Source: an uncultured Candidatus Rokubacteria bacterium
GTDB lineage: Bacteria > Methylomirabilota > Methylomirabilia > Rokubacteriales > CSP1-6
Length of the DNA: 64,000 nucleotides
Direction of reading: 5' to 3'
NCBI GenBank assembly: GCA_963789955.1
Contig: CAWBMV010000012.1
Span: 128,001-192,000, forward strand
The position numbers were made by a program, and so were the translations under genes. Below are positions 1 to 64,000 of this stretch, one piece after another (the first letter of the stretch is position 1; every line of letters begins with the position of its first letter). The notes under the pieces are model-generated. The model worked only from the letters and a program-made list of their open reading frames with translations, searched no databases and was not told the origin of the DNA.

Positions 1-392
1 TTGCGCGGCTCGATCAGCTCGACCCGGACGTCGTCCGGTGCCCACATGAAGGCGATTCGCGGTCCATTGGGAACCTGGATCGGCCCTTCCAGCAGCCGGG
101 CGCCGTGCCCCTCGAGCCGCTTGATGTCGGTTTCGAGGTGCGTCGAATCGAACCCGAAATGCTCGAGCCCGTGGTGCGCGCTCGCATCGCCCGGACCGAG
201 GCGCTCGCCCGTGCGCGCGCCCGAGATGTTGACGCCCATCCCGCCGTCCTCGCTCTGGCAGCGGATGAAGCGGTCACCGAAGACCCTGGTCTCGTCGCTC
301 AGGATCTTGAAGTTGAAGGCTTGCACGTACCATTCCGCCGTCTTCCGCGGGTCGGGCGACTTCAGATGGATGTGGTTGATGCGGAACGCCAT
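1..392 (-). CDS. VOC/glyoxalase family protein (3' end runs off the window)
   Basis: Not in the ORF track. My own translation gives MAFRINHIHLKSPDPRKTAEWY...GLEHFGF...IAFMWAPDDVRVELIEPR, with VOC-type H..H..E metal-ligand motifs and an AGGAGG RBS upstream. Confidence 0.85.
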   Translation of the reverse strand, partial: MAFRINHIHLKSPDPRKTAEWYVQAFNFKILSDETRVFGDRFIRCQSEDGGMGVNISGARTGERLGPGDASAHHGLEHFGFDSTHLETDIKRLEGHGARLLEGPIQVPNGPRIAFMWAPDDVRVELIEPR

Positions 393-461
393 GACGAGCC
401 TCCTCGGTCCTGCTGGAATGTGCTCCAGGAACTCGTATATACACCCATTCGGGAGGTGCAG

Positions 462-1253
462 ATGATGGGGCAGCTCGACGGACGGACGGTCCTCATAACC
501 GGTGCGGCGCGAGGCATCGGCGCGGCGTGCGCGCGTCGGCTTGTGGCCGATGGCGCCCGGCTGGTGCTCGCGGACCTCGATCCCGGCGTGGAGAAGGTGG
601 CGTCCGAGCTCGGTCAGGTTGCGATCCGCGCGGACGTCAGACAACGTGCGGACATCGAGCGCATGGTCGAGGAGCCGTACCGGCGCTGGGGGCGTCTGGA
701 CGTGCTCTTCAACAACGCGGGCGTCATCCGCGTGCAGCCGATGCTCGACGTGACCGAAGACGAGTGGGACCGCGTGATGACGGTGAACCTACGCGCCGTC
801 TTCTTCGTCCTGCAGGCGGTATCGCGGCGGATGCTCAGTCAGGACCTCATCGCCGGCTCCGAGCTTCGCGGCAAGCTCATTCAGACCGCGTCGATCGCGT
901 CGTATCGCGGCGGCAACCACCTGATGACGCCGTACTCGGCCTCGAAGGCCGGCGTGGTGAGCCTGACGCGCTCCGCCGCGCAGGCGCTGGCTCACGAGCG
1001 GATCACATCGAATTGCGTCTGCCCCGGCGCAGTCGAGACCGCGATGTGGGAGCAGATCGACAAGGAATGGGGCGCGCTCGAGGGGCTGGGCCAGGGCGAG
1101 GTGTGGAAGCGCAGGATTCGCAGCATCCCGCTTGGACGTCCAGAGCGGCCCGAGGACGTCGCGAAGGTGGTCGCGTTCCTCGCCGGCCCCGACTCCGACT
1201 ACATGACCGGCCAGGCGATCAACGTGGACGGCGGCATGGTGATGGGGAACTGA
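462..1253 (+). CDS. SDR family NAD(P)-dependent oxidoreductase (sorbitol/butanediol dehydrogenase-like)
   Basis: TGAARGIG, NNAG, YSASK and CPGAVETAMW motifs; GGGAGG RBS. Confidence 0.9.
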   Translation: MMGQLDGRTVLITGAARGIGAACARRLVADGARLVLADLDPGVEKVASELGQVAIRADVRQRADIERMVEEPYRRWGRLDVLFNNAGVIRVQPMLDVTEDEWDRVMTVNLRAVFFVLQAVSRRMLSQDLIAGSELRGKLIQTASIASYRGGNHLMTPYSASKAGVVSLTRSAAQALAHERITSNCVCPGAVETAMWEQIDKEWGALEGLGQGEVWKRRIRSIPLGRPERPEDVAKVVAFLAGPDSDYMTGQAINVDGGMVMGN

Positions 1254-1306
1254 TCGGCAAGCGCGCATTTGGCGCGCATGATGGCCTTCGGCTAGACTCC
1301 GGGAGC

Positions 1307-2290
1307 ATGCGGCTGATCGGGTTCACGGTCATTCTCGTTGTCGGTCTCACTCTTGTCCCATTCGCCGCCCACGCGCAGCGGGCCGGGAACGTCTATCGGG
1401 TCGGGCTTCTCGGTCCCGCTGCTGAACCCGTCTATACGGAGTCGCTCCGAAGCCTCAGAACCGGTCTGCGTGAGCTCGGCTACGTCGAAGGCAAGAACAT
1501 CGTCTTCGAATACAGATTCGCCGAGGACAAGTACGAGCGGCTTCCGGGCCTCGCGGCCGAGCTGGTTCGCGCCAACGTGGACATCATCGTCGTGCACTCG
1601 ACGCCGGGAACGCGCGCCGCCAAGCAGGCGACACCCGCGATTCCGATCGTCATGGTCAACGTCGCGGATCCGGTGGGGGCGGGACTCATCGCCAGCCTCG
1701 CCCGCCCTGGTCGCAACATTACCGGGGTGTCCAACATCGACGTCGGCCTGGCCGCGAAACGCCTGGAGCTCCTCAAGGAGGTCGTGCCGAAGCTTTCCCT
1801 GGTGGGCGTGCTCCGCAATCCGGACAACGCGAGCGGCGAGCTACAGTTCAGAGAGACCCAAGCCGCGGCTCGGTCGCTCGGCATCGAAATTCAGCTCTTC
1901 GACGCTCGAGACCGCAAGGAGCTGGAAAGCGCTTTCTCGGTGATGGCCAAGGCACGCGCCGATGCGTTCACCGTCATGGGGGACCCCCTGTTTCTGAGCC
2001 AACAGAAACAGATCGCGAATCTGGCGACGACGAAACGATTGCCGTCAGTCTTCGCGCGGAATGAAAATGTGGAAGCCGGGGGGCTGATGTCCTATGGCCC
2101 GACCTTCGCCGATCAGTTTCGTCAGGCCGCCACGTTTGTGGACAAAATCCTCAAAGGCGCGAAGCCTGGAGAGCTACCGGTCGAGGAGCCGACGAGGATG
2201 TATCTGGTGATCAATCTCAAGACGGCCAAGACTCTCGGCTTGACCATCCCGCACTCGGTCCTGGGGCGTGCAGATCAGGTGATCGAGTAG
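1307..2290 (+). CDS. ABC transporter substrate-binding protein (ABC_sub_bind type), stand-alone
   Basis: Signal peptide; GLRELGYVEGKNI, SLARPGRNITG, GGLMSYGP and LVINLKTAKTLGLTIP motifs. Confidence 0.9.
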   Translation: MRLIGFTVILVVGLTLVPFAAHAQRAGNVYRVGLLGPAAEPVYTESLRSLRTGLRELGYVEGKNIVFEYRFAEDKYERLPGLAAELVRANVDIIVVHSTPGTRAAKQATPAIPIVMVNVADPVGAGLIASLARPGRNITGVSNIDVGLAAKRLELLKEVVPKLSLVGVLRNPDNASGELQFRETQAAARSLGIEIQLFDARDRKELESAFSVMAKARADAFTVMGDPLFLSQQKQIANLATTKRLPSVFARNENVEAGGLMSYGPTFADQFRQAATFVDKILKGAKPGELPVEEPTRMYLVINLKTAKTLGLTIPHSVLGRADQVIE

Positions 2291-2340
2291 CGGGTGCCGG
2301 GCCGCGCCACTGATCGAGCCTCGACGAGCTCCGATGAGAC

Positions 2341-3117
2341 TCAGTGCATGACGAGGCCGCCGTCGACGCTCAAGGCCTGTCCCGTCATGTAGCCCGATTT
2401 GCTCGAGACGAGAAAGCCGATGACGTTCGCGACGTCCTCCGCGCGCTCCATGCGGCCGAGCGGCACCGTGCCGGCGCGCTGGCGCGTGAACTCTTCGGCG
2501 CTGAGGCCCATCAGCTTGCTTTGCTCGCGCGCCACCGCGGTCCACATGTCGGTCTCGACGAATCCCGGGCAGACGCAGTTGACCCGGATTCCGTCGGCGG
2601 CGTGGGCGAGGGCGAGGCTCTTCGTCATGCTGACGACGGCGGCCTTGCTCGCGTTGTAGGGCAGGTTGTTGCGACTGCCGATCTTGCCGGCCATCGACGC
2701 GAGGCTGACGATCGCGCCGCGCTTCTGCGCGATCATCGTCGGCAGCACCGCCTGGGTGGCGAAGAAGACCGCCTTCGCGTTGACGTTCATGATCGCGTCC
2801 CAGTGCTCCTCGGTCACGTCCAGCGGCAGCGCCGCGCGGTAGATGCCGGCGTTGTTCACGAGAATGTCGATGCGCCCGAACTCGGCGATCGCGCGATTGA
2901 CCATCGCCGTGAGATCGGCGCGCGACGTGACGTCGGTCTTCACGGCGCTGACGCGGCGCCCGAGGCCCTTGACCTCGGCGGCGGTGCGCTCGGCGCCCGC
3001 CAGATCCATCTCGGCGACGACGATGTCGGCGCCCATCCCCGCCAGCTCGAGCGCGGTCGCGCGCCCGATACCGCGGCCCGCACCGGTGACGATCGCGACC
3101 TGTCCTGAAAGCTCCAT
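2341..3117 (-). CDS. SDR family oxidoreductase
   Basis: MELSGQVAIVTGAGRGIG, NNAG and YNASK motifs. Confidence 0.9.
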   Translation of the reverse strand: MELSGQVAIVTGAGRGIGRATALELAGMGADIVVAEMDLAGAERTAAEVKGLGRRVSAVKTDVTSRADLTAMVNRAIAEFGRIDILVNNAGIYRAALPLDVTEEHWDAIMNVNAKAVFFATQAVLPTMIAQKRGAIVSLASMAGKIGSRNNLPYNASKAAVVSMTKSLALAHAADGIRVNCVCPGFVETDMWTAVAREQSKLMGLSAEEFTRQRAGTVPLGRMERAEDVANVIGFLVSSKSGYMTGQALSVDGGLVMH

Positions 3118-3161
3118 GAGCGATCTCCCTATATATGTGGCGGTCGTGAGGCGCGCTGGCC

Positions 3162-4377
3162 TCAGGTCTTGACGGGCTCGATCACGCCGGCGGCGTGCAG
3201 CGCCGCCAGATCGTCCTTCCCGAGCCCCAGGATGTCCGCGAGCACACGATCGGTGTCCTGACCCAGAAGTGGCGCCGGGCGAGCGACCGCCGGATCGGCG
3301 CCGTGCAGACGGATCGGCGAGATCGGGACTTTCGTCTTCCCGCGCCGCGGGTGGTCGATCTCCTTCCAGACGCCTCGGGCGTTCAGGTGGGGATCGGCGA
3401 CGACCTCGGCGGCCGTGCGCACCGGCGCGCAGGGCACGTGAGCCTCGGTGAGGATCGCCATCACCTCGTTCTTCGAGCGGTCGCGCGTCCACGCCGTCAC
3501 CATCGCGTCGATCTCCTCGACCTTGGCGGCCCGCCCGGGTGTGGTGGCGTAGTCCGGGTGCATGAGCAGATCCTCCCGCCCGAGCACCTTGGTGATGCTC
3601 TCCCAGTGGCGATCGGACGCGGTGAAGATCGCGATGTGGCCGTCACGCGTCTCGTAGACGTTGTAGGGCGCCATCGCGAGCGCGGGATGGCGATTGCCGG
3701 TACGCGCCGGCACCGACGTGTCGCCGTCCATGAAGACGCCGAGCGCGCTGGCGAGCGCGATGATCGCGGCGTCGAGCATCGCGACCTCGACGAACTGGCC
3801 CTGGCCCGTGCGCTCGCGCTGCACGAGCGCGCCGAGGATACCGGCGAAGAGGTGAACGCCGCCGAGGAAGTCGCAGACCGCGGGGCCGGCCTTCACCGGC
3901 GGCCGATCGGGAAATCCGGTCGCGTTCATGATGCCGCTCATCGCCTGGATGGTCAGGTCCATCGCGGGCAGATCGCGGTACGGCCCGGACAGTCCGAAGC
4001 CGGTGCCGCTGCCGTACACGAGCCGCGGGTTCGTCCTTGCGCAGCACCTCCCAGCCGAGACCGAGACGGTTCATCACGCCGGCGGCGAAGTTCTCGACGA
4101 TGACGTCGGCCTTCTTGGCCAGGCTGAGGAAGATCGCCTTGCCGTCGGCGTGCTTCAGGTCGAGCACCACCGATTCCTTGTTGGTGTTGAGCATCACGAG
4201 CGGGTAGGGCTCGACCTGTCGCTTGCGGCGGCGGACGATGTCGCCCTCGGGGCTTTCGATCTTGAGCACGCGGGCCCCCATGAAGCCGAGCAGCAGGCCG
4301 CAGTAGGGCCCGTTGTAGATCTGGCCGAGGTCGAGCACGAGCATGCCCTCGAGCGGGCGGCGGATCGCGGTCGTCAT
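3162..4377 (-). CDS. CaiB/BaiF family (class III) CoA-transferase, frameshifted near 4035
   Basis: PLEGMLVLDL..GP..GARVLKIESPEGD..NTNKESVVLDLK..ENF in one frame; continues as YGSGTGFG..DLTIQAMSG..APLLGQDT in another. Confidence 0.88.
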
Positions 4378-5393
4378 GACTTCGGGGCTCCTTGGGCACT
4401 GGCCGGCATGATCATGGTCTTCACGCCATGGCCGGCGGCGGCGTGCGCGAACGCGTCGCCGATCCGCTCGAGCGGGAATCGCGCGGTGACCAGTCGCTTC
4501 AAGCCGAGCTTCGGCATCATGGCGAGCGCGCGCTTGTAGGCGGTGCCTCGCCCGAACGCGCCGCCGAACCTGATCTCACGGAAGTGCACGTCCCAGAGAT
4601 CGAGCGGCAGGACGCTGCCCTTGGGATTGACGCCGACGAGCTGGAAGAAGCCGTTGGGCCGCGTCAGGGTGATCGCTTCTCTGACCAGCTCGGGCTTGCC
4701 GACCGCCTCGCACACGACGTCGGCGCCACGCCCGCCGGTGAGCTCCATCACGCGCTCGCGCAGGTTTTCCCGAGTCGGATCGATGACGACGGCGGCGCCG
4801 AGGCTCTTCGCCATCTTGCGCCGCTCCTCGATCGGATCCGACATGATCAGGCGCTTCGCGCCGAGGCGGCCCGCCAGCACCATGGTCACGAGCCCCATGA
4901 TGCCGCCGCCGATGACGAGCACGGTCGCGCCGCGGGGCATCCGGAACCCCTCGAGACCCGCCAGGCAGCACGCGGTCGGCTCGGTCATCGCGGCGGTCAC
5001 GGCATCGAGCCCGCGCGGCAGCGCATGGACGTTGCGCGCGGGCAGCGCGACGCGCTCGGCGAAGCCGCCGACGCGCACGCACTGCGCGCACTGGCTCACG
5101 CGTCCGGCGGCGCACTCCGCGCACTTTCCACAGCCGTAGGAGGGTTCGCAGCCCACCGTGCGCCCGACGAGGCTCTTGCTGACGCCACGGCCGACCTCGC
5201 GCACGACGCCGGTGTACTCGTGGCCGAGCACCAGCGGCGGCTTCCACGGAAAGAGTCCCTGCGTCGCGTGGACGTCGGTGCCGCAGATACCCGCGGCGTG
5301 GACGTCGACGACGACCTGGCCGGGCCCGGCGGCGGGTTCCGGTGCCGTGTCGATGGTGAAGCGCCCCTCGCCCTGCCAGGTCGCGACCTTCAT
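4374..5393 (-). CDS. Zinc-dependent alcohol dehydrogenase (MDR family)
   Basis: GICGTD, GHE, a four-Cys structural zinc site (CGKCAEC..C) and a GGGIMG Rossmann motif. Confidence 0.9.
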   Translation of the reverse strand: MKVATWQGEGRFTIDTAPEPAAGPGQVVVDVHAAGICGTDVHATQGLFPWKPPLVLGHEYTGVVREVGRGVSKSLVGRTVGCEPSYGCGKCAECAAGRVSQCAQCVRVGGFAERVALPARNVHALPRGLDAVTAAMTEPTACCLAGLEGFRMPRGATVLVIGGGIMGLVTMVLAGRLGAKRLIMSDPIEERRKMAKSLGAAVVIDPTRENLRERVMELTGGRGADVVCEAVGKPELVREAITLTRPNGFFQLVGVNPKGSVLPLDLWDVHFREIRFGGAFGRGTAYKRALAMMPKLGLKRLVTARFPLERIGDAFAHAAAGHGVKTMIMPASAQGAPKS

Positions 5394-5402
5394 ATCAGCA
5401 CC

Positions 5403-6515
5403 TCACCTCGCGGGTGTCGCGTCGGCGTGCCGGGAGAATCGCGGCATCACCTCGGTCGCCAGCAGCTCCATCGAGCGCCGCCAGAGCTTGGGCTGGTCCC
5501 AGTCCTGGCCCGACATCAGGAGCGTTCCGAAGTGGCCGACCTCGTCGCGTAGCGCGACGAGCTGATCGAGCACGCGTCGCGGGCTGCCGGCGATGACCAG
5601 CGCGCGCTTGACCGCGTCGAGCGTCACGGCCTCGTCGGGCACGTCGAGGTCGGGCTTCAACATGAAGAGCGCCTTGCGGCCTCGCGAGAAGCTGTGGATG
5701 AAGAAGTGGTAGTAGAACGAGAGGCCGTTCTCCGGATCGGCCAGATAGTCCTCGGCCTCGGCGTCGGTCTCGGTGACGAGCACGCTGCGCGACACGCGCC
5801 AGACGTCGGGATCGGGGCGCCGGCCGACCTTTTCGCAGCCTTCCACGTAGCGCTCCCAGTGACCGCGGAGGTATCGCCGGTGAAAGAACTGGCCGGAGAT
5901 GGGAATCCAGCCACGCTCGCCGGCGGTGCGGGCGCTCACCGAGTTCGGCGTCAGGATCGAGAGGGCGATCGGCGGATGCGGCTGCTGGAACGGCCGGGGA
6001 ATGTAGCCGACCTTGAACTCGGGCCAGATGGCCTGCTCGAGCGAGATCTTCCAGAAGCGGCCGTCGATCCGGTACGGCGGATCCTGCGACCAGAGCTTCA
6101 GCACCGTGTCGATGGACTCGAGCACCATCTGCGGGCGCAGCTCGGCCTGGCCCGAGTCGAAGAGCTCGAGGTCGCTCACGAGACCGCCCGGGCCGATGCC
6201 CATGATGAACCGTCCGCGCGCGAGCTGATCGAACATGGCCGCCTGCGCCGCCACCGTGGCCGGATGCACGTGGGGCATGTTGATCACGCCCGTGCCCAGC
6301 CGGATGTCGCGCGTGCGGCTGATCACGGTCGCCAGGAAGATCAGCGGCGAGGTGATGCGCTCGCTCCACGAGCTGAAGTGCTCGCCGACGAAGGCCTCGG
6401 AAAAGCCGAGCCGATCCGCGAGGATGATCGCTTCCTGGTCCTCTTCGAGCAGGTCGGCGTAGTCGCGCGCGGGGTGGTGGAAGGGCATCGTGAACATGCC
6501 GAGCCTGACGGTCAC
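5403..6515 (-). CDS. LLM class flavin-dependent oxidoreductase
   Basis: LGMFTMPFH, GFSEAFVGEHF, IRLGTGV and PFQQPHPPI motifs. Confidence 0.9.
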   Translation of the reverse strand: MTVRLGMFTMPFHHPARDYADLLEEDQEAIILADRLGFSEAFVGEHFSSWSERITSPLIFLATVISRTRDIRLGTGVINMPHVHPATVAAQAAMFDQLARGRFIMGIGPGGLVSDLELFDSGQAELRPQMVLESIDTVLKLWSQDPPYRIDGRFWKISLEQAIWPEFKVGYIPRPFQQPHPPIALSILTPNSVSARTAGERGWIPISGQFFHRRYLRGHWERYVEGCEKVGRRPDPDVWRVSRSVLVTETDAEAEDYLADPENGLSFYYHFFIHSFSRGRKALFMLKPDLDVPDEAVTLDAVKRALVIAGSPRRVLDQLVALRDEVGHFGTLLMSGQDWDQPKLWRRSMELLATEVMPRFSRHADATPAR

Positions 6516-6622
6516 GGGAAGCTCCTTTCGATCTCCGTGAGGCTATCACATCTACCGGCGCGCCTCGGCGCGGCGGCGGAATGACATACAATCCGGCCCA
6601 TCTCTCGAAAAGGAGCCCGACC

Positions 6623-7015
6623 ATGGCCGTGAGCGAAACCTACGAGAAGGGACGCGAGGTGCGCCGTCAGCTGCTGGGCGACGCGTACGTCGAGCGCGTC
6701 AACCAGACCGCGTACAACGATCCGATCATGAAGAAGTTCATCGACGTCGCGACCGAGACCGTCTTCGGCGCCTTGTGGACGCGCCCGGGATTGGATCTGA
6801 AGACCCGCACCTTGATTTGTGTCGTCTCCGACGCCGCGACCGCGCGGACGCCCGAGCTCGCCATCCACCTGCGGATGGCGCGCCGACAGGGCTGGAGCGA
6901 GGACGAGCTGATCGAGGTGCTGCTACACCTTTCCGGTTACGTCGGCGTGCCGCTGATCCGCGAGGCGATGCTGACGGCGAAGGACGTCTTCACCGAGATG
7001 AAGAAGGAGCGCTGA
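6623..7015 (+). CDS. Carboxymuconolactone decarboxylase family protein
   Basis: YEKGREVRRQLLG, FGALWTRPGLDLKTRTLI and LHLSGYVGVP motifs; AAGGAG RBS. Confidence 0.88.
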   Translation: MAVSETYEKGREVRRQLLGDAYVERVNQTAYNDPIMKKFIDVATETVFGALWTRPGLDLKTRTLICVVSDAATARTPELAIHLRMARRQGWSEDELIEVLLHLSGYVGVPLIREAMLTAKDVFTEMKKER

Positions 7016-7027
7016 TCGCGCGGGCGA

Positions 7028-7114
7028 TCAGGTGAGGAAGCGCCGATAGGCGAGCGCGACGATCAAGGCGAGGGCGAGCTGGAACAGGTCCAGGGGAGAG
7101 ATCAGCGGCATCAT
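7028..7114 (-). CDS. Putative 28-aa single-TM small protein (MMPLISPLDLFQLALALIVALAYRRFLT)
   Basis: GGGAGG RBS upstream, a hydrophobic helix followed by RR, and a sigma-54-like promoter upstream. Confidence 0.5.
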   Translation of the reverse strand: MMPLISPLDLFQLALALIVALAYRRFLT

Positions 7115-7187
7115 GGTTCGCCACCCTCCCACAGGGTGTCTGGATCGTTGTCGGTTTAGCCCAGTACTCAGGCGCGCGCGATGAGGC

Positions 7188-7203
7188 TGCAAGCGATGTA
7201 CCC
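7188..7203 (-). promoter_or_regulatory. Sigma-54 (-24/-12)-like promoter
   Basis: Minus strand GGGTAC-ATCGC-TTGCA, with exact GG-N10-GC spacing. Confidence 0.45.
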
Positions 7204-7397
7204 GCCGTACGCTCGACGGCCAGCGCAGCGACCAACCGCGCGAAAGTCCACAGCGATCGAGCCGCGACCGCGCGCGCTCCCGGAGCGCGCCGGCGCGTCG
7301 CGACGCTGAGATCGTAAAGTTTCCCGACGACGAGGCGGTTCGGGTTCCAGAATTTGGTACGTGCCGGGGCGTGCTATCGTCGCCCCGGGAGGTCCCC

Positions 7398-8262
7398 ATG
7401 TCCGTCGTCCTCGTTACGGGTAGCAGCACCGGCATCGGCCTCGCCACGGCGCTCCACTTCGGGCGCCTTGGCGACGGAGTGTACGCCGGAGTCCGCAACA
7501 TCGCCACCGCGACCGAGCTCACGAAGGCGATCGAGGCCGAGAAGCTTCCGATCCACCCGATCACGCTCGACGTGGACGACGCAGGGCTCGGTGACCCGCG
7601 CGGTCGGCGAGGTGATTGCCAAGGCCGGCCGCATCGACGTCCTCGTCAACAACGCGGGGATCGGCGGAGGCGGCCCGGTCGAGGACGTGCCGGTCGACTG
7701 GGTGAAGAGCCTCTTCGAGACGAACTACCTCGGCGCCATCCGGATGATCCAGGCCGTCCTGCCCGGGATGCGCGAGCGCCGGAGCGGAGCGATCGTCAAC
7801 GTCAGCTCGATCGCCGGGAGGCTCGCGATCGCCGGGCACGGCCACTATTCGGCCGTGAAGCACGCGCTCGAAGCCATCAGCGAGGCGCTCGCTCAGGAGG
7901 TGCAGGCGTTCGGGATCCGCGTGGCCATCGTCGAGCCCGGCGTGGTCGTGACGCCGATCTTCACGAAGGCCAAGCGTTTCGCCGATCCCGCTTCGCCGTA
8001 CGCGGTTCATGTCCACCGGCTCTTGCTCTTCTATCAGATGCAGATGAAGACGCCGAGCCAGCCGGCCGACGTCGCCCGCGTCATCCACGAGGCGGTGACG
8101 ACGAAAGAGCCCAAGCTCCGCTATCTCGTCGGTGACGACGCGGAGCGACTGGTCGCGGGCCGACGCAAGCTGACCGACGAGGAATACGTGGCGACCGGGC
8201 GCCTGATGCCCGACGCCGAGTATCTCGACCTGATGCGTCGACGCTACGGGTTTGACTGGTAG
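7398..8262 (+). CDS. SDR family oxidoreductase (17beta-HSD-like), frameshifted near 7590
   Basis: MSVVLVTGSSTGIG in one frame; DVLVNNAG, YSAVK and IVEPG in the next. Confidence 0.88.
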
Positions 8263-8296
8263 TGCGAGCCGCAGGTCGGCGCGGCGACCGAGAGCC
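8259..8296 (+). repeat. Dispersed GTAG-led structured repeat, copy 1
   Basis: GTAGTGCGAGCCGCA-GGTCG-gcgcgg-CGACC-GAG. The first 20 nt match the minus-strand copy at 34159-34178 at 17 positions. Confidence 0.55.
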
Positions 8297-8334
8297 TTAG
8301 GAAAGAGCAGTAAGAGAGCAGTAAGGAGGACGCG

Positions 8335-9976
8335 ATGAACAAAGTCACGGTCCTGAACCCGGTCGGTTTCCCGCCCAAAGTGGTCAAGAAGCCGCTGGCG
8401 CCGCGCCTCGCGACGCTCGAGGGCAAGACGGTCTACCTGGTCGATTGCCGCTTCGACGATTCCGACGTCTTCCTCAAGCAGATGCAGGCGTGGTTCGGCG
8501 AGCACATGCCGGGCGTGCGCACGGTGTTCAAGCCGATCTCGAGCGTCTATCTCAAGGACGACCCCACGACCTGGGAGGAGATCAAGGCGAGGGGGCACGC
8601 CGCGATCGTCGGCGTCGGCCACTGAAGCACCTGCGCGCCGGCGGTCGCCGCGCACGCGATGACGATCGAAGCGCAGTACGGAGTGCCCACCGTCGCCATG
8701 CACACCGACAAGTTCGACCGCGTGGCCCGCAACGTGGCCGCGGTCAACGGCATGTCGGAGCTCCGGCAGGTGTTCGTCCCTCAACCGGTCATGGGCAAGT
8801 CCCCGCGTGAGCTCCGCGCCTACGTCGACGGCAAAGATCCGCTGACCGGGCGCCCCGTGATGCAGGAAGTCATCGAAGGCCTGACCACGCCGTTCGATGG
8901 TCAGGGGGTCGGGACGATCGAGTACGACCGGTCCACGCCGCGGCTGGTCGACGCGGATACCGAGGAGAACCTGCAGCGCCTCTTCATGGAGAGCCGCTGG
9001 ACGGACTACCTGCCGATCGTGCTCCCGACGGAGGAGCGAGTCGCGGCCATGCTGGCGGCGACCCGCCGCAAGCCGGACGAGATCGTCGGGCGCATGCGTC
9101 CGACGCACTTCCGCGAAGCGTGGGAATACACGGTCGAGAAAGTCGCGGTGAACGCGGTGATGTCCGGCGCCCGTCCGGAATATTTCCCGGTGATCCTGGC
9201 GCTGGCGGCGACCGGCGTGAGCGCGCGCGGCAGCACGACCAGCTCGATGGCCGCGATGGCCGTCGTCAACGGCCCGATCCGCAACGAGATCAAGATGAAC
9301 GCGGGGACCGGCGCCCTCGCGCCCTACAACCACGCGAACGCGACGATCGGCCGCGCCTACGGCTTGCTCTCGCAGAATCTGCAGGGCAGCTCGGTGCCCG
9401 GGATCACCTACATGGGCTCCCAGGGCAACAACTACGCGTACAACAGCATCACGTTCCCGGAGAACGAGGAGCGGAGCCCGTGGGAGCCCTTCCACGTCCA
9501 GCACGGCTTCCGCGCGACCGACAGCACCGTGAGCGTGTTCAGCGGCTGTCGCGCGACCGCCTACACGCTCGGTGTTCGCGAGAAGCATTGGCAGGAGCAC
9601 GTCCGCAACATGCTGCGCGGCATGGATCCGCACATTCCCGCCGGTGTTCGTGCTCGATCCGATCACGGCACGCCAGTTCATCGACCGGGGCGGGTTCACC
9701 AAGAAGGACGCGCTGATCGACTGGGTGTACGAGAACGCGCGGATGCCGGCCGGCGAGTTCTGGGACTACCAGCTCGTGCAGAACTACCTCTACCCGCGCG
9801 CGACGTTCGGGGAGGAGCCGTGGGCCTCGAAGCTCAAGGCCGCGCCCGACGAGATGATCCAGATGTTCAAGCGTGAGGACATCCACGTCGTGGTGGTCGG
9901 CGGCGAGACGAATCCCTACTGGCGCATCATGGGCGCGACGTACGCGAAGACCGTCTCGATCGACGACTGGCGGTAG
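8335..9976 (+). CDS. UGSC-family-like selenoprotein (UxxC = U-S-T-C) fused to a C-terminal domain; Sec at 8623-8625; frameshift near 9640
   Basis: ORFs 8335-8625 and 8659-9876 are in the same frame, separated by a single stop (TGA) in GVGH-TGA-STC. A SECIS-like hairpin follows. The TDYLPIVLPTEERV motif resembles the domain that accompanies UGSC proteins. Confidence 0.8.
8632..8654 (+). promoter_or_regulatory. Bacterial SECIS-like element
   Basis: TGCG-(CGC bulge)-CGGC-[GGTC loop]-GCCG-CGCA. The loop lies at +18 to +21 after the UGA. Confidence 0.7.
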
Positions 9977-10054
9977 GAACCGACCGGGCTGACGCTATCT
10001 ATCGCGTCGCGGCTGGTTCTTGATAGCGGCTCCACGACCATCTACGGTGGTGGT

Positions 10055-10816
10055 ATGGCTACATACCATCACCGCTGCGGGTCTCGCTGGAGTACTCTCG
10101 CGTCGGTCGCCCTGACCGCGAGCCTTCTCGTGGCCTTCACGCTCGCGGGCACTGGGTCGGCCCCGGTGTTGTTCCCGGCCGCCCCGCCGTCTGGCGGCAT
10201 CGTCGTCGACGAAGCGAGGCTGATCGCCCCTCTCGACCAGGTGGATCTCGAAGGACTTGCGATCGCGCTCAAACGCGACCGCGGCTATCCCATCACCGTG
10301 GTCACGATCCAGTCGCTCTCAGCGTACGGCGCCGCCGGCTACACGATCGAGCGCTACGCCTCCGAGATGCTGAAGGCGTGGCCCGCCGACCCGGAGCGGC
10401 AGGGCTACGGACTCACCTTGCTCGTCTCGGCCGATGATCGCCTGGCACGCATCGAGCTCGGATCCGCGTGGCGGGGCACGCACGACGGCCGGGTTCGAGA
10501 GATCGCGGACCGCCTGATCCTCCCGGCGCTCCGTCGCGGCGATCTCTCGAAGGGGATTCTGGCCGGCGTGCGAGGGCTCGACGCCATGGGCCGGGGATTC
10601 CGACTGCCCGGAGAGTGGTTCGGATGGATGCTCCCCGAGCCCCTGGCCCCCTTGGCTCAACCGTGGTGGCTCATCCCAGCGATCGTCGTCGGCGTCGTCC
10701 TTCTCATCGGCTCAGTCACCCCCTTTGGCCGCAGGAGGCGCAAGAGGCTGGCGCGGGCCGCCGCCGGGCTCATCGGCGAGATCGAGCAAGTCGTGAGAGC
10801 GGAGGGGCGCCGCTAG
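10055..10816 (+). CDS. TPM domain-containing membrane protein
   Basis: VVDEARLI, ITVVTIQSL, IERYA, LLVSADDRLARIELGSAW and GILAGV motifs, plus a C-terminal TM helix. Confidence 0.8.
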   Translation: MATYHHRCGSRWSTLASVALTASLLVAFTLAGTGSAPVLFPAAPPSGGIVVDEARLIAPLDQVDLEGLAIALKRDRGYPITVVTIQSLSAYGAAGYTIERYASEMLKAWPADPERQGYGLTLLVSADDRLARIELGSAWRGTHDGRVREIADRLILPALRRGDLSKGILAGVRGLDAMGRGFRLPGEWFGWMLPEPLAPLAQPWWLIPAIVVGVVLLIGSVTPFGRRRRKRLARAAAGLIGEIEQVVRAEGRR

Positions 10817-10820
10817 TCTG

Positions 10821-11816
10821 TCAGATGCCCAGCAGCCGCTCCAGGTTGCGCCAGAGGATCGCTTCTTTCTCGGCCTGGGTGAGGCTCTCCATGGCGAGGA
10901 TCCACGAGACCGGCCAGTCGAGCGCCATGTCGTAGGGCCAGTCCGTGCCGAAGACCACGCGGTCGGCGCCCACCGTGTCGATCAGGAAGCGCAGGGCCGG
11001 CTCGGTGTAGACGATGCAGTCGTAGTAGAAGCGCCGCAGATACGCGCTCGGCGGCTGGCTGATGTTCACGCGCGCCTCGGACCGGACCTTCCAGCCGTGG
11101 TCCATCCGGCCGATCCCGTAGCAGGTGTAGCCCCCGCCGTGGCCGAGCACGATCTTGAGGTCGGGGCACGCGTCCATGACGCCGCCGGACACGAGCGTGG
11201 CGAACGTCACCGCGCGGTCGACCAGATTGCCGATGCTGTTCGGCAGGTGATAGCGCTTGGTCCGCTGGGTCACGAGCGTCTCGCCGGCCTGATGGAAGAA
11301 GATGAGCGCGCCGAGCTGCTCCGCCGCCTTCCAGAACGGGCGGAACTCCGGCTCCTCGAGCGTGCGCCCGTTGACGTGGTCGTTGATCTCCGCGCCCTTG
11401 AGGCCGAGCCGGATCACGCAGCGCTCGAGCTCGGCGATCGACGCCTTCACGTCTTGCATCGGAAGGGTGCCGAGCCCGGCGAACCGCGTCGGCCACGCGC
11501 GGGTCATCGAGGCGATCTCGTCGTTGGTCTCCTGCGCCGTGGCCGTCGCGAGCTTCGCGTCGAGCTGATAGTTGTAGAACCCGACGTAGGGCGAGACGAC
11601 GTGCACGTCGACCCCGAGCGAGTCCATGTCGGCCAGCCGCTCCTCGGGCGTCCACTTCGCGCGCGGTGGAAGCATCTGCCGTCCGCTCCCGACGAGGGCG
11701 ATCTCCTGGCCGTTCGCGTCCTTCTCGCGGCGCAGCGTGTGCCAGTTGCCGCCGTTCTCGGTGGCCCGCCAGAAGCACTGCGGCGTCAGGTGCGCGTGAA
11801 CGTCGATGCTCCGCAT
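10821..11816 (-). CDS. Amidohydrolase_2 family protein (ACMSD-like decarboxylase/hydratase)
   Basis: IDVHAH, LIFFH, HGGG and VVFGTDWPY motifs. Confidence 0.9.
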   Translation of the reverse strand: MRSIDVHAHLTPQCFWRATENGGNWHTLRREKDANGQEIALVGSGRQMLPPRAKWTPEERLADMDSLGVDVHVVSPYVGFYNYQLDAKLATATAQETNDEIASMTRAWPTRFAGLGTLPMQDVKASIAELERCVIRLGLKGAEINDHVNGRTLEEPEFRPFWKAAEQLGALIFFHQAGETLVTQRTKRYHLPNSIGNLVDRAVTFATLVSGGVMDACPDLKIVLGHGGGYTCYGIGRMDHGWKVRSEARVNISQPPSAYLRRFYYDCIVYTEPALRFLIDTVGADRVVFGTDWPYDMALDWPVSWILAMESLTQAEKEAILWRNLERLLGI

Positions 11817-11847
11817 CGTCTCCTCCTGTCCCTGCTATTCTTGCGCC

Positions 11848-12834
11848 GTGCCCACACGGGTCGCGGCGATCGGCGTCAGCCACTGGCACTCGCTCTACGA
11901 CTCGGCCTACCTGCGCCACCTGAGCGGCATGCCCGACATGCGGCTCGTCGCGCTTCAAGACTCGAGCGAGTCGATCGCCGCGCAGCGGGCGGCGGCGCTG
12001 GGCGATCCGACGGTCTACACGGACTACCGGCGGATGCTGACGGAGACCCGACCCGACTTCGTGATCGCGCTCGGCCGACACAGTAGCATGGCGGAGACCG
12101 CGCTTTACCTCGTCGATCAGGGCTATCCGTTCCTGATGGAAAAGCCGATGGGCATCGACGCCGACGAGGTCCGTCGCGTCGCCGACCGGGCCGTCGCGAA
12201 GAACGCGTTCGCGGCCGTGCCCCTCGGGCAGCGCTATCAGCCCTTCGTCACCCGGGCCCGCGCGCTCGCGGCCGCGGGGCAATTCGGGCCGCTGTCGCAC
12301 ATCTACTTTCGATTGAACCGCCCCACGTCGGCGCGCTACGTCGCGTGGGACGCGCCGTGGATGCTCGATCCCAAGGACGCGGGCGGCGGCTGCCTGCGTA
12401 ACCTCGGCCCGCACGGACTCGATCTGTTCCTGTTCCTGACCGGCGAGGATGCGCGCGTGATCGGAGCTCAGGTCAGCTCGCGCGCGCTCGGCCAGGCGGT
12501 CGAGGACTACGCGTCGGTCCTGCTGCGGTCGACCAGCGGCGTGCTCGGGACGATCGAGGTCGGCAACACGTTTCCTCGCATCGGAACCGACGGGGAATCG
12601 AAGATCGCCTGGCGTGACGCGATCCTGACCTTGAAGGACGATACGCTTCGGCTCACGACGGCGACGGGTGAAGAGACCGCACCGGGTGCGCCGGCCGAGC
12701 CGATCGCCCTGACCGCGTTACGCGATGCGCTCGACCATTGGCGTCGAGGGCAGCCGCCGCCGATCAGCGTCCACGATTGTCTGCGCGCGGTGCACCTGAT
12801 CGACCAGGCCTACGCGCTGGCGAAGGTGCCCTAA
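11848..12834 (+). CDS. Gfo/Idh/MocA family oxidoreductase
   Basis: VAAIGVSHWH, MEKPMG and GGGCLRNLGPHGLD motifs; the GTG start is inferred. Confidence 0.85.
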   Translation: MPTRVAAIGVSHWHSLYDSAYLRHLSGMPDMRLVALQDSSESIAAQRAAALGDPTVYTDYRRMLTETRPDFVIALGRHSSMAETALYLVDQGYPFLMEKPMGIDADEVRRVADRAVAKNAFAAVPLGQRYQPFVTRARALAAAGQFGPLSHIYFRLNRPTSARYVAWDAPWMLDPKDAGGGCLRNLGPHGLDLFLFLTGEDARVIGAQVSSRALGQAVEDYASVLLRSTSGVLGTIEVGNTFPRIGTDGESKIAWRDAILTLKDDTLRLTTATGEETAPGAPAEPIALTALRDALDHWRRGQPPPISVHDCLRAVHLIDQAYALAKVP

Positions 12835-12841
12835 AAGACAA

Positions 12842-12909
12842 TCGCGGCGTGCCGCCGGCAAAACCACTTGCCGCGACACGCCGCGAAATCAGCGCCGCCC
12901 GTCGGGCGG
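12842..12909. terminator. Two GC-rich hairpins between convergent genes
   Basis: TCGCGGCGTG..CGGCAA/TTGCCG..CACGCCGCGA at 12842-12886, and CCGCCC-GTC-GGGCGG at 12895-12909. Confidence 0.5.
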
Positions 12910-12911
12910 GG

Positions 12912-13508
12912 TTACTTCTTGGCGAGTCCGAGCCGCTGCTCGAGGACGAGCCGCACTTCCTGCGCGGCGGCGCGCCAGAGCGGGCCACCCGGAACCGCGT
13001 ACAGCTCACCGACCTGCTTGCGCATCTCGTTCATGGCCTCGTCGGCCTTTTCCTTCGGCGCGATGTCGGTGGTCTTGGCGCGGATCTGCGCGGCCTTGCC
13101 CGTCGCGGCGTGAGAGCGCTCGATCCAGCGGCCGATCTCGTTCCAGTCCTTGTCGAAGAACGCGACGACCGGAATGGACTGATAGCCGTTGTTGAGGTAG
13201 GTGTCGCGCAGGTCCGGTTCCTTGTCGCGGAAGAAGACCCGGAGCTCGCAGCCCGGCATCGCTTCGCAGATGTGGGCGAGCAGCGGCGAGTTGCGATGCA
13301 CGTCACCACACCAGTTCTCCGCCAGCATCATGGCGTACTTGACCTGGGTGACGCCGCCGAAGAACTTCCGCTCGTCGTCGGTCAGGCCCGACTTCGAGTA
13401 GTACTCCTGGGTCCGCGCCATGGTGTCGCCCATCTGGGCCATGTAGTCCTTCCAGGACAGGCCTTTGGAAAAGCGCTGGGCGTCGATCGGAATCTGCAGC
13501 TGGGCCAT
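12912..13508 (-). CDS. Thioredoxin-fold protein (Thioredoxin_9-like, WCGDV)
   Basis: AENWCGDV, SIPVVAFFD and EIGRWIER motifs. Confidence 0.85.
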   Translation of the reverse strand: MAQLQIPIDAQRFSKGLSWKDYMAQMGDTMARTQEYYSKSGLTDDERKFFGGVTQVKYAMMLAENWCGDVHRNSPLLAHICEAMPGCELRVFFRDKEPDLRDTYLNNGYQSIPVVAFFDKDWNEIGRWIERSHAATGKAAQIRAKTTDIAPKEKADEAMNEMRKQVGELYAVPGGPLWRAAAQEVRLVLEQRLGLAKK

Positions 13509-13711
13509 CGAGTCTCTCCTTTGTTGGTGTTCGAGCTACGGGCCCTTGTTATACACCAAAGCGGAAGGCCACGACAGCGATGCCCCGGTGGCCCGGGCTC
13601 GAATGACCGACCGACAGTCTGTGGCACCTCGTGAGACGGAAACGGCAAGCCAGACGCTGAAACCCGGAACCCTTTTCTTCGTAAGCCGTCAATTTTTCAG
13701 GCGCGAGGGTA

Positions 13712-13727
13712 TGGCATACCCGTTGCT
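13712..13727 (+). promoter_or_regulatory. Sigma-54 (-24/-12) promoter
   Basis: TGGCAT-ACCCG-TTGCT, 70 nt upstream of the ATG at 13798. Confidence 0.65.
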
Positions 13728-13797
13728 CGATCCAGTGTTGGTGTATTGCGCGCAAGGTGTCTCGGCGCGCCGAACCCCGGGAAGGGGAGGGCCGGTC

Positions 13798-15035
13798 ATG
13801 AAGACCGCGGTTGGACTGATTACGACGACGATTATGACGGCGATGGTGGCCACCGGTGCCTCCGCCGAGTGGCGGCTGTATGTGAATCGAGACAACAAGG
13901 CCTGGTCGCTGGAACGCGCGTATGTATCCAATGATGATTGCGACCGCGCCGCGCGCACGCTGTATCGCTCGGGACAGGCGCTCGGCGTCGGCTGCGCGGA
14001 GTACCCGTCGCCCAGCGCGGCGCAGGCTCCGACTCCGCGTCCCGCGGACTACGCACGCCCCAACCCGACGACGCAGCGCTCGGTCGCCCGCGCCGATGAG
14101 CCGGCGCGCGTGAGCACGTCGCGATCGTCGGGGCCTCGGGTCGCCGAGTATTCGACTCGAGCGACGACCTCGCGTCAGGTGGCGGTCGCGGAGCGCGCCC
14201 CTGATCCGGCGGCCGCGACCGCGTCTCATCCCGCGGCGGTCATCTTTCCGCCGAGCGGCGGCATGGAGATCCGATCGGACGAAGCGCCAGCCCCGACCGT
14301 CGTCGCCAGTCGGCCGGCACCGCGGAACCGCGGCGTCAGGCCGCGCCCGCGACCGTTCAGCGTCCTCCGGACGATGCGGCGGCGATTGCGCTCGCCAAGG
14401 CGGCGACCGAGGCCTCCGCGGCCGCCGAGCGCGAGGTGGCCGCCGAGGCCGCCAAGCGTGAAGAGGCGGTGACGGCGGACAAGGCGGAGCGCCGGACTCA
14501 GCTCGCGATCTTCGGGGGAATCGCGCTCGTCGTCACGACGGGAGTTGCGTACAGCGTGTATCGAGCGGCGCGGACGAGTCCGCTCCGCGGGCTGGCCCTC
14601 TGCTTGATCGAGCTCGGCGTGCTCACGTCGGCGCTCGCGTACCCTGCCGTCGAGCTGTGGAACCGCCTCAAGATTTCCAACCTGGTTCTCTCGTCGTGGC
14701 TGCCAGGGCTGTTCGCCGGCATCGTGGTCGCGGGTATCGGCGTCATCGTGCTGGCGCTGGATCTCACGCGGAAGTCCACGCGTCCGAAGGCCGCGCCGGC
14801 TCGCGATGCCAAGCCGTCGGCGCCGGTCGAGCTGATCAAGCCCGGCGACCATGTGAAAACCGGCGAGCCCGGCAAGCCCGGCGAGCCCGTGAGGCCGCTG
14901 ACACCGGTCAGGCCGCTCGAGCCGGTCCGGCCTCTCGATGGGCCCGCGCCGGCCGCGCCGGTCGAGCCCGCGAAGCCTGCCAGTACGCCCGCGCCGGTGG
15001 GCGGAGGCTCTCTGGCCGACCGACTCGTCCCTTAG
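13798..15035 (+). CDS. Hypothetical exported/membrane protein with Ala/Pro-rich linkers; frameshifted near 14330
   Basis: GGGAGG RBS, signal peptide (MKTAVG...ASA-EW), a small domain with two Cys, about 3 TM helices and a Pro-rich repeat tail. Confidence 0.6.
14862..14940 (+). repeat. Coding tandem repeats GEPGKPGEP and (PVRPLx)3
   Basis: 9-bp and 18-bp periodic units, visible in both DNA and translation. Confidence 0.7.
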
Positions 15036-15075
15036 CCCGGCGCGACGCTCGCCGCTCCCGGTACAATCCGTGATC

Positions 15076-15770
15076 ATGCTGGAGTTTGCCCACTTCGACC
15101 GGAGGCGCTATCCGACCGTCTCCGCGCGCGAGGGTTACGGCGAGTGGGTGCCGTCGTACGAGACGACGGTGGAGGACGAGATGGACCTCGTCCTGCTCGA
15201 CGCGCTCGAGTCGGTTCCATGGAGGGCGGTCGAGCACGCCGCCGATCTCGGCTGTGGAACCGGCCGGACCGGCGCCTGGCTGCGGGCCCGCGGCGTGCCC
15301 CGGCTCGACGGCGTCGATCTGACGCCCGAGATGCTGGCGATCGCCCGCACCCGCAAGATCTACGATCACCTGGCTCAGGCCGACGTCGGCGCGACCGGGC
15401 TGGCGAGCGGCGAGTACGATCTCGTCACGACCTGCCTGGTGGAAGAGCATTTGCGAGACTTGCGCCCGCTCTACCGCGAGGCGTCGCGCTTGCTCCGGCC
15501 GAGCGGCCGGTACGTGCTCGTCGGCTACCATCCCCACTTCATCATGACGACCGGGATGCCGACGCACTTCGATCGTGCGTCCGGGGAGTCCGTGGCGGTC
15601 GAGACGTACGTGCACCTCATGAGCGATCACGTGACCGCGGCGCGCGCGGTCGATCTGTCGCTCGTCGAGATGCGTGAGCGCCTCGTGGACGACCGCTGGA
15701 TCGCGCTCAAGCCTCGCTGGGAGCCGTATCGGCATCATCCTGAGCTTTCGTGATGGCGTGGCAAAGGAGC
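15076..15770 (+). CDS. Class I SAM-dependent methyltransferase; 3' end disrupted
   Basis: ADLGCGTGRTG, GVDLTPEML and LLRPSGRYVLVGYHP motifs. Frameshift near 15745; the true stop is uncertain. Confidence 0.82.
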
Positions 15771-15937
15771 GCCCTGGGCTGTGCGCCAGCGGATTGCCAG
15801 CTCGACGTAGGACCGCCGGTTCGATCAGCCATCCGCGGTGTTCGGTCTCGATCGTCATCGTCGCCACTCCTCAATCTCGCCTTCTGGTCGCTCGTGTCGT
15901 CTGCGGACATTCTGCTGTCATCGCGCGGCGGCTGGAC

Positions 15938-15952
15938 GCAGCGTGGATGCCA
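15938..15952 (-). promoter_or_regulatory. Sigma-54-like promoter
   Basis: Minus strand TGGCAT-CCACG-CTGC, upstream of a GAGGAG RBS and ATG at 15858. Confidence 0.45.
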
Positions 15953-16321
15953 AGCCGCGGGGATCAATCTCGCCAGAATTTGCTGACGATCGAGTCGGCG
16001 CAGCGGAGGCGTGTGGCCGTTCCGCACACTTGATCCGCGGAAGTCGTGACGTGTTGGACCATGCCTGACACTCGGGCTTCTTGATTTTGACGGCGCGTCG
16101 TCGGGTTCGACCCGGGGAACTTGTAATAGGTGCTCGCCGACCTCACGCCCGCGAGCTCCGATCCAAGTGCGGCGCAGTCAGTGCGGGAGCGCACCACTGC
16201 CCCGCTGCGTACCCGCTGCAGACGAGTCGAGCATTCTTTCGCGGCGCCCCCGGGTCGGCGAGCTTTTCGGTTGGCAATCACGCAGGTGCTGGCGGATGTC
16301 GGCTGGGATCAAGCGGAGGGA

Positions 16322-16447
16322 ATGACATTTTCCTGTCATCGGTGTCCGGCTCGTGACAGGATCTGCAAAGTTCACCCGTCCGGGGTGTCGGCCAAGTCCC
16401 TGATTGACCAAATGTCGCATCGGATGATTTCTGGCACTCCCATTGCA
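16322..16447 (+). promoter_or_regulatory. Sigma-54 promoter module: palindromic upstream activator site, IHF-consensus site and -24/-12 element
   Basis: ATGACA-N6-TGTCAT at 16322-16339; AATCAGGGACTTG on the minus strand at 16393-16405 matches WATCARNNNNTTR; TGGCAC-TCCCA-TTGCA at 16432-16447. Confidence 0.7.
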
Positions 16448-16592
16448 GCCGGTCGCACGGCGCATGCATTACAGGCCATACGCTTCTAGAAATCCTCCTG
16501 CATTTCGTCTCGCGGGCAGCCTCAGTTCCCGTCGTACGCTTCCGGGCGATCGTATCTGCATCATCGTCGCTCCGTAGGGGAGGAGTCAGGGC

Positions 16593-17609
16593 ATGAGCGG
16601 GACCCGAAGTCTTGTCGTTCTGGTGGTGGTGTTCTTGCTGGTTTTCTGGTGGCTCGGGGGCGGCGTGAGCGCCGGAGTCCTGGATGTCACCTGGACGGCG
16701 CCTACAACCAATACGGATGGTTCTCCCTTGACGACTTTGGATGCGCATCGCGTTTACTATGCGTCTGGGACATCGCGCCCGTGTCCAGGGTCTGCGTTCG
16801 TCACGGTGGGCCGCTCTGGATTCAGCGACGCCATCGTGACGTATACCCTCACAGGGTTGACTGACAATACGGTCTATTACGTGTCGATCACTGCCGTGGA
16901 CACGAACGGGAATGAGAGCAGTTGCTCGACGGTAGCGTTCGCGGCCGCGCGGCCAAGTGCGCCGGGTGCGACGACGCGTGCGAACGCTGTCTCCAATGCC
17001 GCGAATGCGAATGCGGCGAATGCGCAGGCGGTGCTTGATACGGACTGGTTTAAGGGCAGGAACCGGTGGGCGCTCGACGCATATAGCGGAAACTGGAAGG
17101 GCTTTGCGAACTGGAACCAACTGGCCATCCAAGGCACGCCGGGCTTTGGGCCTGGAGTCGGTGGCGGACAGGCCAACCGTCGTGATGGGCACCCCTGGAC
17201 GGACAACCAGTGGGCGGAGATCGTCGTCGGCACTGGCTTCATCGGGACCTATGACGAACTCTTTGTCGGTCTCCGTGCTACGGACGCCGAACCTGCGGGG
17301 CGAGCTTACGGGGGAGGGTTCACCACGGAGGGGTATCAGATCCGTCGATGGGATCCAGACGGGACCTACACCGTTTTGGTCGTAGATCCTGCCGCGCATG
17401 ACGGACGCTCCGACGATGTCATCAACCTCCAGATCGTCGGTTCGACGATCACGCTGGCTGTCAGCCGGGGCGGTGCGCCCCTGGTAACGCTCTCGGCCAC
17501 GGACTCGCGGTACCGCGCCGGCGGCACACCGATGCTCTGGATCTGCTGTGGCTACCCATCGACTAAGCGGTACGGAGGATCCTGGCGGGCCGGACAAGTC
17601 ACGCCCTAA
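16593..17609 (+). CDS. Secreted fibronectin type III domain protein with a C-terminal beta-rich (lectin-like?) domain
   Basis: Signal peptide; the Fn3 pattern WTAPTTNTDGSPL..YY..LTGL..YYVSITAVDTNGNES; an Asn/Ala linker; GGAGGAG RBS. Confidence 0.78.
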   Translation: MSGTRSLVVLVVVFLLVFWWLGGGVSAGVLDVTWTAPTTNTDGSPLTTLDAHRVYYASGTSRPCPGSAFVTVGRSGFSDAIVTYTLTGLTDNTVYYVSITAVDTNGNESSCSTVAFAAARPSAPGATTRANAVSNAANANAANAQAVLDTDWFKGRNRWALDAYSGNWKGFANWNQLAIQGTPGFGPGVGGGQANRRDGHPWTDNQWAEIVVGTGFIGTYDELFVGLRATDAEPAGRAYGGGFTTEGYQIRRWDPDGTYTVLVVDPAAHDGRSDDVINLQIVGSTITLAVSRGGAPLVTLSATDSRYRAGGTPMLWICCGYPSTKRYGGSWRAGQVTP

Positions 17610-17850
17610 CGGCCTTCCCGAATACGCCTCCTCGATGGCGCTGACCGACGGCGGTCGGCCATCGAGCTCGTCGGCGCTGAACTCGGCGTGGCGTCGGGTG
17701 CTCGCTAAAGCGGCAATCTGCTGCTCGGCGGCATCGATCCGTTCGGTGCGGCGCCCTTCGCGGTACTGGCGAGCTGGGGGTTGTTCGCGCTAGGCTCATC
17801 GCGCCGGCATACCTGATCCCGGCCTCAACGTGCGACTAAGGAGAGCTCCG

Positions 17851-18846
17851 ATGGATTGCTGCGCTCACGAAGGACCCGGTGGCGGAGACGCGCGGTTCGA
17901 CATCAAGAAGGTCGCCGACGGCGTCTATGCGGCGGTCGCGTCTCCCGCGTACAAGGTGAACTGCAACACCGCGATCATCGAGAACGCCGACGGGGTCATG
18001 GTCGTCGACACGCACTCGAAGCCGTCGGCGGCACAGGTGATCATCGAGCGGCTTCGCGAGATGACGAAGAAGCCGGTGCGCTACGTCGTCAACACGCACT
18101 TCCACTGGGACCACTGGCACGGCAACGAAGCCTACCCGGCGGCCTATCCCGACGCCGAGATCGTCACCAATCAGATCACGCGCGAGGCCATGGTGAAGAA
18201 GGGGCTCAAGCGAATCCAGGACCACGTGCGCCAGGTCCCGGCCGAGATCGCCAAGCTCAAGGCCGACATCCAGGCCGCGAGCCCCGCCCAGCGCGGCAAG
18301 CTCGAGGCCGATCTCAAGCTCGCCGAGTCCTACCTGGCCGAGGTGCGCGCGCTCAAGCCGGCGCTGCCCACGATCGCGTTCGAGCAGACGATGAAGCTCT
18401 ACCGTCGCGACCGCGAGATTCACCTGCTGCATCTCGGGCGCGCCCACACCGAGGGCGACGTGTTCGTCTATCTGCCGAAGGAGAAGGTCGTGATCACCGG
18501 CGACGCGATGATCGGCTGGACGCCCTACATGGGCGACGGCTATCCCGAAGACTGGGCGGGGACGCTCGATCGGCTCGCCCAGCTCGATTTCACCCACATC
18601 ATCATGGGGCACGGCGACGTGACCGGCCGGGAGTGGCTCAATGCGTTCCGAGCGTACGTCTACGACATGGTCGAGGCCGTCCGTCAGGAGGTGGCCACCG
18701 GCGCGACCCTCGACGAGGTCAAGCAGCGGGTCATCGCCAAGCTCGCGCCGCGGCATGAAAAGACATTCTCGGCGTACAACGACTATCGCCCGTGGCGCAC
18801 CGGCGCCGCCGCCAATATCGAGCGGACGTTCGCGATGGTGAGCTAG
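17851..18846 (+). CDS. MBL-fold metallo-hydrolase (cyclase-like)
   Basis: THFHWDHWHGN, AHTEGD, TGD and GHG motifs. Confidence 0.9.
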   Translation: MDCCAHEGPGGGDARFDIKKVADGVYAAVASPAYKVNCNTAIIENADGVMVVDTHSKPSAAQVIIERLREMTKKPVRYVVNTHFHWDHWHGNEAYPAAYPDAEIVTNQITREAMVKKGLKRIQDHVRQVPAEIAKLKADIQAASPAQRGKLEADLKLAESYLAEVRALKPALPTIAFEQTMKLYRRDREIHLLHLGRAHTEGDVFVYLPKEKVVITGDAMIGWTPYMGDGYPEDWAGTLDRLAQLDFTHIIMGHGDVTGREWLNAFRAYVYDMVEAVRQEVATGATLDEVKQRVIAKLAPRHEKTFSAYNDYRPWRTGAAANIERTFAMVS

Positions 18847-19269
18847 GCGAGACGCTTGCGGAGGAAGATCCGGACGTCGTCGCCGGGCCAGCCCGGGAGG
18901 GTGCCGATCACTTCGTAGCCGAGTTTCTCGGTAGAACGTCGGCGCCTGATAGCCGTGCGTGTCGAGGTGCATCTGGTGGCAGCCGCGGCGCCGCGCCTCC
19001 GCCTCGGCCGCGGTGAGCAGGCGCGAGCCGAGGCCGTGACCGCGACGCGTCTCGTGAACCCAGATGGCCTGCACGAACCCGGTCCCGCCCCAGGTCCAGC
19101 CGTGCATGCCCGCGACGATCGTGCCGTCGCCGTCGCGCACGAAGATCGCGAGCGAGCGGCCGTCGTCGACACCGCTCGCGGCCGCGTTGAACTCGTAGAG
19201 CCGTTCGTCCAGGAGCGCGACGTCCTCGCGGCGCGGATCGTCCTCGATCCTCAGGTCGTCATCGGCCAT
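18843..19269 (-). CDS. GNAT family N-acetyltransferase, frameshifted near 18925
   Basis: WVHETRRGHGLGSRLL and LDTHGYQAPTFY, followed by EKLGYEVIG in the next frame. Confidence 0.85.
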
Positions 19270-19288
19270 CGGCGGCGTTGCCCTGTGG

Positions 19289-21106
19289 TTACCCCGCGTG
19301 GACCGCGTCGGCCTCGAGCTCGAGCGCGCGGATCGTCTCGGTCGTCGGGACGCCGGTGGCCGGATCCCAGCCCTGCTCGACGTAGTAGTCGGTGACGACC
19401 TTGTCCTGCTGCTCGCGGGTGAGGCCGGCGTGCTTGGGCAGGGGATCGCTGAAGCGCGCGGGCAGGCGGTCGTCGGCGCGCGTCATCCCTTCGCGCAGAT
19501 TGAAAAGGCGCGCGAGCGTGAGCCCGCGATGGGCCATCGTCACCATCTCCTCGGGCGTGATGTCCCAGCCGGTGACCGTCTTGAGGATCTGAAGCGACTG
19601 ATCGTCCTCGTAGGCGAGGAAGTGGCACAGCCCGATCTGATTGCGCAGGCCGTTGCGATTGCTGGTCTGACGCATGTGGTCGCCGCCGGTCGGCGCCAGG
19701 AGATACGACGCGCGCATGACCGGCATGTGACGCGGGTCGTGCATCGCCATCTCCATGCCCTTCACCGTCGTCAGGAGTGCTTCGGAGCCGCGGCCGAGCC
19801 GCTGCGCGGCGCGCTGTGAGCCTTCGGCCAGCAGATCGCCGATGCCTTGCCGATACGCGATCATCTCGACCAGCTTGATGACGCCGTCCGCGTCGTGGAA
19901 GCGGAGTGGTATGCCTCCGGTGTCGTCGAGTGTGAGAATGCCTTTCTCGAAGCATTCCATCGCCCACGCCAGCGTGGCGCCGAGCGACACGGTGTCCATG
20001 GCGAGGTAGTTACACATCTCGTTCGATTTGCAGATAGCGATCAGGTCTTCGAGGCCCAGATTGACGCCCAGGGCGGCCAGCGACTCGTACTCCGGCCCGC
20101 CGTATCGCGGATCGACGCTGTAGCGCCCGAGGGGATCGAACGCCACGCGCGCTCGACCTTTGTAGACATTTTCGGCCGCCGCGCGAGCCGCCTCTTCCTT
20201 CTCCTCGATGTGGACGACCTTCTTGCATCGCACGGAGCACGCGTAACACGCGCCCATCTTGACGCGCACCTGATCGCGCACGGCGATCGCGTCCACCTTG
20301 GCGATGGTGTCGGCGGCCCCCAGGCGATAGTTGAGGACGGGCATCCCGCCCTCGAGGCTCTTGCCCTGCATCGCGGCGCCGGTCCCGAACTCGTGAAAGG
20401 CCCGGTGCTTCTCGTCCATGGTGCCGGACACCCACTTGGCGATCGCCAGAAGCCCGGGCTGATCCGCGATCTTCACCGGGATCTTGCCGCGGACGGCGAT
20501 GGCCTTGAGCCGCTTCGACCCCATCACGGCGCCCATGCCGGTGCGGCCCGCGACCTCGTTCAGTTCGTTGGCGATGCAGGCGAAGCGCACGAGGTTCTCA
20601 CCGGCCGGACCGATCTGCGCGATGCGGATGCGCGGATCGCCGAGCTCGGCGAGAATCGCGTCCTCGACCTCGCCGGTGATCTTGCCCCAGAGATGTGCGG
20701 CGTCGCGGAACTCGACCGCGCCGTCGCTGATCCAGAGATAGACCGGAGTAGGGGAGACGCCGTGGAAGACGATCGCGTCCCAGCCGGCGCGCTTCAGCTC
20801 GGCACCCCAGTACCCGCCCGATTCCGATTCGCCGAAGCCGCCGGTCAGGGGCGACTTGGCGCCGACGCTGTGGCGTCCGGCGCCGGGCACGGGCGCGCCG
20901 GTGAGGACTCCGGGGGCGATCACCAGAATGTTGTCGGGCCCGAGCGGGTCCGCTCCCTTCGGCACGTACTTCAGGAGATAGTGCGCGATGAGCCCGCGTC
21001 CGCCGGCGTATCGGCGGAAGAATGGGTCGCCCGGCTCTTCGATCCAGGTGGTGCGATCGGAGAGATTCACGTGCAGGATCTTGTTCCAGTAGCCGTAGCG
21101 TTCCAT
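19289..21106 (-). CDS. aor: Aldehyde:ferredoxin oxidoreductase family (W-pterin) protein
   Basis: GYWNKILHVNLS, KSPLTGG, IGPAGEN, GRTGMGAVMGSKRLKAI, CYACSVRC, GPEYES and DPR motifs. Confidence 0.92.
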   Translation of the reverse strand: MERYGYWNKILHVNLSDRTTWIEEPGDPFFRRYAGGRGLIAHYLLKYVPKGADPLGPDNILVIAPGVLTGAPVPGAGRHSVGAKSPLTGGFGESESGGYWGAELKRAGWDAIVFHGVSPTPVYLWISDGAVEFRDAAHLWGKITGEVEDAILAELGDPRIRIAQIGPAGENLVRFACIANELNEVAGRTGMGAVMGSKRLKAIAVRGKIPVKIADQPGLLAIAKWVSGTMDEKHRAFHEFGTGAAMQGKSLEGGMPVLNYRLGAADTIAKVDAIAVRDQVRVKMGACYACSVRCKKVVHIEEKEEAARAAAENVYKGRARVAFDPLGRYSVDPRYGGPEYESLAALGVNLGLEDLIAICKSNEMCNYLAMDTVSLGATLAWAMECFEKGILTLDDTGGIPLRFHDADGVIKLVEMIAYRQGIGDLLAEGSQRAAQRLGRGSEALLTTVKGMEMAMHDPRHMPVMRASYLLAPTGGDHMRQTSNRNGLRNQIGLCHFLAYEDDQSLQILKTVTGWDITPEEMVTMAHRGLTLARLFNLREGMTRADDRLPARFSDPLPKHAGLTREQQDKVVTDYYVEQGWDPATGVPTTETIRALELEADAVHAG

Positions 21107-21479
21107 CAAGCGGCTCCCCCTTTATCTTCGTGGTCGCCTCGCCGGGCGCGGCTGCGGCTCCCCCTTCCATCGGCGTGGTCGCCTCGCCGGCGGCGGCTGC
21201 GGCTCCCCCTTCCATCGGACTCAAGAGCATGATCTCGGCGCCTTCGTGTAACGAAGTGTCCCGGGCCGCCTGCTCACCGTTGACCGCGATCGTCAGATCG
21301 GCAGCGGGCGGGACGCCGATCACTGCGAGCAGGTCGTCGACGGTGGCGTGCTCGCGCACGGTGTAGCGCAGCGGCCCGTCGGAGCCGCGCGGTAAGAACC
21401 GGCGGAGGTCGGCGAAGAACGTGACCATCACGGTGATGGTCTGCGTCCCCGCACTCGTCGAGTCTCGAGGCCCGGTCAT
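21106..21479 (-). CDS. MoaD/ThiS family sulfur carrier with a repeat-extended C-terminus
   Basis: VTFFADLRRF..TVDDLL..IAVNGE..SLHEGAEIMLLSPMEGG. There is no stop after the GG. The end coordinate assumes a missing G in the G5 run, which would give a TGA overlapping the aor ATG. Confidence 0.75.
21129..21218 (-). repeat. 45-bp tandem repeat x2 (PMEGGAAAA(A/P)GEATT), plus a partial third copy at 21110-21121
   Basis: Units 21129-21173 and 21174-21218 differ only in the 4-nt hairpin loop. Confidence 0.9.
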
Positions 21480-21548
21480 GACAATTCAGCTGGAGTATAC
21501 TGCGCGTCGTCGGTTGCTACGGACCGAAGTTCGAGAGGAGATTGCGCG

Positions 21549-22325
21549 ATGGGACTTGGTTTCGCGGTATTCGCCGGAACGTCCCCCGAGGTCATCCGCG
21601 CCTCGGCGAAGGAAGCCGAACGGCTCGGGTACACCTCGTTCTGGGTCAATCATCCCGGCCCGACCGACGGGCTCGCGGCGCTCGCGCATGCGGCGCGTGA
21701 GACGCAGCGTATCGAGCTCGGCATCGGCGTGATCCCGCTCCACACGCGCGGACCGGAGAGCATCGTCCAGGGCGTGAAGACGACGGGGCTTCCGCTCGAT
21801 CGGCTGCTCCTCGGAGTCGGCAGCCCGAATCCCGAGGCGCTCAAGCGCGTGCGCGCCGGCATCGGCGAGCTGCGGCGCCAGCTCTCGACGCGGCTCATCG
21901 TCGCGGCGCTCGGTCCCCAGATGTGCCGGCTCGCCGGCGAGGTTGCCGACGGCGTGCTCTTCAACTGGCTCACGCCCGAGTACGCGCGTCGGTCCGCCGA
22001 GCTGGTGCGTGAGGGCGCGACCGCCGCGAAACGGAAAACGCCGAGACTCTGCGCCTACCTGCGCGTCGCGCTGGGCCCCGGAGCCAGCGAGCGGCTCCAG
22101 GAAGAAGGCAAGCGCTACGCGTCGGTACCCGCCTATGGCGCCAACTTCGATCGCATGGGCCTGAAGCCCGTGGAGACCGCGATCGCCGCCGAGAGCCCGG
22201 AGGCGATCAAGCGCGGTCTCGCGGCGTGGCAGGGCGCGGTGGACGAGGTCGTCATCCGCGCGATCACCGCGAAGGACACGGTCGAGGACCACCTCGCCCT
22301 CGTACGCGCCGCCGCGCCCGCGTAA
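21549..22325 (+). CDS. LLM class flavin-dependent oxidoreductase
   Basis: AERLGYTSFWVN, IELGIGVIP and AALGPQMCRLAGEVADG motifs. Confidence 0.85.
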   Translation: MGLGFAVFAGTSPEVIRASAKEAERLGYTSFWVNHPGPTDGLAALAHAARETQRIELGIGVIPLHTRGPESIVQGVKTTGLPLDRLLLGVGSPNPEALKRVRAGIGELRRQLSTRLIVAALGPQMCRLAGEVADGVLFNWLTPEYARRSAELVREGATAAKRKTPRLCAYLRVALGPGASERLQEEGKRYASVPAYGANFDRMGLKPVETAIAAESPEAIKRGLAAWQGAVDEVVIRAITAKDTVEDHLALVRAAAPA

Positions 22326-22343
22326 CGTCTCGAGCGCGCTCGA

Positions 22344-23453
22344 CTAGTCGACGCGGTAGCGCCGGATCAGGCCCTCGTCCAGGACGATCCCGAAGCCGGG
22401 ACCCTGGGCGACGTCCATCATCCCGTCCTTGATCGACGGCCGATTCGCCCACATGGTCTGCCATACCGGATCGCGTTCGGGATCGGCGAAGCACTCGGCA
22501 TAGGTGCCATGCGGCACCGCCGCCAGCAGGTGCTGCGAGATCTGCGACTCCTCGTGATGCGCCATCTGGAGCCCCGCCACGCCGCAGAGCGCGGCGGCGC
22601 GGCGCCACTCGGTGACGCCGCCGCACTCGGAGGCGTCGACGTTGACCAGATCGACCGCGCCGGCGTCGACCAACCGGCGCACGCCGTGGCTCGTGATCTC
22701 CGACTGGCCGGCGGTCACGGGGATTCGAGTCGCCTGCCGGACGCGCGCCATCAGCGCCGCGTCGTCGTACCAGTGGCACGGCTCCTCGAACCACCGGATA
22801 TCGAGCGGCTCGATGAGGCGCGAGAAGCGGATCGCATCGTCGGCCGACCAGCCGCGATTGGCGTCCACGGCCAGGACGAAGTCGGGACCCGCGGCCTTGC
22901 GCGCGGCGTCGACACGCTTCGCGTCGTCCTCGGGCGTGAGGCCGCCGACCTTGAACTTGCATCCGGCCATGCCGGCGCGCCGGTAGGCTTCCATCTCGCG
23001 CCCGATGTCGGCGAGCGTCTTGCCTTCCATGTAGTAGCCGCCGATCGAGATGATCGGCAGCCGGGAGCGGTAGCCGCCGAGCAGGGCGCACACGCTCTTG
23101 CCCAACGCCTTGCCGACGAGATCCCAGAGCGCGCAATCGACGCAGGCGATCGCCTCGAGCAGCACTTTGCGGTCACGGCTCAGATGGCTGGTCGCGAACA
23201 GCCGCTCCCAGACGCGCTCACCTTCGAAGATGCTCATGCCGCGGGCGAGGGGGGCGAGCGTGTCGCGGATCAGCCGCACGATCTCGCGCCCGTGCTCGCG
23301 GTTGTCACCGTTGTAGACCTCGCTGACCAGGCCGGTATCGGTCCGCATGCGCGTCACCACCGTGCAGCGAGTGAGCACGGTGTAGGTGCTGCCGCCGAAG
23401 TTCTTCTTGAGCGGGATCTCGATCGGAATCGCTTCGATGCTCTCGATGCGCAT
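22344..23453 (-). CDS. Mandelate racemase/muconate lactonizing enzyme family (enolase superfamily)
   Basis: DCALWDLVGK, KFKVG, VDANRGW and WFEEP motifs. Confidence 0.9.
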   Translation of the reverse strand: MRIESIEAIPIEIPLKKNFGGSTYTVLTRCTVVTRMRTDTGLVSEVYNGDNREHGREIVRLIRDTLAPLARGMSIFEGERVWERLFATSHLSRDRKVLLEAIACVDCALWDLVGKALGKSVCALLGGYRSRLPIISIGGYYMEGKTLADIGREMEAYRRAGMAGCKFKVGGLTPEDDAKRVDAARKAAGPDFVLAVDANRGWSADDAIRFSRLIEPLDIRWFEEPCHWYDDAALMARVRQATRIPVTAGQSEITSHGVRRLVDAGAVDLVNVDASECGGVTEWRRAAALCGVAGLQMAHHEESQISQHLLAAVPHGTYAECFADPERDPVWQTMWANRPSIKDGMMDVAQGPGFGIVLDEGLIRRYRVD

Positions 23454-23470
23454 GGTCGATCGCCCGCCGG

Positions 23471-24352
23471 CTAGACGGCCGGGCGTACCTCCTTGGTCAA
23501 ACGCTCCATCGCGCGCGTCATGCCGGCGATGTCGCCGCGCGGCAGATCGAACGTCATCCACTCGCAGCCGAGCGAGCGAACCCGGCGAATGTCGCCGGCC
23601 ACCTCGTCGACGGAGCCCTCGAACGCGCCGCGGCCGCTGCCTTTCGCTCGATCGGCGAGCGCCAGCATGTTTCTCGGCGCGACGCCGACCGTACGGCCGG
23701 CCTTGGCGGCCAGATCTCGGACCGTCGCGATCCCCTTTTCGATATCGGCGAGGCTCAGGGCCAGGGGATGCCAGGCATCGCCGAGCAACGCGACGCGGCG
23801 GAGCGCCGGTGACGAGATCGCGCCGGGCAGCCCGCCGACCCAGATCGGCGGGTGCGGAGTCTGGGCCGGCCGCGGCGCGAAGGTCGCGCCCGAAAAGTTC
23901 AGGTACTTGCCGGCGAAGGACGGCTGGTCGGCGCTCCACGCGGCCTTGATCACGCGGAGGTATTCGTCGGTCTGCGCACCCCGCTGGTGGAAGGGGAGCC
24001 CGAGGTTACGGAACTCTTCTTCGTCCCAGCCGACTCCGACGCCGAAGATGAACCGGCCGCCCGAAGCCTGGTCGACCGTCGCGGCGGCCTTGGCCGTGAC
24101 GAGCGGGTTCCGGTACGGCAGCACGATGACGCTCGCCCCGACGTGGATCCGCTGGGTGCGGCCGGCGATGAAGGCCAGGAGCGAGAACGGATCGGGCCAG
24201 TTCGGGCCGTAGTGCTGCGTGGTCGCCGGCGGAGCCAGGATGTGGTCGGGCACGAACACGCCGTCGAGCCCGAGATCTTCGGCCCTCAGCGCGAGGGTCT
24301 CAGCGTCACGCACCGACAGTTGCCAGATCGGAAGGATCACGCCGTATTTCAT
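23471..24352 (-). CDS. LLM class oxidoreductase (Rv2161c-like, possibly F420-dependent)
   Basis: [27 protein letters not shown] and PHPPIWVGG motifs. Confidence 0.85.
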
Positions 24353-24455
24353 GGCCGCCTCCTTGGGCCGCTACTCTCCCACGCGAGCCGAGGGGATGGC
24401 AACCGCGCGGTCAGGCGGGCGTGCTAGGCTCTGCAATCGTCACGCGGGAGGATCT

Positions 24456-24548
24456 GTGGCGAAGGGTCTCGACGCGCTGTTGGCCGAGCTCGAGCAGTTC
24501 GGCAAAACCAACGACGGCTCCAGCACCGAGCGGCCGCGCCGGATGCTG
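24456..24548 (+). pseudogene. N-terminal fragment of an O-methyltransferase-like gene
   Basis: GGGAGG RBS and GTG start. [27 protein letters not shown] resembles, from memory, the start of Methyltransf_3-type proteins. The sequence then switches gene. Confidence 0.5.
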
Positions 24549-25437
24549 GAACGATCACACCAAGGACGTCGACACGCTCGCCGGCCGGCTCAAGGACACC
24601 GAGGCCCTGGTGCTGATCCGCGAGCGCACGCCGATCCGGGCGCCGCTGCTCGAGCGCCTCGACCAGCTCAAGCTGATCAGCCAGGCGGGCGTGTTTCCTC
24701 ATATCGACGTCGAGGCGTGCACGCGGCGCGGCGTGCTCGTGTGCTCGCACACCGGCCCCGGCCGGCCGTCGTACGCGACGGCCGAGCTCACGTGGGGGCT
24801 CGTCATCGCGGCGTTCCGGCGCATCCCGCAAGAGATGATCGCGCTGAGAGCCGGCAAGTGGCAGGCCTATCCGATCGGCATCGGCCTGCGCGGCAAGACG
24901 CTCGGGATCTACGGCTACGGCAAGATCGGCGCGGTGGTCGCCGGCTACGGCAAGGCGTTCGGCATGAACGTGCTCGCATGGGGTCGCGAGAACTCGGTGA
25001 CCCAGGCGCGCGCCGACGGGTTCACGGTCGCCGCGAGCAAGGAGGCCCTGTTCGCCGAGTCGGACGTGCTGTCGCTGCACCTGCGGCTGATCCCCGCCAC
25101 GCGCGGCATCGTCACCGCCGCCGACCTGGCGCGGATGAAGCCGACCGCGCTGATCGTCAACACGAGCCGCGCCGGGCTGGTCGCGCCGGGCGCGCTCGAG
25201 GCGGCGCTTCGCGCCGGGCGTCCGGGCATGGCCGCCGTCGACGTCTACGAGGAGGAGCCGGTGCTCGGCGGCAAGCATCCGCTCCTGTCGATGGACAACG
25301 TGATCTGCGCGCCACACCTCGGCTACGTCGAGCGCGACGGGCTCGAGCACATGTTCGCCGGCATCTTCGATCAGATCCTCGGGTTCGCGAGCGGCAAGCC
25401 GATCAACGTCCAGAATCCCGAGGCGCTGAAGCGCTGA
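24547..25437 (+). pseudogene. D-2-hydroxyacid dehydrogenase family, N-terminus missing
   Basis: Begins at [35 protein letters not shown] and PHLGY motifs. Confidence 0.8.
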
Positions 25438-25441
25438 TCGG

Positions 25442-25807
25442 CTACTTGTCCAGCCACACCTCCTGCATCCGGGCGTAGTTGTAGATGACGTGATGCGGGA
25501 CGAGGTTTTTCACGTAGGGCCACTGCACGAAGTAGCCGAAGCGCCAGCCCAGGATCGGCTTGGCCACGTCCGCCTCGAGACGCTGCTGGATCTGGATCAC
25601 CAGCGCGAGCCGCTTCTTGGGATCGATCTCGCGTGACTGCCGATCGATGAGGTCGTCGACCTCGGGGTTGCAGTACTCGCTATAGTTGCGCGTCGACCCG
25701 CACTTGTAGTTCTCGTAGAAGAACGCGTCGGGATCGTCGAGGCCGACGGCGGTGAGGTTGGCGGCGATCGTGTAGTCGCGACGGGTCAGCGCCGGATACC
25801 AGACGGG
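25442..25807 (-). pseudogene. C-terminal ~120 aa of a family 5 ABC solute-binding protein, no start
   Basis: My translation is PVWYPALTRRDY..DDPDAFFYENYKCGSTRNYS..VKNLVPH..YNYARMQEVWLDK*. It is a close paralog of the C-terminus of 43635-44963. Confidence 0.8.
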
Positions 25808-27357
25808 TCAGCTCTTCTTCAGGCGCACGTCTTCGAGCGGCGCCGACCACGGATAGGGATTGATCAGCATGAGCGCCGGGTTCTCGACGCGCGGCCCGAT
25901 TCCGCTGGGCCAGATGTACTCGAAGATCGGCGCGATGCGCGTGCGCTCGTTCATGATCTGCTGGATCTGGTGCAGGAGCGCCTCGCGCTTCTTGCGGTCG
26001 GTCTCGCGCCCCTGCTGCTTGTAGAGCGCGTCGGTGTCGGGATAGCCGCCGTAGGCGTAGGCGCCCTCGCTGGGATAGATCTCGGACATCCGCGAGGCGG
26101 CGTTGCCGTAGAGCGCGCTCGAGCAGACGCAGAGCCCCTTGGCCTTCTTGGACTGCACCGCCGCGAAGTACGCGGCGCGTTCCATCGGCCGCATCTTGAG
26201 CTTGATGCCGACCGCCTGGAGGTTGCCGATGATCGCCTCGCCGAGCGAGAAGTACGGCGGCAGCTGGTAGAGCTCGCCGGCGTCGAAGCCGTTCGGATAG
26301 CCGGCTTCGGCCAGGAGCTGCTTGGCCCGCGCGGGATTGTGCGGTAGCGGCTCGATCGGCAGCGCGAAGTCGAAGGCGCGCGGGATGAAGTTGCCGGCGG
26401 GCTTCGAGGCGCCGAGCGTCTCGGCGTCGGACAGGGCCTGGCGATCGAGGGCGTAGCTGGCGGCCAACCGCACGCGCTTGTCGGCCCACGGCGACTTCGG
26501 ATCCCACTGGTCGAGGAAGTCGAGGAAGAAGATCGCGATCCCGCCGGAGAACGCGAGCTTGAGGTTGGGATCGCGCTTCAGCTCCTGCGCCTGCGGCACC
26601 TCGAGGAGATACGCGATGTCCACTTCGCCGCGCTTGAGCATCGCCGCGCGCGTCGTGGATTCCGGGACGCACCTTGTAGACCAGGCGCTTCACGGACGGC
26701 ACCTTGCGCCAGTAGTTCTCGTTGGCTTCCATGACCAGCTCGATCCCGGGATTGTGGCTGACGAACTTGTAAGGACCGAGCCCGATCGGGTTCTTCTTGA
26801 ATCCGTCGTCGCCGACCTTCTCGATGTAGCTTCTTCGGGACGATCCAGCCGGCGCCGGTCGCCATGGTCCCGTAGAAGGCCATGAAATCCGGGAACGGCT
26901 CGTGGAGCTGGAAGCGCACGCGGTACGGGCTGACGATCACGACTTCCTTGACGCGGTCGTGCAGGACCTTCGAGCCCTTGGCGCGGAGAAAGCTGAACTT
27001 CACGTCCTCGGCGGTGAACGGATCGCCGTTGTGGAATTTCAGCCCTTCGCGCAGCTTGAATTCGTACGCGCGCTGATCGGGGCTGACGGTCCAGGATTCG
27101 GCGAGGCTCGGCGTCATCTGGTTGCCGGGCATCGGCTTCACGAGGGCATCGTGCATCGCATACAGGACCCAGAACGGCGTGATCTGGCCGACGACCTCAC
27201 CGGGATCGAACCACACCGGCGAGAGCGTCACGTAGAGGGCCCACCGCATTTCACCTTCGGGTTTGTTCTGAGCAGCGGACCGGTCGAGGAGACCGCCCGC
27301 GAGGAGTGCGAACACCAGGGCGAGACTGCCGAGCGCGAGACGTCGCTTGTCGTTCAT
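25808..27357 (-). CDS. ABC transporter family 5 (peptide/nickel-type) solute-binding protein; frameshifts near 26830 and 26675
   Basis: Signal peptide; SLAESW, LREGLKFHNGDPFTAEDVKFS and DKRVRLA motifs; ends WSAPLEDVRLKKS. Confidence 0.88.
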
Positions 27358-27401
27358 GGGCTTTTTGTATCACATCGCCTCGCGTATACTGCCGCACCAT
27401 C

Positions 27402-29765
27402 ATGAGCAATCCCGTCACCGTCGAGAAATTCGCGATCGGGCAGTCGGTACGCCGCGTCGAGGACCCGCGTCTTCTGCAGGGATTCGGCCGCTACTCGGAC
27501 GATGTGAACCTGCCGCATCAAGCCTATGCCGTCGTCGTGCGCTCTGCCGCATGCGCATGCCGGCATCCGGTCGATCGACACGACGGCGGCCCGCAACGCC
27601 GCCGGCGTCCTCGCCGTGCTCACCGGCGCCGATCTCGCGGCCGACGGGCTCGGCGACCTGCCGACCGACAAGTCTCGCAAGCGGCGCGACGGGTCGCCGG
27701 CGTTCACGACGCCGCGGCCGGCGCTGATCCGCGACCGCGTCCGCCACGTCGGTGACCCGGTCGCGCTCGTCGTCGCCGACACGATGGAGCGGGCCGTCGA
27801 CGCCGCCGAGCTCGTCGCCGTCGACTACGAGGCGCTGCCGGCGGTCGCCGCGACGGCCGATGCGGTGCGCCCGGGCGCGCCGGCGGTGTGGGCCCAGGCG
27901 CCGGACAACGTCGCCTTCGTCTGGGAGGCCGGCAACAAGGACGGCGCCGCGCGCGGCCTCGCCGCCGCGGCCCACGTCGTCCGTCTCGACTTCGTGGTGT
28001 CGCGCGTGGCCGCCGCGCCGATGGAGCCGCGCGGTGCCGTCGGCGAGTGGGACCGGCGCACCGGTCGCTACACGCTGCACACGGGCATCCAGGCGCCGCA
28101 TGGTCTGCGCACGCTTGCTCGCCGATCAGGTGCTCAAGGTGCCGCACAGCCACCTGCGCGTGATCACGGGCGAGGTCGGCGGAAGCTTCGGGATGAAGAG
28201 CGGTGTCTATCCCGAGGTCGTCCTGGTGCTGTGGGCCGCGAAACGACTGGGACGGCCGGTCAAGTGGACGTCCGATCGGCGCGAGGGCTTCGTCACCGAC
28301 GAGCACGGACGCGACAACGTCTCCACGGCCGAGCTCGGGCTCGACGCCAACGGCAAGTTCCTGGCGCTGCGCGTGGCGATCAGCCTGAACATCGGCGCCT
28401 ACCTCACGCCGCGCAGCGCGGGGCCCGGCACGAACAACGTCGGCGGTCTGGCGGGTGTCTACACGACGCCGGCGATCCACGTGCAGACCACCGGCGTGTT
28501 CTCGAACACGACGCCGACGGGGCCCTACCGCGGCGCCGGCCGGCCGGAGGCGACGTACGCGATCGAGCGCGTCATCGACGTCGCGGCGCGCGAGCTCAAG
28601 ATCGATCCGATCGAGCTGCGACGCCGCAACCTGATTCCGTCTTCGGCGATGCCGTTCAAGACGGGGCTCGTCTTCACCTACGACTGCGGTGAGTTCGGCC
28701 GCGGCATGGACCTGGCGCTCGGTCTCGCCGATCGGGCCGGGTTCGAGAAGCGGCGCGCCGAGGCCCAGCGGCACGGCAAGCTGCGGGGTCTGGGCATCGC
28801 CAACCCGATCGAGGTGGCCGGCGGGCCGTATACGGCGATGAACCCGGATACGGCCGAGCTGCGCGTCAATGCCGACGGCTCGGTCTCGCTGTTCGCGGGC
28901 TCGACGTCGATGGGCCAGGGCAACGAGACGGCGTTCGCGCAGATCGTGAGCGACAAGCTCGGTGTGCCGCCCGAGCGCATCCAGGTGTTCTGGGGCGACA
29001 GCGATTTGCTCGGCAACGGGCGCGGCAACGGCGGCTCGGGCGCCCTCACCGTGGGCGGCTCGGCGGTGACGCGCGCGACCGAGAAGGTCATCGAGCGCGG
29101 GCGCCGCATCGCCGCGCGGCTGCTCGAGGCCGCGCCGGACGATGTGATCCACCAGGATGGCAAGTTCACGGTGAAAGGCACGGACAAGGGCGTGACGTTC
29201 GCGAACGTCGCGCGCGCGGCCTACGTGCCGCGCCAGCTGCCGCAGGGAATGGAGCCGGGCTTCAGCGAAGAGGCGTCGTTCACGCCGTCGGCCGTCACGT
29301 TCCCGAACGGCTCGCAGATCTGCGAGGTCGAGATCGACGCAGGAGACCGGCGCGGTGCGCGTGGTGCGTCACACCGTGGTCGACGACGTCGGGCGCATGG
29401 TGAACCCCATGCTCGTGAAGGGACAGATCCACGGCGGCGTGGTCCAGGGGCTCGGGCAGGGACTCTACGAGGAGCTGACCTACGACCCGACGACGGGCCA
29501 GCTGCTCGCCGGATCGTTCATGGACTACGCGATGCCGCGCGCCGACGACATGCCCAACTTCGACGTCGACTCGCACGAGGTGCCGACCGCGGTGAATCCG
29601 CTCGGCGCCAAAGGGGTGGGCGAGGCGGGCACCGTCGGCGCGCTGCCCGCGCTTCTCAACGCGGTCAACGACGCGCTGGCCCCGCTCGGCGTGCGCCATC
29701 TCGACATGCCGGTGACGCCGGAGCGCGTCTGGCGCGCGATCCAGGACGCCAAAGCTCGCCGCTGA
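27402..29765 (+). CDS. Xanthine dehydrogenase family molybdopterin-binding large subunit (CoxL/CutL-like); frameshifts near 27545, 28115 and 29340
   Basis: IGQSVRRVED, VGGSFGMK, PYRGAGRPE, GQGNET, GQIHGG and GAKGVGEAG motifs. Confidence 0.9.
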
Positions 29766-29781
29766 GCGGTCGGGAGGGTCT

Positions 29782-31272
29782 ATGGCGACGATCATCCGGG
29801 GTGGCCGTGTCCTCGACGTTCGCGCCCATCGGGCCGATGCCGCCGACGTCCTCGTCACCGGCGACACCATCACCGAGATCGGTGCGCCGGGCATGCCGGC
29901 GCCGGCCGATGCGACGGTGCTCGACGCGCGCGGCACACTCCTTCATCCCGGGCTGATCAATGCCCACACGCACGCCCACGGCAACCTCGCCAAGGGCATG
30001 GGCGACCGGTGGACGCTCGAGCTCTTGCTCACCGCCGGGCCGTGGATCAGCGGCGGGCGGACGCTCGAGGACAAGCATCTCAGCGCGAAGATCGGCGCGG
30101 TCGAGATGGTGCTGAAGGGCTGCACGGCCAGCTACGATCTCCCGCTCGAGTTTCCGGCGCCGACTCCCGAGGGACTCCACGCGGTCGGCAGCGCCTACGC
30201 GGCGGTCGGCATGCGCGCGGTCGTCGCGCCGATGGTCGCCGATCGGACGTTCTACGAAGCGATTCCGGGCCTGATGGACGTGCTCCCGCCGGCCTTGCAG
30301 CAGGACGTCGAGAAGCTACGCCCGGCGCCCTGGAAGACCAGCGTCGACAACATGCGGAGAGCGCTCTCCGAGTGGAAGCTCGACCGCGACCAGATCCGCC
30401 TGGCCGTCGCGCCGACGATCCCGCATCACTGCTCGGACGAGTTCATCCGCGCCTGCGTGGCGCTGGCCGCCGAGCACGGCGTCGGACTGCACACTCACGT
30501 CGCCGAGTCGAAGGTGCAGGCGATCGTCGGCCTGCAGCGCTACGGCAAGACGCTCACCGCGCACCTCGACGACCTCGGCGTGGTCAGCGACCGGTTCACG
30601 GTGGCCCACGGCGTGTGGCTCGACGAGGACGACATGCGGCGGCTCGGCGATCGCGGCGCCTCGGTCGCCCACAACCCGGGCAGCAACATGCGCCTGGGCA
30701 ACGGCCTGGCGGACATGCGCGCGATGCTCGAGCGCCGTGTGAACGTCGGCATCGGCACGGACGGCGCCAACTGCTCGGACAACCTGAACATGTACGAGTC
30801 GATGCGCCTGGCCTCGTTCGTGTCCAAGGCGCAGCGCCCGGATATCGAGCGCTGGGTGACCACGGACGAGGTGGCGCTGGCGGCGACGGAGGGCAGCGCG
30901 CGTGCGCTCGGCTTCCAGGGCCTGATCGGCCGGCTGGCCGCGGGCTACAAGGCCGACATCGTGTTTCTCGACCTGGGCCACGTCAACTGGATCCCGTTCA
31001 ACGATCCGACCAACCAGCTCGTTCATACCGAAGATGGCGGCGCGGTGACCCACGTGATGATCGGCGGCCGGATGGTCGTGCGAGATCGGCGGCTGACGAC
31101 GATCGACGTGGCCGCGCTCGGCCGCGAGGCCGAGGCGGCGCGCGAGCGGCTCGCGCGGCTCAACGCGCCCGGCCAGGCGCTCTACGAGCGACTCGCGGCG
31201 GTCGTCGGCCGGTTCTGTCCTGGTCTGGCCCACACGCCGTACCACGTCACCCGCTACGTCGGCCGGGCTTGA
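29782..31272 (+). CDS. Amidohydrolase family (MTA/SAH deaminase or triazine hydrolase-like)
   Basis: PGLINAHTH, LHTHVAES, AHGVW, HNPGSN and GTDG motifs. Confidence 0.9.
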   Translation: MATIIRGGRVLDVRAHRADAADVLVTGDTITEIGAPGMPAPADATVLDARGTLLHPGLINAHTHAHGNLAKGMGDRWTLELLLTAGPWISGGRTLEDKHLSAKIGAVEMVLKGCTASYDLPLEFPAPTPEGLHAVGSAYAAVGMRAVVAPMVADRTFYEAIPGLMDVLPPALQQDVEKLRPAPWKTSVDNMRRALSEWKLDRDQIRLAVAPTIPHHCSDEFIRACVALAAEHGVGLHTHVAESKVQAIVGLQRYGKTLTAHLDDLGVVSDRFTVAHGVWLDEDDMRRLGDRGASVAHNPGSNMRLGNGLADMRAMLERRVNVGIGTDGANCSDNLNMYESMRLASFVSKAQRPDIERWVTTDEVALAATEGSARALGFQGLIGRLAAGYKADIVFLDLGHVNWIPFNDPTNQLVHTEDGGAVTHVMIGGRMVVRDRRLTTIDVAALGREAEAARERLARLNAPGQALYERLAAVVGRFCPGLAHTPYHVTRYVGRA

Positions 31273-31395
31273 TCGGGCGCCCACAGTGCCGCTCGCGGCT
31301 TCGGACCTCGTGGTGACACAGCACCGAGTGAGCTCCGAGGCGGCGAAGGATACGCCGACTTCTCGCAGGCGTCACCGCGGACCTCGACTCATCCG

Positions 31396-32454
31396 TCACG
31401 CACGATCTGGTCTGACCCGCGAGCGAATCGCGGCGCCGGCGAACAGCTCGAGCGAGCGGCACACCTGCGCGTGTGAGAGGCCGCCGAAGCTGCACACGAG
31501 CAGGAGCGTGTCGACGCCGATCGCCTCGAGCCCGGCGACCTTTGCCGCGACCTCGTCGGGTGAGCCGATCAGCATGCCGCCGACGGCGGCGAGCTCGTCA
31601 TAGGTCTTTCCGCCCCAGACCCGGCCCGTCAGCTCCTTGAGGCGCGTGTCCGAGTATTCGCTCGGCAGGGGCGGTGCCGCGAGGGACGAGAGATACCAGA
31701 AGCCCTGGAGCGCCAGGGCGCCTTCGGCCCGCGCCGTCGCCGCCGTCTCGGCCACGTAGGTCTCGCGACAGAGCAGGAGCCGCGGTCGATACGGGCCTTC
31801 GCCGGCGGCGTCCGTGCGCGCGGCGACGGCCCCGCGATACTCCTCCACACAGCGCGCCACCACGTCGGTCGGCGTGAAGTGCATGGCGACCGGCCAGCCC
31901 CGCGCGCCGACGCGCGCGGCCGAGGCGGGACGGCTCGCCACCATGTGTAGCGGCGGGTGCGGCCGCTGGAAGGCACGAGGGCGCAGACTCAGCTCCGGAA
32001 AGCGCCAGAAGCGTCCCTCGTGTGACGCGGTGTCCTCGCGCCAGAGCTTCAGGAGGATCTCGATCGCCTCCTCCGTCATCTCGGGCGCGTCGTCGAAGCT
32101 CAGGCCGAGCTTGACGAACTCCCCCGGGCGCACGCCCTTGCCGATGCCGAAGTCGAAGCGCCCGCGCGCGAGATTGTCGAGGGTCGCCGCCTCGGCAGCG
32201 AGCCGCAGCGGATGGTGGAAGGGCAGGACGTTGACGTAGTTGCCGAAGCGCATCCGCGTGGTCCGCTGGAGCGCCGCGGCGATCATCAAGTTGGGGCTCG
32301 GCAAGAGCGAGTAGTCGGTGAAGTGATGCTCGGCGAACCAGCACTCGCCGAAGCCGAGCGTCTCGGCGAGCGCGATCTGATCGAGCATCTCGGCGTACGC
32401 CTGGTCGTGCGCGACGCCGCGGCCCTGGCAGTAGTAGAAAAGCCCGAAGTCCAT
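31396..32454 (-). CDS. LLM class flavin-dependent oxidoreductase
   Basis: MDFGLF, WFAEHHF, LPFHHPLRLA and GSPDEV motifs. Confidence 0.88.
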   Translation of the reverse strand: MDFGLFYYCQGRGVAHDQAYAEMLDQIALAETLGFGECWFAEHHFTDYSLLPSPNLMIAAALQRTTRMRFGNYVNVLPFHHPLRLAAEAATLDNLARGRFDFGIGKGVRPGEFVKLGLSFDDAPEMTEEAIEILLKLWREDTASHEGRFWRFPELSLRPRAFQRPHPPLHMVASRPASAARVGARGWPVAMHFTPTDVVARCVEEYRGAVAARTDAAGEGPYRPRLLLCRETYVAETAATARAEGALALQGFWYLSSLAAPPLPSEYSDTRLKELTGRVWGGKTYDELAAVGGMLIGSPDEVAAKVAGLEAIGVDTLLLVCSFGGLSHAQVCRSLELFAGAAIRSRVRPDRA

Positions 32455-32456
32455 CG

Positions 32457-34102
32457 TCAGGGCGGTCCCGGCGTCACGGCGAGCCGGTCGATCCACGTGA
32501 ACGTCAGGCGCCGCCCCAGATCGTAGCCGTCGTGATGCTTGAAGCCCTTCACGTACGGCGGGTGCGAGATGTAGCGCGGGTACATCGGCACGCCGACGTA
32601 GTACGCCTTGTCGGCGAGGTAGCGCTGGATCTCGTAGACGATCTCGCGGCGTTTCGTCGGGATCCATCTCGCGGCGCTGGGCGAGCAGGAGCTGGTTCAG
32701 CTCGGCGTCGTCGACGTGGCTGCGGTTCCACGGCGACCTCCGGATAGAACGTGCTCGTACAGGAAGTCGTCGACCTCGGTCACGCCCGCGCCGTAGGGAC
32801 CCATCGCCATCTTCTCGAACTTGCCGATCACCGGTCGTCGTCGAGTACTTGGCCGAGCTCTTCGGGCTTGAGCTCGACCGCGACGCCGACCTTGCTCAGC
32901 ATGTCGGCGGTGAGGTCGTAGTAGCTCCGCCAGGGCGGCGGGAAGCCCGGCCAGTGGAACAGCGGCGCGGTGAAGCCGCGCGGAAAGCCGGCCTCGGCGA
33001 GGAGCCGCCGGGCCTCGGCCGGGTCGTAGCCGATCGAGGTACTTGCGCTGGGTCGGCGTCGAGCTTCGCGGCGTCGAGCTTCCACTCGGTCATCGCGCAG
33101 GGGACGGGTCCGGAATCGAGGCAGCCCTCGCCGTAGAGCAGCGCGTCGTTCCAGGACTTGCGGTCGATGGCCAGCGACACCGCGCGGCGAACGCGGACGT
33201 CGTTGAACGGCGGCTGATCGGTGCGCAGGAAGATGTGACGCGACGTCGACGACCATGCTGCGGCGACGATCGACCATCTCAGGATTCGTTGCGCTTGAGC
33301 GCCTTGCCGTCTTCCGGGCGTCAGAAATCCCCACCAGTGGGCGAGCTCGATCTTGCCGGTGCGGAGCAACGCCAGACGCGCGGCCTGGTCGGGCACGATC
33401 TCGAACGTGACCGCCGTCGAGATACGGGCAAGCCCGGCATGTAGTAGTCCGGGTTGCGCTCGAAGACGATCCGCACGCCGCGCTCGTAGGACTTCAGCAC
33501 GAAGGGGCCGGTGCCGATCACCGCGTCGGCGCTGTTGAAGTCCTTGAACCGCTCCTCGGCCTCGCGCGGAAGGATGGCCGTATGAGCCGCGCTCGCGAGG
33601 TGGTTCAGGAACGGGCGCGAACGGCTCCTTGAGGACGATCCGCACGGTGTAGCGGTCGACGACGTCGATCGACTGGACCGGGTCGAAGCGCGCCCGGATC
33701 GGGCGATTTCGCCCGGAAGCGCTCGAGCGAGTACTTCACGTCGTCGGCCACGACCTCGCGGCCGTTCACCGGCGGCTTCTTGTGGAAGCGCACGCCCTTG
33801 CGGAGCGAGAAGACCAAGGTGGTCGGGTTCTGGTACTCCCACTTCTCGGCGAGATCCGGAAGGATCCGAAGGTCGGTCGGGCTCGTCTGCTCCGGCCCGG
33901 CGGGGAAGCGCAGCAGGTGGCCGTAGGCGAGACTGGCGACGGTTTGCGGCAAGAAGTTGACGACCAGATGCGGATCGAGCGCCGGCGGGTCGGGCACGCC
34001 GATGCGGAAGACGCCGCCCGGCCTGGGCTGCGCCGAGGCGTCGATCGACGACGTGAGTATCGCCAGGGTGAGCAGGCTCACGAGGACAATCCGCCGAGTC
34101 AT
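32457..34102 (-). CDS. ABC transporter family 5 solute-binding protein, multiple frameshifts
   Basis: Segments in several frames: GGVFRIG..LDPH, PDLAEKW, FHKKPPVNGRE, IGTGPF, PPFNDVRVRRA and YDLGRRLTFTWIDR. Confidence 0.8.
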
Positions 34103-34118
34103 CGGCCCGCCTCCTGAA

Positions 34119-35066
34119 TCATGGGCGCGCCTCGGCCGGCGGGGCCCCAGCCCCGCGACGGCCTGCAGCGCGCACTACGCGCGCGCCCTGGAGAACCGAC
34201 TTCTCGTCCTTGAACGCCCCGCGGATCCAGTCGATCAGGAGCCGCACGCGCGGGACGGTCTTGAGATCGGGATGGACGAGCAGCCAGTAGTCGTCGCTGA
34301 GCTCGGCCAGGGGCGCCGTGAGGCGTACGAGCGTCGGATCCGAGTCGCCGACGAAGCACGGCAGGATGCCGAGCCCGGCGCCGGCGCGGATCGCGTCGAG
34401 CTGCAGTGTGAAGCGATTCGCCCGCACTCGCGGACGGCGGTCGCCGAGATGTCCCATCAAGAACGCCATCGAGCGGAAATACTCGTGGGGCGCGTCGTAG
34501 GCGACCCACGGGCACGTGCGCCAGCGTGCCTCGGTCCGCGCGGTCGGCTGCGCGTCGACGAGACTCGTCGCGCCGTAGACGGCCGCCTCGATCGTGCCCA
34601 GCCCGACGCGCACCAGGTGGTTGCGCGCCGGGAGCCCGTGCTTGATCCACAGATCCGCTTCTCGCCGATCGAGATCCGGCTCGGTGTGTGTCTCGACCAG
34701 CTCGACCGTGAGATCGGCGTGCCGGGCGCTCAGGCTCCCCAGGCGCGGGGAGAGAAAGCGCGCCGGCCATTCCCCGGCGGAGACCCGGACGACGCCACCG
34801 CCGTCGTCGCCGAAGGCCATCCGCCGGCGATCGATGGCGGTGGCCGCTTCGGCCATGCTCTGCGCCATCGGCATGAGGTGCTGGCCGCCCTTCGTCAGCC
34901 GATGACCGTCCGGGGTGCGCTCGAAGAGGCGTGTGCCCAGGCTCTGCTCGAGCTGCCGCAGGTGGCGGATGACGGTGGGCTGGCCGAAGCCGAGCACCCG
35001 CGCGGCGCGGCGCAGGCTGCCGGCCTGGGCGATGGCGAGGAAGACGCGAAGATCGTCCCACTGCAC
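34119..35066 (-). CDS. LysR family transcriptional regulator
   Basis: WDDLRVFLAIAQAGSLRRAA..QPTVIRHLRQLEQSLG HTH; GLGILPCF; WLLVHPDL. Confidence 0.92.
   Translation of the reverse strand: MQWDDLRVFLAIAQAGSLRRAARVLGFGQPTVIRHLRQLEQSLGTRLFERTPDGHRLTKGGQHLMPMAQSMAEAATAIDRRRMAFGDDGGGVVRVSAGEWPARFLSPRLGSLSARHADLTVELVETHTEPDLDRREADLWIKHGLPARNHLVRVGLGTIEAAVYGATSLVDAQPTARTEARWRTCPWVAYDAPHEYFRSMAFLMGHLGDRRPRVRANRFTLQLDAIRAGAGLGILPCFVGDSDPTLVRLTAPLAELSDDYWLLVHPDLKTVPRVRLLIDWIRGAFKDEKSVLQGARVVRAAGRRGAGAPPAEARP
34123..34188 (-). repeat. Dispersed GTAG-containing palindromic repeat, copy 2, translated as the LysR C-terminus
   Basis: Outer stem GGGCGCGC/GCGCGCCC and inner stem GGCCG-GCGGGGC/GCCCCGC-CGGCC. 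Similar to 8259-8296. Confidence 0.6.
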
Positions 35067-35188
35067 GGCGCCAGATTAGCAACTTCGACGGCTTCGACGT
35101 GCTCCGAATCCGGAGCGGGGCGGTCCGCCCCTGGCGGCTTCCGCGGGAGGGCGCGCGATGGTGGACTGACGGGCAAGGAGGACACGCA

Positions 35189-35401
35189 ATGTGCGACAAC
35201 GAGTATCTGGCCCACGCGATGATCAGCGACCGGCTCCGCGAGGCCGAGGCCCAGGGCGCGCTCCGCGCGATGATTCAGCAGGCGCTCGAAGCCGGCGCGG
35301 CTCGCCGGCCGGCCCGGCCCACCCGGCTCGAGGTCTGGTGGCAGGCATCCGCCGCCTGGGTGGCTCAGCTCGCGCTTCCCAAGATGTGGAATAGGCTCTA
35401 G
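35189..35401 (+). CDS. Small hypothetical protein (70 aa)
   Basis: AAGGAGG RBS; MCDNEYLAHAMISDRLREAEAQG...; divergent from lysR. Confidence 0.6.
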   Translation: MCDNEYLAHAMISDRLREAEAQGALRAMIQQALEAGAARRPARPTRLEVWWQASAAWVAQLALPKMWNRL

Positions 35402-35410
35402 GCTAGCGGC

Positions 35411-38400
35411 GTGTACCTGGACCCGAGGCTCTGGGCGCTCACGACGGGCGTCCGCGGTCGCATCGCCGCGACCGTCCTGGTCGGTCTCGCCGCCGTCGCC
35501 GCCGGAATCGCGCGGCTCGCCCTGCTCGGCTGGCTCCTCGGCCGCGTCCTGACCGGCGAATCGCTCGCCGCGCTGGTTCCCGCGATCGCGCTCACGGCGC
35601 TGGCGCTCGCCGCGCGGAGCGCCCTGGACTACGCGCGCACGATGGTGGCGCACCACACGGCCGCCCGGGTGCAGGAGCGTCTGCGCCAGATCCTCTACAC
35701 CCAGATCGCCTCGCTCGGCCCCGCCCACTTCGTCCGCGCGCGGACCGGCGACGTGATGCTTTCGATGGTGGAAGGCGTGCAGCAGCTCGAGACCTACTTC
35801 GGCCAGTATCTCCCGCAGCTCTTCGTCTCGGCGATCACGCCGCTGCTCATCTTCGGATTCGTCGCGTTCGTGGATCTGCCGGTCGCGCTCGTGCTGCTGG
35901 TCGCCGCGTTCGTGGTGCTGCTGGCGCCGGCGCTCTGGCACAGCAAGGATCGCCAGGCGAGTCTGGCCCGCAATCGCGCCTACGCCGCCTTCGGCGCCGA
36001 TTTTCTCGACGCGGTGCAGGGGCTGGCGACACTCAAGGCGTTCGGCCAGAGCGGCGCGCGGGCCCGGCAGCTCCAGCATCGCGCCCACGAGCTCTTCCGG
36101 AGCACGATGTGGGTGCTCGGCAGCAACACGATGGCGCGCGGCATCACGGACACGGGCATCGCGTTGGGGGCCGCGGTGGCGCTGACGCTCGGCGCCTGGC
36201 GTGTCAGCACCGGCGCGATGTCCGTGCCCGCGCTGCTGATCATCCTGATGCTCGGCGTCGAAGTGTTCCGTCCGCTGCGAGAGCTGCGCATCCTGCTCCA
36301 CCAGGGGATGCTGGGTCTCTCCGCGGCCCGCGGCATTTTCGCGCTCCTCGACGCCGTGCCGGCCGTGTCGGATCGCGCGGCCGGCCCGGAGCCGGCTGAC
36401 GCCGGCGTGGCCTTCGAGGACATCACGTTCGCCTATCCGGGGGCGCGTCGCCCGGCGCACGTCGAGCTGAGCTTCCACGTTCGGCCGGGCGAGCGCGTCG
36501 CGATCGTGGGACCGAGCGGCTCGGGCAAGTCGACGATCGCGCGGCTGCTGCTCAGGTTCCACGATCCCGATCGCGGCCGGGTCACGATCGGCGGCCGCGA
36601 CCTGCGCCAGCTGAGCCTCGAGCAGGTGCGAAGCCGCGTGGCGCTCGTCAGCCAGGACACGTGGCTCTTCCACGGCACCGTCGAGGACAACATCCGGATG
36701 GGCAAGCCCGACGCGAGCGCCGACGAGCTCCGCGCGGCCGCGCGCGCCGCGAACGCCGAGGAGTTCATCCTGCGCCTGCCGCAGAGCTACGACACGGTGG
36801 TCGGCGAGCGCGGCGTCCGGCTCTCGGGCGGGCAGCGGCAGCGCATCGCGATCGCCCGCGCGCTCCTGCGCGACGCGCCCATCCTGGTGCTCGACGAGGC
36901 GCTCTCGTCGGTGGATGCCGAGAGCGAGGCGCTGATCCAGGCAGCACTCGACCGGCTCATGCGGGGTCGTACGACGCTCATCTTCGCGCACCGGCTCTCG
37001 AGCGTGATCGGCGCCGATCGGATTCTCGTGCTCGACCAGGGGCGTCTGGTGGAGCAGGGCACCCACGCCGCGCTGATCGGCCGCGGCGGGGCCTACACGC
37101 GCCTGATGGCCGGGCAGGCGAGGGACGGCGCGGGCGCCGTGGCCGTTGGCGCCCGGCCGACCGTGATGACCGCCAACGGCGATGGCGTCGCCGCGGCCGA
37201 CGCCGACGCGCCGGGTGACGAGCCGCAGGCCATCATCGGCGCCGAGCAGGTCGGCTGGGGCGCGGTGCTGCGCACGCTCGTCGACAAGACGCGGGGCTAT
37301 CGCGCCCGGCTGACGTTGACGTTCTTTCTCGGCGTCGCGCGGGTCACGGCCCTGATCGGCGTCGGCGTCCTCAGCGCGCTCGCGGTGCGCGCCGTCAAGC
37401 GCGGCGAGCCGGCCGGCCCGCTGCTCGCGGGCCTGCTCGTGGTGGCGCCGCTCGCCGGCATCCTGCACTGGTGCGAATCCTGGCTGGCCCACGACGTCGC
37501 GTACCGGCTGCTCGCCGACATGCGTCTGGCGGTGTTCCAGAAGCTCGACGCGCTGGCGCCGGCCTATCTCACGCGGCGCCGGTCGGGTGATCTGGTGGGC
37601 GCGGCCACCCACGACGTGGAGCTGATCGAATACTTCTTCGCCCACACGGTGACGCCCGCGTTCGTCGCGGTGCTGGTGCCGGCCGCCGTGCTGGTCGCGC
37701 TCGGCGAGTTCGGCGGCGCCCTGGTGCTCGTGCTCGTGCCGTTCCTTCTGTACACGGCGCTCGTCCCCGTGCTCGGCCGCTCTCGCATCGATCGCCTGAG
37801 CTCGCGCGCGCGCGAGGCGTCGGGCGATCTGAACGCGCACGTGGTCGACACCGTTCAGGGCCTGGCCGAGATCGTCGCGTACCGTCGCGTGACGGCCTGG
37901 GGCGAGGCGCTCGGCGCCAAGGCTCGCCGCTTCTACGAGCTGCGCCTGCCGTTCCTGCGCGATCTCGCCCGCCAGACGGCCTTCCAGGAAACGGCCACCG
38001 GCCTCGGCGGCCTCGCGGTGATCGCCGTGGGCGCGTGGCTCGCGCATCAGGGACGCATGGACGCCGCGAGCCTGCCGTTGCTGACCTTGCTCGCGCTGTC
38101 CGCGTTCGTTCCGTTGTGGGAGATCGCTCAGGTCGGCCGCCAGCTCGCCGACACGCTCGGCGCCGCCCGGCGGCTCAGCGCCGTCGAGGCGGAGCCGATC
38201 CCGGTGACCGACGGACCGGGTGTTCCGGCCGCGCCGGCTCGCGGCGGCCTCGCGGTCGAGCTCGCGGACGTGCGCTTCACCTATCCCGGCCGTACGCGCC
38301 CGGCTCTGGACGGCGTCTCGCTCAGGATCAAGGACGGTAGCACGGTCGCGCTGGTCGGGCCGTCCGGCGCGGGGAAGACGACGGTCGCCAGCCTGCTGCT

Positions 38401-38998
38401 GCGCTTCTGGGATCCGCAGTCGGGTGTGATCCGCCTGTTCGGTCACGATCTGCGCGAGTACCAGCTGGACGAGCTTCGCAAGCGGATCGCGCTGGTGGCG
38501 CAGGACACCTATCTCTTCAACGACACGCTACGCGCCAACGTCATGCTGGCGCGCCCCGACGCGGACGACGCCGCGCTGGGGCTCGCCATCGAGCGCGCGG
38601 CGCTGCACGATCTCGTGACGGAACTACCCGACGGACTCGATACGGTGGTGGGCGAGCGGGGCGCGCAGCTCTCGGGCGGCCAGCGTCAGCGGGTGGCGAT
38701 CGCGCGCGCGTTTCTCAAGGACGCGCCCGTGCTGATCCTGGACGAGGCGACCTCGCACCTCGATGCCGTGAGCGAAGCCGCCGTGCGCTCGGCGCTCGAG
38801 CGTCTCGCGCAGGACCGGACGACGCTCGTCATCGCGCATCGGCTCTCCACGGTGCGCGATGCCGACGCGATCGTCGTGCTCGACGACGGCAAGCTGGTCG
38901 AGGTCGGCCGGCACGCCGAGCTCCTCGCGCGGGGCGATCTCTACGCGCATCTGGTGGCTCGGCAGCTCGGCGGCGGGATTCCGGCCGCCGCGGACTAG
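35411..38998 (+). CDS. Fused ABC exporter TMD-NBD-TMD-NBD (CydD/CydC-like)
   Basis: Two Walker A motifs (GPSGSGKST, GPSGAGKTT), two LSGGQRQR signatures, two LDEA motifs and two multi-TM domains. Confidence 0.92.
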   Translation: MYLDPRLWALTTGVRGRIAATVLVGLAAVAAGIARLALLGWLLGRVLTGESLAALVPAIALTALALAARSALDYARTMVAHHTAARVQERLRQILYTQIASLGPAHFVRARTGDVMLSMVEGVQQLETYFGQYLPQLFVSAITPLLIFGFVAFVDLPVALVLLVAAFVVLLAPALWHSKDRQASLARNRAYAAFGADFLDAVQGLATLKAFGQSGARARQLQHRAHELFRSTMWVLGSNTMARGITDTGIALGAAVALTLGAWRVSTGAMSVPALLIILMLGVEVFRPLRELRILLHQGMLGLSAARGIFALLDAVPAVSDRAAGPEPADAGVAFEDITFAYPGARRPAHVELSFHVRPGERVAIVGPSGSGKSTIARLLLRFHDPDRGRVTIGGRDLRQLSLEQVRSRVALVSQDTWLFHGTVEDNIRMGKPDASADELRAAARAANAEEFILRLPQSYDTVVGERGVRLSGGQRQRIAIARALLRDAPILVLDEALSSVDAESEALIQAALDRLMRGRTTLIFAHRLSSVIGADRILVLDQGRLVEQGTHAALIGRGGAYTRLMAGQARDGAGAVAVGARPTVMTANGDGVAAADADAPGDEPQAIIGAEQVGWGAVLRTLVDKTRGYRARLTLTFFLGVARVTALIGVGVLSALAVRAVKRGEPAGPLLAGLLVVAPLAGILHWCESWLAHDVAYRLLADMRLAVFQKLDALAPAYLTRRRSGDLVGAATHDVELIEYFFAHTVTPAFVAVLVPAAVLVALGEFGGALVLVLVPFLLYTALVPVLGRSRIDRLSSRAREASGDLNAHVVDTVQGLAEIVAYRRVTAWGEALGAKARRFYELRLPFLRDLARQTAFQETATGLGGLAVIAVGAWLAHQGRMDAASLPLLTLLALSAFVPLWEIAQVGRQLADTLGAARRLSAVEAEPIPVTDGPGVPAAPARGGLAVELADVRFTYPGRTRPALDGVSLRIKDGSTVALVGPSGAGKTTVASLLLRFWDPQSGVIRLFGHDLREYQLDELRKRIALVAQDTYLFNDTLRANVMLARPDADDAALGLAIERAALHDLVTELPDGLDTVVGERGAQLSGGQRQRVAIARAFLKDAPVLILDEATSHLDAVSEAAVRSALERLAQDRTTLVIAHRLSTVRDADAIVVLDDGKLVEVGRHAELLARGDLYAHLVARQLGGGIPAAAD

Positions 38999-39019
38999 TC
39001 GCGTCGGCGCCGGGCGACG

Positions 39020-39933
39020 ATGAAAGAAGCCGTCAGCCGAACCGCCCTGGCCGTCACCCTCTGGAGGGCCCGGGAATCCTCTCGCTCTGCGTCGAGTCGA
39101 CTCTTCGAGGACGATCTGGCCTCTGTGTTTCTCGACCGCCGCTTCCGGTGGGCGCTTCATCTGTCGCGGCTGCCTCTGGTCGGCGCCATGGTGCCGTGGT
39201 CGCTCATCGACGGGCACTGGGCCGGATCGAGGGGAACGGTGGCGGTGCGGACGAGATACATCGATGATGCCCTGGCGGCCGCGCTGCGCAATGGCGTGGA
39301 GCAGGTCGTGATCCTCGGCGCCGGGTTCGACAGCCGAGCCTATCGAGTCCCGGGGATGGACCGGATCCGTGTCTTCGAAGTGGACCACCCCATCGACGCA
39401 GGCCGAGAAGAAGAGGGTGGTGGTACGACGACTCGGAAGCACTCCCGCGCTCATGTCGAGTTCGTTCCGATCGATTTCAGCACGCATACCCTCGACGCGA
39501 TGCTGCCGGCCGCCGGATTTCGAGCGACGACCCGGACGTTCTTCATCTGCGAAGGCGTCACGCACTATCTGTCGGCGTCGGACGTCGATACGCTGTTTCG
39601 GTACGTCGCCCGAAGCGCGGACGCCGGGAGTGAGATGGTCTTCACGTACATTCACCGGACCATCCTCGACGGGACCGCCACGTTTGCCGGAGCGGGGAAG
39701 ACTCTGGCGATCGTTCGCGGTCCGGCGAGCCGTACACGTTCGGCTTCGATCCGGCCGAGCTGGCTCAGTATCTCGCGGCCCGTGACCTCGAGCTGATCGA
39801 AGACGTCGGGGCCAGCACGTATCGCGCGCGCTACCTCGACCCGCTCGGCCGCGGGCACGAGCCGCTCTCGGAGTTCCAGCGGGCCGCGCTCGTGCGAGTT
39901 ACCGGGCCGGGCAGCCGCGTGAAGGGGGCGTGA
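39020..39933 (+). CDS. LCM/ML2640-type SAM-dependent methyltransferase; frameshifts near 39395 and 39720
   Basis: VSRTAL..RARES, RTRYIDD, QVVILGAGFDSRAYR, FEVDHP and EGVTHYL motifs. Confidence 0.85.
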
Positions 39934-39947
39934 CCCCTCCACGCGGC
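39914..39947. terminator. GC-rich hairpin between convergent genes
   Basis: GCCGCGTG-A-AGGGG-[GCGTGA]-CCCCT-C-CACGCGGC. Confidence 0.5.
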
Positions 39948-39963
39948 CGCCCAAGCGCGGGGG

Positions 39964-41256
39964 CTACACGTACTTCGCGTAGACGGCCTTGATCTTGTCC
40001 TCGGCCCACTTCACGGTCTGCTCGAGATCCATCTTGTCCGTGGCGAACTGCGCGAGCGCGTCTACCATCACGAACTGCTGGTAGACCTCGTCCGCGGCCG
40101 GGGTGAGCGGCCCCGGATAGCCGGTGGTGAAGTGGTACTCGGCGTCCTGCTCGAGCGGCTTGAGCTTGGGATCCTCGCTGATGATCGGGAACGGCGGCTT
40201 GGCGTAGTTTTTCAGGAACGGCATGTTGTAGCCGGTGCTGGCCTTGGCGCCCTCGCGATAGTCGTCGACCAGCGCCTCGAGGAAGGCCTTGGCGCCATCG
40301 GCGTTCTTGCTGAACTTCGTGACGCCGTACGCGCGGCAGTTCGCGAACGAGCGGCGCGCCGCGGGCCCCTTGGGTGAGAGCGACACGAAGATCTTGTCAG
40401 CCAGCTCCTTGTTCGAGCCCTCGATCGTCCGGTAGGCGCTGATCGGGTTGTGGATCCAGGAGCCGCGCCCCGAGGCGAGCAGCCGGTTGTTGGAGGCGTC
40501 GTCCCAGGCGAGCACCTCGGGCGTCATGCAGTCCTTGTAGAGCGCCTTGTTGAACTTCAGCGCCTCGCGCACTTCCTTGGAATTGTAGGTGAGGGTCTTG
40601 CCGTCCTTGGCCACCTCGGAGCCGCCGTAGGACCACATGATCGCTCGCCAGGATGCGCGGGAGTCGTCGTGGTGGGCCAGGCCGATCCCGATCGGGAAGC
40701 CCTTGGCCTTGAGCTTCATGCCGCCCTTGTGCAGGTCATCCCAGGAGTCGGGTCCGTTGGGGAAGCCGACCTCGGTCCACAGGTCCTTGCGGTAGAGCCC
40801 GGGGAAGTCGATGAAGAAATCTGGGATCGCGTGGAATTTGCCGTCGCTGACCTTGCAGTAGTTATCGGCCAGCGGCGTCCAGCCGCCGTGCTTCTTGGCG
40901 ATCCGGTCGGCGGTGTCATTGACGTCCAGCAGCGCGGCCGCCCACTTCTCGGTGCCGGTACCCACGAGCTGGACGATGTCGTGCCCGGATTGGGTAGCGA
41001 TCTCCGCGGCGATCTTGGCGGGAATCTGCAGATGCGCGACGTGATCGATGATGACCTTGATCCCGTTCTTCGTCGACCACTGCTCGGCGAACGCGTCGAA
41101 GTACTTGTCGTACGAGGGCACGAAGTGCGTCCAGGCGAGCACCCGGACCTCCTTCGTCTGGGCCCACGCCGGGCGGACCCAGACGTGGGGGAACGCGGTG
41201 ACGGCGGTGGCGCCGGCCGCGGTCGAAATGAACTGCCGTCGCGAAACCTTGCTCAT
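39964..41256 (-). CDS. Tat-exported ABC solute-binding protein (family 1, sugar-type)
   Basis: SRRQF Tat signal; YRKDL, PDSWDDL and WDDASNN motifs. Confidence 0.88.
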   Translation of the reverse strand: MSKVSRRQFISTAAGATAVTAFPHVWVRPAWAQTKEVRVLAWTHFVPSYDKYFDAFAEQWSTKNGIKVIIDHVAHLQIPAKIAAEIATQSGHDIVQLVGTGTEKWAAALLDVNDTADRIAKKHGGWTPLADNYCKVSDGKFHAIPDFFIDFPGLYRKDLWTEVGFPNGPDSWDDLHKGGMKLKAKGFPIGIGLAHHDDSRASWRAIMWSYGGSEVAKDGKTLTYNSKEVREALKFNKALYKDCMTPEVLAWDDASNNRLLASGRGSWIHNPISAYRTIEGSNKELADKIFVSLSPKGPAARRSFANCRAYGVTKFSKNADGAKAFLEALVDDYREGAKASTGYNMPFLKNYAKPPFPIISEDPKLKPLEQDAEYHFTTGYPGPLTPAADEVYQQFVMVDALAQFATDKMDLEQTVKWAEDKIKAVYAKYV

Positions 41257-41387
41257 GCTCTCTCCTTGTCAAGGGGTATCCGGGTCACTTCAAGCACCCG
41301 CGGTGAGCCCGAGGCTGAAACGGTTGGGATGAACGCGTATCGGGGCAAAGTTACAGCGACTTAACACCCGCCTCGAAGCCGAGTCAA

Positions 41388-42767
41388 CTACACGATCTGC
41401 CAGCGGGATCGCGGAAACGTCGTGCCCGTGCGGGTCTGCAGCTTCTCGCCGATCTCCTGCACCTTCGCGAAGAGCCGCGGCTCGTCGACGAACGTCTGGC
41501 GATAGGCGTCGACCACCACCTTGCCGTCGACGATGACGGTGTGCACGCTGCGGCCGTCGGCGTTGTAGACGAGGTTGTTGATCGGGTTGAAGAGCGCCTG
41601 CCATTCCGGGCGCTGCGTGTCGAAGAGCACCAGGTCGGCTTTCTTGCCCGGCTCGATCGAGCCGATCTCGTCGTCGACGCCGAGGGCCTGAGCGCCCACG
41701 ATCGTCGCCATCTCGAGCGCCGCTTCGGCCGGGATCATCCGCGTGTCCTGGCGGGCGTCCTTGTACTGGATGGCCGCCATGTTCATCGCGCGCACGATGT
41801 CGAGATGGTTCGAGTTGTTGGGCGAGTCGCAGCCGAGCGCGATCTTGACGCCCTTGGCGAGAAGCTCCGGCATGCGCCCGTGCTCCGGGATGCCGCGGCC
41901 GCCCTTCGCGGCGGTGACCGGGCACATCGCGACCTTCGTGCCCGTGCGCGCCAGGCACTCGATCTCGGCGTCGTCCACGCCGAGCGCGTGCGCCAGCACC
42001 ACGTTCGGCCCGAGCACGCCGAGCGACTCGAGGTATTCGGTGGGAGTCTTACCGTGACGCGCTTGATAGTCTTTGCGCGCCTGGGGCCCGCTTCCGTGGT
42101 GGAGGGTCAGATAGGTGTTGTGCTCGTCCGCCACGGCCTTGGCCGCGCGCAGGAGGTCCGCGCTACACGTCTCCGGCGAGAACGGCATGGCCCACGCCTT
42201 GATCCGGCCGTCGAGTCGCCCCTGCCACTTGCCGAGGAACGCGGCGGTTCGCTTGACCGCGTCGTTCGTGGCGTAGCGGGGCAGGGGAAACGGCGCGTCC
42301 TGGTCGGAGACGCACTCGCCGATGATCACGCGAATGCCGGCGTCGTCGTACGCCTGCAGGCACGCGTCCGGGAACTTCGTGCTGCCGGGATCGACGAAGC
42401 AGACCGTCCCGCTCTTCAGGAGCTCCACGAGCCCCAGCAGGGTGGTGGCGTGCTCCTCTTCCTCGGTCATCGCCATCTGCAGCTTGAACACGTGACTCAA
42501 CGGGCTCGCGAGGTTGTCGGGGAAGATGCCGCGTACGGCATGGGCGTAGCTGATGTGCATGTGGCCGTTGACGAAGCCCGGCGTCACGAGCAGATGGCGC
42601 GCGTCGATCACGCGGTCGGCCTGGGCGTTCGCCAGGGCAGCCGCCTTGCCGACGCGGCTCACCTTGCCGTCTTCGACGAGGATCGAGCCGTCCTGGATGA
42701 TTCGGCGCTCGCGGTCGACGGTGACGACGTAGCGGGCGTTGTCGATCTTGAGGCTCTGGGCGGGCAT
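41388..42767 (-). CDS. Amidohydrolase family (MTA/SAH deaminase-like)
   Basis: PGFVNGHMH, LAH, GCDS and GSIEPGKKADL motifs. Confidence 0.88.
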   Translation of the reverse strand: MPAQSLKIDNARYVVTVDRERRIIQDGSILVEDGKVSRVGKAAALANAQADRVIDARHLLVTPGFVNGHMHISYAHAVRGIFPDNLASPLSHVFKLQMAMTEEEEHATTLLGLVELLKSGTVCFVDPGSTKFPDACLQAYDDAGIRVIIGECVSDQDAPFPLPRYATNDAVKRTAAFLGKWQGRLDGRIKAWAMPFSPETCSADLLRAAKAVADEHNTYLTLHHGSGPQARKDYQARHGKTPTEYLESLGVLGPNVVLAHALGVDDAEIECLARTGTKVAMCPVTAAKGGRGIPEHGRMPELLAKGVKIALGCDSPNNSNHLDIVRAMNMAAIQYKDARQDTRMIPAEAALEMATIVGAQALGVDDEIGSIEPGKKADLVLFDTQRPEWQALFNPINNLVYNADGRSVHTVIVDGKVVVDAYRQTFVDEPRLFAKVQEIGEKLQTRTGTTFPRSRWQIV

Positions 42768-42790
42768 CGCGGGTCCTAGCGTGGCCGCGA

Positions 42791-43585
42791 TCAACGGCCC
42801 TGGAACTGCGGCCGGCGCTTTTCGGAGAACGCCTTGACGCCTTCTTGATAGTCCTGGCTATTGAAGCAGTCGGCGATGAGCTTCTCGAGCATCGCCAGAT
42901 CGCGCTCGCCGTCGGGACGCACGAGCTGCTCGACGGTCGCCTTGGCCGAGCGCAGGGTGAGCGGCGCGTTCTTGGCCATCGTCAGCGCGTAGTTGCGCGT
43001 GAAGGCTTCGAGCTCGGCCTTCGGCACGACCTGGTTCACCAGCCCCATGCGGAGGGCGTCCTGCGCGCTGAAGTCGGTGCGCGCGGTGAAGAAGATCTCC
43101 TTCGTGTAGGCGGGCCCCACGAGCTTCATGAGCTTTTCCATGCCCTTGTAGTGGTAGCCGAGGCCGAGCCGCGCCGCGGGGATCCCGAATCGCGCGTCGT
43201 CCGAGGCGATGCGCATGTCGCAGCCGATCGCGATGCCGACGCCGCCGCCGACACAGTAGCCGTGGATCATCGCGAGGAGCGGCTTGGTCAACGTGCCGAG
43301 CGCGCTCTGACCTTTCTCCGAGATCCGGCTGTATTCCTCCTGATCGGCCATGTTGCGCCGCCGCTCCTTGAACTGCGAGATGTCGGCACCGGCCACGAAC
43401 GCCTGGTCGCCGGCACCGCGCAGGACGACGACACGGATCGCGTCGTCGGTGGCGAGATCGCGAACGTAGTCGGGCATGAGCTGCCACATCTCGAGGCTCA
43501 CCGCGTTGCGCTTCTCGGGCTGGTTGAAGATGATCCAGCCGATCGGTCCGTCCTTTTGCAGCAGGAGCTTCGATGTCTCGCTCAT
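42791..43585 (-). CDS. Enoyl-CoA hydratase/isomerase family protein
   Basis: NQPEKRNA, AFVAGADI, GYCVGGG and EGVKAFSEKRRP motifs. Confidence 0.92.
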   Translation of the reverse strand: MSETSKLLLQKDGPIGWIIFNQPEKRNAVSLEMWQLMPDYVRDLATDDAIRVVVLRGAGDQAFVAGADISQFKERRRNMADQEEYSRISEKGQSALGTLTKPLLAMIHGYCVGGGVGIAIGCDMRIASDDARFGIPAARLGLGYHYKGMEKLMKLVGPAYTKEIFFTARTDFSAQDALRMGLVNQVVPKAELEAFTRNYALTMAKNAPLTLRSAKATVEQLVRPDGERDLAMLEKLIADCFNSQDYQEGVKAFSEKRRPQFQGR

Positions 43586-43634
43586 GGCGCTCTCCTGGTC
43601 GGGGGTTTGAGGTCAAAGCTACCGTGCCCCGCGC

Positions 43635-44963
43635 CTACTTGTCCAGCCAGACCTCCTGCATCCGCCCGTAGTTGTAGAGCGCGTTGTGCGGGACCAGATT
43701 CTTCACGTGGGGCCACTGGGTGAAGTATTCCTTGCGCCAGCCGAGCATCGGCCGGGCCACGTCGGCCTCGAGCTTGCGCTGGATGTCCCAGACGATCCGC
43801 ATCCGCTTCGCGCGGTCGAGCTCCTGCGACTGCGCGTCGATGAGGCGGTCGACCTGCTCGTCGCAATAGTCAGTGTAGTTGCGCGGCGAGCCGCACTTGT
43901 AGTTCTCGAAGAAGTACGCGTCGGGGTCGTCGACGACTCCCGCGGTCAGGTTGGCGCCGATCTGGAACTCGCGCCGCGCGAGCGTGGGAAACCACGCGGC
44001 CGTGTCGACCTGCCGTACGGCGGCCTCGATGCCGACCTGCTTGAGCTGGTCCACGACGAACGACGCCAGATCGATATAGATCGCGAAATTGCGCGTGACC
44101 AGGTCGACCTTGAGCGCGGTCCCGCTCACCCCGGCGGCGGCGAGCAGGCGCTTGGCCTCGGCCTTGTCCTGCGCGGCGGCGCGATAGCCCGGGAGCGTCC
44201 TGACCTCTTTGTCCGGCAGCCCCCAGGCCCCGAACGGTGGCGACATCAGCGCGGGCCCGACGAAGGCGCCGCCCTGACGCACGCCCTGGACGAATCCGTG
44301 GCGATCCAGGGCCAGGCTGACGGCGCGCCGGATCGCGACCTTGTCGAACGGCGGCCGCTTGTGGTTCAGGATCACGTTGTCACTGCCGTTCTGCGCGATC
44401 TCGGTGACCACGAGCGCGGGCGTGTTCTTCTTCGCGGTCTCGGCCATGAGCTTCGTCATCTCGAGCGGGATCGAGACGTCGAGCTGTCCGGCCTGGAGCG
44501 CGGCCAGCCGCGTGCCGCGCTCGGTGATGATCGGGTAGCGGATTCCGTCGAGATAGGGCCGGTCCTTGACGAAGTAGTCGGGGTTGCGTTCGAGCTCGAT
44601 CACCTGACCGCGTACGTACTCCTTGAGCTTGAACGGACCGGTGCCGACGCAGCGCTGGCGCAGGTCGGCCAGCGGCACGTGCGCCGGATAGACCGGCGAG
44701 TAGCCCGAGGCCAGCAGGAGCAGGAGCGAGGGTTGCGGGCGCTTGAGCCGGAAGATCACGGTCTGCGCGTCGGGTGTCTCGATCGCGTCGACGTTCTCGT
44801 ACCAATCTTTTCTTGGACTCAATCGAAGCTTCGCGGGCGCGTCGCGCGCCTCGCGGACCACGTCGAAGGTGTACTTGACGTCCTTCGCGGTGAACGGCTG
44901 GCCGTCGTGCCAGCGGACGTTCTTTCGAAGGAAGAACACGAGATTGCGGTAGTTGTCCTGCCA
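43635..44963 (-). pseudogene. ABC family 5 solute-binding protein, N-terminus missing
   Basis: Starts abruptly at WQDNYRNLVFFLRKNVRWHDG; VGTGPFK motif; ends MQEVWLDK. Confidence 0.82.
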
Positions 44964-45647
44964 GGCAACACCCGCGATCGCCAGGGCCGCCTGGTGTCGT
45001 GCGAGCACGACGCGCGGCGCGTGACGCGGACCGAGCACGACGGCACCATCACGGTCGTGGCCGACCGCTACCAGGGCAAGCCGCTGAACTCGCCGAACGA
45101 CGTCATCTGCAAGTCGGACGGGTCCATCTGGTTCAGCGATCCGCCCTTCGGGATCCTCGGCAACTACGAGGGCCACGTGGCGACGCCGGAGCTGCCGACC
45201 AACGTCTATCGCGTCGACGGCCGGACGGGCGAGGTGGCCGCCGTCACCAGCGACATTCCACGGCCCAATGGCCTCTGCTTCAGCCCGGACGAGTCGAAGC
45301 TCTACGTCGTCGTCAGCGGCGCGGTGCCGCGCGAGATCCGGGTGTTCGACGTCGTCGGCGGGACGAGCCTCGCCAACAACCGGGTGTTCATCAATTGCGG
45401 CGACGGCGTTCCGGACGGCATGCGCTGCGACGTCGACGGCAACCTCTGGTGCGGCTGGGGCGGCGGCGAAAGCCTGGACGGCGTGTCGATCTTCAACCCG
45501 TCCGCCAAGCTCATCGGGCACATCTCGCTCCCGGAGCGCTGCGCCAACCTCTGCTTCGGGGGGCTCAAGCGCAATCGGCTCTTCATGGCGGCGAGCCAGT
45601 CGCTCTACGCGCTCTACGTGAACACGCAGGGAGTCCAGGGCGGCTAG
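44964..45647 (+). pseudogene. SMP-30/gluconolactonase family, N-terminus missing
   Basis: Starts abruptly at GNTRDRQGRLVSCEH; LNSPNDV, PNGLCFSPDE, PDGMRCD and ANLCFGG motifs. Confidence 0.85.
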
Positions 45648-45669
45648 GCTCCGCGAGCGAGGAGGACGC

Positions 45670-47260
45670 ATGGAACGCCGGAGATCTGGATCGATCATCG
45701 TCGCGGCGCTGGCTGTGCTCGCCGTCGTCGCGCCGGCCGCGGCGCAGAACCGCTACAGCTTCACCGATGCCGCGAAGTCGCCGCTGAACTTCTCGAAGGC
45801 CACCGTGAAGCCGCAGATCGCCTGCCCCGACGTGCGAAGCCTGGTCTCGGGCGGCATGACGATCGGGGCGGTGGAGATCGTCGCGGCCGCCGAGGGCGTG
45901 CCGGAGCACTGCCGGGTCACCGGCACGATCGCGCCGGAGATCCACTTCGAGGTGAATCTGCCGGCGGCGTGGAACCGGCGCTTCTACATGAGCGGCAACG
46001 GCGGGTTCGCGGGCGAGGTCTCCGACAGCCCGCCCCGGGCCGCGGTGCGCGCCGCGGCGCTGCGGCAGGGTTTCGTGACCGCCACGACCAACACGGGTCA
46101 CGACGCGACGAAGGAGCCCCTGGCGAGCTTCGCGGTCGATCCGCAGAAGGTGACGGACTACGCGTTTCGGGCGGTGCACCTGACCGCGCTCACCGCGAAG
46201 GGAATCGCCACACGGTACTACGACCGTCCGGTCGCCTACTCGTACTGGGACGGCTGCTCCACCGGCGGCCGGCAGGCGTTGATCTCGGCGCAGCGATTCC
46301 CGGGAGACTTCGACGGGATCGTCGCCGGCGCGCCCGTGCTCAACTTCGTCGATACGACCATCGCCGGACTCTGGAACGCCCGCGCGGTGTCCGACGGGCC
46401 GCTGACGCTCGAGGCGATGAAGCTCGTCGCCGACGCGGTCTACGCGAAGTGCGGGGGCGCCGACGGGGTCATCGATGATCCGCGGCGCTGCGCCTTCGAT
46501 CCGACACGCGACTTGCCGAAATGCTCCGGCGGCATCGGGTCGGGCTGCGTCACCGAGTCGCAGGCCAACGCCCTCAAGAAGATCTACGGCGGCGTGACCA
46601 AGGACGGCAAGCCCTACTTCCCCGGGCCAGCCGCTCGGCGCCGAGAAGGCCGGCGTGTCCCCGTTCGGCGACGCGCAGCCTTCGAGCGGCTGGGACCGAT
46701 GGCTGATCGGCCGCGACGGCGGCAAGTCGCTCCAGCTCGCCTACGGCGAATCGTTCATGCGGTACATGGCGTTCGGCAAGCCGGATCCGAGCTACGACTG
46801 GAAGACGTTCGACTTCGATAAGGACCCGGACCGGATGGGCGACATCCGCAAGCTCCTCAACGCGACCGACCCGGATCTCTCGCTGTTCCGCAACCGCGGC
46901 GGCAAGCTCTTGATGTACTTCGGCTGGGCCGACACGGCGCTGACGCCGTTCATGGCGATCGACTACTACGAGAAGGCGCTTGCGGCGAACGGCCCGGACA
47001 CGCGCGATTTCTTCCGCTTCTTCCTGGTCCCGGGCATGTTCCATTGCCGGGGCGGCGTCGGCACCGACCGCTTCGACGCGATGACCACCTTGATCAACTG
47101 GGTCGAAGGCGGCACGGCGCCCGACACGATTCCCGCGTCGCGCGTCGAGCAGGACCAGGTCAAGCGCACGCGGCCGCTCTGCCCGTACCCGCGCGTCGCG
47201 CGCTACAAGGGCTCGGGCAGCATCGACGATGGGGCGAGCTTCGCCTGCGCCGACCCCTGA
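45670..47260 (+). CDS. Tannase/feruloyl esterase family alpha/beta hydrolase, secreted; frameshift near 46625
   Basis: GNGGFAG, GCSTGG nucleophile motif, GWAD, PGMFHC and RPLCPYP. Confidence 0.9.
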
Positions 47261-47264
47261 GGCG

Positions 47265-48060
47265 TCAGCCGCGCGTGATCTGCCCGATGCCGGGCAGGCG
47301 GCCCAGGAAATTGCCGGTGATGCCGCCGTCGACGACGAGATCGTGGCCGTTGACGTAGCGCGAATCGGGACCGAGCAGGAACGCGATGACGTCGGCCATG
47401 TCCTCGGGCGTGGCGACGCGGCCCAGTGGGACGAGCGCGTCACGCTCGGCGGCGATCTTCTGATCGGCGTAGACCTTCTCGGTCATGCCCGTGCGCACCA
47501 TCCCGGGCGAGACCGTGTTGACCCTGATCCCGTCCCGGCCGAGCTCCTGCGCCAACACCTGCGCGAGCATGATCACCGCGGCCTTGGTCGGGCCGTACGG
47601 GCCGAGGTTCGCGTGCGCGTTGGTGCCGGACATCGAGCCCACCGCGACGATGGCGCCACGCGACGCCTTGAGCGCCGGATACGCCGCCTTCGCGAGGAGC
47701 CACGTGGCCCGCGTGTTCACGGCGAATACACGGTCCCAGTCGTCGACCGAGTAGCTGACCAGCGGGCCAGGGCGGTTGATACCCGGCGTTGCTCACCAGC
47801 CCGTCGAGCCCGCCGAACCGGCTGACCGCTTCGCCGACGACCCGCGCGGGCGCGTCGGCGGTGCCCATGTCGCCGTGGAGCGCGAGCGGCTCGGCCTCGT
47901 GCTTTCGCAGCTCGTCCAGCAGGCCGTCGAGGCCCGGCGACGGGCCGATGTCGACGGCCGCGATCTGGGCTTTCTTTCCCTGGGCCCGCGCATCGCGCGC
48001 CAGGCGCAGACACGTCGCCCGTCCGATTCCGCTCGCCGCTCCGGTCACCAGAACACGCAT
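47265..48060 (-). CDS. SDR family oxidoreductase; frameshift near 47780
   Basis: MRVLVTGAASGIG, SNAG and YGPTK motifs. Confidence 0.85.
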
Positions 48061-48099
48061 GGCCACCTCCGCGTTGCGAGTGTACAACGGTAAACGGCC

Positions 48100-49012
48100 G
48101 TGACACCTTCGATCCAACTCGACGCGGTCGCGGGCGGCGCCGGCGGAAGCTGGTACGTGCTGATGGAAGGCGTGGCGCGTCTGGTCGGCGAGATCCATCC
48201 GGAGATTCGCATCCGGGTCGTCGAGGGCGGCGGGGTCTCGAATCACGCGCGGGTTGGAGCGGGCGAGAGTCCCCATGGGCATTCTCAATCCGCCCATGAC
48301 CGCCGCGGCCCTCGCGGGTCGGCGACCGTACGAACAGCGCTATCCGGCGCTGCGTATCGGCGCCGCCAATCTCACCACCAACCATTTGCACTGCTTCGTC
48401 GAGCGCGCGTCGCCGCTCGATTCGGTCGCGTCGTGGCTCGAAGGTCGCCAGCCCGTGCGGATGCCGGTCGATCGCGTCGGCACCGTCGATCGCATGGTGT
48501 TTCAGCTCACGCTCGGTCATTTCGGTGTCGCCGAGCCCGATGTGGAACGCTGGGGCGGCGCGCTCGTACCCGCGCGCAGCTACGACGAGCAGCTGGTGCT
48601 GTACCGAGCGGGCACGGTGAACGCGTTGTGGCAGTTCATGGGGATTCCGTCGCCGTCGATCGAGGCGGCCAACACGTTGCGTCCGCTCCGGCCGCTGGCG
48701 TTTCCCGAGAGCCTCATCGTCGCGCTCGAGCGTCTGGGCTGGACGCCGGCGACCTTGCCGGCCGGTGCGTACGGGATCGTCGACCGGCCGGTGCCGACAG
48801 TCGCGATGGGGACGTCGCTGGGCTTCCACGCCGACGTCCCGGACGACGTCGTGTACAAGATCGTTCGCGTTGTCTGCGAACAGCGTGAGCGCGTCCGCCG
48901 GATCCACCCGGCGGCGGCCGGGTTCGACCCGACGGACGCGCCTCGTCTCGCTCGCGGGCCGCTGCACCTTGGCGCCGCGAGATACTTCCGCGAGGCGGGG
49001 CTTTTGGCCTGA
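48100..49012 (+). CDS. TAXI family TRAP transporter solute receptor; frameshift near 48265
   Basis: GGAGGSWY, GGGVSN, DVPDDVVYKI and PLHLGAARYFRE motifs. Confidence 0.8.
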
Positions 49013-49119
49013 GTTCGCGTCGAACCCGACGCGGAATCCCTCCGACTCGCGCGGGCGTCCCACCGTTCAAGGGCGAGGGATGTCCTGGGCGCTCGCACCG
49101 GGCGCGGAGGAGGTCGACC

Positions 49120-49784
49120 ATGCTCAGAGCGGATGGTCGTAACGTCGCGTCGATCCTGCGCCGTGATCCTGGTGGCGTGGTTTCTGTTCGTGCTCGCAGC
49201 CGGCTTCGCGGGCTTCGTTCGAGTCGGGGCCCTCGCGGCCGCCGCTGGCGGTGCTCGTGGCGGTCGCCGGACCGCCCCTGATCTTTGCCGCGGCATATCG
49301 CGCATCGCGACGCTTCCGCGATTTCGTGCTCGCGATCGATCTGCGGCTCCTCACGGCCGTCCAGAGCTGGCGTGTGATCGGCGTCATGTTCCTGGCCTTC
49401 TACGCCGTCGGCCTGCTGCCCGGTCTCTTCGCGTGGCCGGCCGGTGTTGGTGATGCGGCCGTCGGGCTGGCGGCGCCGTTCGTGCTGCTGGCGATGGTCC
49501 GTCGTAGCTCGACGTGGCGCCGTCAGGTGCTGTGGCTCAACATCGCCGGGCTCGTCGACTTCATCGGCGCCGTCGGGACGGGCGTGCTGTCCAGCAACGA
49601 CTCGATCGGGCTCGTCGGCGACGGAGCGACGCGCGTGTCTCTCGGATCGCTCCCGCTGAGCCTGATCCCGACGTTCGCGGTGCCGCTGTGGACGCTCTTT
49701 CACATCGTGTCGCTGCTGCAGCTGGCACGGACGGCGGGAACGGTGTCGGCGAGAGAGGGGACGGTCGCGACCGCGGGGATCTGA
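49120..49784 (+). CDS. Hypothetical integral membrane protein; frameshifts in the 5' part
   Basis: GGAGGAGG RBS; multiple TM helices; QSWRVIG, PAGVGD and PLSLIPTFAVP motifs. Confidence 0.7.
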
Positions 49785-49794
49785 GCGCGGTCGC

Positions 49795-50238
49795 TCAGCG
49801 CCCGATGCCGCGCGCCATCAGCACGGCCATCAGCGGCATGAGCGCCAGCAAACCGAGCTCGATGTGAATCAAGCGCCGGGCGGCGGCGATCTCGTCGCCG
49901 GCCGGCGCAGTGCCGCGCTCCGCGGCCGCGCGCTTCCAGCGCAGGAACGTGCGCGTGGGCGTGATCGAGATCGCCGCGATGATCACGTAGAGGGCCATCT
50001 TCACCCAGAACGTCGGGTTACCCGTGTAGAAGCTGACGCCCTTGGCGTAGAAGAACAGGCGGAGCAGGCCGGTGGCGAGCGCGGCGAGGGCGGAGGCGAA
50101 GAAGACGGCGTCGATGCCCGCGAGCCGACGCGCCTGCTCGGTCGTCATCCCCGCGCGGCACATGACCAGCTCACCGACCAGAAAGCCGGCGAGGAGGATG
50201 ATGCTCAGGTAGTGCAGGTACGCGATCAACGGTTCCAT
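49795..50238 (-). CDS. DUF2214 family membrane protein
   Basis: AYLHYL, TGLLRLFFYAKG..FY..NP.FWVK and AVLMARG motifs. Confidence 0.85.
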   Translation of the reverse strand: MEPLIAYLHYLSIILLAGFLVGELVMCRAGMTTEQARRLAGIDAVFFASALAALATGLLRLFFYAKGVSFYTGNPTFWVKMALYVIIAAISITPTRTFLRWKRAAAERGTAPAGDEIAAARRLIHIELGLLALMPLMAVLMARGIGR

Positions 50239-50342
50239 GGTCGGCCGATGCTATGCCGCGGCGCCGTCACGGTCAACGGTCCTCGATCGTCGGGGCTGGA
50301 GTAGAATGCAGGGCCACGACGGAAGAGGAGGGCGACCGGTCC

Positions 50343-51512
50343 ATGACGATCAAGGGCAAGGCGTACATCGCGGGAATCTTCGAGCACCCCACGCGCAAGG
50401 CCGACACCCAGTCGCTGGCCCAGCTGCACGCCGAGTCCGGACTGGGCGCGCTGGCCGACGCGGGACTGAAAAAGGACGACGTCGACGGCTACTTCTGCGC
50501 GGGCGACGCGCCCGGCCTCGGCCCGCTCTCGATGGCCGACTACATGGGGCTGAAGCTCCGCCACATGGACACGACGGAGACGGGCGGCTCCTCGTACGTG
50601 ATCCACGTCGCGCACGCCGCCGAGGCGATCGCGCTCGGTAAGTGCAACGTCGCGCTGATCACCCTGGCCGGCCGGCCCCGCGCCGAGGGGATGGCGACCG
50701 GCACCGTCCCGCGCGCGCCGGTCGCGTCCGTTCCCGACGCGCCGTTCGAGTATCCGTTCGGCCCGACCGTCGTGAACCAGTACGCGATGGCGGCGATGCG
50801 CCACATGTACCAGTACGGCACGACGAGCGCACAGCTCGCGTGGATCAAGGTGGCCGCCTCGCAGCACGCGCAGCACAACCCGCATGCCCTCCTGCGCGAG
50901 GTCGTCACGGTCGAAGAGGTCATCAACTCGCCGATGATCTCCGACCCGCTGCACCGGCTCGACTGCTGCGTCATCACCGACGGCGGCGGTGCGATCGTGG
51001 TCGTGAAGCCGGAGATCGCGAAGAGCCTGAAGCGGCCGCTCGTGAAGGTGCTGGGCGCCGGCGAGGCGCCGAAGCATCAGATGGGCGGCAAGATCGACCT
51101 GACCTACTCGGGCGCGGTCTGGTCCGGACCCACGGCGTTCGCCGAGGCCGGCGTGACGCATTCCGACATCAAGTACGTGTCGATCTACGACAGCTTCACG
51201 ATCACCGTGCTCATCACGCTCGAGGATCTCGGCTTCGCGGCGAAGGGGCAGGGCGGCAAGCTCGTCGCCGACGGCAACCTGATCTCGGGCGTCGGCAAGC
51301 TGCCGTTCAACACCGACGGCGGCGGGCTCTGCAACAACCATCCAGCCAACCGCGGCGGTCTCACGAAGGTCGTGGAGGCGGTGCGGCAGCTCCGCGGCGA
51401 GGCGCATCCGAAGGTGCAGGTGAAGAACTGCGACATCGCGCTGGCGCACGGCACCGGCGGTTCGCTCGGCACGCGGCACGGCAGCGCCACCGTGATCCTG
51501 GGCAGGGAGTGA
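50343..51512 (+). CDS. Thiolase-superfamily (SCP-x/Ltp2-like) protein
   Basis: NPHA, DPLHRLDCC..DGGGA, IYDSFT, NTDGGGL and EAVRQLRGEA motifs. Confidence 0.9.
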   Translation: MTIKGKAYIAGIFEHPTRKADTQSLAQLHAESGLGALADAGLKKDDVDGYFCAGDAPGLGPLSMADYMGLKLRHMDTTETGGSSYVIHVAHAAEAIALGKCNVALITLAGRPRAEGMATGTVPRAPVASVPDAPFEYPFGPTVVNQYAMAAMRHMYQYGTTSAQLAWIKVAASQHAQHNPHALLREVVTVEEVINSPMISDPLHRLDCCVITDGGGAIVVVKPEIAKSLKRPLVKVLGAGEAPKHQMGGKIDLTYSGAVWSGPTAFAEAGVTHSDIKYVSIYDSFTITVLITLEDLGFAAKGQGGKLVADGNLISGVGKLPFNTDGGGLCNNHPANRGGLTKVVEAVRQLRGEAHPKVQVKNCDIALAHGTGGSLGTRHGSATVILGRE

Positions 51513-51516
51513 GACG

Positions 51517-51909
51517 ATGACCACGACGGAACGGAAGTACCCGGCGCCGGCCCTCAACCCGGAGATCAAGCCGTTCTTCGACGCCGCCACGGAAGGCAAG
51601 CTCGCGCTGAAGAAGTGCGCGGCCTGTGGCCAGGCGCATCACTACCCGCGCGCGATCTGCCCGTTCTGCGCGAGCGATCGGACCGAGTGGATCACCGCCT
51701 CGGGGCGGGGAACGATCTACTCCTACAGCGTCATGCGGCGCGTGCCGGTGCCCTACGCGATCGGCTACGTGACCCTGGAAGAAGGCGTGACGATGATGAC
51801 CAACATCGTCGACTGCGATCTGGACGCGATCCGGATCGGCCAGCGGGTGAAGGTGGTCTTCAAGCCGACCGACGGCGGACCGCCGGTGCCCATGTTCACC
51901 CCGGCCTGA
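51517..51909 (+). CDS. DUF35 Zn-ribbon/OB-fold protein
   Basis: CAACG..YPRAICPFC, GRGTIYSYSV, LEEG..MMTNIV and IGQRV motifs. Confidence 0.92.
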   Translation: MTTTERKYPAPALNPEIKPFFDAATEGKLALKKCAACGQAHHYPRAICPFCASDRTEWITASGRGTIYSYSVMRRVPVPYAIGYVTLEEGVTMMTNIVDCDLDAIRIGQRVKVVFKPTDGGPPVPMFTPA

Positions 51910-51928
51910 TCGTCCGCGAGTCTCGCCG

Positions 51929-52675
51929 ATGGCGCAGCTCTACGACGCGATCGGAGTCGGCTACCAGGAGCGGCGCCGCCCCGATCCGCGTCTGGCCGCG
52001 GCCATCGCGCGCGCGCTGAATCACGCCGAGACCGTCGTGAACGTGGGAGCCGGCACCGGCTCCTACGAGCCGACGGATCGCTCGGTGGTCGCAGTCGAGC
52101 CGGCGATGACCATGATCCGCCAGCGGCGCGCCCACAGCGCGCCCGTCGTGCAGGCCTCCGCGACCGAGCTGCCGTTCCGCGACGACGGGTTCGCCGCGGC
52201 GCTGGCGATCCTCACGGTGCACCACTGGCCGGACCGAGCGCGGGGGCTCGACGAGCTCGCCCGCGTGGCGCGGCGCCGCGTCGTCGTCGTCACCTGGGAT
52301 CCGTCCGCGTCGGGCTTCTGGCTGGTCGACGACTACTTTCCCGAGATCGTCGACCTCGATCGCCGGATCTTTCCCACGGTCGAGGATTTCGGGCGCGCGT
52401 TCGGACGGGTGGACGTGCAGTCGTTCCCGATTCCGCACGACTGCATCGACGGGTTCATGGGCGCCTACTGGCGGCGGCCGCACGCGTATCTAGACGCGAG
52501 CGTGCGGGCCGCGATCTCGACGTTCGCGAAGGCCGAGCCGAGCCGGCTCGAGTCAGGTCTCGAGCGGCTTCGGCGCGATCTCGCCGACGGCACCTGGGAG
52601 CGCCGCCACGCGCATCTGCTCGAGCGCGCCGAGCTCGATCTCGGCTATCGGATCGTCATCGCCACGCGGCCCTGA
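51929..52675 (+). CDS. Class I SAM-dependent methyltransferase
   Basis: VNVGAGTGSY, AVEP, ELPF and TVHHW motifs. Confidence 0.9.
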   Translation: MAQLYDAIGVGYQERRRPDPRLAAAIARALNHAETVVNVGAGTGSYEPTDRSVVAVEPAMTMIRQRRAHSAPVVQASATELPFRDDGFAAALAILTVHHWPDRARGLDELARVARRRVVVVTWDPSASGFWLVDDYFPEIVDLDRRIFPTVEDFGRAFGRVDVQSFPIPHDCIDGFMGAYWRRPHAYLDASVRAAISTFAKAEPSRLESGLERLRRDLADGTWERRHAHLLERAELDLGYRIVIATRP

Positions 52676-52701
52676 CGGCGCTCACGGCCGTCCGGAGTAA
52701 G

Positions 52702-52735
52702 CTTCAGCAAACCTTCAGAATCCCCCCGATAGACT
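52702..52735 (+). promoter_or_regulatory. OmpR-family-type direct repeat and -10 element upstream of the RND operon
   Basis: CTTCAG-N5-CTTCAG (11-bp period, 52702-52718), then TAGACT at 52730-52735. Confidence 0.5.
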
Positions 52736-52797
52736 CCTTTCGCGCTACGCATCCCGGTCTCGATTCGATAGCTCGGCGTCGAAAGGAGTTTTCACGA

Positions 52798-54072
52798 GTG
52801 TTACGGTCGGTTCGCAGGGACCTCGCCGGGCTTTCCAGATATCGAGTCCTTTGCATGGCCTCGGTCGTCTGCGCTCCGCTCGTGAGCGGCGTCGCCTTTT
52901 CCCAGACACCGGCCACCGAGCTGACCATGGCCGACGCGGTACGTCTCGCGTCCCGTGACAATCCGACCTTGCGCGCCAAGCAGCTGGAGCTTCGGACCGC
53001 CAAGGCCAACGAGGTGACGGCCGGCCTCCGGCCGAACCCGACGGCCAGCTACGTCGCAGAACAATTGGGTGGAGGCGCGGCGGAGCAGCAGCAGACGGTC
53101 ACGCTGAGCCAGCCGTTCGAGCTCGGCGGCAAGCGCCAGCGTCGCCTCGATAGCGCGCGCGCCGCGACACGCGTCACGACCGAAGAGATCGGAGACCTCC
53201 AGCGCCAGACGACCCTTGAGGTGAAAAAGGCCTTCGTCGACGTGCTCGTGGCCCAATCGACCCTGGCTCTCGCCGAGGCGAATTTGCACACCGTGGACGA
53301 GATCGAACGCCTGCAGCGTCTCCGCGTCGAGAAAGGCGACATCTCTGCGCTCGAGCTGACCCGCATCCAGGTGCAACGGTATGCCTTCGAGCGGGACGCC
53401 ACCGACGCCCGGCAGGCGATCGCCGCCGCCAGGATCAAGCTGCGGACGCTCACCGGTGCCGACGCCGTCGGTGCCGAGTTCACGGTCGTCGGTGACCTCG
53501 CCTACCAGGACGTGCGTGTCGAGCGTGCCGAGCTCGTGCGCGCCGCGCTGGACGCGCGCCCTGATCTGCGCGCGGCGGAAGCGGGCCGCGACAAGGCGCG
53601 AGCCGACCAGGCCCTGGCGCGCGCGAACGCCTGGTGGGATGTGAGCCCGCAGGTGGAATATCAGCGCATCGGCCCTGACAACCGATTCGGCTTTGGATTC
53701 AGTGTTCCGATCCGCATCTTCGATCGTAACCAGGGGGAGATCACGCGTACCGGCGTCGAGATCGAGCGCGCCGATGCGCTACGCCAGGCGGCCGCCTTGC
53801 AGGTCATCAGCGATGTCGACACGGCGCTCTCGATCGTCGAAACCGAGCGAAGGAAGGTCGGCCTGTTGCAGGACTTCTATCTGGCGAAGGCCCGGAACGC
53901 GCGGGACACGATCGAGTTCGCCTACCGGCGCGGTGGCGTCGCGTTGCTGGAGTTCCTGGACGCCCAACGGACCTATCGGGAGACGGCGGTCGAGCACCTC
54001 CGGGCGTTGGGGAATTACTGGGGCGCCCTCTATCAGCTCGAGGCCGCCGTCGGCCGACCGCTGGAGAACTGA
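52798..54072 (+). CDS. TolC/CzcC-like outer membrane efflux protein (start uncertain, possibly 52855)
   Basis: AGLRPNP, ELGGKRQRR, RPDLRAA, IFDRNQG and LLEFLDAQR motifs. Confidence 0.88.
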   Translation: MLRSVRRDLAGLSRYRVLCMASVVCAPLVSGVAFSQTPATELTMADAVRLASRDNPTLRAKQLELRTAKANEVTAGLRPNPTASYVAEQLGGGAAEQQQTVTLSQPFELGGKRQRRLDSARAATRVTTEEIGDLQRQTTLEVKKAFVDVLVAQSTLALAEANLHTVDEIERLQRLRVEKGDISALELTRIQVQRYAFERDATDARQAIAAARIKLRTLTGADAVGAEFTVVGDLAYQDVRVERAELVRAALDARPDLRAAEAGRDKARADQALARANAWWDVSPQVEYQRIGPDNRFGFGFSVPIRIFDRNQGEITRTGVEIERADALRQAAALQVISDVDTALSIVETERRKVGLLQDFYLAKARNARDTIEFAYRRGGVALLEFLDAQRTYRETAVEHLRALGNYWGALYQLEAAVGRPLEN

Positions 54073-54073
54073 G

Positions 54074-55279
54074 ATGCTCCGTGGTCGCGTCGAGTGTGTC
54101 GGCCTGGCCGTGTTGATTCTGGCGTGCGGTCTCGGGCTCGCCGGATGCGGTCGCGCGGAGGACGCCGGCCCGGCCGCCGCGCCGTCACCCCCTCGGCTCT
54201 CGTCCCCGACTGCATCCTCGGCGTCGATCGCTTCGGAGGTCCTCGTGCCGCCGGACTCGCCGCAGGCCGCGCAGCTCAAGATCGAGCCCATCCGGGTACG
54301 TGAGATCGCGGTCGATGAGGTCACCGCGCCGGGGCGCGTCGGGATCGATCCCAACCGGAGCGCTCGCTTGCTGCTCCCCGTCGCAGGACGGGTCGTCGTC
54401 GTCCTGGCGAAAGTGGGTGACGCCGTCGAGCAGGGGCAGCCGGTGCTGTCCGTCGACAGCCCGGACGCCGACGCCGCGATCGCCGGCGCCATCCAGACCG
54501 AGGCCGCCGAGCGCCAGGCCCAGGCGGCGTTGACCAAGTCCGACGCGGATCTCGCGCGGACGACAGAGCTCTTCGAGCACCAGGCGGTCGCCCAGAAGGA
54601 CATGCTGGCGGCGCAGAACGACCAGGCGCAAGCCCGGGCCGCGCTCGAGACGGCGCGTGCCGCACGGTACCAGGCCAGGCGCAAGCTGGAGCTCCTCGAC
54701 CTCAAGCCCTCGGGTGAGGGTCGACAGATCGTCCGGGTGCGAGCGCCGATCAGCGGCAAGGTGCTCGAGGTCAACGTGGCGCCCGGGGAGTATCGCAACG
54801 ACACCGAAACGCCGTTGATGACGATCGCCGACCTGAGCAGGGTGTGGGTATCCTCGGAAGTGCCGAAGGCGGCGATCCGGCTCATCCGGGTCGGAGAACG
54901 CGTGACGATCACGATGGTCGCGTACCCCGGCGAAGAGTTCGACGGGCGGGTGGCACGCATCGCGGACGTGCTCGACCCGCAGACGCGAACGGTGAAGGTG
55001 CACGTCGACATGGCGAACCCTCGAGGCCGCTTCCGGCCCGAGATGTACGCCACCATGCGCCACGCGGGCGCTTCGCGACAGACCCCGGTGATTCCGGTCG
55101 GCGGCGATCGTGCAGGAAGACGGCAGCGCCATCGTGTTTCTCGAGCGAGCACCCGGCCGCTTCGCGCGGCGTGAAGTCGCCGTGGGCCGAGCGCGGGTGA
55201 CGTGTTGCCCGTCCTCTCGGGGGTGCAGGCCGGCGACCGCATCGTGGTGGACGGCGGCGTGCTGCTGAAGGACCGCTGA
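54074..55279 (+). CDS. RND efflux periplasmic adaptor (CzcB-like); frameshifts near 55100 and 55195
   Basis: Lipobox-like LAGC; GDAVEQGQP, RAPISG, IADLSRVWV, DPQTRT and RPEMY motifs. Confidence 0.88.
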
Positions 55280-55288
55280 GCCGTTGCC

Positions 55289-58200
55289 GTGCTGAGTCGC
55301 CTGCTCGAGCTCGCGCTGGCTCGTCGGGTGCGTCGTGGTCGCGTCCGGGCTGATCGTCGTGGTCGCCGGCGTCTGGGCGTTCCGCCAGCTGAAGCTCGAG
55401 GCCTACCCGGACATCTCGGATACGGGCGTCGTCGTGATCACGCCGTATCCGGGATTCGCCGCCGAGGAGGTGGAGCAGCAGGTCACGGTGCCGATCGAGC
55501 GCGCGCTCAACAACACGCCGAACGTGATCGCGCGGCGATCGCGCACGATCTTCGGCCTCTCGGTCGTCGAGTTGACCTTCGCGGACGGCACCGACGATTA
55601 CTTCGCCCGCCAGGTGGTGCTCGAGCATCTTCGCGACGCCGAGCTTCCCGATGGCGTCACGCCGACGCTCGGGCCGCTGTCCACGGGCATCGGCGAGTTG
55701 TATCGCTACATCCTGGACGGCACCGGCTACGATGCCATGCAGCTGCGGGAGATCCAGGACTGGGTCATCACCCCGCGGCTGCTTCAGGTCCCGGGCGTCG
55801 CCGATGTCGTCGACCTTCGGCGGACTGGTCAGGCAGTACCAGATCGAGATCGATCCTCGAGCGCTCGACAAGTATCAAGCCTGAGCGTCGCGCCAGATCG
55901 CCGACGCCGTGAAGAGCAACAATCGCAACGCCGGGGCGCGCTGCTCGACAGTGGGCCAGCAGTCGCTTGCCGATCCGCGGCGTCGGCCTGATCCGATCGA
56001 TCGAGCGACATCGAGCAACATCGTGCTCGACGCGCCCAAGGGCGTGCCGATCTTCGTCCGCGACATCGGCGCGAGTCAAGATCGGCGCCGCTGCCGCAGA
56101 CCGGAATCTTCGGCGTCGACGATCAGACCGACCGGGGTCGGCGGCGTCGAGGGCATCGTCCTGATGCGGCGCTGGGAGAACCCGAGCGAGGTGCTGGAAG
56201 CGCGTTCACGACGCCGTCGACGAGCTCAACGCGACCCGGCTGCCGCCGGGCGTCCGCATCGTGCCGATCTACGACCGTACGGACCTGGTGCACAACACGC
56301 TGCACACGGTGTCGCGGGCGCTGCTCGAAGGCTTCGTGATCGTGGTGACGGTGCTGCTGCTGTTCCTGGTCAGCGTGCGCGCGGCGCTGCTCACGGCTCT
56401 GATCATCCCGCTGTCGCTGCTGTTCGCCTTCGTCTGCATGCATGCGACCGGCGTATCGCTGAACCTGCTGAGCCTCGGCGCGCTCGACTTCGGCATCATC
56501 GTGGACGGCACGATCGTGATGGTCGAGCGCATCATGCATGCACTCGCTCGGCGCCGAGCGGGCGAGGGCTCCAGCGGCGAGTCTCGATCGAGACGATCCG
56601 CGACGCGGCGCTCGCGAAGTCCAGCGCCCGATCTTCTTCTCGCTGCTGATCATCATCGCGGCGTACATCCCGCTGTTCACCCTGGAGCGCGTCGAGCGGC
56701 GCCTGTTCACGCCGATGGCGTATGACGGTGTGCTTCGCGCTGCTGGGCTCGCTGCTCCTGACGCTGACGCTGGTCCCTGCGCGTCGCGACTATTCTTCCG
56801 CACGGGGCAAGCACCGGCAGAACCCGCGCTGCGTCATGGATTGGCTCAACGCGCGCTACGCCGCGGTTCGTGGCGCAGACGGTCCGCCACGCCCGGATCA
56901 CCGTGGCGGTGGTCGTCGCCCTGGTCGTCGGCGCGCTGTCGGGCTCGGAACGCGCCTGGGCACGGAGTTCCTGCCGCAGCTCGACGAAGGCGTCATCTGG
57001 ATCCGCGCGAATCTGCCGCCCGGAATCTCGCTGGCGAAATCCGCCGCGGTCGCGGCGACCGATGCGTCGCGCTGATCCGCCAGTCGCCGGAAGTGACAGA
57101 TGGTCATGTCGCAGACGGGCCGCAACGATTCCGGCACCGATCCGTTCGGACCCAATCGCAACGAGTTCCTCGTCGAGCTCAAGCCCTACGACACGTGGCC
57201 TCGCGGCAAGACGAAGGCGGACCTGGTCGACGAGCTGTCGCGCCGCTTGCAGGCGGAGATCCCGGGCGCCACGTTCAACTTCACGCAGCCCATCATCGAC
57301 ACGTCGACGGAGATCGCCACCGGCTCCTCGGCCGACCTGGCCGTCATCATCAGCGGCCCCGACCTCCGTCAGCTGCGCGGCGCTTGCCACCGAAGCGCTC
57401 GACGGTGCTTGCGGCCGATCCGCGGCGCGGCCGACACGTCGATCGAGCAGGAGGCCGACCAGGCGCAGCTCCGCATCGCGGTGAACCGCTGCAAGGTCGC
57501 GCGCTATGGCATCAACGTCAGCGACGTGCAGGATGTCATCGACCTGGCGCTCGGCGGGAGCCCCATCACCGAGTCTTCGAGGGCGAGCGGCGCTTCGATC
57601 GTGGTCGCGCGATTCGCTCCTGAGGCGCGCGCCGACGCGTCATCGATCGGGGCGCTCTTGATTCCCACGCGCGATGGCGGGCGCGTGCCGCTCGCGCAGC
57701 TCGCCGACATCACGGTCGCCGACGGCGCCACGATCATCGCCCGCCGGGAGAACGAGCGGCAGATCACGGTCCGCACCAACATCCGGGGCCGCGATCAGGG
57801 CGGCTTCGTCGCGCGAGGCGCAGGCCAGGTTCGCGGAGACGGTGAAGCTGCCCGCCGGGCTATCGCGTGAGCTGGGGCGGGCAGTTCGAGAACCTGGAGC
57901 GGGCGCGGCAGCGGCTGGCGGTCATCATTCCCATCACGATCGGCATCATCTTCGTGCTGCTGTTCGTCACGTTCGGGTCCGCGTTCGACGCCACGCTGGT
58001 GCTGCTGAACGTGCCGTTCTCACTGGTCGGAGGCCTGGTCGGCCTCTACCTGCGCGACATCAATCTCAGCGTGTCGGCCGCGGTCGGCTTCATTTCGCTG
58101 TTCGGCGTCGCCGTCATGAGCGGCGTGCTCTACATCTCCGAGATCAACCGCCGCCGCCTCGAGCTGGACGTCTCGCTCACCGACGCAGTCGTCGACGGCG

Positions 58201-58406
58201 CCCGCACGCAATTCAGGCCGATCCTGATGCTGATCCTCGTCGCGATGCTCGGCATGATTCCGGCGGCGCTCGCCCGCGGCATCGGCTCCGACATCCAGCG
58301 CCCGCTGGCCACCGTGGTGGTGGGCGGGCTACTCTCGACCCTGTTCCTCACGCTCGTCGCGCTGCCGGCGATCTACCGACTCACCGACAGGCTCCGCAGA
58401 GCTTGA
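55289..58406 (+). CDS. czcA: CusA/CzcA family heavy-metal RND transporter (CzcA-type), many frameshifts
   Basis: EAYPDI, EEVEQQVTVPIE, LSLGALDFGIIVDG, TEFLPQLDEG, WGGQFENL, GFISLFGVAV and GSDIQRPLATVVVGG motifs. Confidence 0.85.
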
Positions 58407-58422
58407 GGGTCGCGCCGGCCGG

Positions 58423-59835
58423 TCAGGACGAGACAGGAAATCGCACGCGGAACGTCGCGCCGCGGCCGCCGGCGCTCTCGACGGAGAGCTGGCCGCCGTG
58501 GTTTTCGACGACAGTCCGAGAGATCGCCAGCCCCAGCCCGAATCCGCGTGTGTCCTTGGCTCGAGCCGCGCGCCCGCGATAGAAGCGCTCGAACACGTGG
58601 GGAAGCTCGTCGGCCGGGATGCCAGGGCCTGCGTCGGACACGGCGACCACGACCTCCGCGCCTTCGGCCGCGGCGTCGACGATGACCTGGCCGCCTGGCG
58701 CCGAGAACTTCACGGCGTTGTCGAGCACGTTGGCGAAGACCAGGTCGGCCAGGCCCTCCGCGCATCGAATGGACAGCGAGAGCGCCGGCGACGGATGCAC
58801 GGCGATCGTGACGCGCCGCCGCTCGGCCTCCGCGGCGAGCCGCCGGACGACGCCGTCGAGCAGAGGGCCGAGCGGGACGATGCCCGAGGCGGCGACCCGA
58901 CCCTGCTCGGCGTCCAGCCGGGCCAGGGTCAACAGCTCTCTCGTCAGGATCGACAGTCGTTCGACCTTGTCGAGGCAGGAGCGCAAGGTGTCCTCGTACT
59001 CGGCGGTATCGCGGTGGCGCCGCAGCGTCACCTCGATCTCGGTCCGCAGGCGCGAGAGCGGCGACTGGAGCTCGTGCGCCGCATCGGCCGTGAAGCGCCG
59101 CTGGATCTCGAAGCTTTCCTCGATCCGGCCGAGCATCTCGTTGAGGGTGTCGACGAGCCGCCCGATCTCGTCCTGCTGTCCCGGACGAGGAAGCCGCTCT
59201 GCGAGGCTTCCTTCCCCGATCTCGCGGGCCCGGCTGACGATGCGGTCGATCGGGCGAAGGGCACGTCGAGTCAGCAGCACCCCGATCAAACCGACCCCGA
59301 CCAGGATGCAGACGGCCATCGCCGTGAACAGGAGCCGCGCCGAATGAAGGACGGCGTACGCGTCGTCGAGCGACATGGCGACCTGCACGGCATAGTGGCC
59401 ACCAGGCGCGCGGACGGGCAGGGACACCATCCGGACGGGCTCTTCGCCGAAGTCGTCGATCGTCTCGAACACCGGCGCGCCGTCCTGGAGCCGGGCCAGC
59501 AGGTCCGGCTTCGTGGGCAGGCGCGCGTTCCCCAGGGTCACGCTGCGCGCGAGCACCTCGCCGTCCATGCGCACGATCTGGACAAACTTGTCGAGCCGCA
59601 CGAAGGAGGGCGCCGCCGTCCCGGGGGCCATCTCGTGAACGCGCGGGGCCAGGCTGGGCGCCTGGAGTAGCGCTGCCGCTTCGGCCTCGGCCAGGGCCAG
59701 GATCGCGTCGTCGATGGTCTGACTCAGCACGGCGCGCGACAGCGCCCAGTGGGCCGCCAGAGCGGTTCCGGCGAGGACGAGCATCACGGCGGCCAGATGC
59801 CCGAGTGTCAGTCGTGCCTTGAAGCTGAGCGTCAT
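58423..59835 (-). CDS. HAMP-domain sensor histidine kinase (CusS/CzcS-like)
   Basis: Two TM helices, DEIGRL, FTADAAHELQSPL, NVLDNAVKF, DAGPGI and GFGLGL. Overlaps the regulator as TGATG. Confidence 0.92.
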   Translation of the reverse strand: MTLSFKARLTLGHLAAVMLVLAGTALAAHWALSRAVLSQTIDDAILALAEAEAAALLQAPSLAPRVHEMAPGTAAPSFVRLDKFVQIVRMDGEVLARSVTLGNARLPTKPDLLARLQDGAPVFETIDDFGEEPVRMVSLPVRAPGGHYAVQVAMSLDDAYAVLHSARLLFTAMAVCILVGVGLIGVLLTRRALRPIDRIVSRAREIGEGSLAERLPRPGQQDEIGRLVDTLNEMLGRIEESFEIQRRFTADAAHELQSPLSRLRTEIEVTLRRHRDTAEYEDTLRSCLDKVERLSILTRELLTLARLDAEQGRVAASGIVPLGPLLDGVVRRLAAEAERRRVTIAVHPSPALSLSIRCAEGLADLVFANVLDNAVKFSAPGGQVIVDAAAEGAEVVVAVSDAGPGIPADELPHVFERFYRGRAARAKDTRGFGLGLAISRTVVENHGGQLSVESAGGRGATFRVRFPVSS

Positions 59836-60512
59836 CAGCGGGGCGGTGGTCCCAGCCGATAGCCACGTCCTCGCACGGTGTGGATGAGCGGCGTCACGGC
59901 GCCGTGGTCGACCTTCCTTCGCAAGTGGCTCACGTGGACGTCGACCAGATTCATCAGGGAGTCGCGCTCGTCCTCCCATACGTGCTCGCCGAGGTAGATG
60001 CGGCTCACGACTTCACCGGCGTGACGCATCAACGTCTCGAGGATCGCGTACTCCTTGGGCGTGAGGCTGAGCGGGACGCCGCCGCGCACGACTTGATGGC
60101 TGCGAGGATCGAGCGTCAGGTCCTCGACCGTCAGGAGGACGGGGCGGGTGAGCTCGGAGCGTCGGAGCAGGGCGTGGAGGCGTGCGAGCAGCTCGGCAAA
60201 GGCAAAGGGCTTGGTGAGATAGTCGTCGGCGCCGGCATTCAGACCGATCACGCGGTCCTCGATACCGTCGCGGGCCGTCAGGATCAGGATCGGAGCGTGG
60301 AGGCCGTTCTCGCGCAGGCTGCGGCAGATCGCGACACCGTCTCGATCGGGAAGCATCCAGTCGAGCACGATGGCGTCGTAGGTATTCACACTCGCCATCT
60401 CGTCGCCGGCCTCGCCCGAGGGGGCGATGTCGACCACCCACCCTTCCTCGCGCAGACCTTTGGCGAGCAGCCGGGCCGCTTCCTGGTCGTCCTCGATCAG
60501 GAGAACGCGCAT
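59835..60512 (-). CDS. OmpR-family response regulator (CusR/CzcR-like)
   Basis: LLIEDD, LDWMLP, GADDYLTKPF, LTPKEY and IHTVRGRGY motifs. Confidence 0.93.
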   Translation of the reverse strand: MRVLLIEDDQEAARLLAKGLREEGWVVDIAPSGEAGDEMASVNTYDAIVLDWMLPDRDGVAICRSLRENGLHAPILILTARDGIEDRVIGLNAGADDYLTKPFAFAELLARLHALLRRSELTRPVLLTVEDLTLDPRSHQVVRGGVPLSLTPKEYAILETLMRHAGEVVSRIYLGEHVWEDERDSLMNLVDVHVSHLRRKVDHGAVTPLIHTVRGRGYRLGPPPR

Positions 60513-60575
60513 CAGAACAAGATCTCGCCCGATGTCGGTGACCGACCCGGCGATTTCCAGCCGCGCCGACGTGCT

Positions 60576-61637
60576 TCAGGCGCAGGCGACCGCGTAGACG
60601 TCCTTCACCGCCTCCGGCAGGCGCCATTCCTTCCAGCTCTTGCCGCCGTCGCGCGTGCCGAAGATCTGGCCCTGCCGCGCCACGCTGTAGATCTGGTTGG
60701 GGTCGCGAGGATGCAGCGCCAGCGCCATCATCGTGCTCTCGGCCTTGATGCCGTGATCGATGCGGCGCCAGCTCTGTCCGAGATCGTCGCTCTGATAGAG
60801 CGAGCCGTCCGTGCTGCGCGCCGCGGGACTCAGCGCGGCCACCAGGGTTCTCGCGTTGTGCGGCGAGACCTGCACGTCGCGCGCGTAGGTCAGCGGCGAG
60901 AAGCGGCCGATCTCCATGTCCTGCCACGTCGTGCCGCGGTCCGCGCTGCGGAAGAGACCCATGCGCACGGCGAGGAACACGGTGCCCGGCTGCGCGCTCG
61001 ACACCGTCAGCGCGTGCGTGTCGAGCATGCCCTCGTTCTCGGTGTCGCTCGCGATACGGCTCTTGAGGTGCGGCCGCGCGGCGAGCTTCACGAGGTCGTC
61101 GCCCACGTCTTCCCACGTCTCGCCGCGGTCACGGCTGCGCAGGACGCCATCGACCTCGAGCCCCGCGTAGATCTCGTCCGGGCTCGACGGGTCGATCGCC
61201 AGGCGCGTGACGCGACACGGGAAGTTCATCTTCACGCGGCCCGGCGAGGCCACGCGCGGGAGCTTGCGCCAGCTGTCGCCGCCGTTGTCGCTCCGGTAGA
61301 CCGCCACCGGCGAGGTGCCGAGATACATCGTCCGGGGATCGCGCGGGTGAATCAGGATGGACCACACCTCGAGCCCCTGGTCGGGGAAGGGGAGCTTCTC
61401 CCAGCTCTCGCCGCCGTCGCGGCTCCGGTAGGGGCCGTCCTGGGAGCCGGCGAAGATCAGGCTCGAATCAGCCGGATGGACGGTGATCGCCTGGGTGTCC
61501 ATGCGCTCCGGGAGCCCCTTGGTGAGCCGTTCCCACTGATCGCTGCCCACGGTTTGCCGGAAAATCCCCGAGAGGGCTCCCGGAATGCGCGCCGCGGTGC
61601 CGACGTAAACGTGCGAGGTTCCTGACGGGTTCGCCAT
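60576..61637 (-). CDS. BNR/Asp-box repeat beta-propeller protein
   Basis: Repeated SxDGGxSW Asp-boxes (SRDGGESW, SDNGGDSW, SRDRGETW, SADRGTTW, SDDLGQSW, TRDGGKSW). No signal peptide; GGAGG RBS. Confidence 0.85.
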   Translation of the reverse strand: MANPSGTSHVYVGTAARIPGALSGIFRQTVGSDQWERLTKGLPERMDTQAITVHPADSSLIFAGSQDGPYRSRDGGESWEKLPFPDQGLEVWSILIHPRDPRTMYLGTSPVAVYRSDNGGDSWRKLPRVASPGRVKMNFPCRVTRLAIDPSSPDEIYAGLEVDGVLRSRDRGETWEDVGDDLVKLAARPHLKSRIASDTENEGMLDTHALTVSSAQPGTVFLAVRMGLFRSADRGTTWQDMEIGRFSPLTYARDVQVSPHNARTLVAALSPAARSTDGSLYQSDDLGQSWRRIDHGIKAESTMMALALHPRDPNQIYSVARQGQIFGTRDGGKSWKEWRLPEAVKDVYAVACA

Positions 61638-61794
61638 CGCCGACCTCCAGGTGGATAGGCAGTTCGTGGCCCAGACTGTACCACTCGCGCGGCGAGCAGG
61701 GAAAACCAGTTGACGGGGCCTACGCTCCGGGCTTAATGAAGGCCCTACCCGCGCTGTGCGGGAGCCAACTCTCACCCGTCGAAAGGAGTCGCAC

Positions 61795-62412
61795 GTGATT
61801 TACGAGATCCGCACCTACCAGATCGCTCCAGGCAGCCTCGCCGAGGTCGAGAAGCGTTTCGGCGACGCCTACGAGTACCGCAAGAAATACTCCGAGCTCA
61901 CGGCGTTCCTGCACACCGAGGTCGGACCGCTCAACGAGATCGTCCACATCTGGGGGTACAAGGATCTCGCCGATCGCGCGCGCGTTCGCGGCGAGGCCTC
62001 GAAGGAGGCGAACTGGCCGCCGAAGATCCAGGAGTTCATTCGTCAGATGCGCTCCGAGATCGTCGTGCCGTTCTCGTTCATTCCCGAGCCGCGTCCCGGA
62101 AAGCTGGGCCCGGTGTACGAGCTTCGCTACTACACCCTGAAGCCCGGCACTCTGCCCGACACGGCGAAGGGCTGGGAGTCGAAGATCGGCGAGCGCTCGA
62201 AGCTCTCCCCGATCGTGTTCGCCGGCGGCGTGGAATTCGGCCGCGCGAACGGGTTCGTGCACATCTGGGCGTACTCGAGCATGGATAACCGGATGCAGGT
62301 GCGCGACGAGGCCAGGAAGAAGGGCGTGTGGCCGCCGCCGGGTGGTGGCGACCGGCTCCTCACGCAGGAAAACAAGATCCTCCTGCCGTCCGCTTTCTCG
62401 CCGCTGCAGTAG
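61795..62412 (+). CDS. NIPSNAP family protein (tandem domains)
   Basis: IYEIRTY..VHIWGY and VYELRYY..VHIWAY..LLPSAFSPLQ. Confidence 0.92.
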   Translation: MIYEIRTYQIAPGSLAEVEKRFGDAYEYRKKYSELTAFLHTEVGPLNEIVHIWGYKDLADRARVRGEASKEANWPPKIQEFIRQMRSEIVVPFSFIPEPRPGKLGPVYELRYYTLKPGTLPDTAKGWESKIGERSKLSPIVFAGGVEFGRANGFVHIWAYSSMDNRMQVRDEARKKGVWPPPGGGDRLLTQENKILLPSAFSPLQ

Positions 62413-62422
62413 AGAAGACTTC

Positions 62423-62483
62423 AGCGCGGAGCGCTCGCCGCGAGGGTGCCCACGGCTCTCGCGGCGAACCGCTCGACCGCGCT
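62423..62483. other. Long intergenic stem-loop without a U-tract
   Basis: AGCGCGG/CCGCGCT, AGCG/CGCT and TCGCCGCGAG/CTCGCGGCGA stacked stems. Confidence 0.6.
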
Positions 62484-62510
62484 CCCGCACTTGCCAGGTA
62501 AGGAGCTCGC

Positions 62511-64000
62511 GTGGCCCTGAGAATCGGCGTCGACATCGGTGGCACGTTCACGGATCTCGTCGCGCTCGACGAAGCGACGGGTACCGTGGTCACCACCAAG
62601 GCGCTCAGCACGCCGCGCGAGCTCCTCGAGGGCGTCCTGCGCTGCGTGGACCAGGCCGGCGTGCGGCTGGCCGACTGTCGGTTCGTCATCCACGGCACGA
62701 CCATCGGCATCAACGCGCTGCTCGAGCGGAAGGGCGCGCGCACCGGGCTCATCACGACCGAGGGATTTCGGGACGTCCTCGAGATCGGGCGCGGCGACTT
62801 TCTGAAGATGTACGACGTGCTCTATCGGCGGCCCGAGCCGCTGGTGCCGCGCGGTCGCTGCCACGAGGTGCCGGAGCGCCTGACGGCGACCGGCGACGTG
62901 CTCGTGCCGCTCGACGAGGCGGCCGTCCGGGCGGCAGCCCGCGGATTGCTCGCCGACGGCGTCGAGTCGGTGGCGATCGTGTTCCTGTTCTCGTATCGCG
63001 ATCCCGCCCACGAGGTGCGCGCCGCTCGGATCGTCGCGGATGAGATGCCGGGCGCGGCGGTCTCGGCCTCGCACCGGATCACGCAGGAATGGCGCGAGTA
63101 CGAGCGGACGAGCACGACGGTCGTGAACGCGTACGTCCAGCCGATCATGGACCGCTATCTCCGCGAGTTCGGGAAAGGGCTCGCCGGGCGCGGCTTCACG
63201 GGCCAGCTCCTGGTGACCCAGTCGAACGGTGGCGCCTTCTCACTCGACGCGGCGCGATCGAAGCCCGTGCACACGATCGAGTCCGGTCCCGCAGCGGGGG
63301 TGACGGGCAGCGCCAGTCTTTCGCGGGTGCTCGGTACCGACCGCCTGATCTCGTTCGACATGGGCGGCACGACCGCCAAGTGCGCGATCGTCGAGCGCGG
63401 CCTCGTGCAGACGACCGACGAGTACCACGTCGACGGCCGTCCGCTCCGGATTCCGGTGATCGACATCAAGGAAGTGAGCGCGGGCGGCGGCACGATCGCG
63501 TGGATCGACGCGGGCGGCGCCCTGGCACTCGGCCCGCACAGCGCCGGCGCGGACCCGGGCCCGGTGTCCTACGCGCGGGGCGGCAGCGAGCCAACCGTTA
63601 CCGACGCGAACCTGGTGCTCGGGCGGATCGACTCGGCCCGCTTCCTCGGCGGCACGATGCCGCTCGATCTTGCGAGCGCCATGCGCGCCATCGACGAGAA
63701 GGTCGGCGTGCCCCTCGGCCTCACCCGCGCCGCCGCGGCGGCCGGCGTCATCAGGCTGGCCGACGTGAAGATGGCGCTGGCGGTGCGTAGCATCACGACC
63801 GAGCGCGGGCTGGATCCGAGGGACTACACGCTCCTGGCCTACGGTGGCGGCGGGCCGCTGCACGCCGTCGCGATCGCCCGTGAGCTCGGGATTCCGCGCG
63901 TCGTCGTGCCGCCGTCGCCGTCGACCTTCTCCGCCTGGGGGATGCTGGCGACCGATCTCAGACACGATCTGGTGCGCACCGTCCTCGTGCCGCTCGACGA
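62511..64000 (+). CDS. Hydantoinase A/oxoprolinase family protein (partial, runs off the window)
   Basis: Not in the ORF track as a full ORF. My translation gives MALRIGVDIGGTFTD, HGTT, EYERTST, ESGPAAG, DMGGTT, PTVTDAN and YGGGGPLH; AAGGAG RBS. Confidence 0.92.
   Translation, partial: MALRIGVDIGGTFTDLVALDEATGTVVTTKALSTPRELLEGVLRCVDQAGVRLADCRFVIHGTTIGINALLERKGARTGLITTEGFRDVLEIGRGDFLKMYDVLYRRPEPLVPRGRCHEVPERLTATGDVLVPLDEAAVRAAARGLLADGVESVAIVFLFSYRDPAHEVRAARIVADEMPGAAVSASHRITQEWREYERTSTTVVNAYVQPIMDRYLREFGKGLAGRGFTGQLLVTQSNGGAFSLDAARSKPVHTIESGPAAGVTGSASLSRVLGTDRLISFDMGGTTAKCAIVERGLVQTTDEYHVDGRPLRIPVIDIKEVSAGGGTIAWIDAGGALALGPHSAGADPGPVSYARGGSEPTVTDANLVLGRIDSARFLGGTMPLDLASAMRAIDEKVGVPLGLTRAAAAAGVIRLADVKMALAVRSITTERGLDPRDYTLLAYGGGGPLHAVAIARELGIPRVVVPPSPSTFSAWGMLATDLRHDLVRTVLVPLD

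Follow-up and report, generated by a model that had tools for sequence, protein, structure and literature searches.

A predicted single-chain UGSC-family selenoprotein from Rokubacteria and its candidate kinship with GrdB/PrdB-type selenol reductases

The gene at 8335–9976 (+) of the window, the 64,000-nucleotide stretch of an uncultured Candidatus Rokubacteria genome analysed here, almost certainly encodes a selenoprotein, in which an in-frame TGA (8623–8625) would specify selenocysteine. It adds no new family, being an H-U-S-T-C subfamily member of a known selenoprotein family, UGSC, with a domain fusion that is already in print. As to function, we favour, at a probability of roughly 0.55 and by analogy with GrdB and PrdB, a reductase that would turn a selenol nucleophile on a small organic substrate. 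The value of the gene lies in the handle it gives on an old question, as it offers a single-chain version of the protein and a candidate reductase partner.

Translation would start at ATG 8335, where the ribosome-binding site proposed in the first-pass annotation reads AAGGAGG at 8323–8329 (+), 5 nt upstream; the Met codon at 8659 is preceded by no Shine–Dalgarno-like run, also as had been claimed. The TGA is codon 97, in the context GVGH-U-STCAPAVAAH, and falls within an N-terminal UGSC domain of approximately residues 1–190 (8335–8904, +). A partner domain, Unknown_1, follows at approximately residues 200–546 (8932–9976, +) and bears the motifs WTDxLP, NAVM, VNGP, ANATIGRA and ENEE. The same annotation had the frame running on past the UGA to 9976, and it is indeed open for 416 codons, but it then ends at a TGA (9874–9876): the frame from 8335 is out of register after about residue 435, and the genuine C-terminal 111 residues are encoded by ORF 9572–9976, which closes with TAG at 9974–9976. 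Exactly 449 codons follow the UGA in 16 of 18 relative loci (one other has 447 and one is broken), giving 546 residues, so that the proposed length of ~546 residues holds in relatives while the frame in this assembly is shifted near 9635–9640. Promoter and terminator scans found none, and contigs over parts of the gene in one RNA run fall short of a demonstration of transcription.

A homologue search found Cys at this column in all 95 covering homologues among the best 120 of 7,887 protein matches, and TGA in all 80 of the genome loci compared (the best 80 of 168). These TGA loci span Rokubacteria, Chloroflexota, Binatia, Poribacteria, Latescibacterota and Armatimonadota, and both sets of best matches retain the motif's second Cys without exception (95/95 Cys homologues and 80/80 TGA loci). 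Were the TGA instead a genuine stop separating two proteins, or a miscalled TGC or TGG, such a column would be hard to reconcile with it, and we regard either alternative as extremely improbable. A true stop does find some encouragement in the databases, which contain a 438-residue product starting at Met109 (25 of the best 120 matches), but TGA persists at all 80 best loci across several phyla, full-length homologues carry Cys in 95 of 95 cases, and Met109 lies inside the third helix of the UGSC domain in an AlphaFold2 (AF2) model. The truncated entries bear out the earlier expectation that standard gene callers would split the gene, and they mark a large annotation gap, with 576 database proteins in one cluster representing only the truncated half.

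The host genome (6.77 Mb, 87% complete) was found to hold selA, selB, selC and selD, the set that the first-pass annotation had proposed to look for. The tRNA-Sec gene (selC) is at C1:731972, with selA and selB together with it on contig C1 and selD on C6; profile searches of the genome gave 592, 359 and 304 bits for selA, selB and selD, respectively, all above cut-off. In one of two other TGA-bearing genomes examined, selA also scored above its cut-off. The selD gene is itself apparently a selenoprotein gene, with a stop within its N-terminal CAG-x-ASK motif (G000 C6:164505 region). A tree of Sec and Cys forms (79 rows, FastTree) has the 40 Cys rows all on the same side of a branch supported at 81; the tree is unrooted, its Cys rows come from a Cys query, and 30 of 109 candidate loci had been dropped by length and motif filters.

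Directly after the UGA, where a hairpin had been described, one is found at 8632–8654 (+), overlapping the Cys100 codon (8632–8634). Its 4-bp upper stem carries a 4-nt GGUC loop (8643–8646, or +18 to +21 past the UGA), 17 nt separate it from the UGA, and its energy is −9.2 to −11.9 kcal/mol. These values lie within the bacterial SECIS model quoted in the excerpt of PMC13188914 (loop of 3–9 nt with G among its first two positions, stem of 4–16 bp, 16–37 nt from the UGA, MFE ≤ −7.5). The comparison drawn earlier with the E. coli fdhF SECIS is accurate, with GGUC at +19 there and at +18 here, although the upper stem is shorter than in fdhF or the consensus bacterial model, and an Rfam search returned four chance-level matches, none of them a family at or near the hairpin. 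Hairpin stability does not exceed that of shuffled sequence (z 0.23 to 1.01 in three windows from the UGA), which is what a true stop would lead one to expect; stability alone is therefore no evidence, and the SECIS call has to come from conservation. In 16 relatives synonymous change is absent from codons +4 to +10, where the windows are the lowest of the gene, and this freezing of synonymous sites only just after the TGA argues against termination there. The 14-base core of the hairpin occurs in 78 of 80 TGA loci versus 4 of 50 Cys loci, and the peptide P-A-V is written CCG GCG GTC in 79 of 80 versus 12 of 41, in a Cys/TGA comparison that set aside 27 of 79 metagenome loci not matching the motif pattern. 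Across 31 close TGA loci the hairpin is 97.1% paired, but no pair has changed on both sides and the pairing does no better than in shuffles; RNAalifold favours another lower stem. A set of 19 more distant TGA rows includes 10 in which GGUC recurs at +18 on a 4-bp stem, and in 8 of these, read by eye, the pairing is kept through two-sided changes. By this conservation, the hairpin at 8632–8654 is the predicted SECIS of the gene.

One base more than in all close relatives, at 9635–9640 (+), puts the final 111 codons into another frame. We consider this very probably an assembly indel, because contigs from three of four independent public runs lack the base and because the assembly is rich in such breaks. 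The upstream SDR gene (7399–8262, +) has a one-base excess near 7580–7581 that is likewise absent from contigs of three of the four runs; when 18 rows were set against proteins of the same genus, 5 came out split into two frames, the SDR gene among them, a few rows being antisense shadows; and another of the five, which we take from its motifs to be a CaiB-like CoA-transferase gene (3165–4377, −), lies in two frames relative to intact relatives, a further sign of indels. These features speak against a recent pseudogene in this strain, in which the extra base would be real and the last 111 residues lost. Such a loss would agree with the break in the assembled sequence and with two of 19 relative genomes (G007 and G016) that are also broken, elsewhere in the gene, and we hold it to be quite improbable. 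Separately, an exact 11-bp tandem duplication at 8304–8325 extends into the Shine–Dalgarno sequence, and a contig from run X2 is without ~10 bases at this duplication.

The relationship to the UGSC family that had been suggested, with a variant H-U-S-T-C motif, is borne out by Pfam PF24696, which the N-terminal domain matches at 86.5 bits against a gathering cut-off of 25 (model positions 2–159 of 172). The equivalog NF041046 gives 63.9 bits, below its cut-off of 125, and the gene is not filed under it; the literal U-G-S-C motif is absent here, unlike in the eight other matches of this genome. All nine PF24696 matches in the genome have one TGA each, and two pairs are near-duplicates. Ten further UGSC or partner loci (G000 C1, C3, C4, C6, C8, C13, C19, C22 and C34) adopt three layouts, namely fused, partner then UGSC, and partner alone, and those on C8/C13 and C3/C4 are near-duplicates that perhaps reflect a mixture of strains. 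The fused partner domain claimed for the gene is present and agrees, by eye, with the published Unknown_1 alignment block; the fusion itself was reported by Zhang and Gladyshev in 2008, with a thioredoxin (Trx)-like fold supposed (PMC2398784, Fig. S1A, in excerpt). Where Unknown_1 has a conserved Cys, found in many distant members, the H-U-S-T-C subfamily has Ala. Several of the Cys homologues are already named UGSC family (seleno)protein by NCBI. Excerpts of PMC1976440, PMC9312934 and PMC13188914 give the family without a function, and a literature search lying outside subscription papers and bioRxiv supplements found no functional or structural study of UGSC.

An AF2 model of an intact, 97%-identical relative (pLDDT 96.1, pTM 0.94) folds residues 27–190 into five alternating strand–helix units, with U97 and C100 opening the helix after strand 3. 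The 50 fold-search matches listed are largely receiver, flavodoxin-like or Rossmann-like domains with Z of 8.4–10.7, the best (Z 10.7, rmsd 4.2, 136 residues aligned) not standing out. The N-terminal domain is thus predicted to be flavodoxin-like with a five-stranded β/α fold, at odds with the published Trx-like guess; the excerpt of PMC11229817 adds nothing further on the fold. Profile–profile comparison (hhalign) with the Sec column masked gave probabilities of 83.7% against a GrdB-like set (9 sequences) and 85.9% against a PrdB-like set (13 sequences), with the U-x-x-C motif in register; none of 45 control families taken from this genome exceeded 2.6%. This comparison shows the Sec domain to be a remote homologue of the Sec-bearing region of GrdB/PrdB-like reductases. 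Like GrdB of the glycine, sarcosine and betaine reductases and PrdB of D-proline reductase, the protein joins a Sec domain to a larger partner, but it has no PF07355 (GrdB) match at E ≤ 0.1 and is not filed as a member, its partner is fused and not detectably related to GrdE or PrdA, and Cys forms of the family occur in aerobic Proteobacteria. A sequence search of the PDB found no GrdB structure.

The partner domain, folded alone, is also modelled with confidence (pLDDT 96.7). G, P, N, R and E account for most of its near-invariant residues, and D225, N273, N335, R340 and E376 make up a conserved cluster. Among 48,161 chains the best fold match reached Z 5.5 with nothing clear, which does not in itself prove a new fold, and Foldseek gave no match at E ≤ 0.001; the top-ranked matches, none of them significant, belong to class I fumarate hydratase and to Toblerone-fold amide hydrolases (E of 0.003 or worse, TM ~0.2–0.3). 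Profile comparisons were null against fumarase alpha (probability 0.2%) and against the partner's own non-overlapping parts, and gave no similarity to GrdE/PrdA-like neighbours (0.1%, with a small and partly impure GrdE-like set). Searching the PDB by sequence returned no match with the single protein and four rows at E ≥ 0.24 with a profile, and the ESM Atlas holds only unnamed or auto-named clusters. As there is neither a PF07355 match nor partner similarity to GrdE or PrdA, substrate activation would have to differ from that of GrdB and PrdB.

The gene does sit directly downstream of an SDR, as had been stated, and its other local neighbours are luciferase-like monooxygenase, zinc dehydrogenase, amidohydrolase and carboxymuconolactone-decarboxylase-like genes. 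The SDR was rejected as a functional partner and is no clue to function, because it is directly upstream in only three of the best 80 of 168 loci, all close relatives. Further along the window are what we presume, from their motifs, to be an aldehyde:ferredoxin oxidoreductase-like gene (19289–21109, −) and a MoaD/ThiS-like ORF preceding it (20598–21479, −). Small-molecule transporters and catabolic enzymes recur near the gene (TctC, for instance, in 9 of 79 loci), and the only cross-phylum conserved neighbour found is a thioredoxin reductase (TrxR)-like gene with a CxxC motif. No more than 300 bp separate it from the UGSC gene in 6 of the best 80 of 168 genome loci (from Chloroflexota and Binatia) and in 22 of 79 metagenome loci, counts that are not independent since the metagenome loci include near-duplicates; it is placed in tandem, upstream or convergently.

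These neighbours resemble the low-molecular-weight thioredoxin reductase TrxB, with 275–321 bits to TIGR01292 and a retained CxxC, but they fall below the cut-off of 343, and in a quick tree 32 of 35 group on a branch of their own (SH-aLRT 97), separate from the housekeeping TrxB encoded by the genomes that carry them. In none of the 31 neighbour rows listed does the NADPH motif (as described in an excerpt of PMC8564101) open with HRR, as it does in the TrxB of this genome, so the electron donor of the TrxR-like neighbour may be one other than NADPH. No member of the dedicated clade was found in this genome or in the Rokubacteria searched; a TrxR search gave one match each in 32 of 37 genomes, and the 11 of these included in the tree fall with housekeeping TrxB. 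A thioredoxin motif scan of 34 TrxR-bearing loci, which was a pattern scan and not a family search, returned eight apparently off-frame matches. In some loci a Cys-type and a TGA-type paralogue stand together with TrxR-like genes between or beside them (L212:7001–11398, L213, L202, L227 and L233). One in-frame TGA was also seen in the thioredoxin-reductase matches of three relatives (L271/G049, L294/G038 and G019:C47), possibly a Sec-containing TrxB or a break.

The masked-Sec profile match to GrdB and PrdB, the TrxR-like neighbour, the conserved second Cys and the transporter and catabolic neighbours together lead us to the reductase reading. The product would be one 546-residue cytoplasmic selenoenzyme whose partner domain would bind a small organic electrophile. 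Once bound, this molecule would be attacked by the selenolate of Sec97, which would break a polar bond, of C–N, C–S, C–halogen or heteroatom-oxide type by analogy with GrdB/PrdB, and Cys100 would resolve the adduct to a selenylsulfide. A flavoprotein of thioredoxin-reductase type could then re-reduce the selenylsulfide, a dedicated one where it adjoins the gene, and in Rokubacteria the housekeeping thioredoxin system or another donor. GrdB-type chemistry is described in excerpts of PMC10838667 as nucleophilic attack by Sec on a polar bond, in families that are substrate-specific (GrdB/PrdB chemistry also features in the excerpt of PMC13188914), and the nine UGSC-domain matches of this genome are as expected for an enzyme family split by substrate. 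Against the reductase reading stand the missing PF07355 match and the canonical UGSC paralogues, which reach only 21.7% and 40.4% against the same GrdB-like and PrdB-like sets. The main points against it are that no dedicated reductase was found in Rokubacteria and that some distant members are without Cys.

Approximately half of the distant 50%-cluster representatives covering the Sec column have no Cys there (for example, P0125, P0133 and P0207); the scaffold can therefore exist without the nucleophile, which counts against a reductase. Full-length sequences including P0125, P0133, P0142, P0207 and P0245 have Cys at neither the Sec column nor the resolving position, and the Cys-less members are possibly a non-redox or inactive branch. 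Their existence is what a non-redox enzyme (isomerase, lyase or hydrolase) or a metal or cluster binder would allow, with Sec or Cys as base, transient nucleophile or ligand and catalysis mainly in the partner domain, and the best Foldseek rows of the partner, fumarate hydratase and the amide hydrolases, lean the same way. Those partner matches are weak (Z 5.5, TM ~0.2–0.3, profile probability 0.2%), the partner of this subfamily has no conserved Cys for cluster binding and the TrxR-like neighbour would go unexplained, so that we find this improbable. A general redox-maintenance protein, whether a peroxide, disulfide or sulfoxide reductase or a metal or metalloid detoxifier, strikes us as somewhat unlikely. 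The UxxC motif and the TrxR-like neighbour would suit any thiol-based cycle, the gene context is variable and UGSC has been grouped with Trx-like redox proteins (PMC2398784 and PMC13188914, in excerpt); the predicted fold is flavodoxin-like and not of Trx or peroxiredoxin (Prx) type, a conserved partner of 350 residues and many paralogues per genome suggest specific substrates, and no metal-resistance genes stand out among the recurrent neighbour clusters.

Taking the reductase reading further, we tentatively suggest that UGSC fusions could be a third branch of the GrdB/PrdB selenol reductases, much more widely distributed than the other two, that needs no pyruvoyl proprotein, has a substrate domain of unsolved fold, is recharged directly by its own TrxR-like flavoprotein without thioredoxin and, in bacteria of soil and water, performs an undescribed bond cleavage on organic compounds. 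If true, such a branch would be immediately testable with natural Cys versions from cultured aerobes, and intact Cys homologues are available in cultured Variovorax (P0090), Aquamicrobium (P0087) and Ramlibacter (P0040). Genes more closely akin to the described reductases are also at hand: this genome has two PrdB-like genes in which a stop interrupts a UxxC-type motif, each of them frame-broken in this assembly (L109, G000 C22:52088; L110, C1:590970), and full GrdB/GrdE-like genes occur in several relatives.
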